64,000 nt of DNA from a bacterium (GTDB taxonomy: Archaea > Thermoplasmatota > E2 > JACPAO01 > JAHFTW01), in the NCBI GenBank assembly GCA_040390065.1, contig JAZJZE010000009.1:506930-570929 (forward strand), given 5' to 3'. A program made the position numbers and the translations under genes. The notes below the pieces were generated by a model that was given only the letters and a program-made list of their open reading frames with translations, was not told where the DNA came from and did not search any database. Position 1 is the stretch's first letter. Every line of letters starts with the position of its first letter. Below are positions 1-64,000 of this stretch, piece by piece.

Positions 1-2968
1 GCCACAACTGGTCCGGGACGTTGACCGCGAGGTCCGTCCACGCCGGTTCGGCCTCCGCTTGACCATTGGTCTCTTCCTGGCGATTGTTCACGCACGTCAC
101 GCTCCAACACAACTCGTAATACGCGTTTCCGGCGCCTTGAATCATGGCATACCGCGTGACGTGTGCTCGAATCGACAAGTCCGCGTGCGGGTCCTGGTCG
201 ATGCTGTCTTTGACGCCGTCGCCATCCGTGTCGGGGTCTACTGGATTCGTGCGTGTTGAGACAAGTTCAAGCCAATCCCCGATACCGTCGCCATCGGTGT
301 CCTGCTTGAGGGGATTCGTGAAGTACGTCTTGTACACCCCGTAGACCTGAATCGTGACGCCCTTGACCTCGTTGTAGTCGCTCAAGCCGTCAAAGTCCGT
401 GTCAACCTTGGAGTCGCTGGTCTTCCAGTAGTCTTCCTCGCAATTGTTGAGGCCGTCGCCGTCGGCGTCCATGACCCTGACGAAGTTGTTCTTGACGGTC
501 TGCGCCTTGTCGGAGCCTACGCTAACCCAGAGTCGAATCTGGTAGCTGTTGATGACTTGGTCCGTTCCCGGCGGAAGGTTGCATGGGTAGGTATGGTCCG
601 CGTACGGGCCACTGTACGTGTGGGGCAGGTTGTCTCCCCAATCCCATTCGTACGTGAGTTGGCCGCGGCTGTACGGGTCGTAGCTACACGACGCATCGAC
701 GTGAACCACGGAATGGCTGGTCCCTTCCGCCGAGACGGTGAAGCAGACCTTGGGCGGGCCTAAGGCCGGCGGCGAGGGCGGATTCGACGGCGACGGGTTT
801 GTTGCCTGGTTGGCTGTGGGCGAGGATTTCGTGATGATGATGTTGTCGACGGAGCCCTGGACGGAGCCCCACCCTCCCGACGGTGTGGCGAAGTCCGTGC
901 TGCCGTAGGTTTGCATGCCAATCGTGCTGAACTGGAATTCGTCGCCTGCGGTCGTGCCGACTTGGCGGCTCCATGTCAGGACTTTCTTTCCGGTGCTGTC
1001 CGTGATCTCCAAGATCAGGGTCTTGGCGGCGGCCGTGTATGTCAGTTTGAACGATTGCTGGGGGTCGGTTTGGGAGCCCGGGCCGGCAGTGCCCACGTTG
1101 CAGGCCCAGCCGGGGGGCGGTCCTGATGCGGGGTTGTACGAGATGCAGTAGCCGGTCGGGTTGCCGACGTAGTCCGAGGTGTAGTCGTAGTAGAAGATGG
1201 CAAGCGTGCTGTAGCGGCCAAGGGCGCCGTTTCCGTCAGCCGGGCCCACGTAGAATGGCACGGCAAAACGCGTGCCCCCCTGCCGGCTCTCGACGTTCCA
1301 GTTCTCCGTAATCGTGAAGGTGTCCTGCATGGTCAGTGGCGCGTCGAGGGGCCGGCTGAAGTCCTCGTAGGAGGCATCGTTCATGTTGGACAAGAGCTGC
1401 ACGTTGTGGTTCCAGGCGTCCCAATGGATGTCGCTTAGGGGTTGGTCGTTTGTCCTTACGAATCCGTTTGCGTCATCGAAGGTGTAGACGGTACTGAAGT
1501 GGGGGACGTGGACGACGATGAGCCCATCGCTGGAGATTTCCGTTTCGAGGGTCAAGTTGTCCTCATTGCGGAAGGCGTAGCCGCTAAATCCCATGCCGTT
1601 GAGCCACGTCGTATTGTAGGCCACGTCCTGGCCCGACGTGTCATTGCCGCCGTCGAACGCAACGGCCAAGTGGTCCGACGGGGCCGCGACGGAAAGGTCG
1701 ACGGTTCCGTTGAGGCCGATGGCCGGGATGGTGCTTGCTACGGCCGTCGGGAGCGTGGCAAAGTCCACGACCATCGCGCGGTCCAGAAGTTGCACGGATG
1801 CCGGGTTGCCAATCGTGTAGAGGCTGCTTGAGCCGAGGGTGATTGCGGAGAAGTCCGTAATGGCGCCGCCGCCAGTCGTGAACTTGACGTAGGGGCCACC
1901 CAGGCCGTCCATGACGACGAAGGGCCGCGACGAACCCCAATCGTTTCCCAACAGGTTCACGATGGCCCCAGCGCGGAACACGGTTGTCGCATTCAAGGTC
2001 GGCGGCCCGGCAAAGAGTGTGGAAAGAAGGGTTGGGGTCAGCAGGCTCACGTTGAGGTCGACTTGGACACCGTTGGGCGTCGCTGGCATCTTGATGGGGG
2101 CATTCTTGAGGACGTCAAGAATTGCCGCGGCGTCGGTGATGCGGAACGTCGAATTCGATGGCCACGGCGCGCTCGGAATCACGTAGTGCGTCGCGGCGAC
2201 GTTGTCGGCATCATTCGATTCCAGAGTGACGTGGTTGGAGTTGGGGAAGACGGAAACGTCGTAGATGCCCGGCAGGGCCGATGTCCAATTGAAGACGAGT
2301 TCCTGGCTCTGGCCGGCCTTGATGATGGGCACGTACGCTACCTGCTGGAAGATGGAGTACTTGCCCTGGATGGAGACATCCAATGTCACGTTGACGACGG
2401 CCGCCGGTTGGCCGCCGAGGTTCCGGATGGTGGATTCGACGTAGAAACCGATTGGGTGGGGGATGACCTTGGGCTTTGAGGCGACCAGGTTCGCAAGGCC
2501 GGAGGTGCCCAGGATGGATTGGATGACGCCGCACGCATCCGGCAGCGCCGGCTTCACTCCGAGCCCAGGATCGGGCGCGGAGGGTAGCGAGCACGCCTTT
2601 GCGCACTTCGCAACCTTCACGCCAAGGGGTGTGGATGTAAGGTTGTTGGCGGTTCCCTGGGGGTTGGCCAAGGCGGAGTTGAGTGTCTTCGTCGTCTGGC
2701 CCGCAATGGATTGGGCGCATGCCACCGTGGCGTCGACTTGCTGCACGGGTGCCGACACGACCGAGGTCAGGTTGCCGGGGAGCTGGTTCGTCACGTTGGT
2801 AATCAATGGTTGCAGGGGCGGGATGTGCGGCAGGGGCGGAATGTTTGGCAAGGGCGGTAGGTTGGGCGTCGGTGGCACTTGGGCGTCGGCGGGTCCGCCA
2901 AGGCCGTTGAGGAGGAACGCTAGAGCGCATGCAACGGCGGGTAGCACTCGGGAAAGGTTGGGGTTCAC
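1..2968 (-). CDS. Large secreted/cell-surface protein (CARDB-like, PKD-like and DxDGDG Ca-binding repeats); runs off the left edge
   Basis: Not in the ORF track because it has no stop in the window. Manual translation from GTG 2968 (AGGTGA SD upstream) gives a signal peptide, Pro-rich linker, CARDB-like 'IRNLGGQPA...ESNDADN', PKD-like 'DASCSYDP...TYEWDWGD...ADHTY', and repeats 'DADGDGL', 'DTDFDGL', 'DTDGDGI', 'DTDGDGV'. Confidence 0.85.
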   Translation of the reverse strand, partial: MNPNLSRVLPAVACALAFLLNGLGGPADAQVPPTPNLPPLPNIPPLPHIPPLQPLITNVTNQLPGNLTSVVSAPVQQVDATVACAQSIAGQTTKTLNSALANPQGTANNLTSTPLGVKVAKCAKACSLPSAPDPGLGVKPALPDACGVIQSILGTSGLANLVASKPKVIPHPIGFYVESTIRNLGGQPAAVVNVTLDVSIQGKYSIFQQVAYVPIIKAGQSQELVFNWTSALPGIYDVSVFPNSNHVTLESNDADNVAATHYVIPSAPWPSNSTFRITDAAAILDVLKNAPIKMPATPNGVQVDLNVSLLTPTLLSTLFAGPPTLNATTVFRAGAIVNLLGNDWGSSRPFVVMDGLGGPYVKFTTGGGAITDFSAITLGSSSLYTIGNPASVQLLDRAMVVDFATLPTAVASTIPAIGLNGTVDLSVAAPSDHLAVAFDGGNDTSGQDVAYNTTWLNGMGFSGYAFRNEDNLTLETEISSDGLIVVHVPHFSTVYTFDDANGFVRTNDQPLSDIHWDAWNHNVQLLSNMNDASYEDFSRPLDAPLTMQDTFTITENWNVESRQGGTRFAVPFYVGPADGNGALGRYSTLAIFYYDYTSDYVGNPTGYCISYNPASGPPPGWACNVGTAGPGSQTDPQQSFKLTYTAAAKTLILEITDSTGKKVLTWSRQVGTTAGDEFQFSTIGMQTYGSTDFATPSGGWGSVQGSVDNIIITKSSPTANQATNPSPSNPPSPPALGPPKVCFTVSAEGTSHSVVHVDASCSYDPYSRGQLTYEWDWGDNLPHTYSGPYADHTYPCNLPPGTDQVINSYQIRLWVSVGSDKAQTVKNNFVRVMDADGDGLNNCEEDYWKTSDSKVDTDFDGLSDYNEVKGVTIQVYGVYKTYFTNPLKQDTDGDGIGDWLELVSTRTNPVDPDTDGDGVKDSIDQDPHADLSIRAHVTRYAMIQGAGNAYYELCWSVTCVNNRQEETNGQAEAEPAWTDLAVNVPDQLW

Positions 2969-3117
2969 GGGGTCACCTGTTCAATCGGCTTTTCTACGCG
3001 TGTGGGCCTAGCGGTGCTGCGGCTGGTGGTCGGTGCCCCACGCCCAAGGTCGATGCCAACGTGGCCCACAAATGGCCCACGTAGAGCCAAGACATAGAGT
3101 TTGTCCCAGGTTTGAGT

Positions 3118-3390
3118 ATGGGTCGCACGAAGATTCGAGGCAGCACTCCGGATTCCACGGATCGCATCCACGTCGCCGTCGACCGCGACTTGTTGAAGTG
3201 GATTGACGCCAACCTGGCGCCTGGTGGCCCGTTTGGCAGCATGACGCACGCCGTCGAGTTTGCCCTTCGCCACTTGCGCGACGAACAGGAAGCACTTCGT
3301 CAGGCGTGCAAAGACGGGAAAGTTCCCTTCAAGGATACCACAATGTGGCTGCTGTACCAGGAACTCCTGGACGAGTCCAGGCGCCGCTAA
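3118..3390 (+). CDS. Ribbon-helix-helix (CopG-like) protein
   Basis: 'RIHVAVDRDLLKWIDA...FGSMTHAVEFALRHL' fits the RHH strand-helix-helix pattern; divergent from the surface protein gene. Confidence 0.7.
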   Translation: MGRTKIRGSTPDSTDRIHVAVDRDLLKWIDANLAPGGPFGSMTHAVEFALRHLRDEQEALRQACKDGKVPFKDTTMWLLYQELLDESRRR

Positions 3391-4754
3391 GGCTGAAGCC
3401 ACCAATCCCCGCCCTTCTGCAGCTTTGCAAGGACGGGCGCCAATGAGACATCCGTGGCCGCATCCACCGCATAGGAAGCCTGCAAGGTGACGGCTACGCG
3501 AAGCCACTCCGCAGCCTTCTCTGCATGCGGGTGCGCGTCGCGCGCGCTCGCGAGGCTCGCGCAGCAGCGCGCGGCTTCGTAGGCATTCTCGGCGCGAAGG
3601 GGAACCAAGTCGATTCCCAGGCGGATTTCCTGCTGCAACCACAAGTCGGCCTCCGTGTGCATCAGCAACGCTTGCTCGATGCGGTTCAAGCCGGAAAGGC
3701 ATAAGCCGCGAACAAAGGTTGCTTCCGCGTCTGTAGGGTCAAGATCGCGTGCCCGGTCTACTTGGCGCAGGGCCTCCGCGAATCGGCGTTGGTTGACCAA
3801 CTCATAGGCCCATTCCCGGTACTCCCCGCCCTTGGCAGCAGCGACGGGGTCATGACCGGGTTGGCGGCGGTGAATGATGATTCGGCGTTGCGTGAATCGA
3901 ACGGTGGGCCAGGCCAGGACCGCGACCAGGGCGAGTCCGGCCACAGGCCACAACAGCCACGCAACAGGGCTGGCGGAACTGCGGGATGGCACAATCGCGT
4001 GGCCGTCTACAACGGCCTCGCCGTCGCCGGACAAGGCAGCAGTGATGGGAAGGGACGTGCCGCGGCCAGCAAGACGCGCCGCCAGATTTCCTGAGACGAC
4101 TAGGTGGTTTCCCGTCAGGGCGGTGGAGGCGCCGCCTACGTCGAGACTCCCCACCGCCGACTCCAACGCAAGCCCCGTCGTGCCAAGGTTGGCGTCCCCA
4201 TCCGTGAGCAAGGTAGGCGGCACCATGCCGAGAGGCACCATGAGGCGCCCATTGGTCACGTAGAGGTAAACCTCCACGTCGCGTCCGAAGATTTGAGACA
4301 TGTCGGGCACGGCGGCAGGAAGGAGGGGGGATTGTTGAGGGCCCGTTTGGACATCCTGCGTCTGGCCATTGGCGGTCAAGGTTGCATTCCATTTCCACAA
4401 GGACAGCACGAACGAGCCGGCAATTTCCACGACGCCAATGCACCCGGACCACGCCAGCGCGGCGCCGATTGAACGCGTCATCGGGGGACGCGCAGCATTA
4501 ACGTAGGGTACGCGTTGCAGCGTCGACGCGTCGGACGCGCTGGTAGATTGGCAGGTTGCCTTTACGGACGGCGGCGGAGCGCCGTCCACGGGGAAGACGT
4601 TCCACCGGAAGCTGTTTCGCGTTGCCGTCCCTTGCAGCGTCGCATCCGCGTAGTCCTGCGGTTGGGTGGTCGGGTTGACGTCCTTCGGATTTCCGGTGGC
4701 GTGGACGGAGACATCGGCGGAATCTACCTCCATGTGCAGCCGCTCGGCCGCCAT
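3387..4754 (-). CDS. Ectodomain + single TM + TPR-like membrane protein (start uncertain, no signal peptide seen)
   Basis: TM 'VAWLLWPVAGLALVAVLAWP' followed by TPR-like 'FAEALRQVDRARDLDPTDAEATFVRGLCL'; collinear similarity to 46578-48068. Confidence 0.7.
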   Translation of the reverse strand: MAAERLHMEVDSADVSVHATGNPKDVNPTTQPQDYADATLQGTATRNSFRWNVFPVDGAPPPSVKATCQSTSASDASTLQRVPYVNAARPPMTRSIGAALAWSGCIGVVEIAGSFVLSLWKWNATLTANGQTQDVQTGPQQSPLLPAAVPDMSQIFGRDVEVYLYVTNGRLMVPLGMVPPTLLTDGDANLGTTGLALESAVGSLDVGGASTALTGNHLVVSGNLAARLAGRGTSLPITAALSGDGEAVVDGHAIVPSRSSASPVAWLLWPVAGLALVAVLAWPTVRFTQRRIIIHRRQPGHDPVAAAKGGEYREWAYELVNQRRFAEALRQVDRARDLDPTDAEATFVRGLCLSGLNRIEQALLMHTEADLWLQQEIRLGIDLVPLRAENAYEAARCCASLASARDAHPHAEKAAEWLRVAVTLQASYAVDAATDVSLAPVLAKLQKGGDWWLQP

Positions 4755-5073
4755 CGAGAATCCGGGAATCGGTTGGGCATTAAGTGTTCGCCGCCGGGGG
4801 CCTTCGCGCCTGTAGGCGCTCCGGCAAGGCGGTCGGCGCCTGCTGGCGCCTGCGAAGAATCGGTGACGGCACATCACCGGTGAACGCACCCGCCAACGTC
4901 CTCTGGACGCGACGGGCAATCGCTGACTACGGGCCCCCGCGGGATTCACGTCGCCGCGTCTGAGGCAACCGCAGGATGCGCACCCGCTTGCGGGTGGTCG
5001 CCGTGGGATTGCGTCACGGGGCCCCGGCGCGTCGGCGCACCCGCCGCCAAGTCTGGTGGGGCCGGGCCCCAAC

Positions 5074-5199
5074 CCGGTAAACCCCGCCCGGCAAGAGCGT
5101 GAGCGCTTCGCCCGCCACCCCAACCATGCTGGGGCCAGCATGCGCTTTGGGTGGCGTGCTTTGCCTTCACGCCCTTTGCCGCAGCGGGGCTAAAGCCGG
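5074..5199. promoter_or_regulatory. Long imperfect hairpin (~125 nt) directly upstream of the mobile-element operon
   Basis: Nested inverted repeats: catgctgg/ccagcatg (5125-5142), cgccaccc/gggtggcg, gcgtga/tcacgc, ccccgc..cggcaa/ttgccg..gcgggg, ccgg/ccgg; ends 11 nt before ATG 5211. Confidence 0.6.
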
Positions 5200-5210
5200 C
5201 TCGGTGCCCC

Positions 5211-5759
5211 ATGGCCCCACCAGAATTTGCCGACGAGTGCCACCGAACTGCCTGCCCCGTGCCCCAGCCACACGGAGCCCACTGCCCCCGCATCCCGGGC
5301 GCCCGCCTCGCAGGCTGCCTTGAATGCGGCGCCACAATCCTGCTGGCCCACGACTACGCGCCGGCTACGGCGCGCTGCAAGACGTGCCGCGACGCGACGA
5401 CGACTGCCACGATGACGACGGACCGCGCGCCGACGGCGGATTGGCTACGCCGCTTCCGAAGCGAAGCAACGGACGACGAGATGCCGCTCGGCGAAGCCGT
5501 CCACACGCCCACCTCGGGCGACCGGCTCCGCGCGGCGGAAGTGACGATGCGCCTGCGAACCAGCGCCGCCGGCCGAGTCGTGACCTCGACGCCGACACGC
5601 AGCATCGGATGCGACGATGCCGGCCGCCCCGTACGCCCCGCCGCAAAGCGGCGCGAGGCAAGCGATGACCAAGACGACGTCGAGGAACCCCAGTCCGTGG
5701 CGCGCTTCGGCGGCCGACTGCCCGCCCTCGCCGGCTACCGTGCCCAGGCAGGTGCCTAA
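5211..5759 (+). CDS. Cys/His-rich putative Zn-finger protein
   Basis: CHRTAC..H..HC, CLEC and CKTC motifs; stop abuts the next ATG (TAAATG). Confidence 0.55.
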   Translation: MAPPEFADECHRTACPVPQPHGAHCPRIPGARLAGCLECGATILLAHDYAPATARCKTCRDATTTATMTTDRAPTADWLRRFRSEATDDEMPLGEAVHTPTSGDRLRAAEVTMRLRTSAAGRVVTSTPTRSIGCDDAGRPVRPAAKRREASDDQDDVEEPQSVARFGGRLPALAGYRAQAGA

Positions 5760-6245
5760 ATGGGCCCGAACCAGGCCACTGTTCGCCGGGCCAGCATCCT
5801 GGCTTGGGTTGAGGCCAATCCGGGCCAAGGCTTCCGCGCCCTTTCACGAGGAACCTGCATCCCGACCGGGACGCTGGCGCACCATCTTGGCATCCTGAAG
5901 CGACGTGGCCTCGTGGCGGACAGGGCGCTTGGCCCTCGCCGCTTGTTCTACCCCACCGACGCCATCGTGGACGACCCCGCCAAGGCGGCGATGAACCTTC
6001 ACCCCGGCTTGGCCGCCCTTTACGCGTTCGTGCAGGCCAACGGTCCCTGCATGCAGAACGTCGTTCTTGCCGCCTTCGAGGCGCAGGGTTGGCCGCGTTC
6101 CACGACGCAGCAGCGCCTCCGCCGCCTTGTGGCTGTCGGCGGCTTGCAGGCGGTGCGGGGCGTGCGGTCACTACGATACGCGGTCCAGGCACCCGCGGTG
6201 GCCCAGTTGCCTCTTGCCTCCCGCCTGCAGGTGGTGTTGGCATGA
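5760..6245 (+). CDS. Tandem winged-helix transcriptional regulator (COG3398-like)
   Basis: 'ILAWVEANPGQGFRALSRGTCIPTGTLAHHLGILKRRGLV' plus a second wHTH 'PRSTTQQRLRRLV'. Confidence 0.75.
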   Translation: MGPNQATVRRASILAWVEANPGQGFRALSRGTCIPTGTLAHHLGILKRRGLVADRALGPRRLFYPTDAIVDDPAKAAMNLHPGLAALYAFVQANGPCMQNVVLAAFEAQGWPRSTTQQRLRRLVAVGGLQAVRGVRSLRYAVQAPAVAQLPLASRLQVVLA

Positions 6246-6340
6246 CCACCAAGACAATCCAAGTCTGCTCCGTTTGCGGACGCGCCTGTCCCGGCGGCGA
6301 CTGCGCGCATCCGGCGTGTCCTTCGCAGCGGGTGTTCTAA
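6242..6340 (+). CDS. 32-aa Zn-finger microprotein
   Basis: MTTKTIQVCSVCGRACPGGDCAHPACP; ATGA overlap with the upstream gene and TAATG overlap with ardC. Confidence 0.55.
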   Translation: MTTKTIQVCSVCGRACPGGDCAHPACPSQRVF

Positions 6341-7257
6341 TGTCATCCGCGCGCCAGGCCGTGTACGCGAAGGTCACCGACGCCATCATGGGGAAGCTCC
6401 GCGAAGGCGTTGCGCCGTGGCACAAGCCCTGGAGCGATGCGGATCGGCCTCGCAACTTCGCCACCGGTCGAGCCTACTCCGGCATCAACGCATTCGCGCT
6501 CGGCTTGTTCGGGCCGACGCCGTATTGGCTGACCTTCAATCAGGCACGCCTGATGGATTGCCAGGTGCGCCAGGGGGCCAAGGGTGTGCCCATCCTGTTC
6601 TATGGTACGCAGACGCGGCAACGCTTGGTCAAAGGCAACAACGGGGCGGCCGTGGAGGATCATGAGGTTGGCTTCGTGCGGTACTTCCACGTCTTCAACG
6701 CCGTTGACGTGGACGGCATCGACGCCGCCAGACTCGGCCAATCGCCATCGCCCTTCGAGCCCATTGAGGTCGCTCAAGGGTTGCTTTCCGCCGTGCAGCC
6801 GACGCCGGAGATTAGGCATGGCGGCGACGTGGCTGCCTTCAACCCGGCCCGTGACGTGCTTCGGATGCCGCGGCCCGAGGACTTCGCTCGCAGCGTGGAC
6901 TACTACGCCATCCTCTTCCACGAACTGACCCACTGGACGGGCCACCAGTCGCGCCTCGACCGCGAGTCTTTGCGCGACGCGAAGAGCTTCGGGGACGAAT
7001 CGTACAGCCGCGAGGAACTGGTGGCCCAAATGGGCGCCGGCTTCCTATGCGCCTTGACGGGCATCCAAAACGACACCATCGAGCAGTCCGCAAGCTACCT
7101 CGACAATTGGCTCAAGCAACTCCAGAACGACCGCGGCCTACTCATCTCTGCCGCGAGCCAGGCGCAACGCGCCACCGACTACTTGACCCGCAGCTGGACC
7201 CAGCCCGCGGCAATCGGCGTGACCGACCAAGAAACGGAGGCCACAGCGGAATCGTGA
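6340..7257 (+). CDS. ardC: ArdC-family ssDNA-binding antirestriction protein (DUF1738 + zincin-like domain)
   Basis: 'GVAPWHKPW...PRNFATGRAYSGINA...YWLTFNQA...VRQGAKG', 'FHELTHWTGHQSRLDR', 'YSREELVAQMGA', 'SASYLDNWL'. Confidence 0.92.
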   Translation: MSSARQAVYAKVTDAIMGKLREGVAPWHKPWSDADRPRNFATGRAYSGINAFALGLFGPTPYWLTFNQARLMDCQVRQGAKGVPILFYGTQTRQRLVKGNNGAAVEDHEVGFVRYFHVFNAVDVDGIDAARLGQSPSPFEPIEVAQGLLSAVQPTPEIRHGGDVAAFNPARDVLRMPRPEDFARSVDYYAILFHELTHWTGHQSRLDRESLRDAKSFGDESYSREELVAQMGAGFLCALTGIQNDTIEQSASYLDNWLKQLQNDRGLLISAASQAQRATDYLTRSWTQPAAIGVTDQETEATAES

Positions 7258-7329
7258 AGCCTCCCCTTGAATCGTGAGCGCCATTGCGGCGACCTTTCCC
7301 CCTTCCCCAGCGAATGCCAGGTGAAACCC

Positions 7330-8706
7330 ATGAAGAAAATTGAAACTGAAGTGCCAGCCACGAGTGGCGAGAAGCTGCTCGTTCCCGTCAACCAAGTCCG
7401 CGAGTCCCCGGACAATGGCCGCATCAACTACGATGAAGCCGCCCTGAAGGACCTGATGCAATCCATCAAGTCCACGCGCCTGGAAGAAGACGTGGTAGTG
7501 CGACGCGTCGAAGCCGACGTGTACGAGGTCGTGGATGGGCACCGTCGATTCCGTGCTGTGCAGCGCCTCGGCTGGGACGCCGTGCCGGTCCTCGTCAAGC
7601 CCTTGACGGAGGAGGAGGCGCGGTTGTACCGTGTGGCGACGATCTTCCAACGCGCCAACGCAACGCCGTACGAGGAAGCACGCTACTTGGCCGCGGCTTT
7701 GAAGAATCCGGGCATGACGCGGCAACTCTTGTCGCAAACGTGCGGCATCAAGCCCGGCACCCTGCGAAACCGATTGGAACTCCTGGAGTTTCCGGAGCAG
7801 GTCGCCAAACGCGTCGGTGTCGATGGATTCGCGGCGGAGCACGCCCGCATCCTTGCCAGCCTTGCTGCCTACCCCGACGCCTTGGCAGTTGGCTTGAAGG
7901 TGGCGGAGGACAAGGACACTGAGGGTACGATGCGCTCCGCTCCCCGCTTCTTCGAGGACGTCAAGAAGGCGCTCGTCAAGGCCAACGCTGCCAGGGACCC
8001 CACGAGCAACCGCCTCTGGGAAGTGCGAAACGCCTTCCCGACTTTCGAGGGCCAAGCCGGCAAGTTGGCTTGCGTGAAACACAAGACCCAGTTCGGTGAA
8101 GCTGTCCTGGTCCTCGACGTTGCGGCCTTTGATGGACTCGTGGACAAGGCGAAGGCGACGTTGGAGCGCCGCAAGGAAAAGGACGCCAAGCCGAAGGAGG
8201 ATGCCGACGAGGCACGCCGGATTCGGCGCCGGGAGCGGCAACTCGAAGTCGAACACGCCGCCAACGAATGGAAACGGGATGCGCTGCGGGAGGCCGCCTT
8301 TTCGCGCCTCGGCAACATCAAGGAGGTTGAGGCCTCGGACTTGGCCAGCCCCCTTCTGGACGCCCTGGAAGTCGGCATCGACGAGAACGACATCGAGCCC
8401 CTGGCAGAGGCGGCGGGCGTCCCCGTGGAACGCCTGCGAGGCTTCCTTGCGTGGAACAATGAGGGCGAAGCCGCCAGCCAGGACCTCATACAGCACTCGA
8501 CGCCGATTGAGTTGCTGCGACTGGTGCTCGCCTTGAGCGTGGCTCGCAGCCTCGATGGCCAGTCCGGGACTTGGAGCACTCTGTGCGGGCACTGGACCGG
8601 CAAGACCATGGCGGCTTGGGACGACGCCGCCACGGAGGCGGCCCGCGGCATCGTCAAGGCCAAGGGCAAGCAGGGCGAAGCGGAGGAAGCCGAGGCAACC
8701 GCCTAG
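7330..8706 (+). CDS. ParB/RepB/Spo0J-family protein with a long C-terminal region
   Basis: 'LKDLMQSIKS...VVVRR...YEVVDGHRRFRAVQRLGWDAVPV', 'TPYEEARY' and an HTH; AGGTGA SD before ATG 7330. Confidence 0.88.
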   Translation: MKKIETEVPATSGEKLLVPVNQVRESPDNGRINYDEAALKDLMQSIKSTRLEEDVVVRRVEADVYEVVDGHRRFRAVQRLGWDAVPVLVKPLTEEEARLYRVATIFQRANATPYEEARYLAAALKNPGMTRQLLSQTCGIKPGTLRNRLELLEFPEQVAKRVGVDGFAAEHARILASLAAYPDALAVGLKVAEDKDTEGTMRSAPRFFEDVKKALVKANAARDPTSNRLWEVRNAFPTFEGQAGKLACVKHKTQFGEAVLVLDVAAFDGLVDKAKATLERRKEKDAKPKEDADEARRIRRRERQLEVEHAANEWKRDALREAAFSRLGNIKEVEASDLASPLLDALEVGIDENDIEPLAEAAGVPVERLRGFLAWNNEGEAASQDLIQHSTPIELLRLVLALSVARSLDGQSGTWSTLCGHWTGKTMAAWDDAATEAARGIVKAKGKQGEAEEAEATA

Positions 8707-8729
8707 ACGCGACTGGAGCGTGCTGACCC

Positions 8730-8945
8730 TTGACTTGGACTGACCGGCAACGCCTCGAACTCATGGGGCTGTTGGACGATGCCGCCCTGGACCACTTGCG
8801 CGGCGAGTACGCTCCGGCGTACCAGGCCGTCATGGACGCCTGCGACACGTGCCTGCACAGCTCCGACTTCACCCACGACGATGCCGTGGCTGAATTGGAT
8901 GTCGTCCTGGAGTGGCTCCTCAAGTCGCAAGGGGTCCCCGTATGA
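8730..8945 (+). CDS. Small acidic hypothetical protein
   Basis: Coding-like composition; follows ParB and precedes a pyrimidine-rich tract. Confidence 0.5.
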   Translation: MTWTDRQRLELMGLLDDAALDHLRGEYAPAYQAVMDACDTCLHSSDFTHDDAVAELDVVLEWLLKSQGVPV

Positions 8946-8957
8946 TGATCCGGGCAG

Positions 8958-8981
8958 CCCTCCCCTTTTCCCCCTTTTTCC
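8958..8981 (+). terminator. Putative archaeal-type pyrimidine-rich terminator
   Basis: ccctccccttttccccctttttcc shortly after the last gene of the operon. Confidence 0.4.
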
Positions 8982-9116
8982 GGGGCGGTGCGCCGAATGG
9001 TTCGGCCAGGGGCTCTTGGGTTGCTAAGCCAGTTCTTCTTGTCTTTGTGGATGCTTCTGAAACCCGCGTCTTCACGCGTGTTTCCACATCCTTTCTCATA
9101 CTGGCCTCTACCGTAT

Positions 9117-9177
9117 CGTACGTTCGTAGACCCCCCTTTATGGGGGGTCTCCTCCGTCCGTACGTTCGTGTACGTAT
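9117..9177. repeat. Origin-like repeat cluster
   Basis: Perfect 9-bp inverted repeat agacccccc-tttat-ggggggtct (9128-9150) flanked by direct repeats cgtacgttcgt (9117-9127, 9159-9169). Confidence 0.55.
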
Positions 9178-9321
9178 GGAAAAAGCGGAACCCCCCGAAG
9201 CCCAGTTCCGAACCTCCCCCACCCATAAAATAGGTTTAACACCAAAGAGTGTTTACCGGAGGGCCCCCGACGTCGTCGTCGGTTCCCCAGCCACCGTTGG
9301 CACGGGTTCCGCAGAACCCGT

Positions 9322-10566
9322 TCAAACGCCGTTGTCGTACTCGCCCTTGCGCGCCGTCTCAATCCAGCGCTTGGCGACGACGGGGGTGATGTCGAGGCCC
9401 TGGATGCGGACCTTGCGGCTGCGCTCCAATTCGCGGATCTTGTTGGACAGCGCCGTTGCGTCCTCGGCGGCCAACTGCTGGACGCTGCGGATGCCGGCCT
9501 TCACGAGGACTTCCGCCGATTGGGGCCCGATGCCCTTGAGGCGGATGAGTTTCGCCATCGCTTGCCACTCGGCGACGAGTTCGGGGGTCGCGTCGATGGT
9601 CTGCGCGATGTTCTCGGCGTTCACGGCGAGAAGCTGCGGGATGGTGATGACGCCCTGCGCGTTGAGGCGTGAGGCGTACACCTTGCCGATGCCTTCGATC
9701 TCCATGATGTGCTGCTTCTCCTCGCCGGGCTTGAGGACGACGGCCTGCTTCTCCGCCTTGGACTGCATGTCCATGGCGAAGTCCTCCATCTCCTTCTGCT
9801 TCACCAGCAGGAGGGATTCGCGCTTGCGCAGGTTGGCGACCTCGTTGTCGAGGGTCTGCCGGAGAGCGGCGTGCTCCATGTCGCGGCGCTCGATGGAGTC
9901 CATCGTCTCGTCGACGCGGACGTTGAGTTTCTTGTGGCCGGACTCGAGGGCGGCGACGCGCTCCTTGAGTTCCTGCAAGAGGGGCGAGTTGACCTTGTCG
10001 GCGGTGCGCAGGGCCTTCACGTCGCCAAGCAGGCTCGCGATGTCCTTCTGCATCTGCTCGATGGCACTCCGGTAGGCCGGCTCCTTCTCGAGAGCAAGGG
10101 CGCGGTTCATGGCGTCCTGGGCCATCTTCATGGCCTGGTTGGCGGCGCGGACGGCGTCCTGGATGCGCGAGTCCCACGCGTTGAACTCCTTGCGGATGTC
10201 GTCACGCATGCCGGCCAAGTCGCGGCGCAGGCCGTCGCGGAACTCGCGGGCCTCGTCGAGTTCGCGCTTGCGAGCCTCGGCCAGGCGGTCGGCTTCCAAC
10301 TTGAACATCTTGTCGACCTTCTTGTCGATGTCGAAGATGACGCCCACACGAGTGAGGAAGAGCGTGAGGATGATGGTCACGACCACGATGGCCAACAGGG
10401 CCGTGCGGGCGGCTTGCTCGAGGTTGAGCACACCTGCTCCGGGCAGGTACCCGAGACCGTAGATGAAGGCGAAGGCGACGCCGACCACCAAGATGACGCC
10501 AAGGAGGTTGAAGAAGCGGCGCTGCCGTGCCGCGAAGTCGTCAGGGGGGGCCAGGGGGTCTGCCAT
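9322..10566 (-). CDS. Membrane-anchored coiled-coil protein with C-terminal DUF4332-like tandem HhH domain
   Basis: Two N-terminal TM helices, a long coiled coil, then 'IMEIEGIGKVYASRL' and 'LIRLKGIGPQSAEVLVKAGIRSV'. Confidence 0.8.
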   Translation of the reverse strand: MADPLAPPDDFAARQRRFFNLLGVILVVGVAFAFIYGLGYLPGAGVLNLEQAARTALLAIVVVTIILTLFLTRVGVIFDIDKKVDKMFKLEADRLAEARKRELDEAREFRDGLRRDLAGMRDDIRKEFNAWDSRIQDAVRAANQAMKMAQDAMNRALALEKEPAYRSAIEQMQKDIASLLGDVKALRTADKVNSPLLQELKERVAALESGHKKLNVRVDETMDSIERRDMEHAALRQTLDNEVANLRKRESLLLVKQKEMEDFAMDMQSKAEKQAVVLKPGEEKQHIMEIEGIGKVYASRLNAQGVITIPQLLAVNAENIAQTIDATPELVAEWQAMAKLIRLKGIGPQSAEVLVKAGIRSVQQLAAEDATALSNKIRELERSRKVRIQGLDITPVVAKRWIETARKGEYDNGV

Positions 10567-10790
10567 GGAAGGCCGGCAGGGATTCCCCTGTAAAGCGTTT
10601 TCAGGTGACGCCTGCGGGATTCCAGAGGACAGAGCCAAGCCGTCCGACGCGTGGCGGCCACTGTGGGGGCCGCGGCTTCAACAGATGGGGCGGACGCTCC
10701 CCTGCCTGTCGAACGCCAACGACCGATTCCGCCCCTCCTGCGACGACGTCGACGCCCACAAAGGAATCGAAGGATTGGACCGCAGGCCAG

Positions 10791-10830
10791 GACGGCCGCG
10801 GACGGGCCTGGACGGCCATGGACGTCCGCG
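10791..10830. repeat. Four degenerate tandem 10-mers
   Basis: gacggccgcg / gacgggcctg / gacggccatg / gacgtccgcg, intergenic downstream of truD. Confidence 0.55.
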
Positions 10831-10893
10831 AGGGTTCCTCCAACTTTGCCAGAGGGAAGTGAACGTGGCGCCCGCGACACCCCCGACGGCCGG

Positions 10894-12180
10894 TCAGTAG
10901 TCGCCAATCGGGGCTTTCATGAATTCGCGCAGCACGACTGTTGCGTAGGACCCCTTGCCCAGAGCGAAGGCGAAGACCGGATCGCCGTCGACCCATGAGA
11001 CGGTGAGGTCGCGCACGGGTTGCAGGATGCCGCGGCGCCGTCCCTTGCTGGCCATTTCGGGGAGTTCGCGGACGCGGAAGTCTGCCGGGTGGACGCCTTC
11101 GTCGTCGAGGACGGCCTGCTCGACGTCGCCGGGGCGGCCTTGCGCCATCTCCACGGTGAGCCCGACGAGGGGCGCGGTGAGGGTTGCGCGTCCTTTGTCG
11201 AGTTCTCGTTGCACGCGCTCCAGGCTTGCCGCTGTGACGAGGTGGGTGTGGGTGCCGTCTTCGTCCACGCCCATGACGCGGTCGCCGACGTGGGCCCGTG
11301 CAACGCCGAGTCCGGCCTCGACGCGGGCGGAGAGGATGAGGTTGAACAGGTAGGACTGGTGGGCGTGGACGAAGAGTTGCAGCAGGTTCGGCGGCAATGC
11401 GCCGAGGGCGTTGCGCCAGTCGCCGGGTTTGCGAAGCAGCCGTTCGAGGATGGCCCGTTCGCCGTCGAGGTGGCGCGGATAGACGTCCAACGCGGCGCCT
11501 GGGTCGCGGGTCGTCTCGTAGACGGCGCGGGCGGCCAGTGCTTCTTCGCGTTCGCCGGCGACCGGATTACCGCAGTACAGGCGGACGGCTTCCTCGAGGT
11601 CGCCGTCGACGATGGCGCGGCCGACTAGGTGCGTGATGGCGCGCCAGGAGCCGCCGAAGCGCTGTGGCCCGAAGAAATTCGGCACTCCGCCCTCCGCGGC
11701 GATGGCCTTGGCCGCGGCGTCGACGGCGACGGTATCACGCGTCGAGTCGCGCACGCGGATGACGAAGCGGTTGCCCTCGTGGGCCCCGGCAAAGTGGGCC
11801 TTGCGCGTCGCGTACGTCTCCAGGACCTCGACGTCCGAGAGGGTGGAGAGTTTGCCCACGTCCGCGACGGGGGCCTTGAACGTGAACCACTGTTCCGTGA
11901 CGGCGCGCTTGTCCTTCATGCCGGCAAAGGCGACGTGCTCCCGGTAGATGCCAAGGCGCTTTGCGGCCTCGCCTGCGAAGCGGTTGGTTTCCCAGTTCTT
12001 CAGCCGGATGCGCGCGGCGGCATGGGCGCCCTCGGCAAACGGCTTGGGGCCCTCTCCGGTCTCGATGACGACGAAGTCCTCAGGCTCGCCGCGCAGCTTG
12101 CCGCCGATGCCGGCCGTCGCGGTGAGGTACGAGGCGAGGCCGAGCGCGCGCTCCTCGTCGGGTGGAACGGGTCGCGTCAA
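10894..12180 (-). CDS. truD: tRNA pseudouridine(13) synthase
   Basis: 'GIGGKLRGEPEDFVVIE', 'FAGMKDKRAVTEQW', 'GVPNFFGPQRFG', 'HAHQSYLFN', 'FALGKGSYATVVLRE'; start estimated (TTG). Confidence 0.95.
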   Translation of the reverse strand: MTRPVPPDEERALGLASYLTATAGIGGKLRGEPEDFVVIETGEGPKPFAEGAHAAARIRLKNWETNRFAGEAAKRLGIYREHVAFAGMKDKRAVTEQWFTFKAPVADVGKLSTLSDVEVLETYATRKAHFAGAHEGNRFVIRVRDSTRDTVAVDAAAKAIAAEGGVPNFFGPQRFGGSWRAITHLVGRAIVDGDLEEAVRLYCGNPVAGEREEALAARAVYETTRDPGAALDVYPRHLDGERAILERLLRKPGDWRNALGALPPNLLQLFVHAHQSYLFNLILSARVEAGLGVARAHVGDRVMGVDEDGTHTHLVTAASLERVQRELDKGRATLTAPLVGLTVEMAQGRPGDVEQAVLDDEGVHPADFRVRELPEMASKGRRRGILQPVRDLTVSWVDGDPVFAFALGKGSYATVVLREFMKAPIGDY

Positions 12181-12316
12181 CGAGGCGGCGAGGAGGCATC
12201 CCGTGAAAAGGTCAAGCGCGGGGGACTTGCGGGTGCGTCCAGCGGACCGGACGGCGGCATCGGTGGGCTTTCCGTCATGGCAAACGGCACCCGTCGCGCG
12301 CCTCAAGGCCAGGGGA

Positions 12317-12690
12317 CGGCCACGTCATCCTCCGACGGCGGCGCGGGCAACGAGGTGGCCGCGTGGCTGGGTGTGGGAGGCCATGGAGAACAGGAATCAA
12401 GTGGAGAGAAACGGAATGCGTTCTCGTTTTCCCGTGGTCTCCGGTTCTCCCAGGCCGTCTTTGCCTGAAAGGCCGCGAAGTCGCCGAAGAGTGGAAAGGT
12501 CGCTTTCCGCGTTTTTCGGTGGCTTCCAGCTCTTTCAGGCCCCCGGCGGCCCCAGCCATCGCTTCGCTCCGCTTGCCATGCCCTCGCACGCCCGCGCTGC
12601 GCCGCGGGCAGCTCGCCCCGACCGGGGGCTGCGTCGCCTCCCTGCCATTCCTTCAAGGCGTCGGCGCCGTCGGAGGAACGTGGGAATGGC
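12317..12690. repeat. Composite structured dispersed element, copy 1
   Basis: Module A hairpin 12317-12361, central hairpins 12379-12456 and 12463-12540, module C 12541-12690; A and C recur in the same order at 61542-61893. Confidence 0.85.
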
Positions 12691-12747
12691 GCGTCGGTCT
12701 TGACCCGCAGGTTGGCCGGTCTTCCGCGGCTTCCTGGATGTCCAGGC

Positions 12748-12911
12748 CTAGAGTCTGACGCAAAAGTAGCCTGTCCGCCGGGCAATCCGCAGCGTGCCGG
12801 CTGCTAGGAAGGGGCCCGCAGGCGTACTGGAGGTACGGCCAGGGCCCCTGACGACGCAGACGGTCGGCTCCGGGCAGCCCGGCGTCAGGGGACTTTTGCG
12901 TCAGACGTTAG
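12748..12911. mobile_element. MITE-like element (~160 bp)
   Basis: Perfect 15-bp terminal IR gtctgacgcaaaagt (12753-12767) / acttttgcgtcagac (12892-12906), extendable to 20 bp with 2 mismatches; internal aggggccc..cgtac/gtacg..gggcccct hairpin; no transposase ORF. Confidence 0.75.
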
Positions 12912-13195
12912 TTGCGCTTCTTCAACTCGGCTGCAAACGCGTGCTCGAGCGCGTCGAATTCGCCGATCAGGGACTTGATGGTGCGCTTGAGGACGACGTC
13001 CGGCTTGACCTTGCCTTTCGTGCGCACGAAGATCTTCGGCGTGGAGAGGCTCGGGTGTTCGATGATGTATTCGGCGAAGTCGACGTCCTTGTCCGCGAGC
13101 AGGGCCTGCTTGATGGGGTTGAGGAGCGTCTCGTTCTCGCCCACGACCTCGATCTCCAATTCGTTGGCGGTGCTGGAGATGACGGTGAGCTTCAT
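12908..13195 (-). CDS. rpoL: RNA polymerase subunit L (Rpo11)
   Basis: 'ELEIEVVGENETLLNPIKQALLADKDVDFAEYIIEHP'. Confidence 0.95.
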   Translation of the reverse strand: MKLTVISSTANELEIEVVGENETLLNPIKQALLADKDVDFAEYIIEHPSLSTPKIFVRTKGKVKPDVVLKRTIKSLIGEFDALEHAFAAELKKRN

Positions 13196-13218
13196 GGGCT
13201 TCGCGACAAGGAGGTGTT

Positions 13219-13225
13219 CTTTAAG
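13219..13225 (-). promoter_or_regulatory. Putative TATA box of rpoL
   Basis: CTTAAAG 24-30 nt upstream of the ATG in a GC-rich background, consistent with a leaderless transcript. Confidence 0.5.
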
Positions 13226-13274
13226 GCTTGGGGCCGGGCCGGATGGCCGGCCGAGCCGGAGAAAGCACTCCGTA

Positions 13275-14384
13275 TCACTGGATAGCGAGGCCTTTCTTCA
13301 TGATGCGGCGGCGCATGACGAGGTAGATGCCGAAGCTCACGACCATGAGCACGACGGAGTAGGCGGCGGCAAGCTCGAGTTGGCCCGCCTCGGCGAACTC
13401 GTAGATGGCGATGGGGCTGGTCTTGAGGACGGCGGAGACGACGATGATGGTGGCGCCGAATTCGGCGACACTTCGGCTGAAGACGAGGACGCCGCCGGCC
13501 AGCAGGCCCGGCTTGATGAGGGGAAGGACGATGGTGCGGAACACCGTGAAGCGGCCGGCTCCCAGGCTGCGCGCGGCCATCTCCAGGTTGGGGGGGATCT
13601 GTTCGAGGACGGTGCTGACGGTGCGCACCATGTAGGGGAACGTCTCGAGGACGTGGGCAAAGACCACGATCCAGAGAGTCCACGTGAAGGACATGGGGCT
13701 CTTGAAGAGGAAATCCGTGAGCGCGTGGATGGGGCCGTAGGGGCCGTAGAATGACAGCAGCGCCAGGCCGACGACGACGCTCGGCAGCGCGATGGTCAGG
13801 TTGCTCATGGCGTCCATGGCCTGCGATCCGAAGATGCGGCGCCGGGCGGTGGCGTAGGCGATGAGCGTGCCAAGAAACAGTTGCACGCAGACGACCAGGG
13901 TGGCCACTTCGAAGCTGCGAAACAGCGGCTGGTACAGGGCGGGCTTGCTGAAGAGTTCCTTGTACCAGTGGCCGGTGAATCCGCCGAGGCCCTGGAAGAT
14001 GGATGGCGAGAGGCTGAATGCGGCGACCGTCAGGAGGGGGCCGAGGACGAAGAAGGCGAACAATGCCCAGATGAAGATGGTCCAGGTGAGCCGCCCGACG
14101 TTCTGGCGCACCGTCAGCCAAGGGCGCCGTGCGGGGGGAAGGCCGCGCCCGACGGGTTCCCCGGGGCCGGGAGGGCGCGGTGCTGGGCGCACGATGGCGG
14201 CCTGAGGCCGGGCGGGTTGAGGGGCTGGCGGCTGTGGGCCCGTGGGAACTGGCGGCCTCGCGGGTGCGGGCGTCGGCGCACGACTTGGGACCGGCATGCG
14301 CACGACCGTCGGCGGGCCGGTCTGTGGCGGGCGCGGCGGCGGCTGGGGCGGTGCCCGCGGCGGCGGCTTTGGCTTGGCGGTCAC
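13275..14384 (-). CDS. ABC importer permease with Pro-rich N-terminal extension
   Basis: EAA-loop motif 'LEMAARSLGAGRFTVFRTIVLP', 'FSRSVAEFGA'; GTGA overlap with the binding-protein gene. Confidence 0.9.
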   Translation of the reverse strand: MTAKPKPPPRAPPQPPPRPPQTGPPTVVRMPVPSRAPTPAPARPPVPTGPQPPAPQPARPQAAIVRPAPRPPGPGEPVGRGLPPARRPWLTVRQNVGRLTWTIFIWALFAFFVLGPLLTVAAFSLSPSIFQGLGGFTGHWYKELFSKPALYQPLFRSFEVATLVVCVQLFLGTLIAYATARRRIFGSQAMDAMSNLTIALPSVVVGLALLSFYGPYGPIHALTDFLFKSPMSFTWTLWIVVFAHVLETFPYMVRTVSTVLEQIPPNLEMAARSLGAGRFTVFRTIVLPLIKPGLLAGGVLVFSRSVAEFGATIIVVSAVLKTSPIAIYEFAEAGQLELAAAYSVVLMVVSFGIYLVMRRRIMKKGLAIQ

Positions 14385-15355
14385 GCTTTCACCTGGTAGG
14401 CCGGCAGTGCGCTTTCCAGGTCTGCCCACATGGACCAGTCATACTCGATGATCCGCGCACCAGTGAGGTCGAGACCAGCCCCCGCATGGCCGGGCACCGT
14501 GGGGCGCAGCATGACGCTCGCCAATTGGTCCTGGACGCTGGCGGAGAAGAGGTGGTCGATGAACTGCGCCCCGCCGGGGTGGGGGTGGTTCTTGACGAGC
14601 GCAGCGGCAAACAGCACCATGGTCGTGGCATCCTCGCCGTGGATACGCGGCAGCGTGTATGCGACCTTCGCGCCTTGTTTCTGGTACAGGGACGCCACGG
14701 CCTCGTACCCGAGAGTGACGTCGAACGAGCCGTCGGCGACGCCGCCGATGTTGGCGCGTGCGTTGGTGGGTTGCACGACGGTGTGCTCGACGGCGCGCTG
14801 GCCGGCCTCCTTGTCCAGCGTCTCGAAGAACATTGCCGCGTAGACGCCATTGTTCGACAGAAGTGGGTGCGGCAGCCCGAAGCGCATTGGCGTGAGGGCG
14901 AGGTCCGGTGGGGCGGCGAGTGCGGGCGTGTAGACCTCGACCAGGGGGCTCTGGGCAAACGCGGTCCAGATCTGGCCGCCGTCAGGGGCGCGCCGTTGCG
15001 GCGTGTCGGACTGCTCCGTTCCGGGCGGCCCCGGGTGCGACTCGAAGATCCCCGCCGCAAACCCCTTTTCCAGGTAGAGCGGCGAGGCGTGCAGGAAGAC
15101 GTCGGCCTCGGGGCGGTCGCGTGACATGAGCACGCGGTAGTACTCGTCGCCAGCGGCCAGGTAGACGAGCTTGACGTGGATGCCTGTCTCCGCCTCGAAG
15201 CCGGGGACGATCGCCTTCTCGAGGACGTCCTTGAGGGCAGGGGTCGTGTAGATGACCAACGTGTTCCCTTCGACGCGTCGCAGGTCGAGGGCGGAGACGG
15301 CCGCGACGGTGAACAACGCCACGAGGAGCCAGGCGGTCGGGCTAGGTCGCCGCAA
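14381..15355 (-). CDS. ABC substrate-binding protein (Fe3+/thiamine/polyamine-type)
   Basis: 'LVIYT...FEAETGIHVK...RPEADVF', 'ALVKNHPHPGGAQFIDHLFSASVQ'. Confidence 0.85.
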   Translation of the reverse strand: MRRPSPTAWLLVALFTVAAVSALDLRRVEGNTLVIYTTPALKDVLEKAIVPGFEAETGIHVKLVYLAAGDEYYRVLMSRDRPEADVFLHASPLYLEKGFAAGIFESHPGPPGTEQSDTPQRRAPDGGQIWTAFAQSPLVEVYTPALAAPPDLALTPMRFGLPHPLLSNNGVYAAMFFETLDKEAGQRAVEHTVVQPTNARANIGGVADGSFDVTLGYEAVASLYQKQGAKVAYTLPRIHGEDATTMVLFAAALVKNHPHPGGAQFIDHLFSASVQDQLASVMLRPTVPGHAGAGLDLTGARIIEYDWSMWADLESALPAYQVKA

Positions 15356-16229
15356 TGGGCCAGACCTCCACGGATTCGCGCTCGGGGCCCTTCTTCACCA
15401 TGACGTGCACCTCGTCGCCGACGTTGACGGAGTCGATCGACACGGGGATGCGGGCGCCGCCCTGCGCGACCACGTAGCGGTTGCCGTTGCGGTCCTCCTT
15501 CACGGTGGCCCTGTGGAAGACGAGCATGCGCACGAAGTCTTGCACGAACGGGTGCGGGTTGCGCATCACCGTCTCCGGGTCGCCTTCCACCACGACCTCG
15601 CCCTTGTTGAGCACGACGACGTGTTTGGCAAAGAGGAACGCCTCCTCCTGGTCGTGCGTGACGAGGATGGTCGTGAGCCGGAGGCGCTGGATGATCTGGC
15701 GTACTTGGTGGACCAATTCGACGCGCGTCGTGGCATCGAGGGCCGTGAAGGCTTCGTCGAGAAGCAGCAGGCGCGGCTCGACGGCAAGCACGCGTGCCAG
15801 GGCGACGCGCTGCTGCTCGCCGCCGGACAAGGTCGCCGGCATGGCGTTGCCCTTGCGTTCCAGCTTCACCAATGCCAGGAGTTCGCCGACCTTCTTCTGG
15901 ATCGCCACCGGGTCCATGCGGCGGATCTTCATGCCATAGCCGATGTTCTCGGCCACCGTCATGTGCGGAAACAGCGCGTAATTCTGGTACACGATGCCGA
16001 CCTTGCGCTTCTCGACGTGTGTGAGGGTGACGTCTTGGCCGTCGAAGTAGACGCGGCCGTGGTCCGGGATGAGCTCGCCCAGGATGCAGCGCAAGACCGT
16101 CGTCTTGCCACATCCCGACGGCCCGACCAGGGACACGATGGAACCAGGCCGCACGTCGAAGCTCACACCTTTCAGGATCTTCTTCGTGCCGAGGCGCTTG
16201 TGGATGTCCTCGATGCGGACGCGGGTCAT
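15342..16229 (-). CDS. ABC importer ATPase (PotA/FbpC/CysA-like)
   Basis: Walker A GPSGCGKTT, 'YQNYALFPHMTV', LSGGEQQRVALAR, LLLDE. Confidence 0.93.
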   Translation of the reverse strand: MTRVRIEDIHKRLGTKKILKGVSFDVRPGSIVSLVGPSGCGKTTVLRCILGELIPDHGRVYFDGQDVTLTHVEKRKVGIVYQNYALFPHMTVAENIGYGMKIRRMDPVAIQKKVGELLALVKLERKGNAMPATLSGGEQQRVALARVLAVEPRLLLLDEAFTALDATTRVELVHQVRQIIQRLRLTTILVTHDQEEAFLFAKHVVVLNKGEVVVEGDPETVMRNPHPFVQDFVRMLVFHRATVKEDRNGNRYVVAQGGARIPVSIDSVNVGDEVHVMVKKGPERESVEVWPIAAT

Positions 16230-16379
16230 GCCCCTCCGCGCGAGCCGAGTGCCAAAGCCGTGCTCATCTGCACCGCCACACGGGTCGCGTCCAAGATAAG
16301 GCTGCCGCGGTGGGCAACAATCCTCCGTCAGGGATGAAACGCGGATGGGCCGCGGAATCCGCGGCGCAGCCGGAGACCG

Positions 16380-16958
16380 TCAGACCTGGCCGGAGCCGTA
16401 GTCGGAGGCCATCTTGCGCTGCTCCGCGCGCCCCGTCTCGGGGTCCTTGAGGCGGCGGCCGTCGAGGACGAGTTGCGCGCCTGAGGGGCCGAAGGCCTTG
16501 ACGCAGCCGAGGTCCGGCTTGTCCGTGGCCAATTGGGGGCCTCCCTTCATGCCGATGACCTTGGCGCGGATGTAGTCGCCACAGGCGTATTCCTCGCGCA
16601 CGTCCTTGATGTAGCGCGCGTCGATCTTGCTGACGTGCAGCGTGCCTTCGACCTGCTGCAGGATGGAGCGGCCTTCCTTGCCGCGCACGGCGAGGATCTT
16701 GACGGAGGCCAGCGTCTCGGGTTTGATGTAGGTCACCATGCCGATGACGACGTCTCCTTTCTCGATGGCGGCCACCGACTTGCCGGCGGGCTGCACGGAG
16801 AGGGTCATGGTCTGGGGATCCACTTGCTGGGTGCCGTAGACGGCGGCGCGGATCTGGGTGCCATCGTCGTAGGTGCCGGCGCCTGCGAGGAGCTCCTCGG
16901 AGTAAGCCAGCGGCGTGCCGGGTTCCACCAGGGTGCCGGGCTTGTCGTTCTTGTCCAT
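16380..16958 (-). CDS. csl4: Exosome complex RNA-binding protein Csl4
   Basis: 'LVEPGTPLAYSEELLAGAGTY', S1 domain 'GDYIRAKVI', 'DLGCVKA', C-terminal 'EQRKMASDYG'; TTTTAAA box at 16981-16987 supports ATG 16958. Confidence 0.9.
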   Translation of the reverse strand: MDKNDKPGTLVEPGTPLAYSEELLAGAGTYDDGTQIRAAVYGTQQVDPQTMTLSVQPAGKSVAAIEKGDVVIGMVTYIKPETLASVKILAVRGKEGRSILQQVEGTLHVSKIDARYIKDVREEYACGDYIRAKVIGMKGGPQLATDKPDLGCVKAFGPSGAQLVLDGRRLKDPETGRAEQRKMASDYGSGQV

Positions 16959-17080
16959 TGCGTCGCCGACGGCCAGCCGCTTTAAAACCGTCCGCTTGGG
17001 CGCCATAGGCCATGGCTGTGCCGTGGACGGGCCGGCCACCAAGACAAGGGAAAAATAGCTCGGCGCAGAAACAATGTCCC

Positions 17081-17434
17081 ATGGTGCGCAAGCGCCGCCC
17101 TGAACTCCAGACCGCCCTGCAGCGCCTTGGCGCCAAGCGCGTGGAAGCCGTGCTCGTGTCCCTTCTTGCCCAGGAAGGGGAACTGGGCACCAGGCAAATC
17201 GTCGAGACGAGCGGCCTGCGTCAACCCGAGGTCTCGGTCGGCATGCGCGACCTGCGGCGGCGCGGCTGGGTCGAGGCAGACGCCATCGCGGGCCACGGCA
17301 AGGGTCGGCCCATGCACCGCTACCACCTCGCCGTCTCGCCGGCCGTGCTGAGGCGGCACTACGAAGAGCAGGGCAAACGCACGGTGGCCGACTTCGAGCA
17401 GGCGCTGCGCCTCGTACGCAAGTCACTGTCCTGA
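17081..17434 (+). CDS. Winged-helix transcriptional regulator (COG4738-like)
   Basis: 'SGLRQPEVSVGMRDLRRRGWV...GKGRPMHRY'. Confidence 0.8.
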   Translation: MVRKRRPELQTALQRLGAKRVEAVLVSLLAQEGELGTRQIVETSGLRQPEVSVGMRDLRRRGWVEADAIAGHGKGRPMHRYHLAVSPAVLRRHYEEQGKRTVADFEQALRLVRKSLS

Positions 17435-17439
17435 TTCCT

Positions 17440-18120
17440 TCACGCCGTGAGGGTGCGCACGCCACCCGGCTCCGCGACGTAGACTGCACTGCACAAGCCA
17501 AGAAACAGGCCGCACGTGACGACACCTGGGAACGTCTCGAGCTGCACTTCGAGGCGCTCCGGGTCATCGATTCGCGGCCACTTGGCATCGAGGATCGGGT
17601 TGCCGTTGTCGGTCAGGATCGTCTGGCCGGTGGCGTCGCGCCGCAGACGGACGGCCGCGCCCAGTTCCTCCAGGTGCATCTGGACAGGGCGCTTGCCGAA
17701 GTCCAGGACCTCCACCGGCAGCGCGAACGTGGAGCCGAGATGCTCGACGCGTTTCGAAGGGTCGGCGACGACGACCATCTTGCGGCTGACGCGGGCCACG
17801 ACCTTCTCGCGGCTGAGCGCACCGCCGCCGCCCTTGATCAGCCGCAGCCGCGGGTCGAACTCGTCCGCGCCGTCGATGGTCAGGTCGACGCGTGGCGTCT
17901 CGTCGAGCGTCGTGAGGCGGATGCCAAGCGAACGAGCCAGGGCCTCGGATTGGCGGCTCGTCGGGATGCCCACGAAATCGAGGCCCTGCTTGGCGCGGCG
18001 GCCGAGCGCCTCGATGGTGAACTTGACCGTCGAGCCCGTCCCGAGGCCGACCACCATTCCGGGGCGCACGAGATCCGCTGCGGCCTCGCCGGCTTGGCGT
18101 TTGAGGGCGTCCTTGTCCAC
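17440..18120 (-). CDS. rpiA: Ribose-5-phosphate isomerase A
   Basis: GLGTGST, DLTIDGADE, LIKGGGGALSREK, TDNGNPILD. Confidence 0.96.
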   Translation of the reverse strand: MDKDALKRQAGEAAADLVRPGMVVGLGTGSTVKFTIEALGRRAKQGLDFVGIPTSRQSEALARSLGIRLTTLDETPRVDLTIDGADEFDPRLRLIKGGGGALSREKVVARVSRKMVVVADPSKRVEHLGSTFALPVEVLDFGKRPVQMHLEELGAAVRLRRDATGQTILTDNGNPILDAKWPRIDDPERLEVQLETFPGVVTCGLFLGLCSAVYVAEPGGVRTLTA

Positions 18121-18187
18121 GCCGTTGCATGCCCGCGCCGCGTTTGGGGTTGCCGCTTGACCGGCGGACGCAACCTTCAAGCGCCGC

Positions 18188-19642
18188 ATGCCCGGTCGCG
18201 GCGTCGTGCGCCTCCACTGGCCCGTCGTTGCGATGGCTGGACTCATCCTTGCCGGTTGCTCCGCGCCCGCGACGACAACCATGTCGGATGGGCCGGATTC
18301 CATGGTCGTTCGCCACGCGTTCGCCAACGCGACGACACCCAACGCCGCCCCAGACGGCTTCGGCTCCGAGCCGTCCATCCTCGTCGCCAAGGACGGCGCC
18401 ATCTACTTCACCACGGTCCTCGGGTCGGCGCCGCCGTACGACCAGCCGACGCAGGTCGCCAACAAGCGCGGCGACGGCCTCTTCGTGACGCGTGACAACG
18501 GCACGACGTGGACGTACCTGGGCAAGGCCGATTATCCGTTTGGCGGCGGCGATTCCGACCTCGACGAACTGGGTGACGGGACTCTCCTTCTCACCGGGCA
18601 ATGGCGGCCGAGCGCCATTCCGTCCCTGCCCGCCGTTGGCGCGCCCTACGTGACTGGAGGCGAATCCGTGTCGCGCTCGGCGGATGGCGGCAAGACGTGG
18701 ACGGCGTTCCCCACCGCGGGGTACCTGCCCGACGCCGACCGCAACTGGCTCGCGGTGCGCGACCCCAGCACGGTCTTCCTCGTCTACAACGACGGCGTTG
18801 GCGGACTCGAGGTCGGAAAATCCACGGACGGCGGCAAGACGTGGCTGCCGCCCGTCGAGGTGGCGGGCACATCCGGCGGCCCGGCCAACGGCCCGAACGG
18901 CATCGCGGGGGACGCGGTCGTCGACGCCAATGGAACCTTGTACATCCCCTATGGGCCCGGCCCGGGTGGCGGCACCGTGCAACGCGTCTACACCTCCTCG
19001 GACGGCGCGGGGAGTTTCCAGGAACACATCGTGCACGCGACGCCGTCGGGCGAGACATCGGGCGCCATCTTCTCGACGATTGCCGTCGACACGGGTGGCG
19101 AACTGTACTACGCCTGGGCGGAGACCCAGGGCGGCGCCATGCGCATCTTCGTCAGCCACTCCGAGGACAAGGCCGAGACGTGGGGAAATCCCATCGTCGT
19201 CTCGCCGCCGGGAATGAGCGCGGCCTTCCCATGGGTCGTGGCCGGGTCGCCGGACCACTTGGCCGTGGCCTACGACGCGGCGCAGGGGACGTTCAAGCCC
19301 GACGACGCGCCCGCCAACACGACGTGGAAACCGATGGTGTCCTTCGTGGACGACGTCCACACGGGCGCAGCCGACACCGTGGCCGTGACCGCCACGCCGA
19401 ACCACGTCGGGCCCATCTGCACCGGCGGCACGGGCTGCACGTCGGGCCGCAACCTCGGCGACTTCTTCGAAATGGGCCGCGACAAGTGGGGCCACGTCGT
19501 CGTCGTGTGGGCGGATGACACGGGGGAGGCTCGCACGAACCACGCTGCGGTCCAAGCCATCGGCAGCCTGACGCAGGACATCGAGTGCCCCGCGGCCCAG
19601 CACGACGACCGCTGCCGGCCCGCACGAGCGGCAAGCGGGTAG
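18188..19642 (+). CDS. Sialidase-like (BNR/Asp-box) beta-propeller lipoprotein
   Basis: Lipobox LAGC; Asp-boxes TRDNGTTW, SADGGKTW, STDGGKTW, SSDGAGSF, SEDKAETW. Confidence 0.85.
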   Translation: MPGRGVVRLHWPVVAMAGLILAGCSAPATTTMSDGPDSMVVRHAFANATTPNAAPDGFGSEPSILVAKDGAIYFTTVLGSAPPYDQPTQVANKRGDGLFVTRDNGTTWTYLGKADYPFGGGDSDLDELGDGTLLLTGQWRPSAIPSLPAVGAPYVTGGESVSRSADGGKTWTAFPTAGYLPDADRNWLAVRDPSTVFLVYNDGVGGLEVGKSTDGGKTWLPPVEVAGTSGGPANGPNGIAGDAVVDANGTLYIPYGPGPGGGTVQRVYTSSDGAGSFQEHIVHATPSGETSGAIFSTIAVDTGGELYYAWAETQGGAMRIFVSHSEDKAETWGNPIVVSPPGMSAAFPWVVAGSPDHLAVAYDAAQGTFKPDDAPANTTWKPMVSFVDDVHTGAADTVAVTATPNHVGPICTGGTGCTSGRNLGDFFEMGRDKWGHVVVVWADDTGEARTNHAAVQAIGSLTQDIECPAAQHDDRCRPARAASG

Positions 19643-19705
19643 CGTGCACCTTGGATGCGTCCCACGGAACCGACGTACTCCAGCGGGTGTTCAGCGGGAA
19701 TGGCA

Positions 19706-21133
19706 TCACAACGTGACCGCCGGGCGGCCACATGGGGCGCAGTCGAACCGTGAGCGGCCTGGAAGAGGCGATGGTGGGCAACGATCGCTTGGACAGCCGG
19801 TCGCATACAGCAGGAACCCCGTATGAGCCTCCATGATGCGAAGGGACAGAGCCGATGTGCCGGTCCTCAAGGCGCATGAAAGAAGCGATTCAGGAACCTG
19901 GAGAACGCCGCCGACCGTGATGCGCGGGACGTCGATGGCCGCGCCGTCAAAATCCAATTCCAGCCTTTCCGAATTGGCCATCTCCGCGCAGGGCGCATAA
20001 AAGACCGACAGGGTCACCATGCCCAATCCCTTGCCGGCCAGTTGGGGTGGGGGGCCGGCGTCGCCGCGAGTGAGGAAATACGGCTGGGCAGCATCGGCGG
20101 GGGCCGTAGGCCTTGGCACTTGAACGAGGAAACGGATGGATGACATGTCGGAATCCATGACCTGGATTTCCCAATTGTATTGGAACTCATGCCTGAGGGA
20201 CCCCTGGCCCACGGTCACTTGGTCTCCGTAGGCACGTGCCCGCACGACGGTCGAGTGAGGATGCTGCTCGAAGAAGGCCGGAATTGTGCCGTCGCAGCCG
20301 AAATCGATGGCATGGCAATGATGGGCGAACCGCAGGGCATCTTCTATTGACACGGGCATCGCGTTGGGTTGTCCGCCAGGCGGGTGGTCTGCATACGTCT
20401 CGAGAGGGCCCGCGCCGGGGGCATCCCAGAGCGATGCGATGGATGGGTCGGCCTGGATTCCTGAATCCGCGTTCCTCGCAACCGAGACCAATGCCCAAAT
20501 GTAACGTTCTTCAGGGTGCCCGCCCCGTTCCTGCTCCCTGACAAGGGACAGGGGGACCACGAATCCAGGCGCAAACGAGTAGAGGTACGAGACGTTGAGC
20601 AAGGAGCCTTCCTTCTCGAAGGTGACCAGGAGCCGCCAGTGGAGGGCATCCAGCACCTCCACCGAGACATCGTAACCCACCCAGGTCGTTGCGTAGAGTT
20701 GACCAGGGACAAGATCGACTTCACTGAAGCGCATTGGCAGAAACGGCAGAAAGGCTTCTACGCTTGGCCACTGGGTTGGCGGATAGAAATTCCCCGGCGT
20801 ACCGTTGATCGCATAGGCCAGGATTTCCATTGAATGTTGGGCGAAGTAGTAGGACACGACGTCTGGACCCCTTGTCGCGTCCACTTCCACGGCCGTCGCG
20901 TTATGGCCGTGTACGTCCATCACGGTTTTCTGGACACCGACAAACCGCCATTCCGCGTCTATTGCAGGAGAGGTCAAGAGACTCAGCGGGCCGCTTGCAT
21001 GGGCAGCGCTTGTGACAGAAAACCTAGGCAATCCGGCCACAAACACATCGGTACCGGACTTGCCTCCCGAGCAGCCGGAGAAACCAGCGAGAAGGAGGAG
21101 CAGGAAGAAAAGGAAGACAACGCGCCTAGGCAT
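19706..21133 (-). CDS. Orphan lipoprotein
   Basis: MPRRVVFLFFLLLLLAGFSGC lipobox; long ORF with visibly lower GC. Confidence 0.7.
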   Translation of the reverse strand: MPRRVVFLFFLLLLLAGFSGCSGGKSGTDVFVAGLPRFSVTSAAHASGPLSLLTSPAIDAEWRFVGVQKTVMDVHGHNATAVEVDATRGPDVVSYYFAQHSMEILAYAINGTPGNFYPPTQWPSVEAFLPFLPMRFSEVDLVPGQLYATTWVGYDVSVEVLDALHWRLLVTFEKEGSLLNVSYLYSFAPGFVVPLSLVREQERGGHPEERYIWALVSVARNADSGIQADPSIASLWDAPGAGPLETYADHPPGGQPNAMPVSIEDALRFAHHCHAIDFGCDGTIPAFFEQHPHSTVVRARAYGDQVTVGQGSLRHEFQYNWEIQVMDSDMSSIRFLVQVPRPTAPADAAQPYFLTRGDAGPPPQLAGKGLGMVTLSVFYAPCAEMANSERLELDFDGAAIDVPRITVGGVLQVPESLLSCALRTGTSALSLRIMEAHTGFLLYATGCPSDRCPPSPLPGRSRFDCAPCGRPAVTL

Positions 21134-21147
21134 GGATGCCCGCACCC

Positions 21148-22356
21148 CTAGACGGGGGAAAAGAGCACGCTCGATCCTTGCGCGAGGACGACCGCGTCGA
21201 ACGGGGGCTGCGAGTGTGCCGTCCATACGACATCGTCAAATGACCACGCATACGGCCCGACAACCGGCCCTTGCCGTGCCGTCTGGATGTGGATCATTCC
21301 GGTTCCTGTCCCGGGCAAGTCGACAATCCAGTGATTCGTGCCGTCCCTGAGCAGGCTCAGGTCGCCGTCGACCGGCAGGGTGCGGGTGGCACTGTCTTGC
21401 TCTTGGGCCGCAGCCCACGTGTTGTAGTCCGTCATGCCGGAGGAGACGTCGCTGGCAAGGCCCGCATCACACTTGATTGATCCCGCTCCTCCCGAGTTGT
21501 CGAACCAATCATTGTAGCGAATGGGCCCATACGTGCGGTGGGGAACATGGAACGTGATGCTGGAACGCTCCAGAAAACCAAAGGAACCCCCGCGGTAGGT
21601 GACGTTCTGCGTATGGGCGCTGATGGTGAAATCGTACCAATAGATGTCTCGGGATGGATCGTACTTGCAGTCCGCCGACGGCTGGGAGTCCAATTCCACA
21701 ACTGGACTGGCGGATCCTGTGTCAAACGAAGCCAGGGCAGCAGGCGTGCCCTTTTTCCAGCACGGGTTGTTGAACACCAGGGCAATCTCGAACTCGGCGT
21801 TTCCGTTCAGGCCCGGCCCGAGGTTCGTGCTGTCCGCATTCCCGGCTTGCTGGTCTGGGTCGCATAGGGGTCCAAGTCCGGGCGGAAAGCAAAAGGCGGG
21901 AATGGCCGTCGCATGGGTGACAGCAAGTCCCGGCTGCCAAGATTGCGTAACGGTATCGAAGTACTGTATCTGGCTGACGGCCTGGCAACCCGTCCAAGGC
22001 CCGCAGTAGGGGGAGACGGGATGCGCGGTCGTGCTCCCCCCCGCCGGCGCCGCGAACGTTTCCTGGCGGACGTCACGACCACTCGATGTGGACGAAGTCC
22101 AATCAATCGTCGTGGTGACTTTCCAATCGGTCGACGACGTGTCGGTGCCGGAGGCCGTCGCAGTCCAAGACATGCCGGTGTCGGTGGCCGAATCACAGCC
22201 TCCCACCGTAGGACGAGCGGCCGCCGTCCCCATTGGCTGGACCAATGCCTGAGTGCCGGGCAGGATGGGGGATGTGGACATCACAACGAGAACTAGTCCA
22301 ATCAATGCGAGCAGGTGTCGGGCCACAAATCCAATCTCCACGGTGCTTCGAAGCAC
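21148..22356 (-). CDS. Orphan secreted Cys/Thr-rich protein
   Basis: Hydrophobic N-terminal signal and about 8 Cys; exact start uncertain. Confidence 0.7.
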   Translation of the reverse strand: MLRSTVEIGFVARHLLALIGLVLVVMSTSPILPGTQALVQPMGTAAARPTVGGCDSATDTGMSWTATASGTDTSSTDWKVTTTIDWTSSTSSGRDVRQETFAAPAGGSTTAHPVSPYCGPWTGCQAVSQIQYFDTVTQSWQPGLAVTHATAIPAFCFPPGLGPLCDPDQQAGNADSTNLGPGLNGNAEFEIALVFNNPCWKKGTPAALASFDTGSASPVVELDSQPSADCKYDPSRDIYWYDFTISAHTQNVTYRGGSFGFLERSSITFHVPHRTYGPIRYNDWFDNSGGAGSIKCDAGLASDVSSGMTDYNTWAAAQEQDSATRTLPVDGDLSLLRDGTNHWIVDLPGTGTGMIHIQTARQGPVVGPYAWSFDDVVWTAHSQPPFDAVVLAQGSSVLFSPV

Positions 22357-22452
22357 CCGTTGCTCGGGGCGGATCGGGTTATTTGGATTAGGTACCTATG
22401 ACTCATTTGTTCCTAACCCTCCTTTTTCCTAGGCCTCCCGGTGCAACGCTTC

Positions 22453-22650
22453 ATGCCATCCCGGCGCTACACAACCCTGGCCCTCCCCAACGCGCTTGTA
22501 CAGCGCGTGGACGCATTCGTCCAGGCGAATGACTGGGGGTACCGAAGCCGTGCCGAAGTTTTCGCAGCGGCTGTCCGGGATTTCTTGAAGGCACACGAAG
22601 TAAACCGACCGTCCGGGACGCCGGAAAGGCCTCCCGCTCCGCGGCGGTAG
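22453..22650 (+). CDS. Ribbon-helix-helix (CopG-like) protein
   Basis: 'YTTLALPNALVQRVDAFV...GYRSRAEVFAAAVRDFL'. Confidence 0.8.
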   Translation: MPSRRYTTLALPNALVQRVDAFVQANDWGYRSRAEVFAAAVRDFLKAHEVNRPSGTPERPPAPRR

Positions 22651-22714
22651 TCCGATTGAATCCTTCCGGAGAAAGGGAGGACGGATTCCGGGCGGGCTGC
22701 GCCTCCTCCGGCCT

Positions 22715-23338
22715 CTACGGAACGCCAGGAGCGTGCGTCGCGCGTTCATCCACCGGCACGACGAACTTCAGCGCGGTGTGCGAGGCAGAGATGCGCGCCA
22801 CCTTGATGTCCTTGAGGCCGGCCGCCCGGCCGGCAGCCAGCACGTCCGATTCCCGGATGTCGCGCTTTCCCTTGGGGTAGATGACCCACACTCCGCCGGT
22901 GTCGCCGATGCGGCTGCGCGCTGCGGCAAGGCCATCGAGGGCCGCGACGTCGCGCACACCGAAGAACAGGAGGTCGACGGTGCCGCCCGTCCGTGGGATG
23001 GTGGCGGTCTTGCCGAGTTCGTTCTCCAGGGCGCGCGGGACGGCGCCGGTGGTCGCAACGCGCACGCCCTCCTTCACGCCGAGCTTGTCCATGAGGCTTG
23101 GCGGCTTGCGGATCTTGTTGGCGAGCCGGTCGACCTTCTGGCCGAGCGGGAACTCCATGATGAGTCCGTCCACGCGCAACCGCAGGATGCCTTTGGCCGT
23201 GGAGACGACATCGATGAGCTTGTAGGCGACCTCGCCGCGCCGGCCGCCGCTGAAGGTGACGTGGTCGCTTGCGAAGTCGCCCTTGACGTTGACCTTCTGG
23301 CCGCCGACGGTGACCGTGCCGGCGACTTCGTCTCCCAT
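22715..23338 (-). CDS. DUF3052-like protein
   Basis: 'LMDKLGVK...DLLFF...GGVWVIYPKG...ESDVLAAGRAAGLKDIKVARIS..HTALKFV'. Confidence 0.75.
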   Translation of the reverse strand: MGDEVAGTVTVGGQKVNVKGDFASDHVTFSGGRRGEVAYKLIDVVSTAKGILRLRVDGLIMEFPLGQKVDRLANKIRKPPSLMDKLGVKEGVRVATTGAVPRALENELGKTATIPRTGGTVDLLFFGVRDVAALDGLAAARSRIGDTGGVWVIYPKGKRDIRESDVLAAGRAAGLKDIKVARISASHTALKFVVPVDERATHAPGVP

Positions 23339-23378
23339 GGCTGTTGCCAGGGCGGACGGCTACTTGGAGTGAACGCCG

Positions 23379-23861
23379 CTAACGGCGCATGGGGCGCTTG
23401 GCCGGCGTGCCGTGTTCCGGGGAGGCGTGCGGCGGTTTCCCCAGCCAGCCGATGTCGGCGCCGAGGAAGTCCAGGATGTCGACGGCGAGTTGGCGGTACC
23501 CGCCCGGCGCCGATGGCTTGCTGAAGAATGCCGTGGCGTCCGCCATCATGGACTCGGCCCGGTCGTCGGGGTCCGTCGACGCGGTCAGGATGATGATGGG
23601 CCAGCGCGCCAGATTGCCCTCGTGGCGGATGCGGTCGACGAGGTCGATGCCCGACATGCCCGGCAGTCCGATGTCGACGACGGCAAAACGCGGCCACAAC
23701 GATCGCGGTGAACGCAGCATGGCGTCCACGCTGGCCCACGCACCGGCGGCGTCGCCCTGGATGTCGAAGCGGTCGGTGTACCCCGATTGGCGGAATGCCT
23801 CCGTGAGAAGGCGCTGGTGCACCTTGCTGTCCTCGACGATGAGGATCAGGGGCTCTTCCAT
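23379..23861 (-). CDS. Stand-alone response regulator receiver (CheY/Rcp1-like)
   Basis: 'ILIVEDS', 'VVDIGLPGMSG', 'PIIILTAS', 'FFSKP'; CTTAAG box ~26 nt upstream. Confidence 0.9.
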   Translation of the reverse strand: MEEPLILIVEDSKVHQRLLTEAFRQSGYTDRFDIQGDAAGAWASVDAMLRSPRSLWPRFAVVDIGLPGMSGIDLVDRIRHEGNLARWPIIILTASTDPDDRAESMMADATAFFSKPSAPGGYRQLAVDILDFLGADIGWLGKPPHASPEHGTPAKRPMRR

Positions 23862-23909
23862 GGCAACGGTGAGAACGGCCGGGGCCCTTAAGCGGTTGCC
23901 GGCCGCCAC

Positions 23910-24533
23910 TTATGAGGACGCGACGGGGACGGGGGGCCGCGGCACGAGTTTCAGGGCGGCGTGCCGGCTCGAGACCTGGAGTTCCAGTTCGCCATCGAGG
24001 TCGAAGTAGAGACCCGCCTTGGCGACGGCCTCCGTGCCGATCTCGCGGTGCCCACGCGGGTACACGACCCAGAGCGTGCCGCCGGATTTCAGCGTCGCGA
24101 GGCAGGCACCGATGGACGCCAGGCTGCGTTCGTCCGAGACCCCGACCACGAGCATGTCGACGCCGGCCGGGGCGCGCACGGCTTCCTGCAGGCGCCGCCG
24201 CCGCAACAGCCGATACACCCACGCATCAGGCAAGCCAACGACCGCGACGGCGTCACCCTGGCGCGCGCCAAGGACTTCCAGCGGGGACGGGGCGTCTTCC
24301 ATCTTGCGGGCAAAGCGGCGGGCGCGGCGCTGCTCCTGCATGTCCATCTTGGCTTCGCCGTCGGGGAAGCGGATGTGGATGTACGACCCGTACTGCCAGA
24401 CTTCCGTGACGTCCGTGTATGGTAGGCGGCCTTCAGCGCCGGGGGAGAACGTGATGGCGTAGCGGCCGAGCGTGGCGTGCACCGACTCCGTCGTCCCGCC
24501 ATGGGTCCACTCGGTGCGTGCCCGGAAGGCCAC
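23910..24533 (-). CDS. DUF3052-like protein, paralog 2
   Basis: 'LEVLGAR...DMLVV...GGTLWVVYPRGHREI...HAALKLV'; collinear with 22715-23338. Confidence 0.7.
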   Translation of the reverse strand: MAFRARTEWTHGGTTESVHATLGRYAITFSPGAEGRLPYTDVTEVWQYGSYIHIRFPDGEAKMDMQEQRRARRFARKMEDAPSPLEVLGARQGDAVAVVGLPDAWVYRLLRRRRLQEAVRAPAGVDMLVVGVSDERSLASIGACLATLKSGGTLWVVYPRGHREIGTEAVAKAGLYFDLDGELELQVSSRHAALKLVPRPPVPVASS

Positions 24534-24603
24534 GGCCTCGGACTCCACCTCCAGGTATATGGGCTTCGCGGAGACGGACGGCCGACGCCGAAACGTGCCG
24601 CGG

Positions 24604-25230
24604 TCAATCCTTTGCATTGCGCGCATCAGAGGAAACGGGGGCCTGCCGGCGGTCCATCCACCATTGGGCGACGGCGATGGCGTGGTTGCCGTGGTACCAG
24701 TGCGGGCCCAGGCTGACGCGCTGCGCCCCGGCCGCCTCGATGGCGCGATATTCGGCCGCGCTGAACGGCACGTGGTCGGAAAGAAGCAGGATAGGGTCTG
24801 CCGGCGGCATCCAGGAATCGATGGCGGCCCCGGCGGGGTCGAGCAGCACGAACGTCCCCTTTCCCTTGAGGTCGACAAGGAGCTCCTCCAGGCCGAAGGC
24901 CGCGACGGACAGGCCGCGCTGCACCTCCTTCCAATCGGGCACGGACCATGACGCCTTGAGGGCCTGCTGCAGGCGCGCCGCCGTGGAGCGCTCGTCCGGG
25001 TTGAGCATCTGGATCTTGGCGCCCTCGATGCGCACGGTCTTCTGGCGCACTGGGCTGCGGGCAAAAACGGCGTAGGATTCGACGTCCTCGCGCAGGCCGT
25101 GGCTCAGGAAGAACGCCGCTTGCATGTTGCGGCACAGCACGTCGACGCGGCCCGCCGCGGCCGATAGTTCGTTCAGGCTCCAGTCGCCCGACGATTCACC
25201 GGTGTGCGAGACCGTGACGAAGCGCCGCAT
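24604..25230 (-). CDS. trmY: tRNA (pseudouridine54-N1)-methyltransferase
   Basis: 'MRRFV...LNEL..AGRVDVLCR...FFLSHGLREDV', 'LNPDERS', 'LSDH', 'VSLGP'. Confidence 0.93.
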   Translation of the reverse strand: MRRFVTVSHTGESSGDWSLNELSAAAGRVDVLCRNMQAAFFLSHGLREDVESYAVFARSPVRQKTVRIEGAKIQMLNPDERSTAARLQQALKASWSVPDWKEVQRGLSVAAFGLEELLVDLKGKGTFVLLDPAGAAIDSWMPPADPILLLSDHVPFSAAEYRAIEAAGAQRVSLGPHWYHGNHAIAVAQWWMDRRQAPVSSDARNAKD

Positions 25231-25868
25231 CAGCCCACCGGACGCGCCCAGGCGCCGAGGTCCGAGAGGCGAACCAGCAGGCCATCGGCGTTGGGGCTCG
25301 TCGGGGCGGGCGGCCCGTCCTGCTCGTCGACAAGGAACGTCTCGGCGCCGGATACCCAGAGGTGCCGCGTGGTGAAGACCCGGTCGCAGCAGTCGGCCGT
25401 CTGGCGGGTGGCGGGGACCGTGGCTGGCGCCATGGCCTGAAGGTCGTCGCGGATGGCGGACAAAGCATCTGGGCCCATCATGGCCATGCGGGCGTCGGCC
25501 ACGAGGTCGCGCCCGCAATCGATGGTGCCGTTGCGGCCGAGCGAACGAGCAGCCACCTCGAGTGCTTGCTGCACCTCGGCCGCGCACCAGCCCGTGCGGC
25601 CCGCGACGCCCCAGGGTTGGCCTTGCAGCCGCAGGACCGTGCCGTCCGAGAAGACGAGCACGCCGCTTGCGCCCGAGCTCCAGCCCGCGATGCCGCCCGC
25701 AGTCCGGTTGACGACGGCGGCGATGATGGCGCCCTGCGGGACGCCAGATGGGACGGCGGCGGCGTCGGGGATGAGGGAGCCGTCGGCGAGGCGGCGAACG
25801 CCGGTCGGTTCGGACGTACAACCGGCCAGGATGGGGACGAGGAGGACGGCGACGACGACGAGGCGCAC
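25230..25868 (-). CDS. Orphan lipoprotein
   Basis: Lipobox ILAGC; TGATG coupling to trmY. Confidence 0.7.
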   Translation of the reverse strand: MRLVVVAVLLVPILAGCTSEPTGVRRLADGSLIPDAAAVPSGVPQGAIIAAVVNRTAGGIAGWSSGASGVLVFSDGTVLRLQGQPWGVAGRTGWCAAEVQQALEVAARSLGRNGTIDCGRDLVADARMAMMGPDALSAIRDDLQAMAPATVPATRQTADCCDRVFTTRHLWVSGAETFLVDEQDGPPAPTSPNADGLLVRLSDLGAWARPVG

Positions 25869-25968
25869 AGGCCGCCCAGCGCTGGGGTCCTCATGGCCTT
25901 GGCGATGGCGGGGTGCGACGCCGAACGCTTCCGGCAACCCTTTGTCCAGGCAGGTGGCTCCAGGAGAC

Positions 25969-26394
25969 ATGGGCGACGCGGACACGCTCTCCCGGTTGCA
26001 CTTTCCCCGCGGCCTCGAACTCGGCTTGGCCGGCGGCGTCCTTCTGCGCTTCTCCGAGGTGGAGATCGAGACGAAAGGCAAGCTGCACGAGCCGCGGCCG
26101 GACTTTGCCATCCGTCTCGGAGCCAAACTGGGCGACGTGCGTCTGCTCGAGATCATGATGCCGGAACTGGGCATCCTTCTGGCGCAAGTGGCGGCCTCCG
26201 CTGACCACGAGGATGCAACGCTGGAATTGACGGCGGGGCCGCGCCAATTGAAGCGCATCGCCGAGGCCGCGCAGGCCGTGGGGGCCGCGCCGGAGCCGCA
26301 GCAGCTTGCCGCCAGTGCCGACTGGATGACTGCCGTGTTCGACCTTCCCGCCTACGACCCCGGCTACTTGTCCGTCATCCCGGCCGTGGCTTGA
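25969..26394 (+). CDS. Hypothetical protein
   Basis: AGGAG SD before ATG; fills the gap between two minus-strand genes. Confidence 0.55.
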   Translation: MGDADTLSRLHFPRGLELGLAGGVLLRFSEVEIETKGKLHEPRPDFAIRLGAKLGDVRLLEIMMPELGILLAQVAASADHEDATLELTAGPRQLKRIAEAAQAVGAAPEPQQLAASADWMTAVFDLPAYDPGYLSVIPAVA

Positions 26395-26992
26395 TCCAGT
26401 CGCGCAGCAGGTCCATCTGCTGGATGACGGACATCCACCCGTCGTCGCCTTGACCGCAATTGAGCCGCGCCATGCGGTCCCCGGCACGGACGATGACCTC
26501 GCCGCAGTCGGCGATGCCGACGGGCTTTGGGTCCTGCGCGCGGGCAAGGGCGGCGTCGATGGCGCGCCATGCGGCATCGCGGTCGCTGGCCGAAAGGGTG
26601 GCCGTGCGCACCTCGACGATGCGGACCCCATCCGGGCCTCCGGCCGCCCCGTAGATGGTGCCGTCCGAGAACAGGGGCTCGACGATGGGTCGCCACTGTG
26701 ACAGGTTCTGCGGGATGATGACGGCCGACTCCGACGCGCCGTTCCCGTTCATGCGGATCTGGTAGCCGACGTACAGCACGTGGCCGTCGCGGTCCAGGCC
26801 GACGTACGGCAGCGTCGGGCCGTAGCCGTCCGGGCCGACGGGGATGAACCCATACGTCCGGCCCTCCTCGACGGCGGGGCCGCCCCACGCCGACCAGGCA
26901 CCCGCTGCGGCGCCGGGCGTGACGGGCGTGGTCGAGCCGCAGCCGGCAAGAAGCGTCCCGATTGCGACAATGGTGAGGAGCGAAATGCGCAT
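26375..26992 (-). CDS. Orphan lipoprotein (distant paralog of 25230-25868)
   Basis: Lipobox LLAGC; shares 'DGxVL', 'ADC' and C-terminal 'WxxP' patterns. Confidence 0.7.
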   Translation of the reverse strand: MRISLLTIVAIGTLLAGCGSTTPVTPGAAAGAWSAWGGPAVEEGRTYGFIPVGPDGYGPTLPYVGLDRDGHVLYVGYQIRMNGNGASESAVIIPQNLSQWRPIVEPLFSDGTIYGAAGGPDGVRIVEVRTATLSASDRDAAWRAIDAALARAQDPKPVGIADCGEVIVRAGDRMARLNCGQGDDGWMSVIQQMDLLRDWIKPRPG

Positions 26993-27050
26993 CGACTGGG
27001 ATGGATGCGCCGGGGCCATGAACGTCGCGGTTTTGTTGGGGACGTGCCGA

Positions 27051-27392
27051 CTACGCGAGGCGGCTGACGAGTTCCTTGCGGGCCGCCTCGAAGAGGCGTT
27101 CCGCCTGGCCGGCTTGGTCCGCCGTCGGCATTGCCCCGCCCTTGGCTCCCTGCTCCATGGCCTTGCAGAGGGCGGCAAGCTCCAAAGCACCAAATGTCGC
27201 GGCCGTCGACTTGAGGGTGTGGTAGCTGCGCTGCGCCGTCACGATGTCCTTCATGCCGATGGCGGCGCGACCCTCCGCCAACTGCTTCGGGCCCTCTTCA
27301 AGGAACGCCTGGATCAGCTCCTTGACGACTTCGCGGTCACCACCCATGTCGTCCATGAGCACTCGGATCGCGCCCTCGTCAATTGCCGCCAC
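27051..27392 (-). CDS. Stand-alone Hpt (histidine phosphotransfer) protein
   Basis: 'ELIQAFLEE...SYHTLKSTAATFGALELAALCKAME'. Confidence 0.9.
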   Translation of the reverse strand: MAAIDEGAIRVLMDDMGGDREVVKELIQAFLEEGPKQLAEGRAAIGMKDIVTAQRSYHTLKSTAATFGALELAALCKAMEQGAKGGAMPTADQAGQAERLFEAARKELVSRLA

Positions 27393-27463
27393 GCCCGGTG
27401 CAAGGGCCTTCCCCCTCAAACCGTTTCCCCAACGCACAAGTCCCCGCGCCGGCTGGCCTTGGT

Positions 27464-27877
27464 GTGACCGGTCCCCTGAACCTGCGCCGGCACCCGAAGG
27501 CAAGCCCCGTTGCAGAGCCGTGGCGTGATGCGCGCCTCGACGAGGGCTTGCGGCTGTTCAACGAGGGCCATCATTGGCACGCCCATGAAGCGCTTGAACC
27601 GCTTTGGATGGGACTGGAAGGCGAGGAGAAGCTGTTCGTGCAGGGCATCATCATGGCGGCCGCGATGCTCGTGCAGTATGACAAGCGCGTGGAGCGCGGT
27701 GTCGCCAACCACTGGGCCAACGTGCGGCAACGCCTCGCCGCGAGTGCACCGACGAAATGGGGAATCGACGTCGCCGGCCTCCTGGCGCAACTCGAGACCT
27801 ACGCCAACGCGGCCAAGGACGGGGCGTGGGGATTGCCCGCCGGGGCTGTCCGCATCACGCGCAAGCCCTTCAGTTGA
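27464..27877 (+). CDS. DUF309-family protein
   Basis: 'GLRLFNEGHHWHAHEALEPLW...FVQGII'. Confidence 0.85.
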   Translation: MTGPLNLRRHPKASPVAEPWRDARLDEGLRLFNEGHHWHAHEALEPLWMGLEGEEKLFVQGIIMAAAMLVQYDKRVERGVANHWANVRQRLAASAPTKWGIDVAGLLAQLETYANAAKDGAWGLPAGAVRITRKPFS

Positions 27878-28319
27878 GGCTGCCGGGCTCGTTGCCCGTG
27901 GCGACGGGGTAGCCTTCCTCGCGCCAACCCTCGATGCCGTTGAGCATCTCCTTGACCTTGAAGCCGAGGCCTGCCAGGCGCAGGGCCCCCTTGGTCGAGG
28001 CGTTGCAGCCGACGCCGGCGCAGTAGCACACGTACGTGGCGTTGCGGTCCAAACGGGCCGTGGACTCGGCCGTGATGTGGCGGTAGGGGAGGTTGACGGC
28101 GCCCGGGACGTGACCCTTGGCGTAGGATTCCGGGCGGCGGGTGTCGACCACGACGAGTCCGGCGATGCCCTTCTGGACATCCGCGTGCACGTCGCTGGGG
28201 TCCGTCTCGAAGGCCAGGCGGGCGGCGAAGTGGCCGACGGCGAGGGCGGGTTCGGCAGCAGGCGTCTCCAGGACGGCCGAGAAGCGGGCGACGTTGACTG
28301 CGGTGGGCACCGTGGTCAT
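27870..28319 (-). CDS. Rhodanese-like domain protein
   Basis: 'VVDTR...YAKGHVPGAVNLP...VCYCAGVGCNAS...GIEGW'. Confidence 0.9.
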   Translation of the reverse strand: MTTVPTAVNVARFSAVLETPAAEPALAVGHFAARLAFETDPSDVHADVQKGIAGLVVVDTRRPESYAKGHVPGAVNLPYRHITAESTARLDRNATYVCYCAGVGCNASTKGALRLAGLGFKVKEMLNGIEGWREEGYPVATGNEPGSLN

Positions 28320-28389
28320 GGGGATGGCCAGGCACGGCCGGCTCTTGAGGATGACGACCCGCGCGTTCGCACGACCGTGAACCTGTTCA

Positions 28390-28417
28390 ATGCTTAACCT
28401 CCGACATGATTAAACAT
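28390..28417. promoter_or_regulatory. Candidate MarR operator/promoter
   Basis: Imperfect IR atgcttaa-N12-ttaaacat between the divergent rhodanese and marR genes. Confidence 0.45.
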
Positions 28418-28443
28418 GGACACGGCTCACAGGGGTCCAACCC

Positions 28444-28893
28444 ATGGCCGCAAACCCCTCCGCCGACACGCTTGCCGGGCAGCTCGTCGATACCACGTTG
28501 CAGATCCTCTGCGCCATCCGCACCGAGATGCGCACCAGCACGGACCTCACGATGGCGCAGTTTCGCACCCTCATGCACCTGCACCGCTCCGCCGGCACCA
28601 GCCTCTCCGAACTGGCCGACGACGTCGGCGTGAGCCCGCCCGCCATGAGCAAGCTCATCGACGGCCTGGTGGAGCGCAACCTGGTGGCGCGTACACCGCA
28701 AGCCGAGGACCGCCGCCGCGTCGAACTGGTCGTCAGCCCCGAAGGTCGCCGCGTCCTCGACCGCGTCCGCCAGGCGGTGCGCGCCCGCCTCGCCGAACGG
28801 CTGGCGACACTGTCCGCCGGCGACCGCGGCGCCATCGCCGCCGCCCTCACGCACTTGGACAACGCACTCGACGCCCCAGAGGTACTCGCATGA
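28444..28893 (+). CDS. MarR-family regulator
   Basis: 'LTMAQFRTL...SLSELAD...SKLIDGLVERNLVAR...EDRRRV'. Confidence 0.92.
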   Translation: MAANPSADTLAGQLVDTTLQILCAIRTEMRTSTDLTMAQFRTLMHLHRSAGTSLSELADDVGVSPPAMSKLIDGLVERNLVARTPQAEDRRRVELVVSPEGRRVLDRVRQAVRARLAERLATLSAGDRGAIAAALTHLDNALDAPEVLA

Positions 28894-30896
28894 GCGACGC
28901 CCGCTCAACGACGCCGGCCCCCACGCCGGCAGGCGGCCCAGCCGCCGACCCTGGTGCGACGCACAGCAAGCTCAGCCACCGCCAGATCCTCATCATCTTC
29001 TCGGGCCTGATGCTCGGCATGTTCCTGTCCGCGCTGGACAACACCATCGTCACGACGGCCCTGACGAGCATCGTCGGCGACCTCGGTGGCCAGAGCCAGG
29101 CGACGTGGGTCGTCACCTCGTACCTCCTCACGAGCACCATCACGATCCTGATGTGGGGCCGCCTGTCGGACATCTATGGCCGCAAGCTGCTGTTCCAGAT
29201 CTCCATCGGCGCATTCCTTGGCGCCTCCGCGCTCGTGGGCCTTGCCAACAGCATGACGTTCCTCGTCCTGGCCCGTGGCCTGCAGGGCATCGGCGCAGGC
29301 GGCATCATGAGCCTCGCCTTCGCCATCATCGGCGACATCCTATCCCCTCGCGAGAGAGGGAAGTACATGGGCCTCATGGGCTCCGTGTTCCTCTTTGCCA
29401 TGATCATCGGCCCGCTGCTTGGCGGCCTCATCGTGGAGCACATGCACATCGGCAACATCGCGCCGTGGCGCTGGGTGTTCTACATCAACATCCCGATCGG
29501 CATCCCGGCCTTGTTCATCACGGGCATCGTCCTGCGCCTACCCTTCCACAAGCAGCCCGGCAAGATCGACTTCCTTGGCTTCGGCCTCATGGCCCTCGGC
29601 ACCTGCTCCTTGATCCTGGGCTTGCTGTGGGCCGGCCAGCCCGCCAGCTGGGACCAATCATACAACCTGCGCTGGTTCCCCGGCGTCGGCGACGCGGCAC
29701 CCATCGGCGGCGTCGCCCCAAGCGCCGGCGTCGCCACGTTCCTCGGCGACTGGGTCGTCACGATCCTGCTTGCCGTCGGCGTCGTCGTGACGACGCTGTT
29801 CGTCTATAGCCAGGCAAAGGTCAAGCAGCCGCTCCTGCCGCTCAGCCTCTTCCGCCACCGCACGTACGCCCTCGGCTCCTTCGTGAGCTTCGTGGTGGGC
29901 GCCGCCATGTTCGGCGGCTTCGTCTTCCTGCCCACGTACCTGCAGATGAGCACCGGCGTGTCCGAGACCCTGTCGGGCCTCCTCATGTTGCCCCTCATGG
30001 CCGGCATGTTCCCCGCCATGACGATTTCGGGCATCCTTGTCAGCAAGACCGGCCGCTACAAGATCTGGCCACTCATCGGCTTGCCCGTCGGCGCCGGCGG
30101 GCTCCTATGGCTCTCGACCATCGGGGCATCGACGCCTTTGTGGTACACTGGCTTCGGCATGTTCCTCCTGGGCGCCGGCATTGGCTTCACCATGCAGGTC
30201 ATCGTCGTGGCCGTGCAGAACGTCCTCGAGCCGCGCCAACTCGGCATCGGCACGAGCGCCAACACGTTCATGCGCCAGATCGGCGGCGTCGTCGGCATCG
30301 GCTTGTTCGGCGCCTACTATGCAAGCCGCATCATCGCGCTCATCCCGAAGGCACTCGCCGCCGCAGCTGGGGACCCGACCGTCGACCTCACACCCATCAA
30401 GTCAGGCTTCCGCGTCGGCCCCGAGGCCGTGCACCAGTACCACGAGCCCCTGCACAGCATTGTGACCGGCGGCTTTGCGGACACCATCGCGCACATCTTC
30501 CTGTTCGCAGCACCCGTGATGCTGCTCGGCTGGGTCGCCGTCTTCTTCCTCAAGGAGATCCCCCTGCGCCAGACCCGCAGCGTCGGCGGCGCCGCAGCGA
30601 TGGAAGGCGGCCACGCACCCGATGCGCCATCAGCGCCGGCTTCGACGCCATCGCCCACGCCCGCCGCCCCGGTCCTTGCCGCGAGCGTTACGGCACGGAA
30701 TCCAAACAGTGGCAACGGCCACACGAATGGGGGCGGCACACCAGCGCGGCCCAGCCACGCCATTGCGCCGACCCCGCACCCGTCCGTCACGCTCCGTGAG
30801 CGCCCGGCGCAGTCCGCGTACACCATCGACGAACTGCACCGCCGCGTCGACGCCATCCCGCATCCGACGCAGCGCCCGATGCGCCGCCGGCGCTAG
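28890..30896 (+). CDS. DHA2 (EmrB/QacA)-type MFS efflux transporter
   Basis: 'LSALDNTIV', 'WVVTSYLL', 'GRLSDIYGRK', 'WRWVFYINIPIG'. Confidence 0.93.
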   Translation: MSDARSTTPAPTPAGGPAADPGATHSKLSHRQILIIFSGLMLGMFLSALDNTIVTTALTSIVGDLGGQSQATWVVTSYLLTSTITILMWGRLSDIYGRKLLFQISIGAFLGASALVGLANSMTFLVLARGLQGIGAGGIMSLAFAIIGDILSPRERGKYMGLMGSVFLFAMIIGPLLGGLIVEHMHIGNIAPWRWVFYINIPIGIPALFITGIVLRLPFHKQPGKIDFLGFGLMALGTCSLILGLLWAGQPASWDQSYNLRWFPGVGDAAPIGGVAPSAGVATFLGDWVVTILLAVGVVVTTLFVYSQAKVKQPLLPLSLFRHRTYALGSFVSFVVGAAMFGGFVFLPTYLQMSTGVSETLSGLLMLPLMAGMFPAMTISGILVSKTGRYKIWPLIGLPVGAGGLLWLSTIGASTPLWYTGFGMFLLGAGIGFTMQVIVVAVQNVLEPRQLGIGTSANTFMRQIGGVVGIGLFGAYYASRIIALIPKALAAAAGDPTVDLTPIKSGFRVGPEAVHQYHEPLHSIVTGGFADTIAHIFLFAAPVMLLGWVAVFFLKEIPLRQTRSVGGAAAMEGGHAPDAPSAPASTPSPTPAAPVLAASVTARNPNSGNGHTNGGGTPARPSHAIAPTPHPSVTLRERPAQSAYTIDELHRRVDAIPHPTQRPMRRRR

Positions 30897-31384
30897 TAAC
30901 GGTCGCGGATACGCCTGGCCGGCACGCCCGCCCAGAACTCGCCGGCCGGCACGTCGCGGTTGACCAAGCTCATGGCTCCGATCACGGCGCCGTCGCCGAT
31001 TGTGACGCCGGCGAGGATGGTGCAGTTCGCGCCAATCGACACCGCCTTGCCGATGTGCACGTCCCCGAGCTGGTACGTCCCATGCGTGTACCCGTGCGAG
31101 AGGATCGTGGTGTTGTAGCCGATGACGCAGTCGTCGCCGATGTGGATGCGACCGGGGAAGAGCACGTCGATCTGCGCGTCGAGCCCAAGGCTCACGTCCC
31201 GGCCGATGTGGGCCCCGGCCACGCGCGCAAACCCTCGCCGCGCGGCGTACCACGGCATGCGGTTGGCGGCGCGCAGCCACACCCAGTTCCAGCCGACGCG
31301 CCAGCGGCTGACGTCGCGAAACGAGTACAGGAGGCTGTTGCGAGGCCCGCGGCTGGGGCGGACCTCGACGCCGGGATGGGGCAC
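30893..31384 (-). CDS. Hexapeptide-repeat (left-handed beta-helix) acyltransferase
   Basis: 'IHIGDDCVIG', 'IGANCTILAGVTIGDGAVIGAMSLVNRDVP...GVPAR'. Confidence 0.88.
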   Translation of the reverse strand: MPHPGVEVRPSRGPRNSLLYSFRDVSRWRVGWNWVWLRAANRMPWYAARRGFARVAGAHIGRDVSLGLDAQIDVLFPGRIHIGDDCVIGYNTTILSHGYTHGTYQLGDVHIGKAVSIGANCTILAGVTIGDGAVIGAMSLVNRDVPAGEFWAGVPARRIRDRY

Positions 31385-31479
31385 GCTCGGCCATGGGCAG
31401 CGCGCTATATGGCGATGGAGGCGCTTCGTTCCAAGCGGTCCACCAGCGCATATGTATAGGCCCAGGGCCGGTGGGTTGC

Positions 31480-32418
31480 GTGGCCGAGGGTTCTCTTCTG
31501 GAGTTGCAGGGCTTGACGCGGCACTACGGCGCCGTGCGTGGCGTCGGGCCCATCGACCTCGAACTGGCTCCGGGAATCCACGGCCTCTTGGGACCCAACG
31601 GCTCCGGCAAGACGACGCTCATCAAGACCATCCTCGCGTTCCTGCCGCCGACGTCCGGCCGCTGCCGCGTCCTCGGGTTCGACATCGCGACCCAGGCGAT
31701 GCAAGTCCGTCGCCTCGTCGGCTACATGGCCGAGAACGACGTCGTCGTGCCCGGCCTGAACCCGGCGCAGACCGTCCGCCTCGCCGCCGAATTGTGCGGC
31801 ATGTCGCCGGCCCGCGCCCACGAAGCCGCCGCCGAGGCACTCCAGGCCGTCGGGATGGGCGAGGAGCGCCTGCATGCCCCCAATCGCTTGTCGACCGGGC
31901 AGCGCCAGCAGGTCAAACTCGCAGCCGCACTGGTCCACGCCCCGCGGCTCCTCATCCTCGACGAGCCCACCAACGGCCTCGACGCGCGCGCCCGTCGTAC
32001 CATGCTCGACCTCATCGCCGAAGTGTCGCGCGAGAAGGACATCTCCGTCATCCTGTCGACACACATCCTGCCTGACGTCCAAGCCGTCTGCCAGGACGCC
32101 GTCGTTCTGCGCGAGGGCCAGCTCGTCGCGGTCGAACCCGTGCAGGCGCGCCTGGTCGAGCGCCACGCCAACCGCACCTGGTTCGACGTGCAGGCGCTGG
32201 GCGGAGCCGATGACTTCCTCGACGCGTGCAAGGCGGCAGGCCTGACGGTGCGCGCCGGCCACGCCGGGCCACAGGTCGCAGCCAAGGACGCTTCGCAGCT
32301 TCTGCAACTGGCCACGAAGGCCGGATGCGTCCTCAGCCGCGTCGTGCCGGCGACGGTCGGCGTGGAGGAAGCGGTCCTCGAACGGCTCGAGCCAGACCGC
32401 CTGGCGGTGCGCCCATGA
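31480..32418 (+). CDS. ABC exporter ATPase 1
   Basis: GPNGSGKTT, LSTGQRQ, LILDEPTNGLD. Confidence 0.92.
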   Translation: MAEGSLLELQGLTRHYGAVRGVGPIDLELAPGIHGLLGPNGSGKTTLIKTILAFLPPTSGRCRVLGFDIATQAMQVRRLVGYMAENDVVVPGLNPAQTVRLAAELCGMSPARAHEAAAEALQAVGMGEERLHAPNRLSTGQRQQVKLAAALVHAPRLLILDEPTNGLDARARRTMLDLIAEVSREKDISVILSTHILPDVQAVCQDAVVLREGQLVAVEPVQARLVERHANRTWFDVQALGGADDFLDACKAAGLTVRAGHAGPQVAAKDASQLLQLATKAGCVLSRVVPATVGVEEAVLERLEPDRLAVRP

Positions 32419-33365
32419 AGACGCAAGTCGAGACACGCCGCCTGCGGACGTGGGAGGCCGACGCCGGCTACGTCCCGCAACGGGCGTGGCGCGTCATCAT
32501 GAAGTACGGCTACCTGCGCATGGCGCGCACCTGGTTTCTTGCGACCCTCGGCATCGGCATCGTCATCACCGAAGTCCTCCTTCTTGCCGGCTTGTCGCGC
32601 AGCATGGTCTCGGCGACCACCGCACCAGACCCGGGCACCATCCTTGCCACGGTCTTCTTCTTCCTCGCCGTCGCCGTCGTCGCCCTGATCCTGGTCGGCG
32701 CGCCCCTGTTTGCCGATGACTTGCGCTTCAACGCGCCGCTCTTCTACTTCAGCCGGCCGCTTCGCCCAGACGACTACCTGCGCGGCAAGGCAATGCAGAT
32801 GGTCAGCCTGCTCGCGGCCTTGGCGCTCCTTCCCACATTGGCGCTCATGGTTCTCGGCATGCTCCTCGGAAGCACAGCCGGGACGCCGACGGACTTTGCT
32901 GGCAACCCTCTTGCGGGCGATGCTCTTGCTGCCTACAACGCGACGCACCTCACGGGATTTGCCGACTGGCTGTACGCCACCGCCGTCGTGGGCGCCGGCG
33001 TCGCGGTCGTCCTCGCGTTTGGCATCGCCGTGACCCTATGCGCGTCGGCCTACACGCGCCGCGGCTGGCACGCGGGACTGGCCGCCTTTGGATTCCTCGG
33101 CGCCTGGAGCGTCATCGGCGCCATGGCCAAATTCGGCGCGAAGGGCGCATACGAGAGCCTGTTCGGCCCCTTCGGCTGGATCGGCCTCGTGCTCGAGCGG
33201 CCCATGACGATGCGCTTCCACAGCTCGTCGCCCAATCCTGCCGACGCCGTACCGGAAGGATCCGGATTCGCCGTCGCCATCGCCTACGGTCTGCTGTTGG
33301 CAACGACCCTCATGCTGCTTGGCGCCACCGTGCGCCGCATCCGCCGCGTGGAGGCCATCCTGTGA
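32415..33365 (+). CDS. ABC-2-type permease 1
   Basis: Multiple TMs; 'FADDLRFNAPLFYFSRPLRPDDYLRGK'; ATGA overlap. Confidence 0.85.
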   Translation: MKTQVETRRLRTWEADAGYVPQRAWRVIMKYGYLRMARTWFLATLGIGIVITEVLLLAGLSRSMVSATTAPDPGTILATVFFFLAVAVVALILVGAPLFADDLRFNAPLFYFSRPLRPDDYLRGKAMQMVSLLAALALLPTLALMVLGMLLGSTAGTPTDFAGNPLAGDALAAYNATHLTGFADWLYATAVVGAGVAVVLAFGIAVTLCASAYTRRGWHAGLAAFGFLGAWSVIGAMAKFGAKGAYESLFGPFGWIGLVLERPMTMRFHSSSPNPADAVPEGSGFAVAIAYGLLLATTLMLLGATVRRIRRVEAIL

Positions 33366-34285
33366 ACGCCAAGCCCCTGGCATTCCAGGACGTCACCTGC
33401 CGCTTCGGCGACGTGGTCGCCTTGAACCGCGTCACCTTGGAGCTCGACCCAGGCGTCACCGCGCTGGTGGGCCCGAACGGCGCCGGCAAGTCGAGTTTCA
33501 TGAAGGCGGCCACCGGTCACGTGCAACCCGTCCTGGGCGCCGTCACCGCGTTTGGCCAACCCGTCTGGGACAACCCGGCCGCAATCGGGCGCATGGGATT
33601 CGTGCCGGAGCAAGACGCATTCTACGAACGCATGACCGGACCGGAATTCGTCGCCAGCCTCGCTATGCTGTCCGGCATGTCCAGTGGCGCCGCCCGCCAA
33701 GCCGCCGAAGCGGAACTGACGGCGCTTGGGCTCGTCGACGGCTGGGAGCGCCCCATCAAGACGTACTCCAAGGGCATGCGGCAACGCGTCAAGCTCGCGC
33801 AGGCCCTGGTGCACGGCCCGGACCTCCTGTTCCTGGACGAACCGCTTCTCGGCTGTGACCCCATCGCGCGCCGGCGCATCCAGGACCGCGTGCAGAGTCT
33901 TGCCAACGAAGGCTGCACCATCCTCATGGCCAGCCACATCCTGCCCGAAGTCGAACGCCTCACGCGCCGCATCGCCGTGCTTGCGGCCGGCCGCCTCGTC
34001 GCGCAAGGCGACGCAGGACAAGTCCGGGACGCGCTGACACAGATCCCAAGCCGCGTGCGCATCCAGACCTCGGCGCCACGCGTCGTCGCAGCGGACCTGT
34101 CGTCGTGGGACGACGTGCAGTCCGTACGCATCCACCGCGGCGCCGTCGAACTCGAAACGTCGCGCCTCAAGGCAACGCTGGAGCGCCTGCACGGCGAACG
34201 CGGCAAGGCGTGGGGCCTGCAGGGCATCGAGACCATGGACGCCGACCTCGACAGCCTGTTCGGCTACCTGGCGGAGGGGACCTGA
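33362..34285 (+). CDS. ABC exporter ATPase 2
   Basis: GPNGAGKSS, YSKGMRQR, LFLDEP. Confidence 0.92.
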   Translation: MNAKPLAFQDVTCRFGDVVALNRVTLELDPGVTALVGPNGAGKSSFMKAATGHVQPVLGAVTAFGQPVWDNPAAIGRMGFVPEQDAFYERMTGPEFVASLAMLSGMSSGAARQAAEAELTALGLVDGWERPIKTYSKGMRQRVKLAQALVHGPDLLFLDEPLLGCDPIARRRIQDRVQSLANEGCTILMASHILPEVERLTRRIAVLAAGRLVAQGDAGQVRDALTQIPSRVRIQTSAPRVVAADLSSWDDVQSVRIHRGAVELETSRLKATLERLHGERGKAWGLQGIETMDADLDSLFGYLAEGT

Positions 34286-35172
34286 TGGCTGGCACGACCT
34301 CCAAGGCGGGTTTCCTCGCCGGCATCTTCCACCCCGAACTCGTGCGCTTCAGCTTCCGCGCCTTGCGGCAGAACCGCAAGTTCCTCTTCGCACTGCTTGC
34401 GAGCCTCGTGCCACTGGTCATCGGCATCGTGATGTTCGCCAACGAGGCGTCAACGCAGAACAAGCCCGGCAGCGTCTTCCTGCCACAGTACACCGGCGTC
34501 GTCGGCGGCCTCATCCTCACTGGCACCGTGCCCTTCGTCGCCCTCCTGCTTGCCGGCGGCATGCTCGCCGACGAGGTCGAGGACCGGACGCTCACGTATC
34601 TCCTGGTCCGGCCGATTCCGCGCCGCGTGCTGTACGCCTCCAAGGCGCTGCCCGTCATCCTGACGGCCGCCGCCCTCGGCGCCGTGCAGGCACTGCTCTT
34701 CGGGTTGTGCCGGCTCGCAGCGGCGCTGACGTGGGGCATGCACACGCAGATCCCCTACAAGCTGGCAGTACCCGTGCCGGATCCGCCGACCATCGGGGCG
34801 CCGCTCCTGGTCTTGCAGGTCATCCCCGTGGCCATGGTCGCCGCGGCGCTGGTTGCGGCCCTCTTCGCGGCGCTCTTCGGGCTCGTGAGCCTTCTCACGA
34901 CCCGCTTCCACTTCCTTGCCAACCTGATCATCTTCCTGGCATGGGAAGTCCCCTTCGGACACCTCGGCGGCGCCTCGAGCTACCTCACCATCACGTACTG
35001 GGGCCTCTCCATCGCGGGCTCCCTGGACCCGACCATCGGCGGCATGACGTCCGCGGACGCCAACGTATTCGTCGCCGTCGGCTGGATGCTCCTGTGGACC
35101 GGAATCTGGGTATGGGTCGGAATGAAACGGATTCCCAAGCGGAACTTCAACATCACGTCCGCCGCGACGTGA
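34285..35172 (+). CDS. ABC-2-type permease 2
   Basis: 'DEVEDRTLTYLLVRPIPR...SK'; multiple TMs. Confidence 0.85.
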   Translation: MAGTTSKAGFLAGIFHPELVRFSFRALRQNRKFLFALLASLVPLVIGIVMFANEASTQNKPGSVFLPQYTGVVGGLILTGTVPFVALLLAGGMLADEVEDRTLTYLLVRPIPRRVLYASKALPVILTAAALGAVQALLFGLCRLAAALTWGMHTQIPYKLAVPVPDPPTIGAPLLVLQVIPVAMVAAALVAALFAALFGLVSLLTTRFHFLANLIIFLAWEVPFGHLGGASSYLTITYWGLSIAGSLDPTIGGMTSADANVFVAVGWMLLWTGIWVWVGMKRIPKRNFNITSAAT

Positions 35173-35481
35173 CGGGTTCGCGAGGCTCACCCGTCATGTC
35201 GTTCGCACACGGATGCCCACGCTGGGGCCTTCCCGGCCCCAGACCCCTGGGCGGAGACGGCGGCCGGTCGGCATCGCGCCACAACATCGCTGCGCCGCAT
35301 GCTGGCCGGCAAGCCGGCCAGCATACGTGACTGGCGAACCGTCGCTGCGCTCCGGTTCACCAGCGCTCGCTGAGGATGCTCGGCTGCTACCCTCCGGGTC
35401 CGCGTTGACAAGCCGGCCGCCGAGGCCAGCCGCGCAGGGAGGTCATCACGCGTTCTGTTCCATCTGTTTCATCTGTTGACC
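35170..35481. repeat. Cluster of REP-like palindromes between convergent genes
   Basis: tgacgggt/acccgtca; ggggcc/ggcccc+agacccc; perfect 12-bp stem atgctggccggc/gccggccagcat (35299-35324); ctggcgaaccg/cggttcaccag; 9-periodic arm tctgttcca-tctgtttca-tctgttgacc (35454-35481). Confidence 0.7.
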
Positions 35482-35494
35482 AGTCGTCGGCGCG

Positions 35495-36304
35495 TCACCG
35501 AAACGGCATCTCGGCCGCCAACTTGTGCGCCGCCGTCTGCACCTGCTTGCGCCAGTCGGGACCCTTGCCGGCTTGCAGGATGGTGCGGCCGACGTTGACG
35601 ACCGCGAACCGGCCCTTGCCGTCGCCGCCTTTCTCGAGGCTCGTCTTGGCATCGCCGCCCTGGGCGCCGACTCCAGGAATCAGGAGCGGGACGCCGTCGC
35701 CGCAGATGCCGCGCAGTTGAGCAAGCTCGTCGGGATAGGTCGCGCCGGCGACGAGTCCGAGGTTGTGGAATTCGCGGTCCCACTCCATTGCCTTGCGCGC
35801 GACGGCCTGGTAGAGCGGCATGCCGTCAACCTTCAGGTCTTGGAAGTCGCCGGCCGACGCGTTGGAGGTGCGCGCCAGGAGAAAGACGCCCTTGTCGGCG
35901 TAGCGGGCAAACGGCTCCACCGTATCGCGGCCGAGGTAGGGCGTCACCGTCACGGCGTCGGCGCCGAGTCCGTCGAATGCTGCCTCTGCGTACTTCGTCG
36001 CCGTGTTGCCGATGTCGTTGCGCTTGCCGTCGAGGATGACGGGGAGTCCCGGCGGCATGGATTCGATGAGGCCGTGCAGCGCGTCGTGGCCGATATCTCC
36101 GAGGGCTTCAAAGAAGGCCGCGTTGGGCTTGACGCAGCAGGCGACGTCGGCGACGGCCTCGACGACGGAGTGGCAGAACTCCAGAGTGTCCTCCTCGTGC
36201 AACTCCTCGGGGAAGTGCTGCGGGTCAGGGTCGATGCCGACGCAGAGCCACGAGTTGGCCCGTTTCGCGGATGCGACGAGACGCTCGCGGAAAGACTCGG
36301 CCAC
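35495..36304 (-). CDS. pyrF: Orotidine-5'-phosphate decarboxylase (type 2)
   Basis: 'LCVGIDP', 'KPNAAFFE', 'ILDGKRNDIGNT', 'TSN', 'LLIPGVGAQGG'. Confidence 0.96.
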   Translation of the reverse strand: MAESFRERLVASAKRANSWLCVGIDPDPQHFPEELHEEDTLEFCHSVVEAVADVACCVKPNAAFFEALGDIGHDALHGLIESMPPGLPVILDGKRNDIGNTATKYAEAAFDGLGADAVTVTPYLGRDTVEPFARYADKGVFLLARTSNASAGDFQDLKVDGMPLYQAVARKAMEWDREFHNLGLVAGATYPDELAQLRGICGDGVPLLIPGVGAQGGDAKTSLEKGGDGKGRFAVVNVGRTILQAGKGPDWRKQVQTAAHKLAAEMPFR

Positions 36305-36329
36305 CACGATTGGCGATGCTGTGGCCTGC

Positions 36330-37424
36330 CTAAGGGGTTTGGGGACCGCCGCCACGCGGCCAAACGGCGGCGGCCCAGGTGGCGTCCGGGCTCGGCGACG
36401 CCACCGAAGTCACGAACCGGCCTTCGGTCCCTCGTGTCGAAGGCGGAGGGAAGCCAAGGAAACAGAGGGCGCCTTCCACAGTGGGGGTCAGTGCAGGTGG
36501 ACAGGCGCACAGGGACCGAGAGGATGAGATGTACAGAGGATTGTTGACGTCGCGAAACTCGGCGTCGAACGTCATGAAGGGCTGGAGGCTCGAGGCAAAA
36601 TGATGCAAGCCGTCGTCCATGGTCGCGTTGTAGGGATGCATCCGGCCCATTTCCCAATGCGCCATGCCGGGGTACGGCCTCGGGTCCCGGATGGCGATGC
36701 CGGTGGGCGACGCCAACGAGAAGTACGGAGTGGCACTGTGGCTCACGCGCATGACGGCCCGGAAGGTCAAGTCCTCCGGATTAGGAGCCGGGCCCCCGTC
36801 GCCCACTTTACCGACGGTCCAGACCGGAGCAACATCGTCGATGGTCCAGTTGTCACTGGCCGCATGGAAACCTCCCGACGGCTCCGCCTGAGCAGGAGTC
36901 CAATTCGCCGGATACAGGACCCCGAGGAGCCACGGATTTGGGTCAGTCAGATCGACGGGAAACCTCACGAAGCCAGCAGACGGGCCCGTCCATGTGAAGA
37001 AAACCGAGGCGTTCTCCGTGCGAAGCTGCACGGCGCCGCGGACCTCATCGTGCGTCAGCCGCGTAGCGTTGTACAGCACTCCAATCTGGTGACCCAACAG
37101 ATCCGGCGGCTCGTCGGGCCGGACGGGCGTTCGACCGTAATACGTGTACCAATCGGGAAAATCGGCCCCGACGGGGAGGCGTTGATCGTCGAACGTTAGG
37201 CAGGACCAATCCAGGGGTGGATGCGCCTCGACGAGAACGTCTACGATGGAGTGCGGCCGTGGTTCGCAAGTGACGTTGGTCCCGCCGGGCAAGGACGGGC
37301 ATCCAACGTATGCCGCCATCGGCTGAACATTGCCCAAGGGGGGCGATGACTGTTGGGGCGTACCGGTACAGCCGCAAACGACGACAGCGACGGAGAGGAC
37401 GACGCCCAACCGGCCCGCACGCAT
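36330..37424 (-). CDS. Orphan lipoprotein
   Basis: MRAGRLGVVLSVAVVVCGC lipobox; Pro/Cys-rich. Confidence 0.65.
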   Translation of the reverse strand: MRAGRLGVVLSVAVVVCGCTGTPQQSSPPLGNVQPMAAYVGCPSLPGGTNVTCEPRPHSIVDVLVEAHPPLDWSCLTFDDQRLPVGADFPDWYTYYGRTPVRPDEPPDLLGHQIGVLYNATRLTHDEVRGAVQLRTENASVFFTWTGPSAGFVRFPVDLTDPNPWLLGVLYPANWTPAQAEPSGGFHAASDNWTIDDVAPVWTVGKVGDGGPAPNPEDLTFRAVMRVSHSATPYFSLASPTGIAIRDPRPYPGMAHWEMGRMHPYNATMDDGLHHFASSLQPFMTFDAEFRDVNNPLYISSSRSLCACPPALTPTVEGALCFLGFPPPSTRGTEGRFVTSVASPSPDATWAAAVWPRGGGPQTP

Positions 37425-37561
37425 GCGGCCTGGATTTGGCCGCGCCTGTTTAAGGGAATTGGCCAAGCCGTGCGAATAGGTGGCGAAGACAACAGGTGGC
37501 GGGAGCCCACGTCGGCCCGGGCGGCCGCCACGGGCAGGATTATGTTCTGTCCGGCCGTCGA

Positions 37562-38179
37562 ATGGCCATGGCCCCGGACCTGGCGTTCCATCCCCTTCGG
37601 GAACACCAGGCATCTCCCGCGCGGCTGGCGGAACTCCTCACGGAGGCGAAGGCCGTCCTGTTGGACCGAGGCATGGCCGACATGGAGGAATACGGGGACA
37701 TGCTCAAGTGGGGCCTGCCGCGCTGCGACGGCAAGTGCCGCAGCATGCACGTCTACCACCCCGATTGGTGCAGTTTCAGCGACCGGTTCCGCGGCACCAT
37801 CCACTACCACGGCGGCGCCATCCGCGGCACGCTGCTTCTCGGCGGCTTCGAGCACTCCATCTACGAGGCGACGCGCGACCCGCAGGGCGACCGCTTCCAC
37901 AACGGCGAGGCCTACCGCCTCACCAGGCACACCCGATTGCAGAGCGCCGGCACGACGTACGACTTGCCCGCGATGGTACCGCACTGGCTGAAGCCGACTC
38001 GGCTCACCCTGACCAACTTCGAGGAAGACGACAACGGCCTCATGGGCGACCTCGTCAATCCAGCCGCAGACGTCGACATCGACGAGCACCGGTGGACGCA
38101 GGCGCAGGCGGATGCGTTGCTGCCCGTGCTGCTCGAGTTCATCGATGCGAAGCTGGCCGAATTGACCGTCCTGGCTTGA
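37562..38179 (+). CDS. Hypothetical protein, possible cupin-type metalloenzyme
   Basis: 'IHYHGG...LLGGFEH...AGTTYDLPAMVPH' resembles cupin HxH...H motifs. Confidence 0.55.
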   Translation: MAMAPDLAFHPLREHQASPARLAELLTEAKAVLLDRGMADMEEYGDMLKWGLPRCDGKCRSMHVYHPDWCSFSDRFRGTIHYHGGAIRGTLLLGGFEHSIYEATRDPQGDRFHNGEAYRLTRHTRLQSAGTTYDLPAMVPHWLKPTRLTLTNFEEDDNGLMGDLVNPAADVDIDEHRWTQAQADALLPVLLEFIDAKLAELTVLA

Positions 38180-38290
38180 GGCGGCCCGGACAGGCCCCTC
38201 GGCGCCCGGAGGCGACGAGGGGCACATCTTGGCCGTCGAAGCGGAGCGTCCGCGACGCTGAGACGGCGTAAGTGTGAATCGCGAAGCGAT

Positions 38291-38674
38291 TCACATCTTC
38301 GTGATCATCTGGCGGCCCATCGCCACGATGTAGGAGACGTCGGCGCCGGCCACGAGGCCTTCGGCGAACTCCTCGGGGACCTGGATGTCGAAGGTCTCGA
38401 AGGATTCCTTGTCCATGAGTTGCGCCGTGCCGGCGTGGAACGAGAGAAGCTGCGCCTGGCGGCGGTCGACGATGGGGACCCAGACCTTGTCCGAGACGGT
38501 GCCCAGCAGGGTGCGCTTGGCGTTGGTGAAGATGCTGCGGGCCTCGATGCGGGCCTTCGAGGCGCCGTGCTTGCCCGGCTTGGACTTCTCGATGGAGTCG
38601 ATCTTGCACGGCTCGTCGTCGATCAACACGAAGCGGCCTTCCTTCAGTTCGCGGATCTCCGCCTGTTCCTTCAT
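38291..38674 (-). CDS. eif5a: Translation factor aIF5A
   Basis: Hypusine motif SKPGKHGASKAR; 'AQLMDKESFETFD'. Confidence 0.97.
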   Translation of the reverse strand: MKEQAEIRELKEGRFVLIDDEPCKIDSIEKSKPGKHGASKARIEARSIFTNAKRTLLGTVSDKVWVPIVDRRQAQLLSFHAGTAQLMDKESFETFDIQVPEEFAEGLVAGADVSYIVAMGRQMITKM

Positions 38675-38724
38675 ACGGCTCCTCGGGCCGGGCACAGTTG
38701 GGGGTTGATAAAGGGTTTCGAGGG

Positions 38725-39801
38725 CTACGCCGGCTGGACGCCGTTCGTGGCCGGCGTAAAGGTCGTGCCGAAGAGCAGTGGGGAGGGGTAAGGATGCGCC
38801 GGCGCCGACCAGTCGTATTGGAAGGACCAGGGTCCAAATTGTCGAGAGAACTCCAGCTCGATGATGCCGGGCGGAGCGACGGTCTCCACGGTTCCATCCG
38901 GGCGGACATATCTTGCATGGCCGTCCGTGGCGTTTTCCAAGCCGGTTCCTTGCGGGCCCACCGAGGAAAACGGCAGGAAGCCAAGGACGAGGGTTTTCCC
39001 GTCAATTCCCAGCGAGCGGTCGAGTTGCACCATGGCGCTGGCCTGCACATCGTAGCCGGCCGATGCGGCGCCGACTTGAGCACCCTGCTGGGCATCGCTT
39101 CGTTTCGCAAGAAAGACTCCCTCCGCGTCGCCGTAAGAAACCGACAAGGCAGTGTTGTTCCAGTGGCCCTGCAGGGTTGGGGGGGCCGCAAGCTCCGTGG
39201 ACAGCAGCATGAAGATGTGCCCAAATGCGTCTGGGCCGCACATGCGTTGCGCCGCTTTCCATCCCTCGCGGGTTACGTCAACAACGAGGGATATCCTGCT
39301 TCCGTCGGTCCCCTGGAGGATGCCCATGTCAGGCCCGGGTCCTGTGGCGTTGGCTTGCTTGGCGCCTGCCCCGACCCAGACGGCGGTCATCGGTGGCGCT
39401 CCAGTCGTGAGCTCGGACATCATGCCCCAACAGTCGCGCCATTCCGCTCCTTGCAACCTGGGCCCGCCAAATCCCACCGTAAAAATCTGGTTGGTCGTGG
39501 ACTTCGGGGGCATCGTCCAATTGACCCACAACCGCAGGTCGCCATCCATATGGTCCCCTCCGGCGGGAAACGAAATGTCAATCCAAACCAATCCCGGAAC
39601 GGTTCGGCGCAGGGTTCCGCTGGTGGGAATGAGTTGCGGCGTATCGTGTCCCTGATTGGTCCCCGCGACCACTTGGGTTGCCGGCGCCCTGGAGGAGTCG
39701 GATTCTGGCGGGAGGCTCGCTTCATTGGTAGGCCGGTGGGCGCTGCAGCCTGCCAGCACGAAACCAAGGAAGAGGAGGGGGAGGAGCAGCCGGCCTAGCA
39801 T
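38725..39801 (-). CDS. Orphan lipoprotein
   Basis: MLGRLLLPLLFLGFVLAGC lipobox; start overlaps the upstream gene's stop. Confidence 0.7.
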   Translation of the reverse strand: MLGRLLLPLLFLGFVLAGCSAHRPTNEASLPPESDSSRAPATQVVAGTNQGHDTPQLIPTSGTLRRTVPGLVWIDISFPAGGDHMDGDLRLWVNWTMPPKSTTNQIFTVGFGGPRLQGAEWRDCWGMMSELTTGAPPMTAVWVGAGAKQANATGPGPDMGILQGTDGSRISLVVDVTREGWKAAQRMCGPDAFGHIFMLLSTELAAPPTLQGHWNNTALSVSYGDAEGVFLAKRSDAQQGAQVGAASAGYDVQASAMVQLDRSLGIDGKTLVLGFLPFSSVGPQGTGLENATDGHARYVRPDGTVETVAPPGIIELEFSRQFGPWSFQYDWSAPAHPYPSPLLFGTTFTPATNGVQPA

Positions 39802-40247
39802 GTTGCCGTGGCCGTCTGTTCGGCGCCGTCGGAGGGATCAACCACAAGGTGGAAGTGGCCGATGATTGAGGCATAGGCCGTAATGGACTCCCCCGTGTTC
39901 ATGAGGTGGCTTGCGGCGCCGTCCTGGTGCGTGCCAGGGTCGATTGCGCCCGGTACGTTGACGCCCGTTGTGTGGGTGTAGTATGAGACGCCGTATTCGT
40001 AGTCATAATCGGCGAGGGTCGACGAGCCACTGACGCTTGTGAACCACTCGGCGCTGCAACCGCTTCCGTAGGGGTGCAGGATGACCCAGGCAACGGCAGT
40101 GGTGGTGATGCACTGGGCAGGAGGAGTGCCGTAGAGAGTCTGGCAGATAGTGGCTGCGTCCGGCGTCCCGGACACCGGCAGCGCCGTCAATACGAGCATT
40201 CCCATTGCAATCAAGCCGAACATCCTGGGCATAGAGTTGTTGGTCAT
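39795..40247 (-). CDS. Small secreted Cys-containing protein
   Basis: Signal peptide 'MFGLIAMGMLVLTALPVSG'; 4 Cys including the C-terminal residue. Confidence 0.65.
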   Translation of the reverse strand: MTNNSMPRMFGLIAMGMLVLTALPVSGTPDAATICQTLYGTPPAQCITTTAVAWVILHPYGSGCSAEWFTSVSGSSTLADYDYEYGVSYYTHTTGVNVPGAIDPGTHQDGAASHLMNTGESITAYASIIGHFHLVVDPSDGAEQTATATC

Positions 40248-40291
40248 TGCGTTTGTCCTGACCCCACCGTGAGGCCAAACGCTGCCAAGGC

Positions 40292-40303
40292 GGGGGGGGG
40301 GGG
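40292..40303. repeat. G12 homopolymer in a divergent promoter region
   Basis: c-gggggggggggg-tatctat; the longest homopolymer noticed in the window. Confidence 0.8.
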
Positions 40304-40401
40304 TATCTATCTGCCGGCGAGATGACTGGAACGATTCCAACAGCAGGCCGCCTCCCGACCGATTCGAGAACGCTTATCCTCCGCCGCCCAGGTGGTCGCC
40401 T

Positions 40402-41940
40402 GTGGCAGGAGGGCGGCTGCGAAGTCTTGGCGTCCTGGTCGCCGTCGCAATCGTCGCCGTCGCGCTCGGCCAGGCCCAGACCAGTGGCCCTACGGATCTC
40501 GAATCGTCCCGTTGTTGGACGTGCCACAAGGTCGGCGGCACTGTCGAGGGCACGCCGCTCAAGGTGATGTATTCCCTGCATCCGCCGGGCAGCCTGGCGC
40601 TAGCCCCGGGGACGCCGACACCGCTCAACCTCGAGGTGCGCAACGACTGGCTGGCAAACCTGCACAACATCGTGGGCACCCTTGACTTGTCGAAGGCGCC
40701 GTCGCTGGCGTTCCAGCCGCCGCCCGCGCCCGTGACTGGCGTCCACGTCGACGGCTCGCTGCCGTTTACCGCGACGCAACTCAACCAGCCGGAACGGACG
40801 ACGGTGCTCAAACTGCCCGTGCCTGCTGGCGCCACGGACATCCGCGTCACGCTGTCGCCCACGCGCACGACGGGCGCCGACGCCCCCGACCTTGCTCTGC
40901 GCATCTGGGGCGACGGCATCTTCGCGCAGCCCGCCACCGCGCGCTCCGTCGACAACGCCGGAAAGGGCCTGCCCGAGGTGTTCCACACGAAGGACGCGGA
41001 CACCATCGGCGCGCTGGGCTACGGCAACTGGTCGGTGGCGGCCGTGCAAGCCGGCTTCTCGACGAAGCCCGATGCCGCGGCACTCGAGGAGCAGGGGTTC
41101 AGCATCGCCATCGACGCCTGGTTCAACCTGACCGGCGACCGGACGCAATTCGTCGGCTCCACGGCGCGCCTCGACGGCAAGAGTGACGGCCCTCACTCGA
41201 CCACTCTGACGTGGAACCTTTTCGTGCGTGCGCCGCCACACGTCGGCGAAGAGCTCGTGTTCACCGTGAACGCCGTCGCCTCGTTCCAGCATCCAGCACA
41301 GTTCAACGCCGTCGACGACTGGGCCTTCACCCAGACGCTGCACGTGCCCATCCAGCCACCGCCCCCCACGACGGACACCGGGGGACCACCGCCGCTTACG
41401 AACATCCAACTCAACACGACGCCCACGCCGGACACCGCGTTGGAGGTTGACCATCTGGTCATCACGGAGAAGGCCGTCGGCGAGGCGGTCGGCTACTTCA
41501 CGGCCTTCGTCATGGTCGTGAGCCTCGTCACGGGCGGAATCTTCGGCAGCGCCAGTCGCCGCGGCCTGAACCGCATCCTCACCAGTGCCCAGCGCCGCAT
41601 CGCCTTCCACAACCTCACGAGCTACCTCATCCTCATCGCCGCCGCCGCACACACGTACTTGTTCATCCACGAAGCCGAATTCCCATGGACCTTGGGCTTG
41701 CTGTGGGGTGGCCTCGGCATCCTCGCACTTGCAGCCCTTGGCGTGACGGGGGCATGGCAATTGCCGCTCATCCGCAGTTGGCATTACGGCCCCTGGCGCG
41801 TCGTGCACTACACGTGCGCCGTGCTCGCAGTCGTGTTCACCCTCCTGCACATGGGCCTCGACGGCATCCACTTCACGAACCTGCAGAAGGACGTAGGTTG
41901 GCAAGACCCGGTCGGGAAGTGGCTCGGCACCACCGCCTAA
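40402..41940 (+). CDS. Exported CxxCH protein fused to a cytochrome b/ferric-reductase-like membrane domain
   Basis: Signal peptide, CWTCH, beta-rich ectodomain, then 4 TMs with His pairs 'FHNLTSY...AAHTY' and 'VHYTC...LLHMG'. Confidence 0.7.
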   Translation: MAGGRLRSLGVLVAVAIVAVALGQAQTSGPTDLESSRCWTCHKVGGTVEGTPLKVMYSLHPPGSLALAPGTPTPLNLEVRNDWLANLHNIVGTLDLSKAPSLAFQPPPAPVTGVHVDGSLPFTATQLNQPERTTVLKLPVPAGATDIRVTLSPTRTTGADAPDLALRIWGDGIFAQPATARSVDNAGKGLPEVFHTKDADTIGALGYGNWSVAAVQAGFSTKPDAAALEEQGFSIAIDAWFNLTGDRTQFVGSTARLDGKSDGPHSTTLTWNLFVRAPPHVGEELVFTVNAVASFQHPAQFNAVDDWAFTQTLHVPIQPPPPTTDTGGPPPLTNIQLNTTPTPDTALEVDHLVITEKAVGEAVGYFTAFVMVVSLVTGGIFGSASRRGLNRILTSAQRRIAFHNLTSYLILIAAAAHTYLFIHEAEFPWTLGLLWGGLGILALAALGVTGAWQLPLIRSWHYGPWRVVHYTCAVLAVVFTLLHMGLDGIHFTNLQKDVGWQDPVGKWLGTTA

Positions 41941-41989
41941 AGGTTGAAGGGCAACCGTCAAGAGCCACCGCGCCCCATGGCGGATGGCC

Positions 41990-43474
41990 ATGCCGCCCGC
42001 CGCACCCACGACGACGGCGGAGGAGCCGCCCGCGGAAGGCGGGCTGCGGCGCGACCTGAACCTCTTCGGCGCCGTCTCGATGATCGTCGGCATCGTGATC
42101 GGCTCGGGCATCTTCATCGGTGTCAACCGCGTGGCAGCCGGCGCCGGGTCGCCTTGGCTCATCATCCTCGTCTGGGTCATCGGTGGCCTTCTCACCTTGA
42201 TGGGCGCCTTGACGTACGCGGAACTGGGCGTCATGTTCCCCCGCGCCGGCGGTCCGTACGTGTTCCTTCGCGAAGGACTCGGCCCGCTCCCCGCGTTCCT
42301 TGCCGGCTGGACGACCTTCACGGTCAACCTCGCAGGCTCCGCCGCGGCTCTTGCCCTGGCCTTCGCGACGCAGTTCAACCAGTTGCGCCCCGGCGGCTGG
42401 ATGCCGCTGTTTCCCGACCACCCGGAATGGTCGGCCAAGATCATCGCAGCCTGCGTCATCCTGCTCATCGCGATCCTGAACTACTTCGGCCTGCGCCTCG
42501 GCGGCAACGTGCAGAAGTCGCTGACCGTGCTGAAGGGCACCCTCATGGTCTTCCTGGCAGCGGCGGCCCTCTTCTGGTTGGGCAACTCCGCGTCCCCCGT
42601 GCCGGGCCTGTTCGACGCGCCAGCATACCAGACGCAGGCCGCGGCCGCCGCCCCCGTCATCCATGAGGGTTTCGACCTCGCAGGATTCTTCGGACTGGCC
42701 CTCGTCGCAGCGCTGTTTGCGTACGACGGCTGGACCAACGTCACGACCGTCGGCTCCGAGATCAAGAACCCGTCGCGCAACCTGCCGCGCGCAATGCTCC
42801 TCGGCATCGGCGCGGTCATCGTGCTCTACATCCTCCTGAGTTTCGGCTACATGCATGTCCTCGGCCTGCAGGGCTTCGCGGACGGCAAGTTCGCCGGCTT
42901 CGGCGACGCGAGCAAGGTCGCAGGCAACACCGCCTCCGTGCTGTTCGGGGACGCCGGATTGCGCATCGTCGCCGCCACCATCCTCGTCTCGGTGCTTGGC
43001 AGCCTGAACGGCATCACGATTTCCGGGCCGCGTTACTACTACGCCATGGCGCGCGACGGGCTCTTCCCGCGCTTCTTCGGCGGCGTCAACCGGCACCATG
43101 TCCCCGGCCACTCCATCTGGGGGCAAGCCATCCTGAGCGTGCTGTTCCTGCTGTTTCTGGACTTCGACCAGCTCACCAACAACGTCGTCTTCGTCTCGCT
43201 CTTCTTCTACTCCCTGTGCGCCGTGGCTCTCCTGGTCCTGCGCCGGCGCCGCCCCGACTTGCCACGACCGTACAAGGTGCCGCTCTATCCCTGGATCCCC
43301 CTCACGTACATCGCGGCGAGCATGCTCTTTGCCGGCTACCTCACTTACCAAGCGGTGCTCGACGCAAGCGGCATGGCGTACCGCTTCCTCGGCCTCGCCA
43401 TCATCGCGGCTGGCGTCCCGATGTACTACGCCTTCCGCTGGTACTACCGCCGCGGGACGCCGCAGCCCAACTAG
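41990..43474 (+). CDS. APC-family amino acid permease
   Basis: 'IVGIVIGSGIF', 'YAELGVMFPRAGG', 'FAYDGW', 'EIKNPSRNLPRA', 'RPYKVPLYP'. Confidence 0.93.
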   Translation: MPPAAPTTTAEEPPAEGGLRRDLNLFGAVSMIVGIVIGSGIFIGVNRVAAGAGSPWLIILVWVIGGLLTLMGALTYAELGVMFPRAGGPYVFLREGLGPLPAFLAGWTTFTVNLAGSAAALALAFATQFNQLRPGGWMPLFPDHPEWSAKIIAACVILLIAILNYFGLRLGGNVQKSLTVLKGTLMVFLAAAALFWLGNSASPVPGLFDAPAYQTQAAAAAPVIHEGFDLAGFFGLALVAALFAYDGWTNVTTVGSEIKNPSRNLPRAMLLGIGAVIVLYILLSFGYMHVLGLQGFADGKFAGFGDASKVAGNTASVLFGDAGLRIVAATILVSVLGSLNGITISGPRYYYAMARDGLFPRFFGGVNRHHVPGHSIWGQAILSVLFLLFLDFDQLTNNVVFVSLFFYSLCAVALLVLRRRRPDLPRPYKVPLYPWIPLTYIAASMLFAGYLTYQAVLDASGMAYRFLGLAIIAAGVPMYYAFRWYYRRGTPQPN

Positions 43475-44271
43475 GGCACGAGTCCCCGCAGGGCCGCCGA
43501 AACTTGGCCGTACTCCCACGGCGACACCTGGGTTGCGGTCCGAGCCCCGACTTGCAGCTGCTCCTGCACTTGCGTGATGGCTGCGGACGGCAACCCGAGG
43601 TCGCCGGCAAGGGGAGCAAGGCTGTGCCGCAGCGTCCGCTTGCGCGCCGACCAGGCCGCATCGAGGACGACATCGAGCAACGCGAAATCCACGGTCGGGT
43701 CTGGCGCCTTCGGCACGACGGCGACGACATGCGATGCCACGTCGGGCGGCGGATGGAAGTCGTGCCGGCGAAGAGGGAACAGCGCCTTCGACTTGGCCCG
43801 CAACGCCATCTGCACGGTGAGTTTGCCATAGGCCTCGTCGCCTGGCTTCGCGGTCAAGCGCTCGGCGAGTTCGCGGGGCATGACCAGCACGGCGCGGCCG
43901 AAACCGTGCTCCAGCAGGCGCGCAAGAAGACCCGGAATGATGCGGTAGGGCGGATTTGCCACCACGGCGTCGATGCGCGCCGGCAGCCGGACCTTGAGGG
44001 CGTCACCGGTCGTCACGGTCAGACCCGGAAGGGCGAGTGCCTCGAGGGACTGCGCCAGGGCCGGCGCCTTCTCCACGGCGACGACCGACCCGCCTGGAGC
44101 GACGCCCGTGCACAGCAGGCGCGTGATGGCGCCGGCGCCGGCCCCCACGTCGAGGACGTGCTCACCGGGCCGCAGCGCAGCGGCCTCGACGATGCGCGCC
44201 ACCGCCGACCCGGCCGGGTCGAGGAAGTGGGCGCCGCGACTGCGCCGGTCGGGGTCGGTGCGCTTCGCCAC
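43471..44271 (-). CDS. rsmA: rRNA adenine dimethyltransferase (RsmA/KsgA-like)
   Basis: 'GAHFL', 'VLDVGAGAGAIT', 'GDAL', 'VVANPPYRI', 'YGKLTV', 'FHPPPDVAS'. Confidence 0.8.
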   Translation of the reverse strand: MAKRTDPDRRSRGAHFLDPAGSAVARIVEAAALRPGEHVLDVGAGAGAITRLLCTGVAPGGSVVAVEKAPALAQSLEALALPGLTVTTGDALKVRLPARIDAVVANPPYRIIPGLLARLLEHGFGRAVLVMPRELAERLTAKPGDEAYGKLTVQMALRAKSKALFPLRRHDFHPPPDVASHVVAVVPKAPDPTVDFALLDVVLDAAWSARKRTLRHSLAPLAGDLGLPSAAITQVQEQLQVGARTATQVSPWEYGQVSAALRGLVP

Positions 44272-44323
44272 GCCGCGGGCAGGCAACCCAAGACCTAAAC
44301 CCCCTCCCCGTAGTGGCGCAAGC

Positions 44324-46033
44324 GTGGCCCCGGCCGAGGAGCATGACCCGCTGCAACTGGCGATGCTGCTGGCCGACGCCGCGACGGTGGCGTGGCGTCG
44401 CATCGCGGACAACAGCGACCGGCACGACAAGGTCGGCCTCGGCGCCGGGGGCAACCTCACGTCGAAGGCCGACTTGGAACTCGAGACCGCGATTCTTGCC
44501 AAGGCGGCTGAACTGGGCCTGACCGTGCTGTCGGAGGAGGTGGGCCTGGTCGACAAAGGCTCGCGCCTCATCGCCGTCGTCGACCCTCTCGACGGCTCCC
44601 GCAACGCCGGCCGCGGCATCCCGTTCCATTGCACGAGCATCGCCATCGGCGACAAGGGCGGCGCCCTCTCGACGCTGCATGCCGGCGTGGTTCGCAACCT
44701 CGTGACGGGGGACACGTACACGGCCGTGCGCGGCAACGGGGCATGGTGCAACGGTAAGCCCGTCAAGCCGTCGCCGTTCCACGCTGATGAAGTCATGGTT
44801 GGCATCATCGCCGACTACTCGGACACCGAGATTGCCGAAGCGCACGCCAACCGCAACCACCACATCCGCGACCTCGGCTCTGCGGCGCTGGAGATGTGCC
44901 TCGTGGGGACCGGCGCGATGGATGCCTTCATCGTGCGCAAGCCGTGGCTGCGCGTCGTCGACATCGCCGCCGCGACCTTGTTCGTGCGCGAAGCGGGCGG
45001 TTCCGTCCATGATCCACTCACCGGTCGCGACCTGGAGGTGCCCTTCGACATGTCGGCCCGCTGCGCCGTGCGCGCCGCCCACAGCGCCGAGGCACGCCAG
45101 GCCGTCTCGGGAATGCGCTTGCCCGTGCGCACACCGTCCGGACGCATGACGGGGCCACTCTTGCGCGGCGAGGCCAGCCTCGACGAGCCCGGGGCAATGC
45201 CGCTTGTGTGGGCCCTGGTCGGCAAGGCCGGGATTCCCCACATCCGCAAGGAGGCAACCTGGGTGCGCGACCACCTGCGGCAACGCGGCCAGACCGTCCT
45301 CGTCGAGCACGACCTCGCGGCAGCCTTCGGCGACAAGCCGCACACCTTCGAGGAGCTCGACCGCCTCGCGGACATCTTTCTCACCGTGGGGGGCGACGGC
45401 ACCATCCTTCTCGCGCTGTCGCACACGGACAAGCCCATCTTCGGCGTCAATGCAGGCGCCATCGGTTTCCTGTCCGAACTCGAGCCGCCGCAAGCCGCGC
45501 AAGGCATCGACCAGGTCATCCGCGGCGACTACCGCATCGAGGAACGCGACAAGCTGTCCGCCTGGCTCGACGAGACACGGCTGCCCGACGCCACGAACGA
45601 GGTGACGCTGCAGACGAGCCGCATCGCCAAACTCATCCGCTTCCAGATCACGGTGTCGGGGGAAATGCTCGACACGCTGCGCGGCGACGGCATCATCGTG
45701 TCCACGGCGACCGGCTCGACGGGCTACGCCATGTCCGTCGGTGGGCCCCTCGTGCATCCACTCGTGCACGGCACCGTACTCGCCCCGATTGCGCCCTTTC
45801 GCCTCTCCGCTCGGCCCTGGGTCGTCCCCGCCGACGCCGTCGTCGAGGTCACCCTGCTCGACCGTGACTCCGCCCAAGGCGAGCAGCAGGCGCGCGTCGT
45901 CGTCGACGGCCAGCACGGCTTCGACATCGCGCCCGGCGCCAAGGTCCGCATCGCGCCCTCGCCGCGCAAGGCTCGCTTCATCCGGCTCGGCTCCGGCTTC
46001 TACGAACGTGTGCGTACCAAGTTGACGAGGTAA
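44324..46033 (+). CDS. Bifunctional NADP phosphatase (IMPase fold) / NAD kinase
   Basis: IMPase motifs 'LSEE', 'VDPLDGS', 'GSAAL', 'DIAAA'; NAD kinase motifs 'GGDGTIL', 'NE', 'GDGIIVSTATGSTGYAMSVGGP'. Confidence 0.92.
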   Translation: MAPAEEHDPLQLAMLLADAATVAWRRIADNSDRHDKVGLGAGGNLTSKADLELETAILAKAAELGLTVLSEEVGLVDKGSRLIAVVDPLDGSRNAGRGIPFHCTSIAIGDKGGALSTLHAGVVRNLVTGDTYTAVRGNGAWCNGKPVKPSPFHADEVMVGIIADYSDTEIAEAHANRNHHIRDLGSAALEMCLVGTGAMDAFIVRKPWLRVVDIAAATLFVREAGGSVHDPLTGRDLEVPFDMSARCAVRAAHSAEARQAVSGMRLPVRTPSGRMTGPLLRGEASLDEPGAMPLVWALVGKAGIPHIRKEATWVRDHLRQRGQTVLVEHDLAAAFGDKPHTFEELDRLADIFLTVGGDGTILLALSHTDKPIFGVNAGAIGFLSELEPPQAAQGIDQVIRGDYRIEERDKLSAWLDETRLPDATNEVTLQTSRIAKLIRFQITVSGEMLDTLRGDGIIVSTATGSTGYAMSVGGPLVHPLVHGTVLAPIAPFRLSARPWVVPADAVVEVTLLDRDSAQGEQQARVVVDGQHGFDIAPGAKVRIAPSPRKARFIRLGSGFYERVRTKLTR

Positions 46034-46035
46034 CA

Positions 46036-46581
46036 ATGGGCCTCTTCGGCCGCAAACGGAAGTTGCGTGAACGCGTCATCCGCGCCGATTACCGCAACTT
46101 GCCGGAGGAGGAGTGGACGGACGACGAGTACGACCATTGGCTGCAGTCGCTCACCGACCAGGAGTATTGGGAGTACTGGGAAGACTGGAGCAAGGAGGCC
46201 GTCGAGCATCCGACCATCAAGGGCGTCCGACGCTCGGTGCTGCAAATGGCCGCCGAATGCGCCAAGGCGAGCTACCCGCAGGAGTTCGGCTCCATGCTTC
46301 GCGTCGAGAAAGGCATCATCACAGAACTCATCCTCGTCCCCGGCACCATCCAGGGCGACCGGCACGCCATCTTCCAGTTCCAGATGCTTCCCGTCGACCG
46401 CAGCATCAACGGCACGCTGCACAGCCACCCGAGTCCGCACCCGTATCCGAGTGACGCCGACTTCGCGCTCTTCGAGAAGTATGGCTCCATCCACATCATC
46501 TACGGCCACCCCTACGGCCCGGAGGATTGGCGCTGCTACGACCACACGGGGACGCCGACGAAGCTCCGCATCCTGGACTAA
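46036..46581 (+). CDS. JAMM/MPN+ metalloprotease
   Basis: 'YPQEF' and 'GTLHSHPSPHPYPSDAD'. Confidence 0.88.
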   Translation: MGLFGRKRKLRERVIRADYRNLPEEEWTDDEYDHWLQSLTDQEYWEYWEDWSKEAVEHPTIKGVRRSVLQMAAECAKASYPQEFGSMLRVEKGIITELILVPGTIQGDRHAIFQFQMLPVDRSINGTLHSHPSPHPYPSDADFALFEKYGSIHIIYGHPYGPEDWRCYDHTGTPTKLRILD

Positions 46582-48068
46582 GTGTATCCTTCCGAGCGCG
46601 GGTCGGGCCGGACCATGTTGGACAAGAGCGAGTCGCCGATGAGCTGCTTTGCCAGCACGGGGTCGCGGTCCATGCAGGCCTTCAGGCTCGCGGCGGCCTT
46701 GGTGGCTTCACCGCGCGCCGCGTGCACGCAGGCCCACAGGTAGTCGCGTGTGGCGTCGCTCCCCCGCCAACCCTCGAGGGTCTGCGCGGCGGCCTCGCTC
46801 CGGTCGGTCAGGAGTTGCGCGACGGCGAGCTGCGTGCGCACCGCGGCGGCGTAGCGCCGCAGCCGGAGCATGCGTGGCTTGGTCGCAGCGATCACGCCCT
46901 CGTAGTCGCCCGCCTCCATGGCGAGCTTGGCAGTGGCGAGTTGCCGCAGGGTCCGCCGGTGCAGCGACCAGGCAGCGGCGGCCGCGGCGGCGACGACGAC
47001 GAGGGCGACCGTCGCCGTCGGGAGGATGGGGAACCCGGAGGGGGCGGACCCAAAGGACGCCGGCCTGCCGTCGACGGACGCGGCCGTGGGGTTGCCCTTG
47101 ACGTCCAGGAGGAAGGATCCCGCCTGCAATCCGGAGAACTCCGTGACGAAGCGCCCCTCGAGCCAGTCGCCGTCGCGCAGCGTGCGCACGCCGTCCGCCG
47201 TGGTGACCGTCCCCTGCGGCGTCTCCAGCGTGATGCGGCCGTCCACGGCTCCCGAGACGGGGCGAAGCTCCAAGCCCGTCGCGGATCCCACGGGCATGAT
47301 GGCGTCCAGCGTGGCCCCGTGCACCTCCAGGAAGATCTGGCGCTCCTCGTAGCGACCGACGGTGTCGTAGCCGCCCGCCGAAGGGACTACTGGCTGGTAT
47401 TGGTAGCCCGATGTTGCCGTGACGACGTCCCCGCCGGACGAAATCGAGACGTCCCACTCCCACAGGGTGATCGCGAAGTCACCCTCGATGCGCACGTCGC
47501 GCAGCCCGTCGTTGCCGATGGCCACGCCCGGCAAGGCCCCGGCCTCGAGCGACGGGCGGTCCGTTGGGACGCGGCGTGCCGGCTCCTTGGCGACCGCATC
47601 GGTCGGTGCCAGGTTGGCCGAGATGGCCTGCGCGTGGACCGTGGGAAGCGGACGTCCCGGCAAGGGCGCCACGAAGAACAAGAAACCTTGCCGGACTGCG
47701 CGCGTTGCCAGATGCACATCCGTGACGTCGAGGGGAGGCTCGGTGTGCCGGTCTGGGGCGCCGGCGTACGGGCTGCCCATGGCCGTCTCGACGTCTGTCT
47801 CGAGATGCAGGGTCCGGGCAGACAAGCGCAGCTGTGCCGGAGGCAGGCGTGAGGCGGGTGCTGGTTGGGGCGGGCCCAGCGGCAACGGCAGACTGACGGG
47901 CACATCCGGATCCCCGGTCGAGTGGAATGCGGACAGGGAACCATCCACGGTGACCGACCCACCCAGCGAGGCGCCGGCGACGTTGGCCTGCAGGATGGCT
48001 GGCGGACCCTCGCCCGATGCCAAGGGCAGCATGAGCACGAGGGTGAGGAGTGCGGCCTGGAAGCGCAT
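46578..48068 (-). CDS. Signal peptide + ectodomain + single TM + TPR-like protein
   Basis: Signal MRFQAALLTLVLMLPLASG; TM 'TATVALVVVAAAAAAAW'; TPR-like 'YLWACVHAARGEATKAAASLKACMDRDP'. Confidence 0.75.
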   Translation of the reverse strand: MRFQAALLTLVLMLPLASGEGPPAILQANVAGASLGGSVTVDGSLSAFHSTGDPDVPVSLPLPLGPPQPAPASRLPPAQLRLSARTLHLETDVETAMGSPYAGAPDRHTEPPLDVTDVHLATRAVRQGFLFFVAPLPGRPLPTVHAQAISANLAPTDAVAKEPARRVPTDRPSLEAGALPGVAIGNDGLRDVRIEGDFAITLWEWDVSISSGGDVVTATSGYQYQPVVPSAGGYDTVGRYEERQIFLEVHGATLDAIMPVGSATGLELRPVSGAVDGRITLETPQGTVTTADGVRTLRDGDWLEGRFVTEFSGLQAGSFLLDVKGNPTAASVDGRPASFGSAPSGFPILPTATVALVVVAAAAAAAWSLHRRTLRQLATAKLAMEAGDYEGVIAATKPRMLRLRRYAAAVRTQLAVAQLLTDRSEAAAQTLEGWRGSDATRDYLWACVHAARGEATKAAASLKACMDRDPVLAKQLIGDSLLSNMVRPDPRSEGYT

Positions 48069-48069
48069 G

Positions 48070-48591
48070 CTACACCGGAAGCGGGAACAGGCAGGACACA
48101 TGGACGTCGTAGTACGGCGGCGACGTGTAGACGCTTGCAACACTGCAGTGGGGGTAATTGTCGACATCCTTGTTCGTGACGGGGAGAGACGGGATGCTTT
48201 CCGAGGGCGCGGCGCTGCCGTACGTCGCCGTCACGAAGTAGACGTAGGTGTCCGCGTCGTCGGCCCACGCATCGTGGACGGAAGTGCGCGCCGGGTTGAG
48301 CTGGATGGATATCGTCTGGCCCTCCTGGTCCGGCCCGGGGACTCGGTAGACGGTGTATCCTGTCAGCGGCAGTCCGCCGACGTTGCTTGGCGGGTCCCAA
48401 CTCACGCGGTAGCCGGCGTTGGCCGCCGTGATGGTGACGTTCTGCGGCGCGTCCAGCGATTGGCCGCCGTAGGCGTCGATCGTGTACCCATCCGAGTCGT
48501 CGACGGAGATGGACAGGTCGGCCGTCGCGGTGGGAGCCGCCAAGAGCGACACGACCAAGGCGAGGGGTGCAAAGACGGCAAATCGGCGCAT
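48070..48591 (-). CDS. Secreted fibronectin type III domain protein
   Basis: 'DAPQNVT...VSWDPPSNVGGLPLTGYTVYR...TYVYFVTA...ESIPS'. Confidence 0.82.
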   Translation of the reverse strand: MRRFAVFAPLALVVSLLAAPTATADLSISVDDSDGYTIDAYGGQSLDAPQNVTITAANAGYRVSWDPPSNVGGLPLTGYTVYRVPGPDQEGQTISIQLNPARTSVHDAWADDADTYVYFVTATYGSAAPSESIPSLPVTNKDVDNYPHCSVASVYTSPPYYDVHVSCLFPLPV

Positions 48592-48732
48592 GACACATCA
48601 CCCAGATGGAGCGGCTGGAGGAGCAGGTCGGTGGTATATGACGCGATGCTCCGCGGCAGCGTCCATGGGGGGAAACCACGAGCAAGCATTTTTGTGTCTG
48701 AAGGCAGTGTCCCTGGCCACGGGTCGGCCGCC

Positions 48733-49215
48733 GTGACACGCCTTGACGAGACGAACGTCCAGCTTCTGCTGCTCCTTCAGAAGGACGGCCGCATGAGCGT
48801 TGCTGACCTTGCCACGGCCGTCGGCCGCTCCGAATCGACGGTCCGAGAGCGCATGGGTTCGCTGGAGCGCGAAGGCTTGCTGCGCGGCTACCACGCGGAC
48901 ATCGACTGGTCACGCGCCGGCCTCCCCGCAAGCGTCGTCCTGCACGCCCGCTGCGACCCGGCCAAACTGCCGGAACTCCGGCGCCGCCTTGCCAGCCTGC
49001 CCAACGTGACGGCGGCCTCCGTCGTCACTGGGGACCGCCCGCTCATGGCCCACCTCCAGGTGCGCGACATGCAGCACCTCCGGGAAATCCTGCAACGCAG
49101 CCTGCCGGACCTGGTTGCGCCCGAGGCCCGAGTCGTGCTCGAGTCGCTCGTCGACTGGCGCCCACCCACCGTGCCCGGCGCCGGCGCCGACCTCGACCCT
49201 CCAAGCCGCGGGTAG
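48733..49215 (+). CDS. Lrp/AsnC-family regulator
   Basis: 'LDETNVQLLLLLQKDGRMSVADLA...SESTVRERMGSLEREGLLRGY', 'VTGD'. Confidence 0.92.
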   Translation: MTRLDETNVQLLLLLQKDGRMSVADLATAVGRSESTVRERMGSLEREGLLRGYHADIDWSRAGLPASVVLHARCDPAKLPELRRRLASLPNVTAASVVTGDRPLMAHLQVRDMQHLREILQRSLPDLVAPEARVVLESLVDWRPPTVPGAGADLDPPSRG

Positions 49216-49230
49216 CCAGGCGGCGTCGCG

Positions 49231-50223
49231 TTGGGACAGGCTTGGGAACCTTGGGCGGCGGCCGCGTTCGCCCCGATTGCCGTATGGGTCCTGTGGCGGT
49301 TGCAGATCCTGTCCGTCGAGCTGCTTCGCTGGCGCCTCGTCAAACTGGCCGGCTGGCGCGGCACCCGCTGGCTCTACTCCATCGTGTCCTGGTTCGGCGT
49401 CTTCCTGCACGAGCTCAGCCACGCAAGCGTCCTACTCTTGTCCGGCCACGGCGTGAAGCAGTTCCGCGCCGGCGTCGAGCAGGGCCATGTCCTTCCGACG
49501 CGCATGCGGCGCGGGCCCATCGCGTTCCTGTCCTTCCTCCTGGCTGCGCTGGCGCCGCTCTTCATCCCGCCCGCCCTCGTCCTGGGAGGCCTCCTGCTCC
49601 TGGTGGACCCCAACCTGCTTGGGCTCCAAGACGGCGGGGCGGGCCTGCAAGGGGCCGTCGACGTGCTGCGCCATGAGTTCGTGGACTTCCCGGCAGCGCT
49701 GGCGCGCGCGCTCGCCGGCCTCGACCTGGCCGCGTGGCCGCAAGCGGTGGTCTTCGCCCTCGTGCTCGTTGGGATGCCCTCTTCGCGCCCCAGCCACATC
49801 AAGGGCAGCCGGTTCCACGGCACCTCCGACGAAGGCGACGTGGCCGTCTTGCGCTCGCGCATCCGGCAGAACCCCTTCATCTTCATCGCCTTCCTTGCGG
49901 TCCTGTACGCGGCATATTTTGCGGCGACGGCCGTCGCCGCTGCAAGCCGGCCGTACTGGTTCGCGTTCGAGGTGCTCTGGGCCATCGCGCTCACCGGCAT
50001 CGTCCTGGCGGTCGCCGGCGCCGTCTGGTGGACGCTCACGGGCCTGATGGCGCGCACCATCGCGCCGTTCGGTTGGCTAGGCCCCCTCGCGTTTGTGGCC
50101 TCCCAGGTCGTCCTGCGCGCACCGCACACGCTGTCCGTGGTGCAGGTCAACGGCCTCAGCGTCGCCATCTGGGCCGGCGTGGCCCTGGCCCTCCTCGTGC
50201 TCTTGCCACGCCGCCGCGGCTGA
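49231..50223 (+). CDS. Membrane metallopeptidase (M50-like)
   Basis: 'GVFLHELSHA' within a multi-TM protein. Confidence 0.7.
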   Translation: MGQAWEPWAAAAFAPIAVWVLWRLQILSVELLRWRLVKLAGWRGTRWLYSIVSWFGVFLHELSHASVLLLSGHGVKQFRAGVEQGHVLPTRMRRGPIAFLSFLLAALAPLFIPPALVLGGLLLLVDPNLLGLQDGGAGLQGAVDVLRHEFVDFPAALARALAGLDLAAWPQAVVFALVLVGMPSSRPSHIKGSRFHGTSDEGDVAVLRSRIRQNPFIFIAFLAVLYAAYFAATAVAAASRPYWFAFEVLWAIALTGIVLAVAGAVWWTLTGLMARTIAPFGWLGPLAFVASQVVLRAPHTLSVVQVNGLSVAIWAGVALALLVLLPRRRG

Positions 50224-50267
50224 AGCGGTTGCAAGGCCTTATTCCGCCAACACCGGTGGACTTCCTG

Positions 50268-51035
50268 ATGGCAGGGCCGCCACTCTTGCCGGGTGAGCAC
50301 GAGGAGTTGCGGTTGCGCCCTGCCGCCGCTGGCTGGCTCGGTCGTTACGCCCAGGCGCTGGTTCCGGCAGTCGGCGGCTTGGCGTTCTGGGCCCTCGCGG
50401 CGTGGCGCGGTGTCTGGGAGAACCCGCAGGCCAGCGCCCCCGACTGGCAGTTCTGGCTGCATTTCTGGGGCGACGACCAAGCGCTCGCATTCTACGTCGT
50501 CCTCGCCCTCGTGGCGTTCTGTATCGTGCATTACCTCCTGCGGCGACGCGTGCGCGCCTTCATCGTGGGCACCGCGGCGCTCCTTGCCATCATGGCGGGC
50601 TCCTCCATCTTCCGTGGCCTGCACATGCCGACGAGCACGGCGCTGCCCATCCTTCTGGCCTGCCTGTCTTTGCCGGCGCTTGCCTGGGCAGAATGGCGTC
50701 GCCGCAACACGTGGTACCTGTTCACCAACCTGCGCTTTGTCGTGCGCACGACGGGCCCGCTGCGGCGCGAGGAGTCGGTGCGCCACCAGGACCTCGTCGA
50801 CTTGCAGGCCCGCCCCGGCATGGGCGACGTGGGCGCCCTGGTCCCGGTCCTCGGCCGCGACGCCGCCGCCTCGGGCGCCGCGGCCCCCCGCCTGCAGGGG
50901 ATCCGGCCCTTCGCCCGTCTCAAGCCGTTTGCCGAACTCCTCGTGCAGCGCGCCACCGCAGGCGACTACCTGCGCGCCGAGGAACGGCTCGACCAACGCA
51001 TCGCCGAAGCCCGCTCCGCGCTGCAACGGCGCTAG
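50268..51035 (+). CDS. Membrane protein with PH-like C-terminal domain
   Basis: 'LLPGEHEELRLRP', 4 TMs, 'TWYLFTNLRFVV...GDVG'. Confidence 0.6.
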   Translation: MAGPPLLPGEHEELRLRPAAAGWLGRYAQALVPAVGGLAFWALAAWRGVWENPQASAPDWQFWLHFWGDDQALAFYVVLALVAFCIVHYLLRRRVRAFIVGTAALLAIMAGSSIFRGLHMPTSTALPILLACLSLPALAWAEWRRRNTWYLFTNLRFVVRTTGPLRREESVRHQDLVDLQARPGMGDVGALVPVLGRDAAASGAAAPRLQGIRPFARLKPFAELLVQRATAGDYLRAEERLDQRIAEARSALQRR

Positions 51036-51086
51036 CGCATGCCCCCGGAGGCAAACCCTAAGTGGGGCATCGGAGTCAAGCCACCC

Positions 51087-51401
51087 GTGCCCTTCTGTCC
51101 GAACTGCAAGAAGCTGGTCTACCCGGTAGCCGGCAAACTGCAGTGCAAGAACCCTGCCTGCGGCTGGACGTCGGAAGGCCCCGGGGCGAGCAACATCCAC
51201 CGCACCGAGTCCAACGAGGGCAAGCGCCGTGTCGTCTTGGAGGAGAAGGTCGAGGCCCGCCCGGAGCAGGTGACGACGTGCCCGAAGTGCCAGCACGACA
51301 AGGCGTACTTCCACCTCATGCAGACGCGGCGCTCCGACGAACCGCCCACGCAGATCAACGAGTGCACCAAGTGCGGGCACTCCTGGCGCGACTACGGATG
51401 A
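51087..51401 (+). CDS. tfs: Transcription factor S
   Basis: 'FCPNC' Zn ribbon and 'CPKC...MQTRRSDEPPT...CTKCGHSWRDY'. Confidence 0.93.
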   Translation: MPFCPNCKKLVYPVAGKLQCKNPACGWTSEGPGASNIHRTESNEGKRRVVLEEKVEARPEQVTTCPKCQHDKAYFHLMQTRRSDEPPTQINECTKCGHSWRDYG

Positions 51402-51415
51402 CCCAAGGCCGCACT

Positions 51416-51961
51416 TCAGCGTGAACGCCGCGTGACGCGGCGCGTCGTGGTATGCGTCCGGCGCACGCCCCGCACCGGCCGACGCGAGATGCTCTTGGTC
51501 TTGCGGGTCACGACCTGCTTGCGTCCGCTCGACGTGCGCTGCACGACGGAATCCGTGCGCACGGTGCCTTGGACGATGGAGCCGTCGGGCTGCCTAAGCG
51601 CCGAGCGGGCGATGCCGGTGTATTGCGTGGTGCCAGGCGCGACGGGCGGCAACGTGACGGCCGTCGGCTGCTCCGCTGCGGGCGCTTCCGTCTCGGCCTG
51701 TGCCGTGTAGACCCGGCGGCGCGCCGGCCGCGCGGACGGCCGGTAGGTCTCGACAACGGTCACGCTTGCCGGCGTCGCCCTTTGCGTGTGCCGCTGGTTG
51801 GCGGAACGGGCCGTCAGCAGCAGGGCCGCCACGATGACGAGGCCGACGCCACCAAGGATGTACGGCGCCCATGCGAGACCGGTTTGCATGGCCACGAGGA
51901 CCACCGCCACGGCGACGAGGGCGATGCCGAAGAACCAGAGGACACCGCGCGCAAAGCTCAT
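51416..51961 (-). CDS. Two-TM membrane protein with Arg/Thr-rich tail
   Basis: Two N-terminal hydrophobic helices; basic C-terminus. Confidence 0.6.
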   Translation of the reverse strand: MSFARGVLWFFGIALVAVAVVLVAMQTGLAWAPYILGGVGLVIVAALLLTARSANQRHTQRATPASVTVVETYRPSARPARRRVYTAQAETEAPAAEQPTAVTLPPVAPGTTQYTGIARSALRQPDGSIVQGTVRTDSVVQRTSSGRKQVVTRKTKSISRRPVRGVRRTHTTTRRVTRRSR

Positions 51962-52014
51962 GATGGACCCTCGGCGCGCTGCGTTTAATGCGTTTTCCCC
52001 GCGTCGCGGCCGAC

Positions 52015-52450
52015 CTATACGTCGCTTGCGGCCGCGGCAGGCATGGCCGGCGCCGTCGCGGCGGTGGCGGGCACCACGGACAGGCCGTCGCCATCCTCGA
52101 CGCGCACCAGTCCGCTTTGCTCCGGCCGCCGGACGTGGTAATGCGCAGCGCCGTACGTGAGGCCGACCCGGGCTGCGATTTCGCCGAGCCTTGCGCCTCG
52201 AGGCCGTTTCATAACTGCCAGGGTGCCTGCGTCATTTTCCGGCCTTCGCAATCCCGTTGCGGGCGGCCGCCGGCGGGCCGGCAGCCCGCCAAGGCCGCCC
52301 GCGACGGGAGTGTGTGGCCGGAAAATGACCCGGAGGGCGCGCCGCTTTACGGCGGATGGCGTCGTCGGAATTGCCTCGGCGTGGCGGTGCCACGTGGTCG
52401 GCAACTCCTCCTAGCCCTCCTTGCAAACCGGCGCGCGCAGGCTTCCTGGA
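52015..52450 (-). pseudogene. Degraded winged-helix regulator remnant
   Basis: 'GARLGEIAARVGLTYGAAHYHVRRPEQSGLV' HTH fragment with a helix-breaking Pro and no coherent upstream frame. Confidence 0.4.
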
Positions 52451-52698
52451 AGTTATGAAACAGCCTCTACTGTCGCGACGGGGACGACCGCCAGCCTCAG
52501 GGTTGCAAGGGCACAGAGGGCCAGGGTCGCACGGACCATGGAACTGAACCATCCGAATGCGATTCTAAAGGAGTTTGGTCATCCCCTGAGTCGCCCAGCT
52601 TGCCCGCGCGGGCCACGGCCTCCATGTGAAACCATCCCTCGCCTGTTGCTTACGCTTAAGTCCGAACCTCCTTTGGCTCGGCCAATCCCGGTGCGTTC

Positions 52699-53436
52699 AT
52701 GTTCAAGGCCAAGGTCAAAGTCGAAGTCCTCACCACCGTTCTCAATGCCGTGTCGACGTTGGTGGACGAGGCCAAGATCCAGTTGACGCCGGAAGGCCTG
52801 AACCTGAAGGCCGTCGACCCCGCCCACGTCGCCATGGTCGACCTCAGCCTTGGCAAGAAGGCCTTCGCCGAGTACAAGGCGACGGACATGGACATCGGCG
52901 TCGACCTCGACAAGCTGAAGGACATCCTCAAGCTCGCCGGCGGCCAGGACACCATCGACATCGAGTACAAGGAAGACGCGCACAAGCTGGTCTTCAAGAT
53001 CGGCCACGTCACGCGCCGCATGTCGCTCGTCGACACGGCCAACATCAACGACCCGAAAGTGCCAAACCTCAACCTGCCCAACCAAGTCACGGTCCTGGCC
53101 CGCGAACTGAAGAACGGCATCCGCGCCTCGGAGGCCGTCTCCGACCACATCGCCCTCGTGGCGCACGGCAAGTCGTTCGAGCTCCTCGCCGAAGGCGACA
53201 CGGACCAGGTTCACCTCAAGCTCGAGGGCGACGATATCATCAAGATCCAGGCGCCGGACAAGTCGCGCAGCCTCTTCTCGCTCGATTACTTCAGCAACAT
53301 GGCGAAGGTCGTCGGCGACGCAAGCGCCATCACGCTGCACCTCGGCTCCGACTACCCCGTCCGCATCGAGTTCGACATCGCGGACGGGGCGGGACACATC
53401 GTGTACCTTCTGGCGCCGCGTATCGAGAGCGAATAG
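52699..53436 (+). CDS. pcn: DNA polymerase sliding clamp PCNA
   Basis: 'AVDPAHVAMVDL', 'IGVDLDKL', 'SLFSLDY', 'YLLAPRIE'. Confidence 0.98.
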   Translation: MFKAKVKVEVLTTVLNAVSTLVDEAKIQLTPEGLNLKAVDPAHVAMVDLSLGKKAFAEYKATDMDIGVDLDKLKDILKLAGGQDTIDIEYKEDAHKLVFKIGHVTRRMSLVDTANINDPKVPNLNLPNQVTVLARELKNGIRASEAVSDHIALVAHGKSFELLAEGDTDQVHLKLEGDDIIKIQAPDKSRSLFSLDYFSNMAKVVGDASAITLHLGSDYPVRIEFDIADGAGHIVYLLAPRIESE

Positions 53437-53438
53437 GC

Positions 53439-53822
53439 ATGCGGGCCGCCGCGGGGCTCTGCGTCGTCGCCGCCCTGCTTGTCGCCGGTTGCTCGGGCGG
53501 CAGTTCGCCGACCCTGGACCGCACCTTGCCGGGCGCGGCCCACATTTCCGGCTCCGGGTTCTCAACGAATGTCCAGACGGACCATGTCCAGTGCGCCGCC
53601 CACGGGCACATGGATGTCCATACCAACGGTTTCGGCACCTTGACCGTGGATTTGCGCGACGCATCCGGTCGCTTGGTCTTCACGGTCACGACCGTAAATC
53701 AAGGCGAGACGACCCGTCACGAGGACGTCAACGGCACGGCCGGAGTCTGGACGCTGACGGTCGACCCGGGCGCGCCCCACTACCAGGGCGACTTCGACGT
53801 CAAGCTCGACTGCAAGGTCTAA
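53439..53822 (+). CDS. Small lipoprotein, tandem paralog A
   Basis: LVAGC lipobox; 'C...DASG...GTAGVW...GDFDVKLDC'. Confidence 0.75.
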   Translation: MRAAAGLCVVAALLVAGCSGGSSPTLDRTLPGAAHISGSGFSTNVQTDHVQCAAHGHMDVHTNGFGTLTVDLRDASGRLVFTVTTVNQGETTRHEDVNGTAGVWTLTVDPGAPHYQGDFDVKLDCKV

Positions 53823-53872
53823 GCGGCACGCCGGCCCCCTAGATTCATGAGGCCTCTCACGATGGCGAGGAC

Positions 53873-54283
53873 GTGCGCGCCCTGGCGACCCTGCTCGTGC
53901 TATTGTCCGTTGCCGCCTTCACGTCGGGCTGCGCCTCCCCACAACCCGAGAACCTCTCCGGCCACTACGCCTACATCGACTGGAACGAATCGACCCAGTC
54001 GTGCACCAACAACAATTGTGATTACGGCACGAACAACCGCGTCCTCACCTACAACGTGACCTGCGGACCCGACCCTATCCTCAGTTGGGACCTCAAGAAC
54101 TGGATCCACGGCTCCATGGTCGTGCGCGTCCTCGACCCGACCGGCGCGCAGGCGGACAAGCGGACGTTGTCCAGCAACAGCCACGGCTCCGCGCCCATGC
54201 ACGGCCCGGGAGGTGCGTGGACTCTGGAAGGCACGAGCCACGACGCCAACGGCAACTTGCAGGTCCGGCTGACCTGCGCGTAG
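53873..54283 (+). CDS. Small lipoprotein, tandem paralog B
   Basis: FTSGC lipobox; 'C...DPTG...GPGGAW...GNLQVRLTC'. Confidence 0.75.
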   Translation: MRALATLLVLLSVAAFTSGCASPQPENLSGHYAYIDWNESTQSCTNNNCDYGTNNRVLTYNVTCGPDPILSWDLKNWIHGSMVVRVLDPTGAQADKRTLSSNSHGSAPMHGPGGAWTLEGTSHDANGNLQVRLTCA

Positions 54284-54314
54284 GTTCAAGAGACCCTCTC
54301 ATGATGAGCGGGGC

Positions 54315-54692
54315 ATGCGTGTCGCGGTCGTCGCCATCGTCGTCCTCCTGGCCGGTTGCTCGGCGCCCCTCCGGCTGCGCATCGACGTCCATGACTCCTA
54401 CGGTGGCACGACGACGATCAACGGCGACGTCCGCTACAACCCGACGGGCCACCAGCAGGACTACACGGCCTCGTGTGGCGGCACCGGCCACCTCAAGGTC
54501 GGCCTGTCCGAGTACCATCTGGGCGGAGCCGCGTTCGTGGCCAAGGACGCCGGCGGCATCGTCCTCGCGGAGATTCACCTCAACCAGGTGGACTCGCAGG
54601 AGCGCGACATCTCCGGCGGAGCGGGGATGTGGCTGGTCCACGTGGGCCTGGACCGCTTCAACGGCGCCTTCGACTTGCAACTCTCCTGTTGA
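54315..54692 (+). CDS. Small lipoprotein, tandem paralog C
   Basis: LLAGC lipobox; 'C...DAGG...GGAGMW...GAFDLQLSC'. Confidence 0.75.
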   Translation: MRVAVVAIVVLLAGCSAPLRLRIDVHDSYGGTTTINGDVRYNPTGHQQDYTASCGGTGHLKVGLSEYHLGGAAFVAKDAGGIVLAEIHLNQVDSQERDISGGAGMWLVHVGLDRFNGAFDLQLSC

Positions 54693-54733
54693 CCCCCCCA
54701 AAGTCTGAAGGGGAAAGCCGGCGTGGCCCAAGC

Positions 54734-55861
54734 GTGGCCGACCTGGTCCGCCTGGCATTCTACCCGTTCCTGCCGGAGGTGCGGGACGCGGTGCGCGAGG
54801 CCGGACCTGACCTGGATGCGGTGCTTCGTTCGCCCCTGTACCAGGGTGTGCGCAGCCGGGCGGTGCAGCGCGTCGAGGGCGCGCTCGGCGACGGCTTTGG
54901 CCCGGCTCAGGTCGTCGACGAACGGACCGGGCTCCTCGAACTCCTCTCCATCCCGGTCGCGCGCATGCTCATCGTCCTGCTCGGCGAGAAAGGCGTCGTG
55001 CCGCGCTACGCCGCCGCCGAAGCCCGCCTCGTGCATGACCGCATCGTCGCCGACCACGACGACGAAGCCGTCGTGCAGGCCGCCGCCGCCCTCGGCATCC
55101 CGGCCGAGGGAACAGACTCCGTATGGCGGATGCACTTCTCGGCCTACATCCGCCTGGCTCCCGTGCACTTGCCGCAATGGAAGCTGCTGCGGCGGCCCGT
55201 GCAGGCCGGCAACGTGTGGCTGGACCGCAGTGACATGGCGAGACTCATCGAGGAGGCCTTGAAGCGCCGCATCGCGGACGACCTCGATGCAGAGCGGGCC
55301 AAGCCGCTGCCGGAGGAGGTCAAGGCCGCCCTCGCCCCGTTGGTCGAGCGACTTGCTCCGCGGCTCGAGGAAGCGCGCGAAGCGTGGAGCCAAGGCGACT
55401 TCGGTCCCGTCAAGCCCGAGTTGTTCCCGCCGTGCATCAAGGAGATTTTCGAGTCCCTGAAGCGCAGCGAGAACGTGCCGCACCACGGCCGCTTCGCCTT
55501 CGCCACCTTCCTGCACACCGTTGGCTGGAACTCCGAGGCCATCCTGGATTACCTTGCATCGACGCCGAACTTCGACCGCGAGAAGTCACGCTACCAGATC
55601 GAGCACGTGACGGGCGGCAAATCCGTGCAGGCGTACACGCCACCCGGCTGCGGCACGATGCAGACGAACGGCGTCTGCCCCCTGGCCAAGCGTGACGGCT
55701 TGTGCTTCAAGATCAAGCATCCGCTCAGCTACTACCGGGCGCAACTCAAGTTCAGGGCGCGTGACGAGGAGAAGGCGGCGGCGATTCTGGCTGCGACGAC
55801 CCCGTCACAACCGCCGATACCGCCGATGACGCCGAACGCCGCCTCGGAGGTTAGGCCGTGA
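54734..55861 (+). CDS. priL: DNA primase large subunit
   Basis: 'YPFL', 'FPPCI', 'VPHHGRF', 'YQIEH', Fe-S Cys 'PGCGTM...GVC...C..IKHPLSYY'. Confidence 0.95.
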   Translation: MADLVRLAFYPFLPEVRDAVREAGPDLDAVLRSPLYQGVRSRAVQRVEGALGDGFGPAQVVDERTGLLELLSIPVARMLIVLLGEKGVVPRYAAAEARLVHDRIVADHDDEAVVQAAAALGIPAEGTDSVWRMHFSAYIRLAPVHLPQWKLLRRPVQAGNVWLDRSDMARLIEEALKRRIADDLDAERAKPLPEEVKAALAPLVERLAPRLEEAREAWSQGDFGPVKPELFPPCIKEIFESLKRSENVPHHGRFAFATFLHTVGWNSEAILDYLASTPNFDREKSRYQIEHVTGGKSVQAYTPPGCGTMQTNGVCPLAKRDGLCFKIKHPLSYYRAQLKFRARDEEKAAAILAATTPSQPPIPPMTPNAASEVRP

Positions 55862-55874
55862 CGCCGACGGAACG

Positions 55875-55944
55875 AACCACTGAAACCACTGAACGCACTG
55901 AAACGCCGGACGGTAGTTCAGTGGGTTCAGTGAGCTCAGTGGTT
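55875..55944. repeat. 9-nt-periodic hairpin
   Basis: aaccactgaaaccactgaacgcactgaa / ttcagtgggttcagtgagctcagtggtt (24/28 paired); a degenerate second copy at ~55988-56046. Confidence 0.8.
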
Positions 55945-56089
55945 AGGGCGGCGGTGCCGCGTGGTTGACGCCCCCCGAATCGCCCAGAACACTGAGCGCG
56001 TTGAACGTGTCGTGGGTAGCCCAGTGAAGTCCGTGCGTTCGGTGGCTCGGCCGGGGTCCAGACGGAGCACCGACAGTGGAAAGGGAGGG

Positions 56090-56473
56090 TTGAGCGTTGT
56101 CTCGAGGCCGTATGTTCCGCGGGCGACGTTCATGTTGCGGCTGGCCTCCGTACTACTTGCGCTCGTCAGCGTGACTCAGATATTGGTCTCCCTTGCGCGC
56201 CTTTTCTCCCTTCGCCCTTGGGCGATTGGCTTCTTCATCTCTGGCCTCCTGGCCGGATGCGCGGCGTGGGGCGCCTGGAACAGCAAGGCTTGGGCGCGCT
56301 GGGTGAGCTACGCGAGCCTGGCCGTGGCGGCCGCGGCGACGGCAATTGGTAGCTACGGACAGTCATGGGCCTGGCTGGCCTGGTGGTGGTGGGCCGGGTC
56401 GTACCTCTGGCCTGAATTGGCCTTGCATGCCGCGATGATCCGTCGCCCCTTGGCCGAGGTGCCGCGTGCCTGA
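56090..56473 (+). CDS. Orphan 4-TM membrane protein inserted between priL and priS
   Basis: GGGAGG SD before TTG 56090; hydrophobic, Trp-rich; overlaps the priS start. Confidence 0.6.
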   Translation: MSVVSRPYVPRATFMLRLASVLLALVSVTQILVSLARLFSLRPWAIGFFISGLLAGCAAWGAWNSKAWARWVSYASLAVAAAATAIGSYGQSWAWLAWWWWAGSYLWPELALHAAMIRRPLAEVPRA

Positions 56474-57842
56474 CGCATCCGATTCGTCGGTGAAATCGGT
56501 GGTTCCGCCCGAGGCGAAACCAACCGCGCCCGAGCAACCTCCAGCTAAACCTCCGCAGCCCACCACGTTCCCCCCCGCCGTCGCGAAGACGATTGACTGG
56601 CTGCAAGGCCAATACGCCGATTGGTACCGCGACAACCCGCCACCGATGCCGGACCGCTTCACGCGCCGCGAATTCGGTTTCATCCTGTGGCCAGACAAGC
56701 CGGGGCCGCCGCCATTTGTCCGGCACCGCGCGTACGAGAACGCCGATCGCTTGCATTGGTACTTGCAGAAGCAGGGTCCGCACTCGGCGTACTACTCGAC
56801 GGCGTACTACCGCCGGCCGGGCGAGATGAAGATGCTCGACAAGCAGTGGCTCGGCGCGGAACTCATCTTCGACTTGGACGCCGACCACCTCGTCGAAGCC
56901 GAGAAGGCGAAGGCGGAAGGCCACGAGATGCCGCTGGCCGAGCAGCTCGCACTCGTCAAGACGCAGTTCAAGCGCCTTCTTGACGAATTCCTCTTCGGCG
57001 ACTTCGGCCTCGGAGAAGACGACGTGTGGATCACGTTCAGTGGCGGCCGCGGCTACCACGCCCACGTCATCGAGGAGCGCCTCATGCAGTTGGATTCCAA
57101 GGCGCGGCGCGAGATCGTCGACTACATCACCGGCAAGGTGCCGACGGAGAAGGGCACCGAAAAGCCGGACCTGTCGCTGTTCATCACGGAGACCACCGTT
57201 GCCGCGGATTCGTTTGCCGGACGCACCAAGAAGCTCACTCAGGAGCGCATGGCGCCGGCGGGGACGCCCGGATGGCCCGGTCGCCTTACGCGCACGCTGG
57301 CCCAGACGTTGCGGACGCACGTGCTCGATGCCGAAAAGAAGGACGCCAAGCGGTGGCTCACCAGCATGGACGGCATCGGCGAAGGCGGGGCCACGAAGTT
57401 CATCGAGCGCTTCGATGAGAAGTCCCTGGCCCGCATCGAGCAAGGGTTCGTCGACCAGGGCCCAGTCATCCGTCGCATCTGTTACCACGTCCTGCAGCAG
57501 GCCACGATCCCGATGGCCAAAGGCGAGACGGACGAGCCCGTCACGGCGGACACGAAGCGCCTCATCCGCCTGCCGGGAAGCCTGCATGGCAAATCGGGGC
57601 TCAAGGTCGTGACCTTGCGCCGCGACGACTTGGACGCCTTCGAGCCGCTGCGCGACGCGGTCGCGTTCAGCATGGAGCCGACGCGCATCGTGCCCCGCAA
57701 CGACGCCGAGATGACGCTGGCAGGGGAACGCGTCGTCGTGAAGAAGGGCGAAGCCGTCGACGTGCCGAAAGCGCACGCCGTCTTCTGGCTGGCGCGCCAA
57801 GGCGGGACGATTTTCCAGGAGCAGCCGTCCACCAACCGTTAA
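56466..57842 (+). CDS. priS: DNA primase small (catalytic) subunit
   Basis: 'REFGF', 'YYSTAYY', 'GAELIFDLDADH', 'FSGGRGYH', 'DEPVTADTKRLIRLPGSLHGK'. Confidence 0.96.
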   Translation: MPDASDSSVKSVVPPEAKPTAPEQPPAKPPQPTTFPPAVAKTIDWLQGQYADWYRDNPPPMPDRFTRREFGFILWPDKPGPPPFVRHRAYENADRLHWYLQKQGPHSAYYSTAYYRRPGEMKMLDKQWLGAELIFDLDADHLVEAEKAKAEGHEMPLAEQLALVKTQFKRLLDEFLFGDFGLGEDDVWITFSGGRGYHAHVIEERLMQLDSKARREIVDYITGKVPTEKGTEKPDLSLFITETTVAADSFAGRTKKLTQERMAPAGTPGWPGRLTRTLAQTLRTHVLDAEKKDAKRWLTSMDGIGEGGATKFIERFDEKSLARIEQGFVDQGPVIRRICYHVLQQATIPMAKGETDEPVTADTKRLIRLPGSLHGKSGLKVVTLRRDDLDAFEPLRDAVAFSMEPTRIVPRNDAEMTLAGERVVVKKGEAVDVPKAHAVFWLARQGGTIFQEQPSTNR

Positions 57843-57866
57843 ACGCCCGGTGCCGCTCAAAGGGTC

Positions 57867-58691
57867 GTGGCGGAAGAGGGACGCGATGCACCCCGGCAGG
57901 GCACGCACACCTCCGCCCGACCGGCCGCAACCGACGCGGAGAAGGAGGCGGTCTCCTACGAGATGCTGCAGGACCTCCTGCGCTCCGAGCGGCGCAGCAA
58001 CAAACTCATGCCGGTGACGGCGCGCTTCTGGTTCCTCGTGCGCGAATTCCTGGAGGCGGTCACGAACGAGTTCCGGGCCGAGCAGGCGAAGGACCCCTTC
58101 AGCCGCAAGGTCATGCTTCTGACGGACGAAGTCAAGAACGCTCGTCACGCCGCCGAGTCGCTTTGGGCTTTGCGTGAACGCAAGCTCGCAATGTTGGCCC
58201 TGGCTGCGACGAAGGACCGCAAGCGCCCGGAAGGTGTCACGCCCGACGAGGCCGAACTGTACGATGGCTTCCTGCAGGCGCTTGGAACCGCCCGCACGCG
58301 GTTGTTCGACGGCCTCCTGCCGCCGCCCACGCTCCAGCCGCCGCCCGTCCCGGTCCCGAGTCCCGCACCCGGCGCGACGACGGCGCCGCCCGTGCAGATG
58401 CCGATCCAGGAGCCGCCGCGGCCTGACGCGAAGGCCCCAGTCATGTCGGTCCCGGTGGCACCGCCTCCTCCCGCGACGGCAGCCGGCGGCCCGGGTGTCC
58501 ACGTCGTCCCCCACGACACCACCCAAACCGTGCAGATGGTCACCATCCGGGCCCTCGGCGACATTCCGCCTTTCGTCGGCCCCGACATGCAGACGTACCT
58601 GCTCAAGGCCGGCGACCTCGCAACGGTCCCGCCGAGCATCGCGAACCTGCTGGTGAGGCGAAACAAGGCGGCCATCGTCAACATGGGCTGA
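57867..58691 (+). CDS. GINS-family replication protein (GINS15/51-type)
   Basis: Helical A domain 'RERKL', Pro-rich linker, B domain 'IRALGDIPPFVGPDMQTYLLKAGDLATVP..A..LV'; expected position after priS. Confidence 0.85.
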   Translation: MAEEGRDAPRQGTHTSARPAATDAEKEAVSYEMLQDLLRSERRSNKLMPVTARFWFLVREFLEAVTNEFRAEQAKDPFSRKVMLLTDEVKNARHAAESLWALRERKLAMLALAATKDRKRPEGVTPDEAELYDGFLQALGTARTRLFDGLLPPPTLQPPPVPVPSPAPGATTAPPVQMPIQEPPRPDAKAPVMSVPVAPPPPATAAGGPGVHVVPHDTTQTVQMVTIRALGDIPPFVGPDMQTYLLKAGDLATVPPSIANLLVRRNKAAIVNMG

Positions 58692-58704
58692 ATCCGCCCG
58701 CTCG

Positions 58705-58794
58705 GGTCAACAGATGCTCGAGATGACGACGGCTTTTCCGTCACGACTTCGCCTCCGTCGTCGGCATCGGTTTCATCGGTTCAATCTGTTGACC
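58705..58794. repeat. 9-nt-periodic hairpin
   Basis: Perfect outer IR ggtcaacagat/atctgttgacc; right arm catcggttt-catcggttc-aatctgttg. Confidence 0.78.
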
Positions 58795-58858
58795 AGGAGT
58801 CGTCTCGGGGGCGACGCGACATCACCTCCAAATAGGCCCGCGAAACTCGCCGAGAACG

Positions 58859-59206
58859 ATGCCCGACCGCACCCCCTTCCGCAAGCAGCCGTTCTCGGAT
58901 GAGGAAGCGGAGAAACTGTACCACAACTCGCACGACCTTCGCGAGATGTACACGCGGGAGAACACGGAACGCCGCCGCGCCGGGGCGCACACGCTTCGCC
59001 GCTACCTGACGACGGCGCAGGATAAGCTTCTCACCGCCCACATGACGAAGATCCGCGACGAGTACGAGACAGCCAACAACGACGACGTCGTCGTGGTGTT
59101 CGTGCAGAAGGCCATCGCCGAGGGAAAGACAGCCGAGTTTGCTCCGCAGCTCGTGGAGTATGCGAAGAAGGCCGTCGTGCCGAAGCGGACGACGCCGGTA
59201 TACTAG
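58859..59206 (+). CDS. Hypothetical protein inserted between GINS and rpl44e
   Basis: 115-aa ORF with coding-like codon usage. Confidence 0.65.
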   Translation: MPDRTPFRKQPFSDEEAEKLYHNSHDLREMYTRENTERRRAGAHTLRRYLTTAQDKLLTAHMTKIRDEYETANNDDVVVVFVQKAIAEGKTAEFAPQLVEYAKKAVVPKRTTPVY

Positions 59207-59337
59207 TCGGCGTTCAGGCTAAATACCACCTCCGTGTCGCCAACCTTGCCTTCCGTAGATTTCCCCGCCACCGCATCCCTTGGGAGCGGACGTCGGGACA
59301 GTCTTCGCCGTTGGAAGGCCGGCGAAGGTGTGATACC

Positions 59338-59634
59338 ATGAAACTCCCCCGCACCGTGAAGCGGTACTGCCCTTCGGCCAAGTGCCAGAAGCACCAGGAC
59401 CACGACGTCGAACGCGTCAAGAAACGCCGCGCCAGTGAACTCAGCTGGGGTCAGAGGCGGTTCCGCAAGGTCACCTCCGGTTACACGGGTTTCCCCCGTC
59501 CGAAGCCCGAGGGCCGCGAGAAGCCGACGAAGCGCATCTTCCTGAAGTACGTCTGCAAGGTGTGCAAGAAGGCCCACCAGCCGGCCGCCTTCCGCGCCAA
59601 GAAGTTCGAACTCATCGAGGTGAAGGGCAAATGA
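59338..59634 (+). CDS. rpl44e: 50S ribosomal protein L44e (eL42)
   Basis: 'YCP..KCQKH..H.V', 'WGQRRF..GY.GFPRP', 'KPTKR...C..C.KAH'. Confidence 0.97.
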
Positions 59635-59807
59635 CCGCAATCCGTGCTCAATTCGTGAAAGTGAAGTGCGGCGACTGCGGCAACGAGCAGATCGCCTTCA
59701 ACCGCGCGGCCACCAAGGTCAACTGCCTCGTCTGCGGCGCAACCCTTGCGACGCCGACCGGCGGCGAGGCCAAGTTCAAGGCGGAAATCACGCACACGTT
59801 CGATTAG
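59631..59807 (+). CDS. rps27e: 30S ribosomal protein S27e (eS27)
   Basis: '[32 protein letters not shown]'. Confidence 0.97.
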
Positions 59808-59822
59808 TCTTGCGTCCAACGG

Positions 59823-59986
59823 TGTCCAGGTTTGGCCCTTAGCGCAAGCTCGGCCAGCATTGGAATCCACAGAATCCTGCGTCGAAGCGCTGTCAAGGTT
59901 TGGCCCCCGCGCCGAGCTCGCCCAGCATTGGAATCCACCGAATCCACAGAAAGTAGCGGGCGGTTTCGGTGGATTCAGTGGATTCC
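59823..59986. repeat. Degenerate 55-bp tandem duplication (period 68) ending in a 9-nt-periodic hairpin
   Basis: tgtc.aggtttggccc...ccagcattggaatccac.gaatcc at 59823 and 59891; IR ggaatccaccgaatccacagaaa / tttcggtggattcagtggattcc (21/23 paired). Confidence 0.8.
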
Positions 59987-60004
59987 TGTTTCAGTGGGGC
60001 CGCG

Positions 60005-60472
60005 TTAAGCCAGCAATAGGACGGCGGCCGTGAGGCCAATCCCAGCGACAAAGGTCCACCAAAGGAGGCTCTCCCGATGCCCCGCGCGGCGCCATTCCTC
60101 GGACGGCACGCCCTCCTTCATCGCTTGCATCAGCCGGAAAGAACTGGCCAAACCCATGGCGATGAACGAGCCGCACAGAGCCCAGCCTGCGGCGACGGCT
60201 ATCCATGCGGCCCAGGCGGCACCCTCGGGCTTGACCCACACCGCTACGACGACGAGGCCAACGAGCAGGAAAATCGGGTAAAGCCCCCAGAACCAGACGC
60301 GGTCGCGACGCCACAATGCTTCGACGCGAGCGTCGTTGTCGGCGCGGAAGTCGACACGCCATACACCGAAGCGTTCGCGTTCGAGGCGGATCTGGCGGCC
60401 ATGGGCCTTGGCCGAGATGAGGATCAGCGCGAGAGTGGCGACGGTTTCGGCGGCCAGGGCCCAATCGCGCAC
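60005..60472 (-). CDS. Orphan membrane protein inserted antisense between rps27e and eIF2-alpha
   Basis: About 4 hydrophobic segments; fits exactly in the intergenic gap. Confidence 0.65.
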   Translation of the reverse strand: MRDWALAAETVATLALILISAKAHGRQIRLERERFGVWRVDFRADNDARVEALWRRDRVWFWGLYPIFLLVGLVVVAVWVKPEGAAWAAWIAVAAGWALCGSFIAMGLASSFRLMQAMKEGVPSEEWRRAGHRESLLWWTFVAGIGLTAAVLLLA

Positions 60473-60530
60473 AACCCTGGAGAAAACCGGTCCCCTAAAG
60501 CCTGATATCAGAGACGCTTCTCCCCAAACC

Positions 60531-61334
60531 GTGGCTAAACTCAACCCCTTCCCTGAGGAGGGCGAACTCGTCGTCGGTACCGTGCGCGAGGTGCAGAACT
60601 TCGGCGCCTTCGTGACGCTCGAGGAGTACAAGGGCAAGGAGGGCTTCTGCCACATCCGCGAAGTCGCTCCGGGTTGGGTGAAGCGCATCCGCGACTACGT
60701 GCGCGAGAAGCAGCGCGTCGTGTGCAAGGTCATGGGTGTCGACGCCAAGAAGGGCCATATCGACCTCAGCATCAAGGCCGTCAACGACCACCAGAAGCGC
60801 GAGACCATCCAGGCGTGGAAGAACGAGCAGAAGGCGGACAAGTTCCTCGAGATCATGGCGGAGCGCGAGAAGACCACGGTCGAGGCGCTCATGGCCACGT
60901 TCGGCCGCGACGTCATCGCCAAGTTCGGGACACTTTACCAGGCCTTCGTCGAATCCGCCGAACTCGGCGCAGAGGCGCTGGAGCAAGAGGGCCTGAAGGG
61001 TCCGTGGGTCGCGTCGTTCGTGGCGTTCGCGCAGGAGAACATCCAGGCGCAGTTCGTCGACATCGCCGGCTACGTGGACATCCAGAGCCCCCTGCCCGAC
61101 GGCGTGAAGCACGTGTCCAAGGCGCTCAAGCAGGCGGAGAAGTCCGAGTTCGAGGACGTCACCATCGAGGTCGCCTACATGGGGGCGCCGCACTACCGCG
61201 TCACCGTCCGAGCGCCCGATTTCAAGATTGCCGAGACGGAATTGGAGAAGGCGGCGGAGCGCGCCGTCGACGCCATCAAGAAGGCGGGCGGGTCCGGCTC
61301 CTTCCACCGCGAACTCGAGGTCAAGAAGGCCTAG
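60531..61334 (+). CDS. eif2a: Translation initiation factor 2 subunit alpha
   Basis: 'PEEGELVVGTV', 'GAFVTLEEY', 'KGHIDLSIK', 'YMGAPHYR'. Confidence 0.97.
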   Translation: MAKLNPFPEEGELVVGTVREVQNFGAFVTLEEYKGKEGFCHIREVAPGWVKRIRDYVREKQRVVCKVMGVDAKKGHIDLSIKAVNDHQKRETIQAWKNEQKADKFLEIMAEREKTTVEALMATFGRDVIAKFGTLYQAFVESAELGAEALEQEGLKGPWVASFVAFAQENIQAQFVDIAGYVDIQSPLPDGVKHVSKALKQAEKSEFEDVTIEVAYMGAPHYRVTVRAPDFKIAETELEKAAERAVDAIKKAGGSGSFHRELEVKKA

Positions 61335-61335
61335 G

Positions 61336-61512
61336 ATGACGAACGCCCTCATGCGGTATTGCGGCACCTGCTCCGAGTACACGCTGAAGGAGGCCTGCCC
61401 GCGCTGCGGCGGCAAGACGGCGCAGAAGACGCCGGCCAAGTTCAGTCCCGAGGACCATTACGGCGAGTACCGACGCAAGCTCAAGAAATTGGATGCGTCC
61501 GAGAAGGCGTAG
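61336..61512 (+). CDS. nop10: H/ACA RNP protein Nop10
   Basis: 'C..C.EYTLKEACPRCGG.T...PAKFSPEDHYGEYRR'. Confidence 0.95.
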   Translation: MTNALMRYCGTCSEYTLKEACPRCGGKTAQKTPAKFSPEDHYGEYRRKLKKLDASEKA

Positions 61513-61541
61513 GGCATCGGTCCATCGAAACCAACCAACTT

Positions 61542-61893
61542 GCGGCCACGTCAACCTCCGACGGCGGCGACGCGCACGAGGTGGCCGCTTGCTTGAGTTT
61601 GGGCGGCCTGGAAAAACAGTGAACCCCATGAAACGGCAGGCGACAGGACATCGGTTTCCCTGGGTTCGGGTGGTGCACTATTTTCCGCGGCCTCCCACAC
61701 TCAGCGACGCCCCGCAAGCAAGATGAATCCCAGCCCCCCCGGCGGCCCCCGCGCGCTCGCTACGCATCGCGCACTGGCCTCGCCCTCGCACGCCCGCGCT
61801 GCGCTGCGGGCTGCTCGCCCCGACCGGGGGCCCGCTTCGCCTTTCCTCCATTCCCTCAAGGCGTCGGCGCCGTCGGAGGACGACGGGAATGGC
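61542..61893. repeat. Composite structured dispersed element, copy 2
   Basis: Module A 61542-61588, central hairpin ~61610-61686, module C 61737-61893; homologous to 12317-12690. Confidence 0.85.
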
Positions 61894-61914
61894 TCGGTGG
61901 CTTGGACAAGCAGG

Positions 61915-61943
61915 AATCAGTCCAATCCGTGCAATCCGTGGTT
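61915..61943. repeat. 9-nt-periodic half-site
   Basis: aatcagtcc-aatccgtgc-aatccgtgg-tt, 14 nt from the desaturase stop. Confidence 0.65.
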
Positions 61944-61957
61944 CGCGTGGGCGACGG

Positions 61958-62908
61958 CTAGTGCGCCATGCGTGCCAACTTTTCCGCCTTCGTTGGCTGG
62001 TGCACGTGCGTGATGAGGTGCGTCCATGCGAGGAGCCGCACGAGCCATGCGCCGGTGTCGACTTGCCACCATTTCATGCCGATGTAGGCGGCGTTGGGGA
62101 AGGCGTGGTGGTTGTTGTGCCAGCCTTCGCCCCAGCCGAAGATGGCGACGATGGGGTTGTTGGCGCCGCGGTCGTTCGTCTTGAACGGGCGGCGGCCCGA
62201 CATGTGGCCGATGGAGTTGACGCTCCACGTCGTGTGGTGCATGAGGCCGACGCGGATGAGGCCGCCCCAGACGAAGCAGTCGAAGGCGCCGGCAAGCGTT
62301 CCGTAGGCGAGGTAGCCGATGATGGCGGGCAGCACAAGAGAGAATGTGGTCCAGAAGACCCAGGTACGTGTGAAGAACGCGACCACCTTGTCCTGCATGA
62401 GCTTCTCGTAGGCGAGTCCGCCGTAGACCATGCGGTCCTTGAGCATCCATCCCATGTGTGCGTGCCAGAAGCCTTCCAGTGGGCTGTGGGGGTCGCCGGG
62501 CCGGTCGGCCTTGGCGTGGTGGCGCAGGTGCGTTGCCGCCCAACCGGCTGGCGGGCCTTCGAGGGCCATCGTGCCGGCCATGAGGAGTCCGATCTTCGCG
62601 GGGGTCTTGGCGGTAAAGGCGCGGTGGGTGAGCATGCGGTGGAAGCCGACGCTGACGCCGAGGCCGGTCAGGAGCCAGCCGCCGATGAGGAGGCCAATCT
62701 CGAGCCAGCCGACGCCATGGCCCCAGAGGCGCCACCCGGCGTAGCCGAGGGCCAGCAGGGGGAGGAAGACGATGACCAGGATGAGGAGCTTGCCCCACCA
62801 CGGGTCGTGGCCGAAGGGGAACGGGTCCTGGCCCTTGTGTTCGCCTTCGTGGGCCGTCTGGTCCCACTCCTGTTGTTCGGGGTCTTGGGCGTGCGCTTGG
62901 TTCGACAT
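61958..62908 (-). CDS. Acyl-CoA (delta-9/Ole1-like) fatty acid desaturase
   Basis: Three His boxes 'GFHRMLTHRAF', 'HLRHH..AD..GDPHSP', 'GEGWHNNHHAFP'; GGAGG SD favours ATG 62908. Confidence 0.93.
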   Translation of the reverse strand: MSNQAHAQDPEQQEWDQTAHEGEHKGQDPFPFGHDPWWGKLLILVIVFLPLLALGYAGWRLWGHGVGWLEIGLLIGGWLLTGLGVSVGFHRMLTHRAFTAKTPAKIGLLMAGTMALEGPPAGWAATHLRHHAKADRPGDPHSPLEGFWHAHMGWMLKDRMVYGGLAYEKLMQDKVVAFFTRTWVFWTTFSLVLPAIIGYLAYGTLAGAFDCFVWGGLIRVGLMHHTTWSVNSIGHMSGRRPFKTNDRGANNPIVAIFGWGEGWHNNHHAFPNAAYIGMKWWQVDTGAWLVRLLAWTHLITHVHQPTKAEKLARMAH

Positions 62909-63108
62909 GGGCATCCCTCCTGAGAGTCATCCGGAGGGCTGCTAACCGGGCGGACGCTGCTTCCAGATTGAAACCTATGTTCGCTGTGGAAGTGGTTAAG
63001 GCCGGAGGTTAGGGGAACGGCTGCTGGTATCCTGCGCGACACCAAGGAGGTCTCCCGGCCGAGAAGAAACGAATGTGGAACGAGGGGAAGAGGAAGCGTT
63101 GGAGGTTC

Positions 63109-63858
63109 TCAGTCGTCGCCCTTGGCGTGGCGGCTGCGCTCGTCTTCGGCGTCGCGTTCGCGCATGCGCTCGCGGCGTTCGTCGTCGTGCGGCCGGTCGC
63201 CCTTCTCGCTCTCGAGATGCAGGACGGGCTTCAGCATCCACTTGCCGTTGCCGGTCTGGTGGAGGCTGCGGTCGAGGTCGAAGTCGATGGTGAGCTTCGT
63301 CTCCTTTCCGTCGTCGACGGTGAAGTGTCCCTTGATGCGCAGGTTGTGGCCCGGCACGGTCACGTTCGCCGTGCTGCCATCCTTGAGCGTGAGGCTCGCG
63401 GAGTCGACGGTGAGGCGGATCTGGTTGTAGGCGCCGACGGGTACGTCCGCGTCGCCCAGGAAGGCGCTTGCCGAGCCGTTGAAGGCCAGCAGGTCGACCG
63501 TGGTGGGCTTGTCCATGACCGTGATCCAGGCGCTCTCGTTGTCCGTGTCGTTGTCCTGTTGGACCTCGATGCTGATGGCGATGCGGCCGTGACCCGGTGC
63601 GGCGGAGACGTTGGCGCGCGCCGATTCATCGTCGCGTTCCTTCTCCTCCCGCTCCTGCTCCTCGCGTTCGGAATCGTTGTCGGTCTGGTGCAACTGCACC
63701 TTGCTGAACGTGACGTACACATGCGTCACGTCGTCGGTGGGGGCGTCCTTGACGAAGACGGAAGCCGTGCCCGTGGACCCGCTGGCTGACATGCAGCCGG
63801 CAAGGGCGGTGACTGCCAACGTCGCGACGAGGGCGATGCCGATGGTTCGATGGTTCAT
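63109..63858 (-). CDS. DUF4382-family lipoprotein
   Basis: LAGC lipobox; 'VFVKDAP.DDVTHVYVTFSKV', 'VDLL', 'G.YNQIRL', 'IDFDLDRS', 'MLKPV'. Confidence 0.88.
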   Translation of the reverse strand: MNHRTIGIALVATLAVTALAGCMSASGSTGTASVFVKDAPTDDVTHVYVTFSKVQLHQTDNDSEREEQEREEKERDDESARANVSAAPGHGRIAISIEVQQDNDTDNESAWITVMDKPTTVDLLAFNGSASAFLGDADVPVGAYNQIRLTVDSASLTLKDGSTANVTVPGHNLRIKGHFTVDDGKETKLTIDFDLDRSLHQTGNGKWMLKPVLHLESEKGDRPHDDERRERMRERDAEDERSRHAKGDD

Positions 63859-64000
63859 GTTGTTCGCACCTGCCTTGTCCCTGCGCGGGACGGCATATAG
63901 GGCATATCGGTCATTTGTCGAAGAAACGCGCGATGGCGGTTGCCGCAAACGAAAGTCTACGGCGTGACCCGTGTCACGTCGCGCGGGAACAGGATTGCTT

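Follow-up and report, generated by a model that had tools for sequence, protein, structure and literature searches.

Retron RNAs carry complementary repeats, a1 and a2, at their ends, and the BOX elements of Streptococcus pneumoniae, which follow the boxA-boxB-boxC naming, likewise have ends that pair. Prokaryotic MITEs are described in one account as elements of up to ~400 bp in which inverted repeats surround a transposase-less core and which form long RNA stem-loops (PMC3184786). According to the same account, BOX elements are non-autonomous; they are transcribed and are believed to depend on mobilisation in trans (PMC3184786). In addition, among the REP-type palindromic repeats there is a CGTC-tagged class (PMC3733652). 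For Thermoplasmatota, our search of the literature found no description of a repeat like the one analysed here, which does not prove absence.

We analysed a 64-kb stretch of DNA (64,000 nt; hereafter, the window), which is archaeal chromosome DNA of 66.6% GC and contains a non-coding repeat family composed of modules. Two full copies, copy 1 and copy 2, have a 5' module A and a 3' module C, each bearing one arm of an inverted repeat, on either side of a middle that differs between them, and a third member, D, is a solo module C. Tentatively, and with confidence that stays below even, we read this repeat as a modular, MITE/BOX-like dispersed non-coding family of an uncultured high-GC Thermoplasmata/Thermoplasmatota archaeon.

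Like MITEs, the repeat is smaller than ~400 bp, non-coding and intergenic, has inverted repeats near its ends, occurs in either orientation as diverged copies and would form a stem-loop in a transcript. It differs from MITEs in that no target-site duplication is visible, in that the inverted repeats are subterminal and each sit inside a stem-loop of their own, and in that one member consists of the 3' module only; furthermore, no insertion sequence sharing the arms is known as a possible parent, and none of the 58 scanned ORFs of the window has a transposase or integrase domain. The likeness to BOX lies in the modular build, the conserved and pairable end modules and the variable middle, whereas the sequences are unrelated, the host is an archaeon and the middle is an unrelated hairpin in each subfamily rather than a variable count of one unit. 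Modules A and C are also not always linked as in BOX: two members have both and D has C only. REP and REPIN sequences resemble the repeat in being GC-rich, intergenic, repeated hairpins, and the arms of the repeat begin with or contain CGTC; however, REPs are palindromes of 20-40 bp with small loops, whereas the repeat has stems of 7-8 bp and loops of ~30 nt in a unit of ~370-400 bp, and no RAYT-type gene was found among the 58 scanned ORFs of the window. Finally, retron ncRNAs, IS110 bridge RNAs and TnpB-IscB omega RNAs also combine a conserved scaffold with a variable part, and the complementary ends recall retron a1/a2. Unlike in those systems, no copy has a gene for a reverse transcriptase, recombinase, TnpB or IscB next to it, no Rfam family matches, and the variable part is common to two members and matches nothing searched.

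Results

Genomic setting of copy 2

The genes of the window include L44e, S27e, eIF2-alpha, Nop10, PCNA, both primase subunits, a GINS subunit, TFS, aIF5A, RpoL and TruD, and the closest named relatives of TruD are 'Thermoplasmata archaeon' and 'Thermoplasmatota archaeon' proteins (83-70% identity). Copy 2 occupies positions 61543-61914 on the plus strand, its bounds being those of the similarity to copy 1 (blastn of the window against itself and alignment of the copies). Pfam domains and coordinates bear out the sequence-only reading, which had placed it between convergent nop10 and desaturase genes. Upstream lies nop10 (61336-61512, plus strand; Pfam Nop10p, 1.5e-22), which closes the gene run L44e-S27e-(opposite-strand ORF)-eIF2alpha-nop10, and from the other side a fatty-acid desaturase gene (61958-62914, minus strand; Pfam FA_desaturase, 3.3e-20) converges on the copy.

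Module A of copy 2 (61542-61588, plus strand) is closed by an 8-bp stem, GCGGCCAC / GTGGCCGC (61542-61549 / 61581-61588), around a 31-nt loop with the 5' arm of the inverted repeat (61549-61573), and is 91% identical to positions 12317-12362 of copy 1. The 5' part of the middle (61616-61735, plus strand) forms, together with flanking bases, a hairpin at 61605-61692 with T4 on the plus and T5 on the minus strand. Module C (61736-61914, plus strand) comprises two GC-rich hairpins, a CCATTCC/GGAATGG hairpin (61848-61892) and a conserved 3' tail with a GCAGG end. The 3' arm (61861-61885, plus strand) lies inside the loop of the CCATTCC/GGAATGG stem (61848-61854 / 61886-61892), and both arms of copy 2 lie, as had been proposed, in loops, each of them closed by a local stem of 7-8 bp.

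Other features of the window deserve mention in their own right. Positions 59811-59985, 3' of the S27e gene, contain two tandem 68-nt units (84% identical), then 9-nt GAATCCACA repeats with an inverted counterpart. At 52222-52338, upstream of the start of a minus-strand ORF, there is a near-perfect palindrome of 101 nt (81%, blastn; MFE -95 kcal/mol, z-score -10.3) with feet CATTTTCCGGCC / GGCCGGAAAATG. A single ORF at 43973-46033 fuses an inositol-monophosphatase-family domain to NAD kinase domains. Near the left end of the window, adjacent genes at 6067-8706 encode ArdC-N and zincin-like metallopeptidase domains and ParB-N and HTH_ParB domains; ArdC-N/metallopeptidase and ParB-type genes are common on plasmids and integrated elements, and this region may be a mobile-element remnant.

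Two full copies share their ends

Copy 1 (12317-12711, plus strand), recovered by blastn, alignment and a list of helices, is 395 bp long and copy 2 is 372 bp long; the two lie 49 kb apart. Its neighbours are truD (10894-12180, minus strand) on one side and, on the other, a long hairpin and rpoL (12908-13195, minus strand). Two blocks of similarity connect the copies: a 5' module of ~75 nt (61543-61615 versus 12317-12390; 84% identity, E 1e-12) and a 3' module of ~180 nt (61736-61914 versus 12540-12711; 79%, E 5e-36), the last ~100 nt of which (99 nt in copy 2) are 90% identical. The conserved modules are accordingly wider than the sequence-only reading had assumed. Sequence-based models of the two modules, R1 and R2, run unfiltered over the whole window, gave high scores to copy 2 (113.3 bits with R1, 79.1 bits with R2) and copy 1 (111.1 and 76.8 bits) and to no other site.

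Between these blocks, the middles are unlike, in agreement with the earlier observation: 61616-61735 and 12391-12539 align with a local score of 17, which was reached by 102 of 500 dinucleotide shuffles. The proposed picture of a conserved scaffold with a variable insert holds as far as the shared ends and the unrelated middles of the two copies are concerned, but the middle is not a free insert, as a middle of the copy 1 type also occurs in a further member, P0001 (see below). Because P0001 has this type of middle, the middle appears to be subfamily-specific and not guide-like. The suggestion that the middles might be guide-like or captured likewise found no backing in the searches: blastn detected no match to them elsewhere in the window, and both whole copies, middles included, gave no match in the phage set with blastn in 'distant' mode. 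In the plasmid set, the same mode returned a single match, of 45 nt at 86.7% to the 5' part of copy 1; it falls in a Paracoccus calcium-binding protein gene, and we take it for chance.

Within the middle of copy 1, positions 12463-12540 form a copy-specific 78-nt hairpin that is perfect on the plus strand with four G.U pairs (-50.1 kcal/mol) and weaker on the minus strand (-38.6 kcal/mol); this part of the middle is also conserved in P0001. The rpoL stop codon is followed immediately by a very stable 157-nt near-palindrome (12745-12912; MFE -102.8 kcal/mol, z-score -8.9) that is unrelated in sequence to the repeat. Its feet, GCAAAAGT / ACTTTTGC, give T4 on both strands, and it may be a bidirectional terminator-like hairpin or some other palindromic element.

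Additional members and the linkage of modules A and C

In the whole-window model search, R1 gave one outlier at 10725-10814 on the minus strand (19.6 bits). The corresponding member, D (10701-10831, minus strand; R1 19.6-20.8 bits), aligns locally with scores of 69 and 64, which none of 500 shuffles reached, and we regard it, on these alignments, as a genuine module C, though a degenerate one, with the 3' tail included. D lies between truD and a DUF4332 gene and is inverted with respect to copy 1, so that the two flank truD (10894-12180). Besides the tail, it retains a perfect 7-bp stem round the arm (10724-10730 / 10763-10769), the 5' strand of which differs from the aligned one. No module A was detectable beside D by local alignment (140 of 500 and 256 of 500 shuffles scored as well), and its fold z-score is -1.1.

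P0001 is a 183-aa NCBI hypothetical protein found by phmmer with a spurious minus-strand ORF across copy 1, to which it shows 64% identity over 81 residues spanning the middle of copy 1 and part of module C. Since P0001 matches copy 1 in two different frames (tblastn), the similarity is one of DNA, and the record is very likely a false gene call, a read-through of a non-coding repeat copy. It is not encoded in the window (best tblastn match, 64%) and very probably represents another copy, with a copy 1-type middle, elsewhere in the same genome and on the same 608,712-bp contig. An interpretation of P0001 as the syntenic orthologue upstream of truD was rejected, given that it very probably resides on the same contig as the window's own truD, and a weak C-terminal similarity was dismissed as arginine/proline-rich noise of the kind found throughout the window. 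In the protein record, no module A could be recognised in any frame.

The window thus holds three DNA members, one of them inverted, to which P0001 would add a fourth. As D has no recognisable module A and none was detected in P0001, the linkage of A and C that the sequence-only reading expected in other copies is not universal.

Complementarity between the ends

Checking letters and coordinates confirmed that 61555-61573 and 61861-61879 pair at 18 of 19 positions, with one G.G mismatch. A repeat search shows that these 19-mers are the core of a longer inverted-repeat pair, 61549-61573 and 61861-61885, whose arms of 25 nt are 88% complementary and separated by 287 nt. Scored without gaps, the strongest inverted repeat of 61500-61960 reaches 16, as did 7 of 300 dinucleotide shuffles, and that of 12270-12740 reaches 13, as did 44 of 300; in DNA as rich in GC as this, the complementarity of the ends is only modestly beyond chance. 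What lifts the A-C pairing above chance is its retention in the second, diverged copy and its status as the thermodynamically preferred fold in each: the A-C duplex of copy 2 has an energy of -47.0 kcal/mol, and a fold with both local hairpins is less stable than one with the long-range helix, by 15.1 kcal/mol for copy 2 and by 12.1 kcal/mol for copy 1.

Folding of the copies as a whole is less distinctive, with z-scores of -2.3 for copy 2 and -4.6 for copy 1 that are about equal on the opposite strand, versus -8.9 and -10.3 for the two unrelated hairpins of the window. The two-copy alignment contains no covariation in the A-C helix, since all 14 core pairs are identical between the copies. 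Pairs with both sides changed number 16 on the plus and 11 on the minus strand, counts that come from two full sequences only and mostly from their poorly aligned parts. Nor could a strand be assigned from counts of G.U versus A.C and consensus energies: the copies contradict each other, there is no consistent G.U / A.C asymmetry, and the consensus energies are -104.4 kcal/mol on the plus and -111.7 kcal/mol on the minus strand.

The arm motif CCTCCGACGGCGSCG occurs five times in the window versus 0.21 expected; four of these occurrences are accounted for by the arms of the homologous copies 1 and 2. The remaining one, an exact 15-nt match at 39821-39835, was considered as a trans target of the C loop and rejected, as it lies inside a coding ORF (39795-40340, minus strand), near the C-terminus, where it reads ..DPSDGAE..; we take it as chance and consider a trans pairing with the loop of module C improbable. 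This ORF ends just before a lipoprotein-like ORF (38725-39801). A 20-nt pattern of the C loop was found at no fewer than 119 loci in unrelated genomes, all titles among the matches listed being those of high-GC bacteria. When both copies were compared with those 119 loci by blastn, no similarity appeared outside the motif, and the bacterial matches are, on this comparison, best put down to chance.

Coding capacity, RNA families and mobile-element genes

The repeat is non-coding. A 1-nt, frameshifting indel separates copies 1 and 2, and the 96-aa ORF over module C (61723-62010) has no relative (41 candidates, none of which scored). A small conserved ORF after GGAGG-N9-ATG in module C was rejected: in copy 1 it has 5 codons, in copy 2 it reads antisense across the desaturase gene, and in D the ATG is replaced by ATC.

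Rfam 15 gave no match in the whole window at the gathering threshold. At E values up to 10, the regions 61400-62000 and 12200-12900 yielded nine weak matches to eukaryotic or viral miRNA, snoRNA and lncRNA models, far below the gathering scores, and a scan for tRNA and tmRNA found none. Because nop10 and truD are neighbours of the repeat, we considered an H/ACA guide RNA. On reading the sequence, H/ACA and C/D box features are absent; in particular, neither strand has an ACA after the lower stem of module A or C, and the sole Rfam H/ACA match is to a trypanosomatid model (15.9 bits, E 3.2). There is no TATA-like box beside either full copy.

Traces of transposition were sought at several levels. 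Inspection revealed no direct repeat, and hence no target-site duplication, at 12317/12711, at 61543/61914 or at the ends of the inverted repeats. The latter are subterminal, as the similarity between the copies extends 6 nt past their 5' end and ~29 nt past their 3' end. A Pfam scan of 58 ORFs in the window brought up no domain of a transposase, integrase, reverse transcriptase, TnpB or recombinase. The possibility that the two copies are the attL and attR sites of an integrated element was rejected, with a 49-kb interval full of housekeeping genes between them.

Discussion

We tentatively favour the interpretation of the repeat as a MITE-like or BOX-like DNA element that is non-autonomous. 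Its constant part is module C, present in every member seen (~130-180 nt), with GC-rich hairpins, a 7-8 bp stem carrying a ~30-nt loop and a GCAGG-ended tail. Module A (~75 nt) is optional and has a stem-closed loop of its own, in which 15-25 nt of the C loop recur as their inverted complement, and the middle is a subfamily-specific hairpin. The arms in A and C would represent the subterminal inverted repeats, possibly sites for a recombinase or transposase. Such an element may have been copied into intergenic 'safe' sites in either orientation, after which its members would have decayed and swapped middles; in a read-through transcript, the A-C helix would close a long irregular hairpin.

This interpretation is favoured by the existence of several heterogeneous, dispersed members, one a solo module, and by their mixed orientation, with copy 1 running antisense to the genes on either side, D running in the sense of both its neighbours and copy 2 co-oriented with nop10. 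The inverted repeats near the ends and the equal folding on both strands suit a DNA palindrome better than a one-stranded RNA gene. The lack of a promoter and of a known family, together with positions in intergenic dead zones, points the same way, as does, as far as the account of them goes, the agreement with MITEs in size, inverted repeats, non-coding core and RNA hairpin (PMC3184786). Against it stand the subterminal position of the inverted repeats and the lack of a target-site duplication, the fact that no window ORF has a transposase or integrase domain, and a count of members, three in 64 kb, that is small for a 'dispersed family'. Each arm, furthermore, sits in its own perfect stem of 7-8 bp, kept even in D. 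A DDE-type MITE does not need arm-enclosing stems, which look more like a feature of RNA or single-stranded DNA. The better conservation of the ends than of the middle could equally reflect constraint on an RNA, and random insertion does not predict that two independent loci adjoin pseudouridylation genes (truD and nop10).

The same observations lend some weight to a different possibility, which we consider doubtful: the members could form a structured non-coding RNA family, as cis elements of 3' UTRs or as small-RNA genes in their own right. The C hairpin would then display a ~30-nt loop with GGAGG in it, module A, where present, would mask this loop by forming a long-range helix of 15-25 bp or by contact between the loops, and the middle would be peripheral. 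Consistent with this, the arms lie in loops with perfect 7-8 bp stems in both full copies and D keeps its perfect 7-bp stem, the ends are more conserved than the middle, and in the copy alignment three single changes stay paired as G.U on the plus strand (columns 314/321, the eighth pair of the CCATTCC stem, and the CCTC/CCTT partner of GAGG). RNAalifold predicts an outer helix with two double changes, at columns 10/414 and 14/410. In addition, copy 2 begins just past the stop codon of nop10 and D just past that of truD, each in the orientation of the gene it follows, and all three DNA copies adjoin pseudouridylation genes. However, the A-C helix itself lacks covariation, and with two sequences only, the 'compensatory' pairs of the flanks and the middle may be alignment artefacts. 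Neither consensus energy nor G.U counts prefer a strand, copy 1 is antisense to both neighbours and has no TATA-like promoter that we could see, and the fold z-scores (-2.3 and -4.6, and -1.1 for D) are weak compared with those of the unrelated window hairpins (-8.9 and -10.3). Module A is missing in D and undetected in P0001, and no Rfam family matches.

A more specific version of this possibility, which we consider distinctly improbable, takes the repeat for a new structured archaeal RNA family tied to the pseudouridylation machinery, in which the C loop would be a putative protein- or RNA-binding site and module A a built-in mask, together making a switchable regulatory or processing element. 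It draws on the one member in the position of a nop10 3' UTR and the two inverted members that flank truD.

It is also conceivable, though unlikely, that the copies are decaying, functionless relics of old duplications or of a dead mobile element, with the A-C pairing a leftover or a chance product of high GC. The inverted repeat that rises weakly above the shuffles (7/300 and 44/300), the 20-nt arm motif that arises by chance at 119 or more unrelated high-GC bacterial loci and once in a coding ORF of the window, and the heterogeneity and degeneracy of the members would all suit relics; ends that keep 84-90% identity while the middles are unalignable, and perfect local stems in all three DNA copies, would not. 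Least probable of all is a transcription-termination or 3'-end module in which the T-run hairpins of the middles stop or stabilise flanking transcripts and A and C are accessory. In its favour, the window is poor in runs of at least four T or A (27 T-runs and 31 A-runs over its 64 kb), of which four lie in or beside the middles (12427-12430, 12512-12516, 61681-61684 on the plus strand and 61612-61616 on the minus strand), copy 2 lies between convergent genes and a separate, very stable hairpin with T4 on both strands follows rpoL. Against it, the T-runs of copy 1 are both on the strand without a transcribed neighbour gene, the conserved parts are A and C rather than the T-run hairpins, and D has no T-run hairpin.

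Next to nothing has been charted of the repeat families and non-coding RNAs in uncultured Thermoplasmatota, and the models R1 and R2 define the present family well enough for a genome-wide census. If the RNA interpretation were true, a hairpin-displayed loop with an optional intramolecular mask beside truD and nop10 would constitute a new regulatory RNA architecture in archaea. If, as we tentatively prefer, the repeat is a mobile DNA element, it would be an ordinary addition, a new family of non-autonomous elements, and its recognition would help annotation, at least one copy being publicly called a hypothetical protein, as well as the tracing of genome rearrangement in this lineage.
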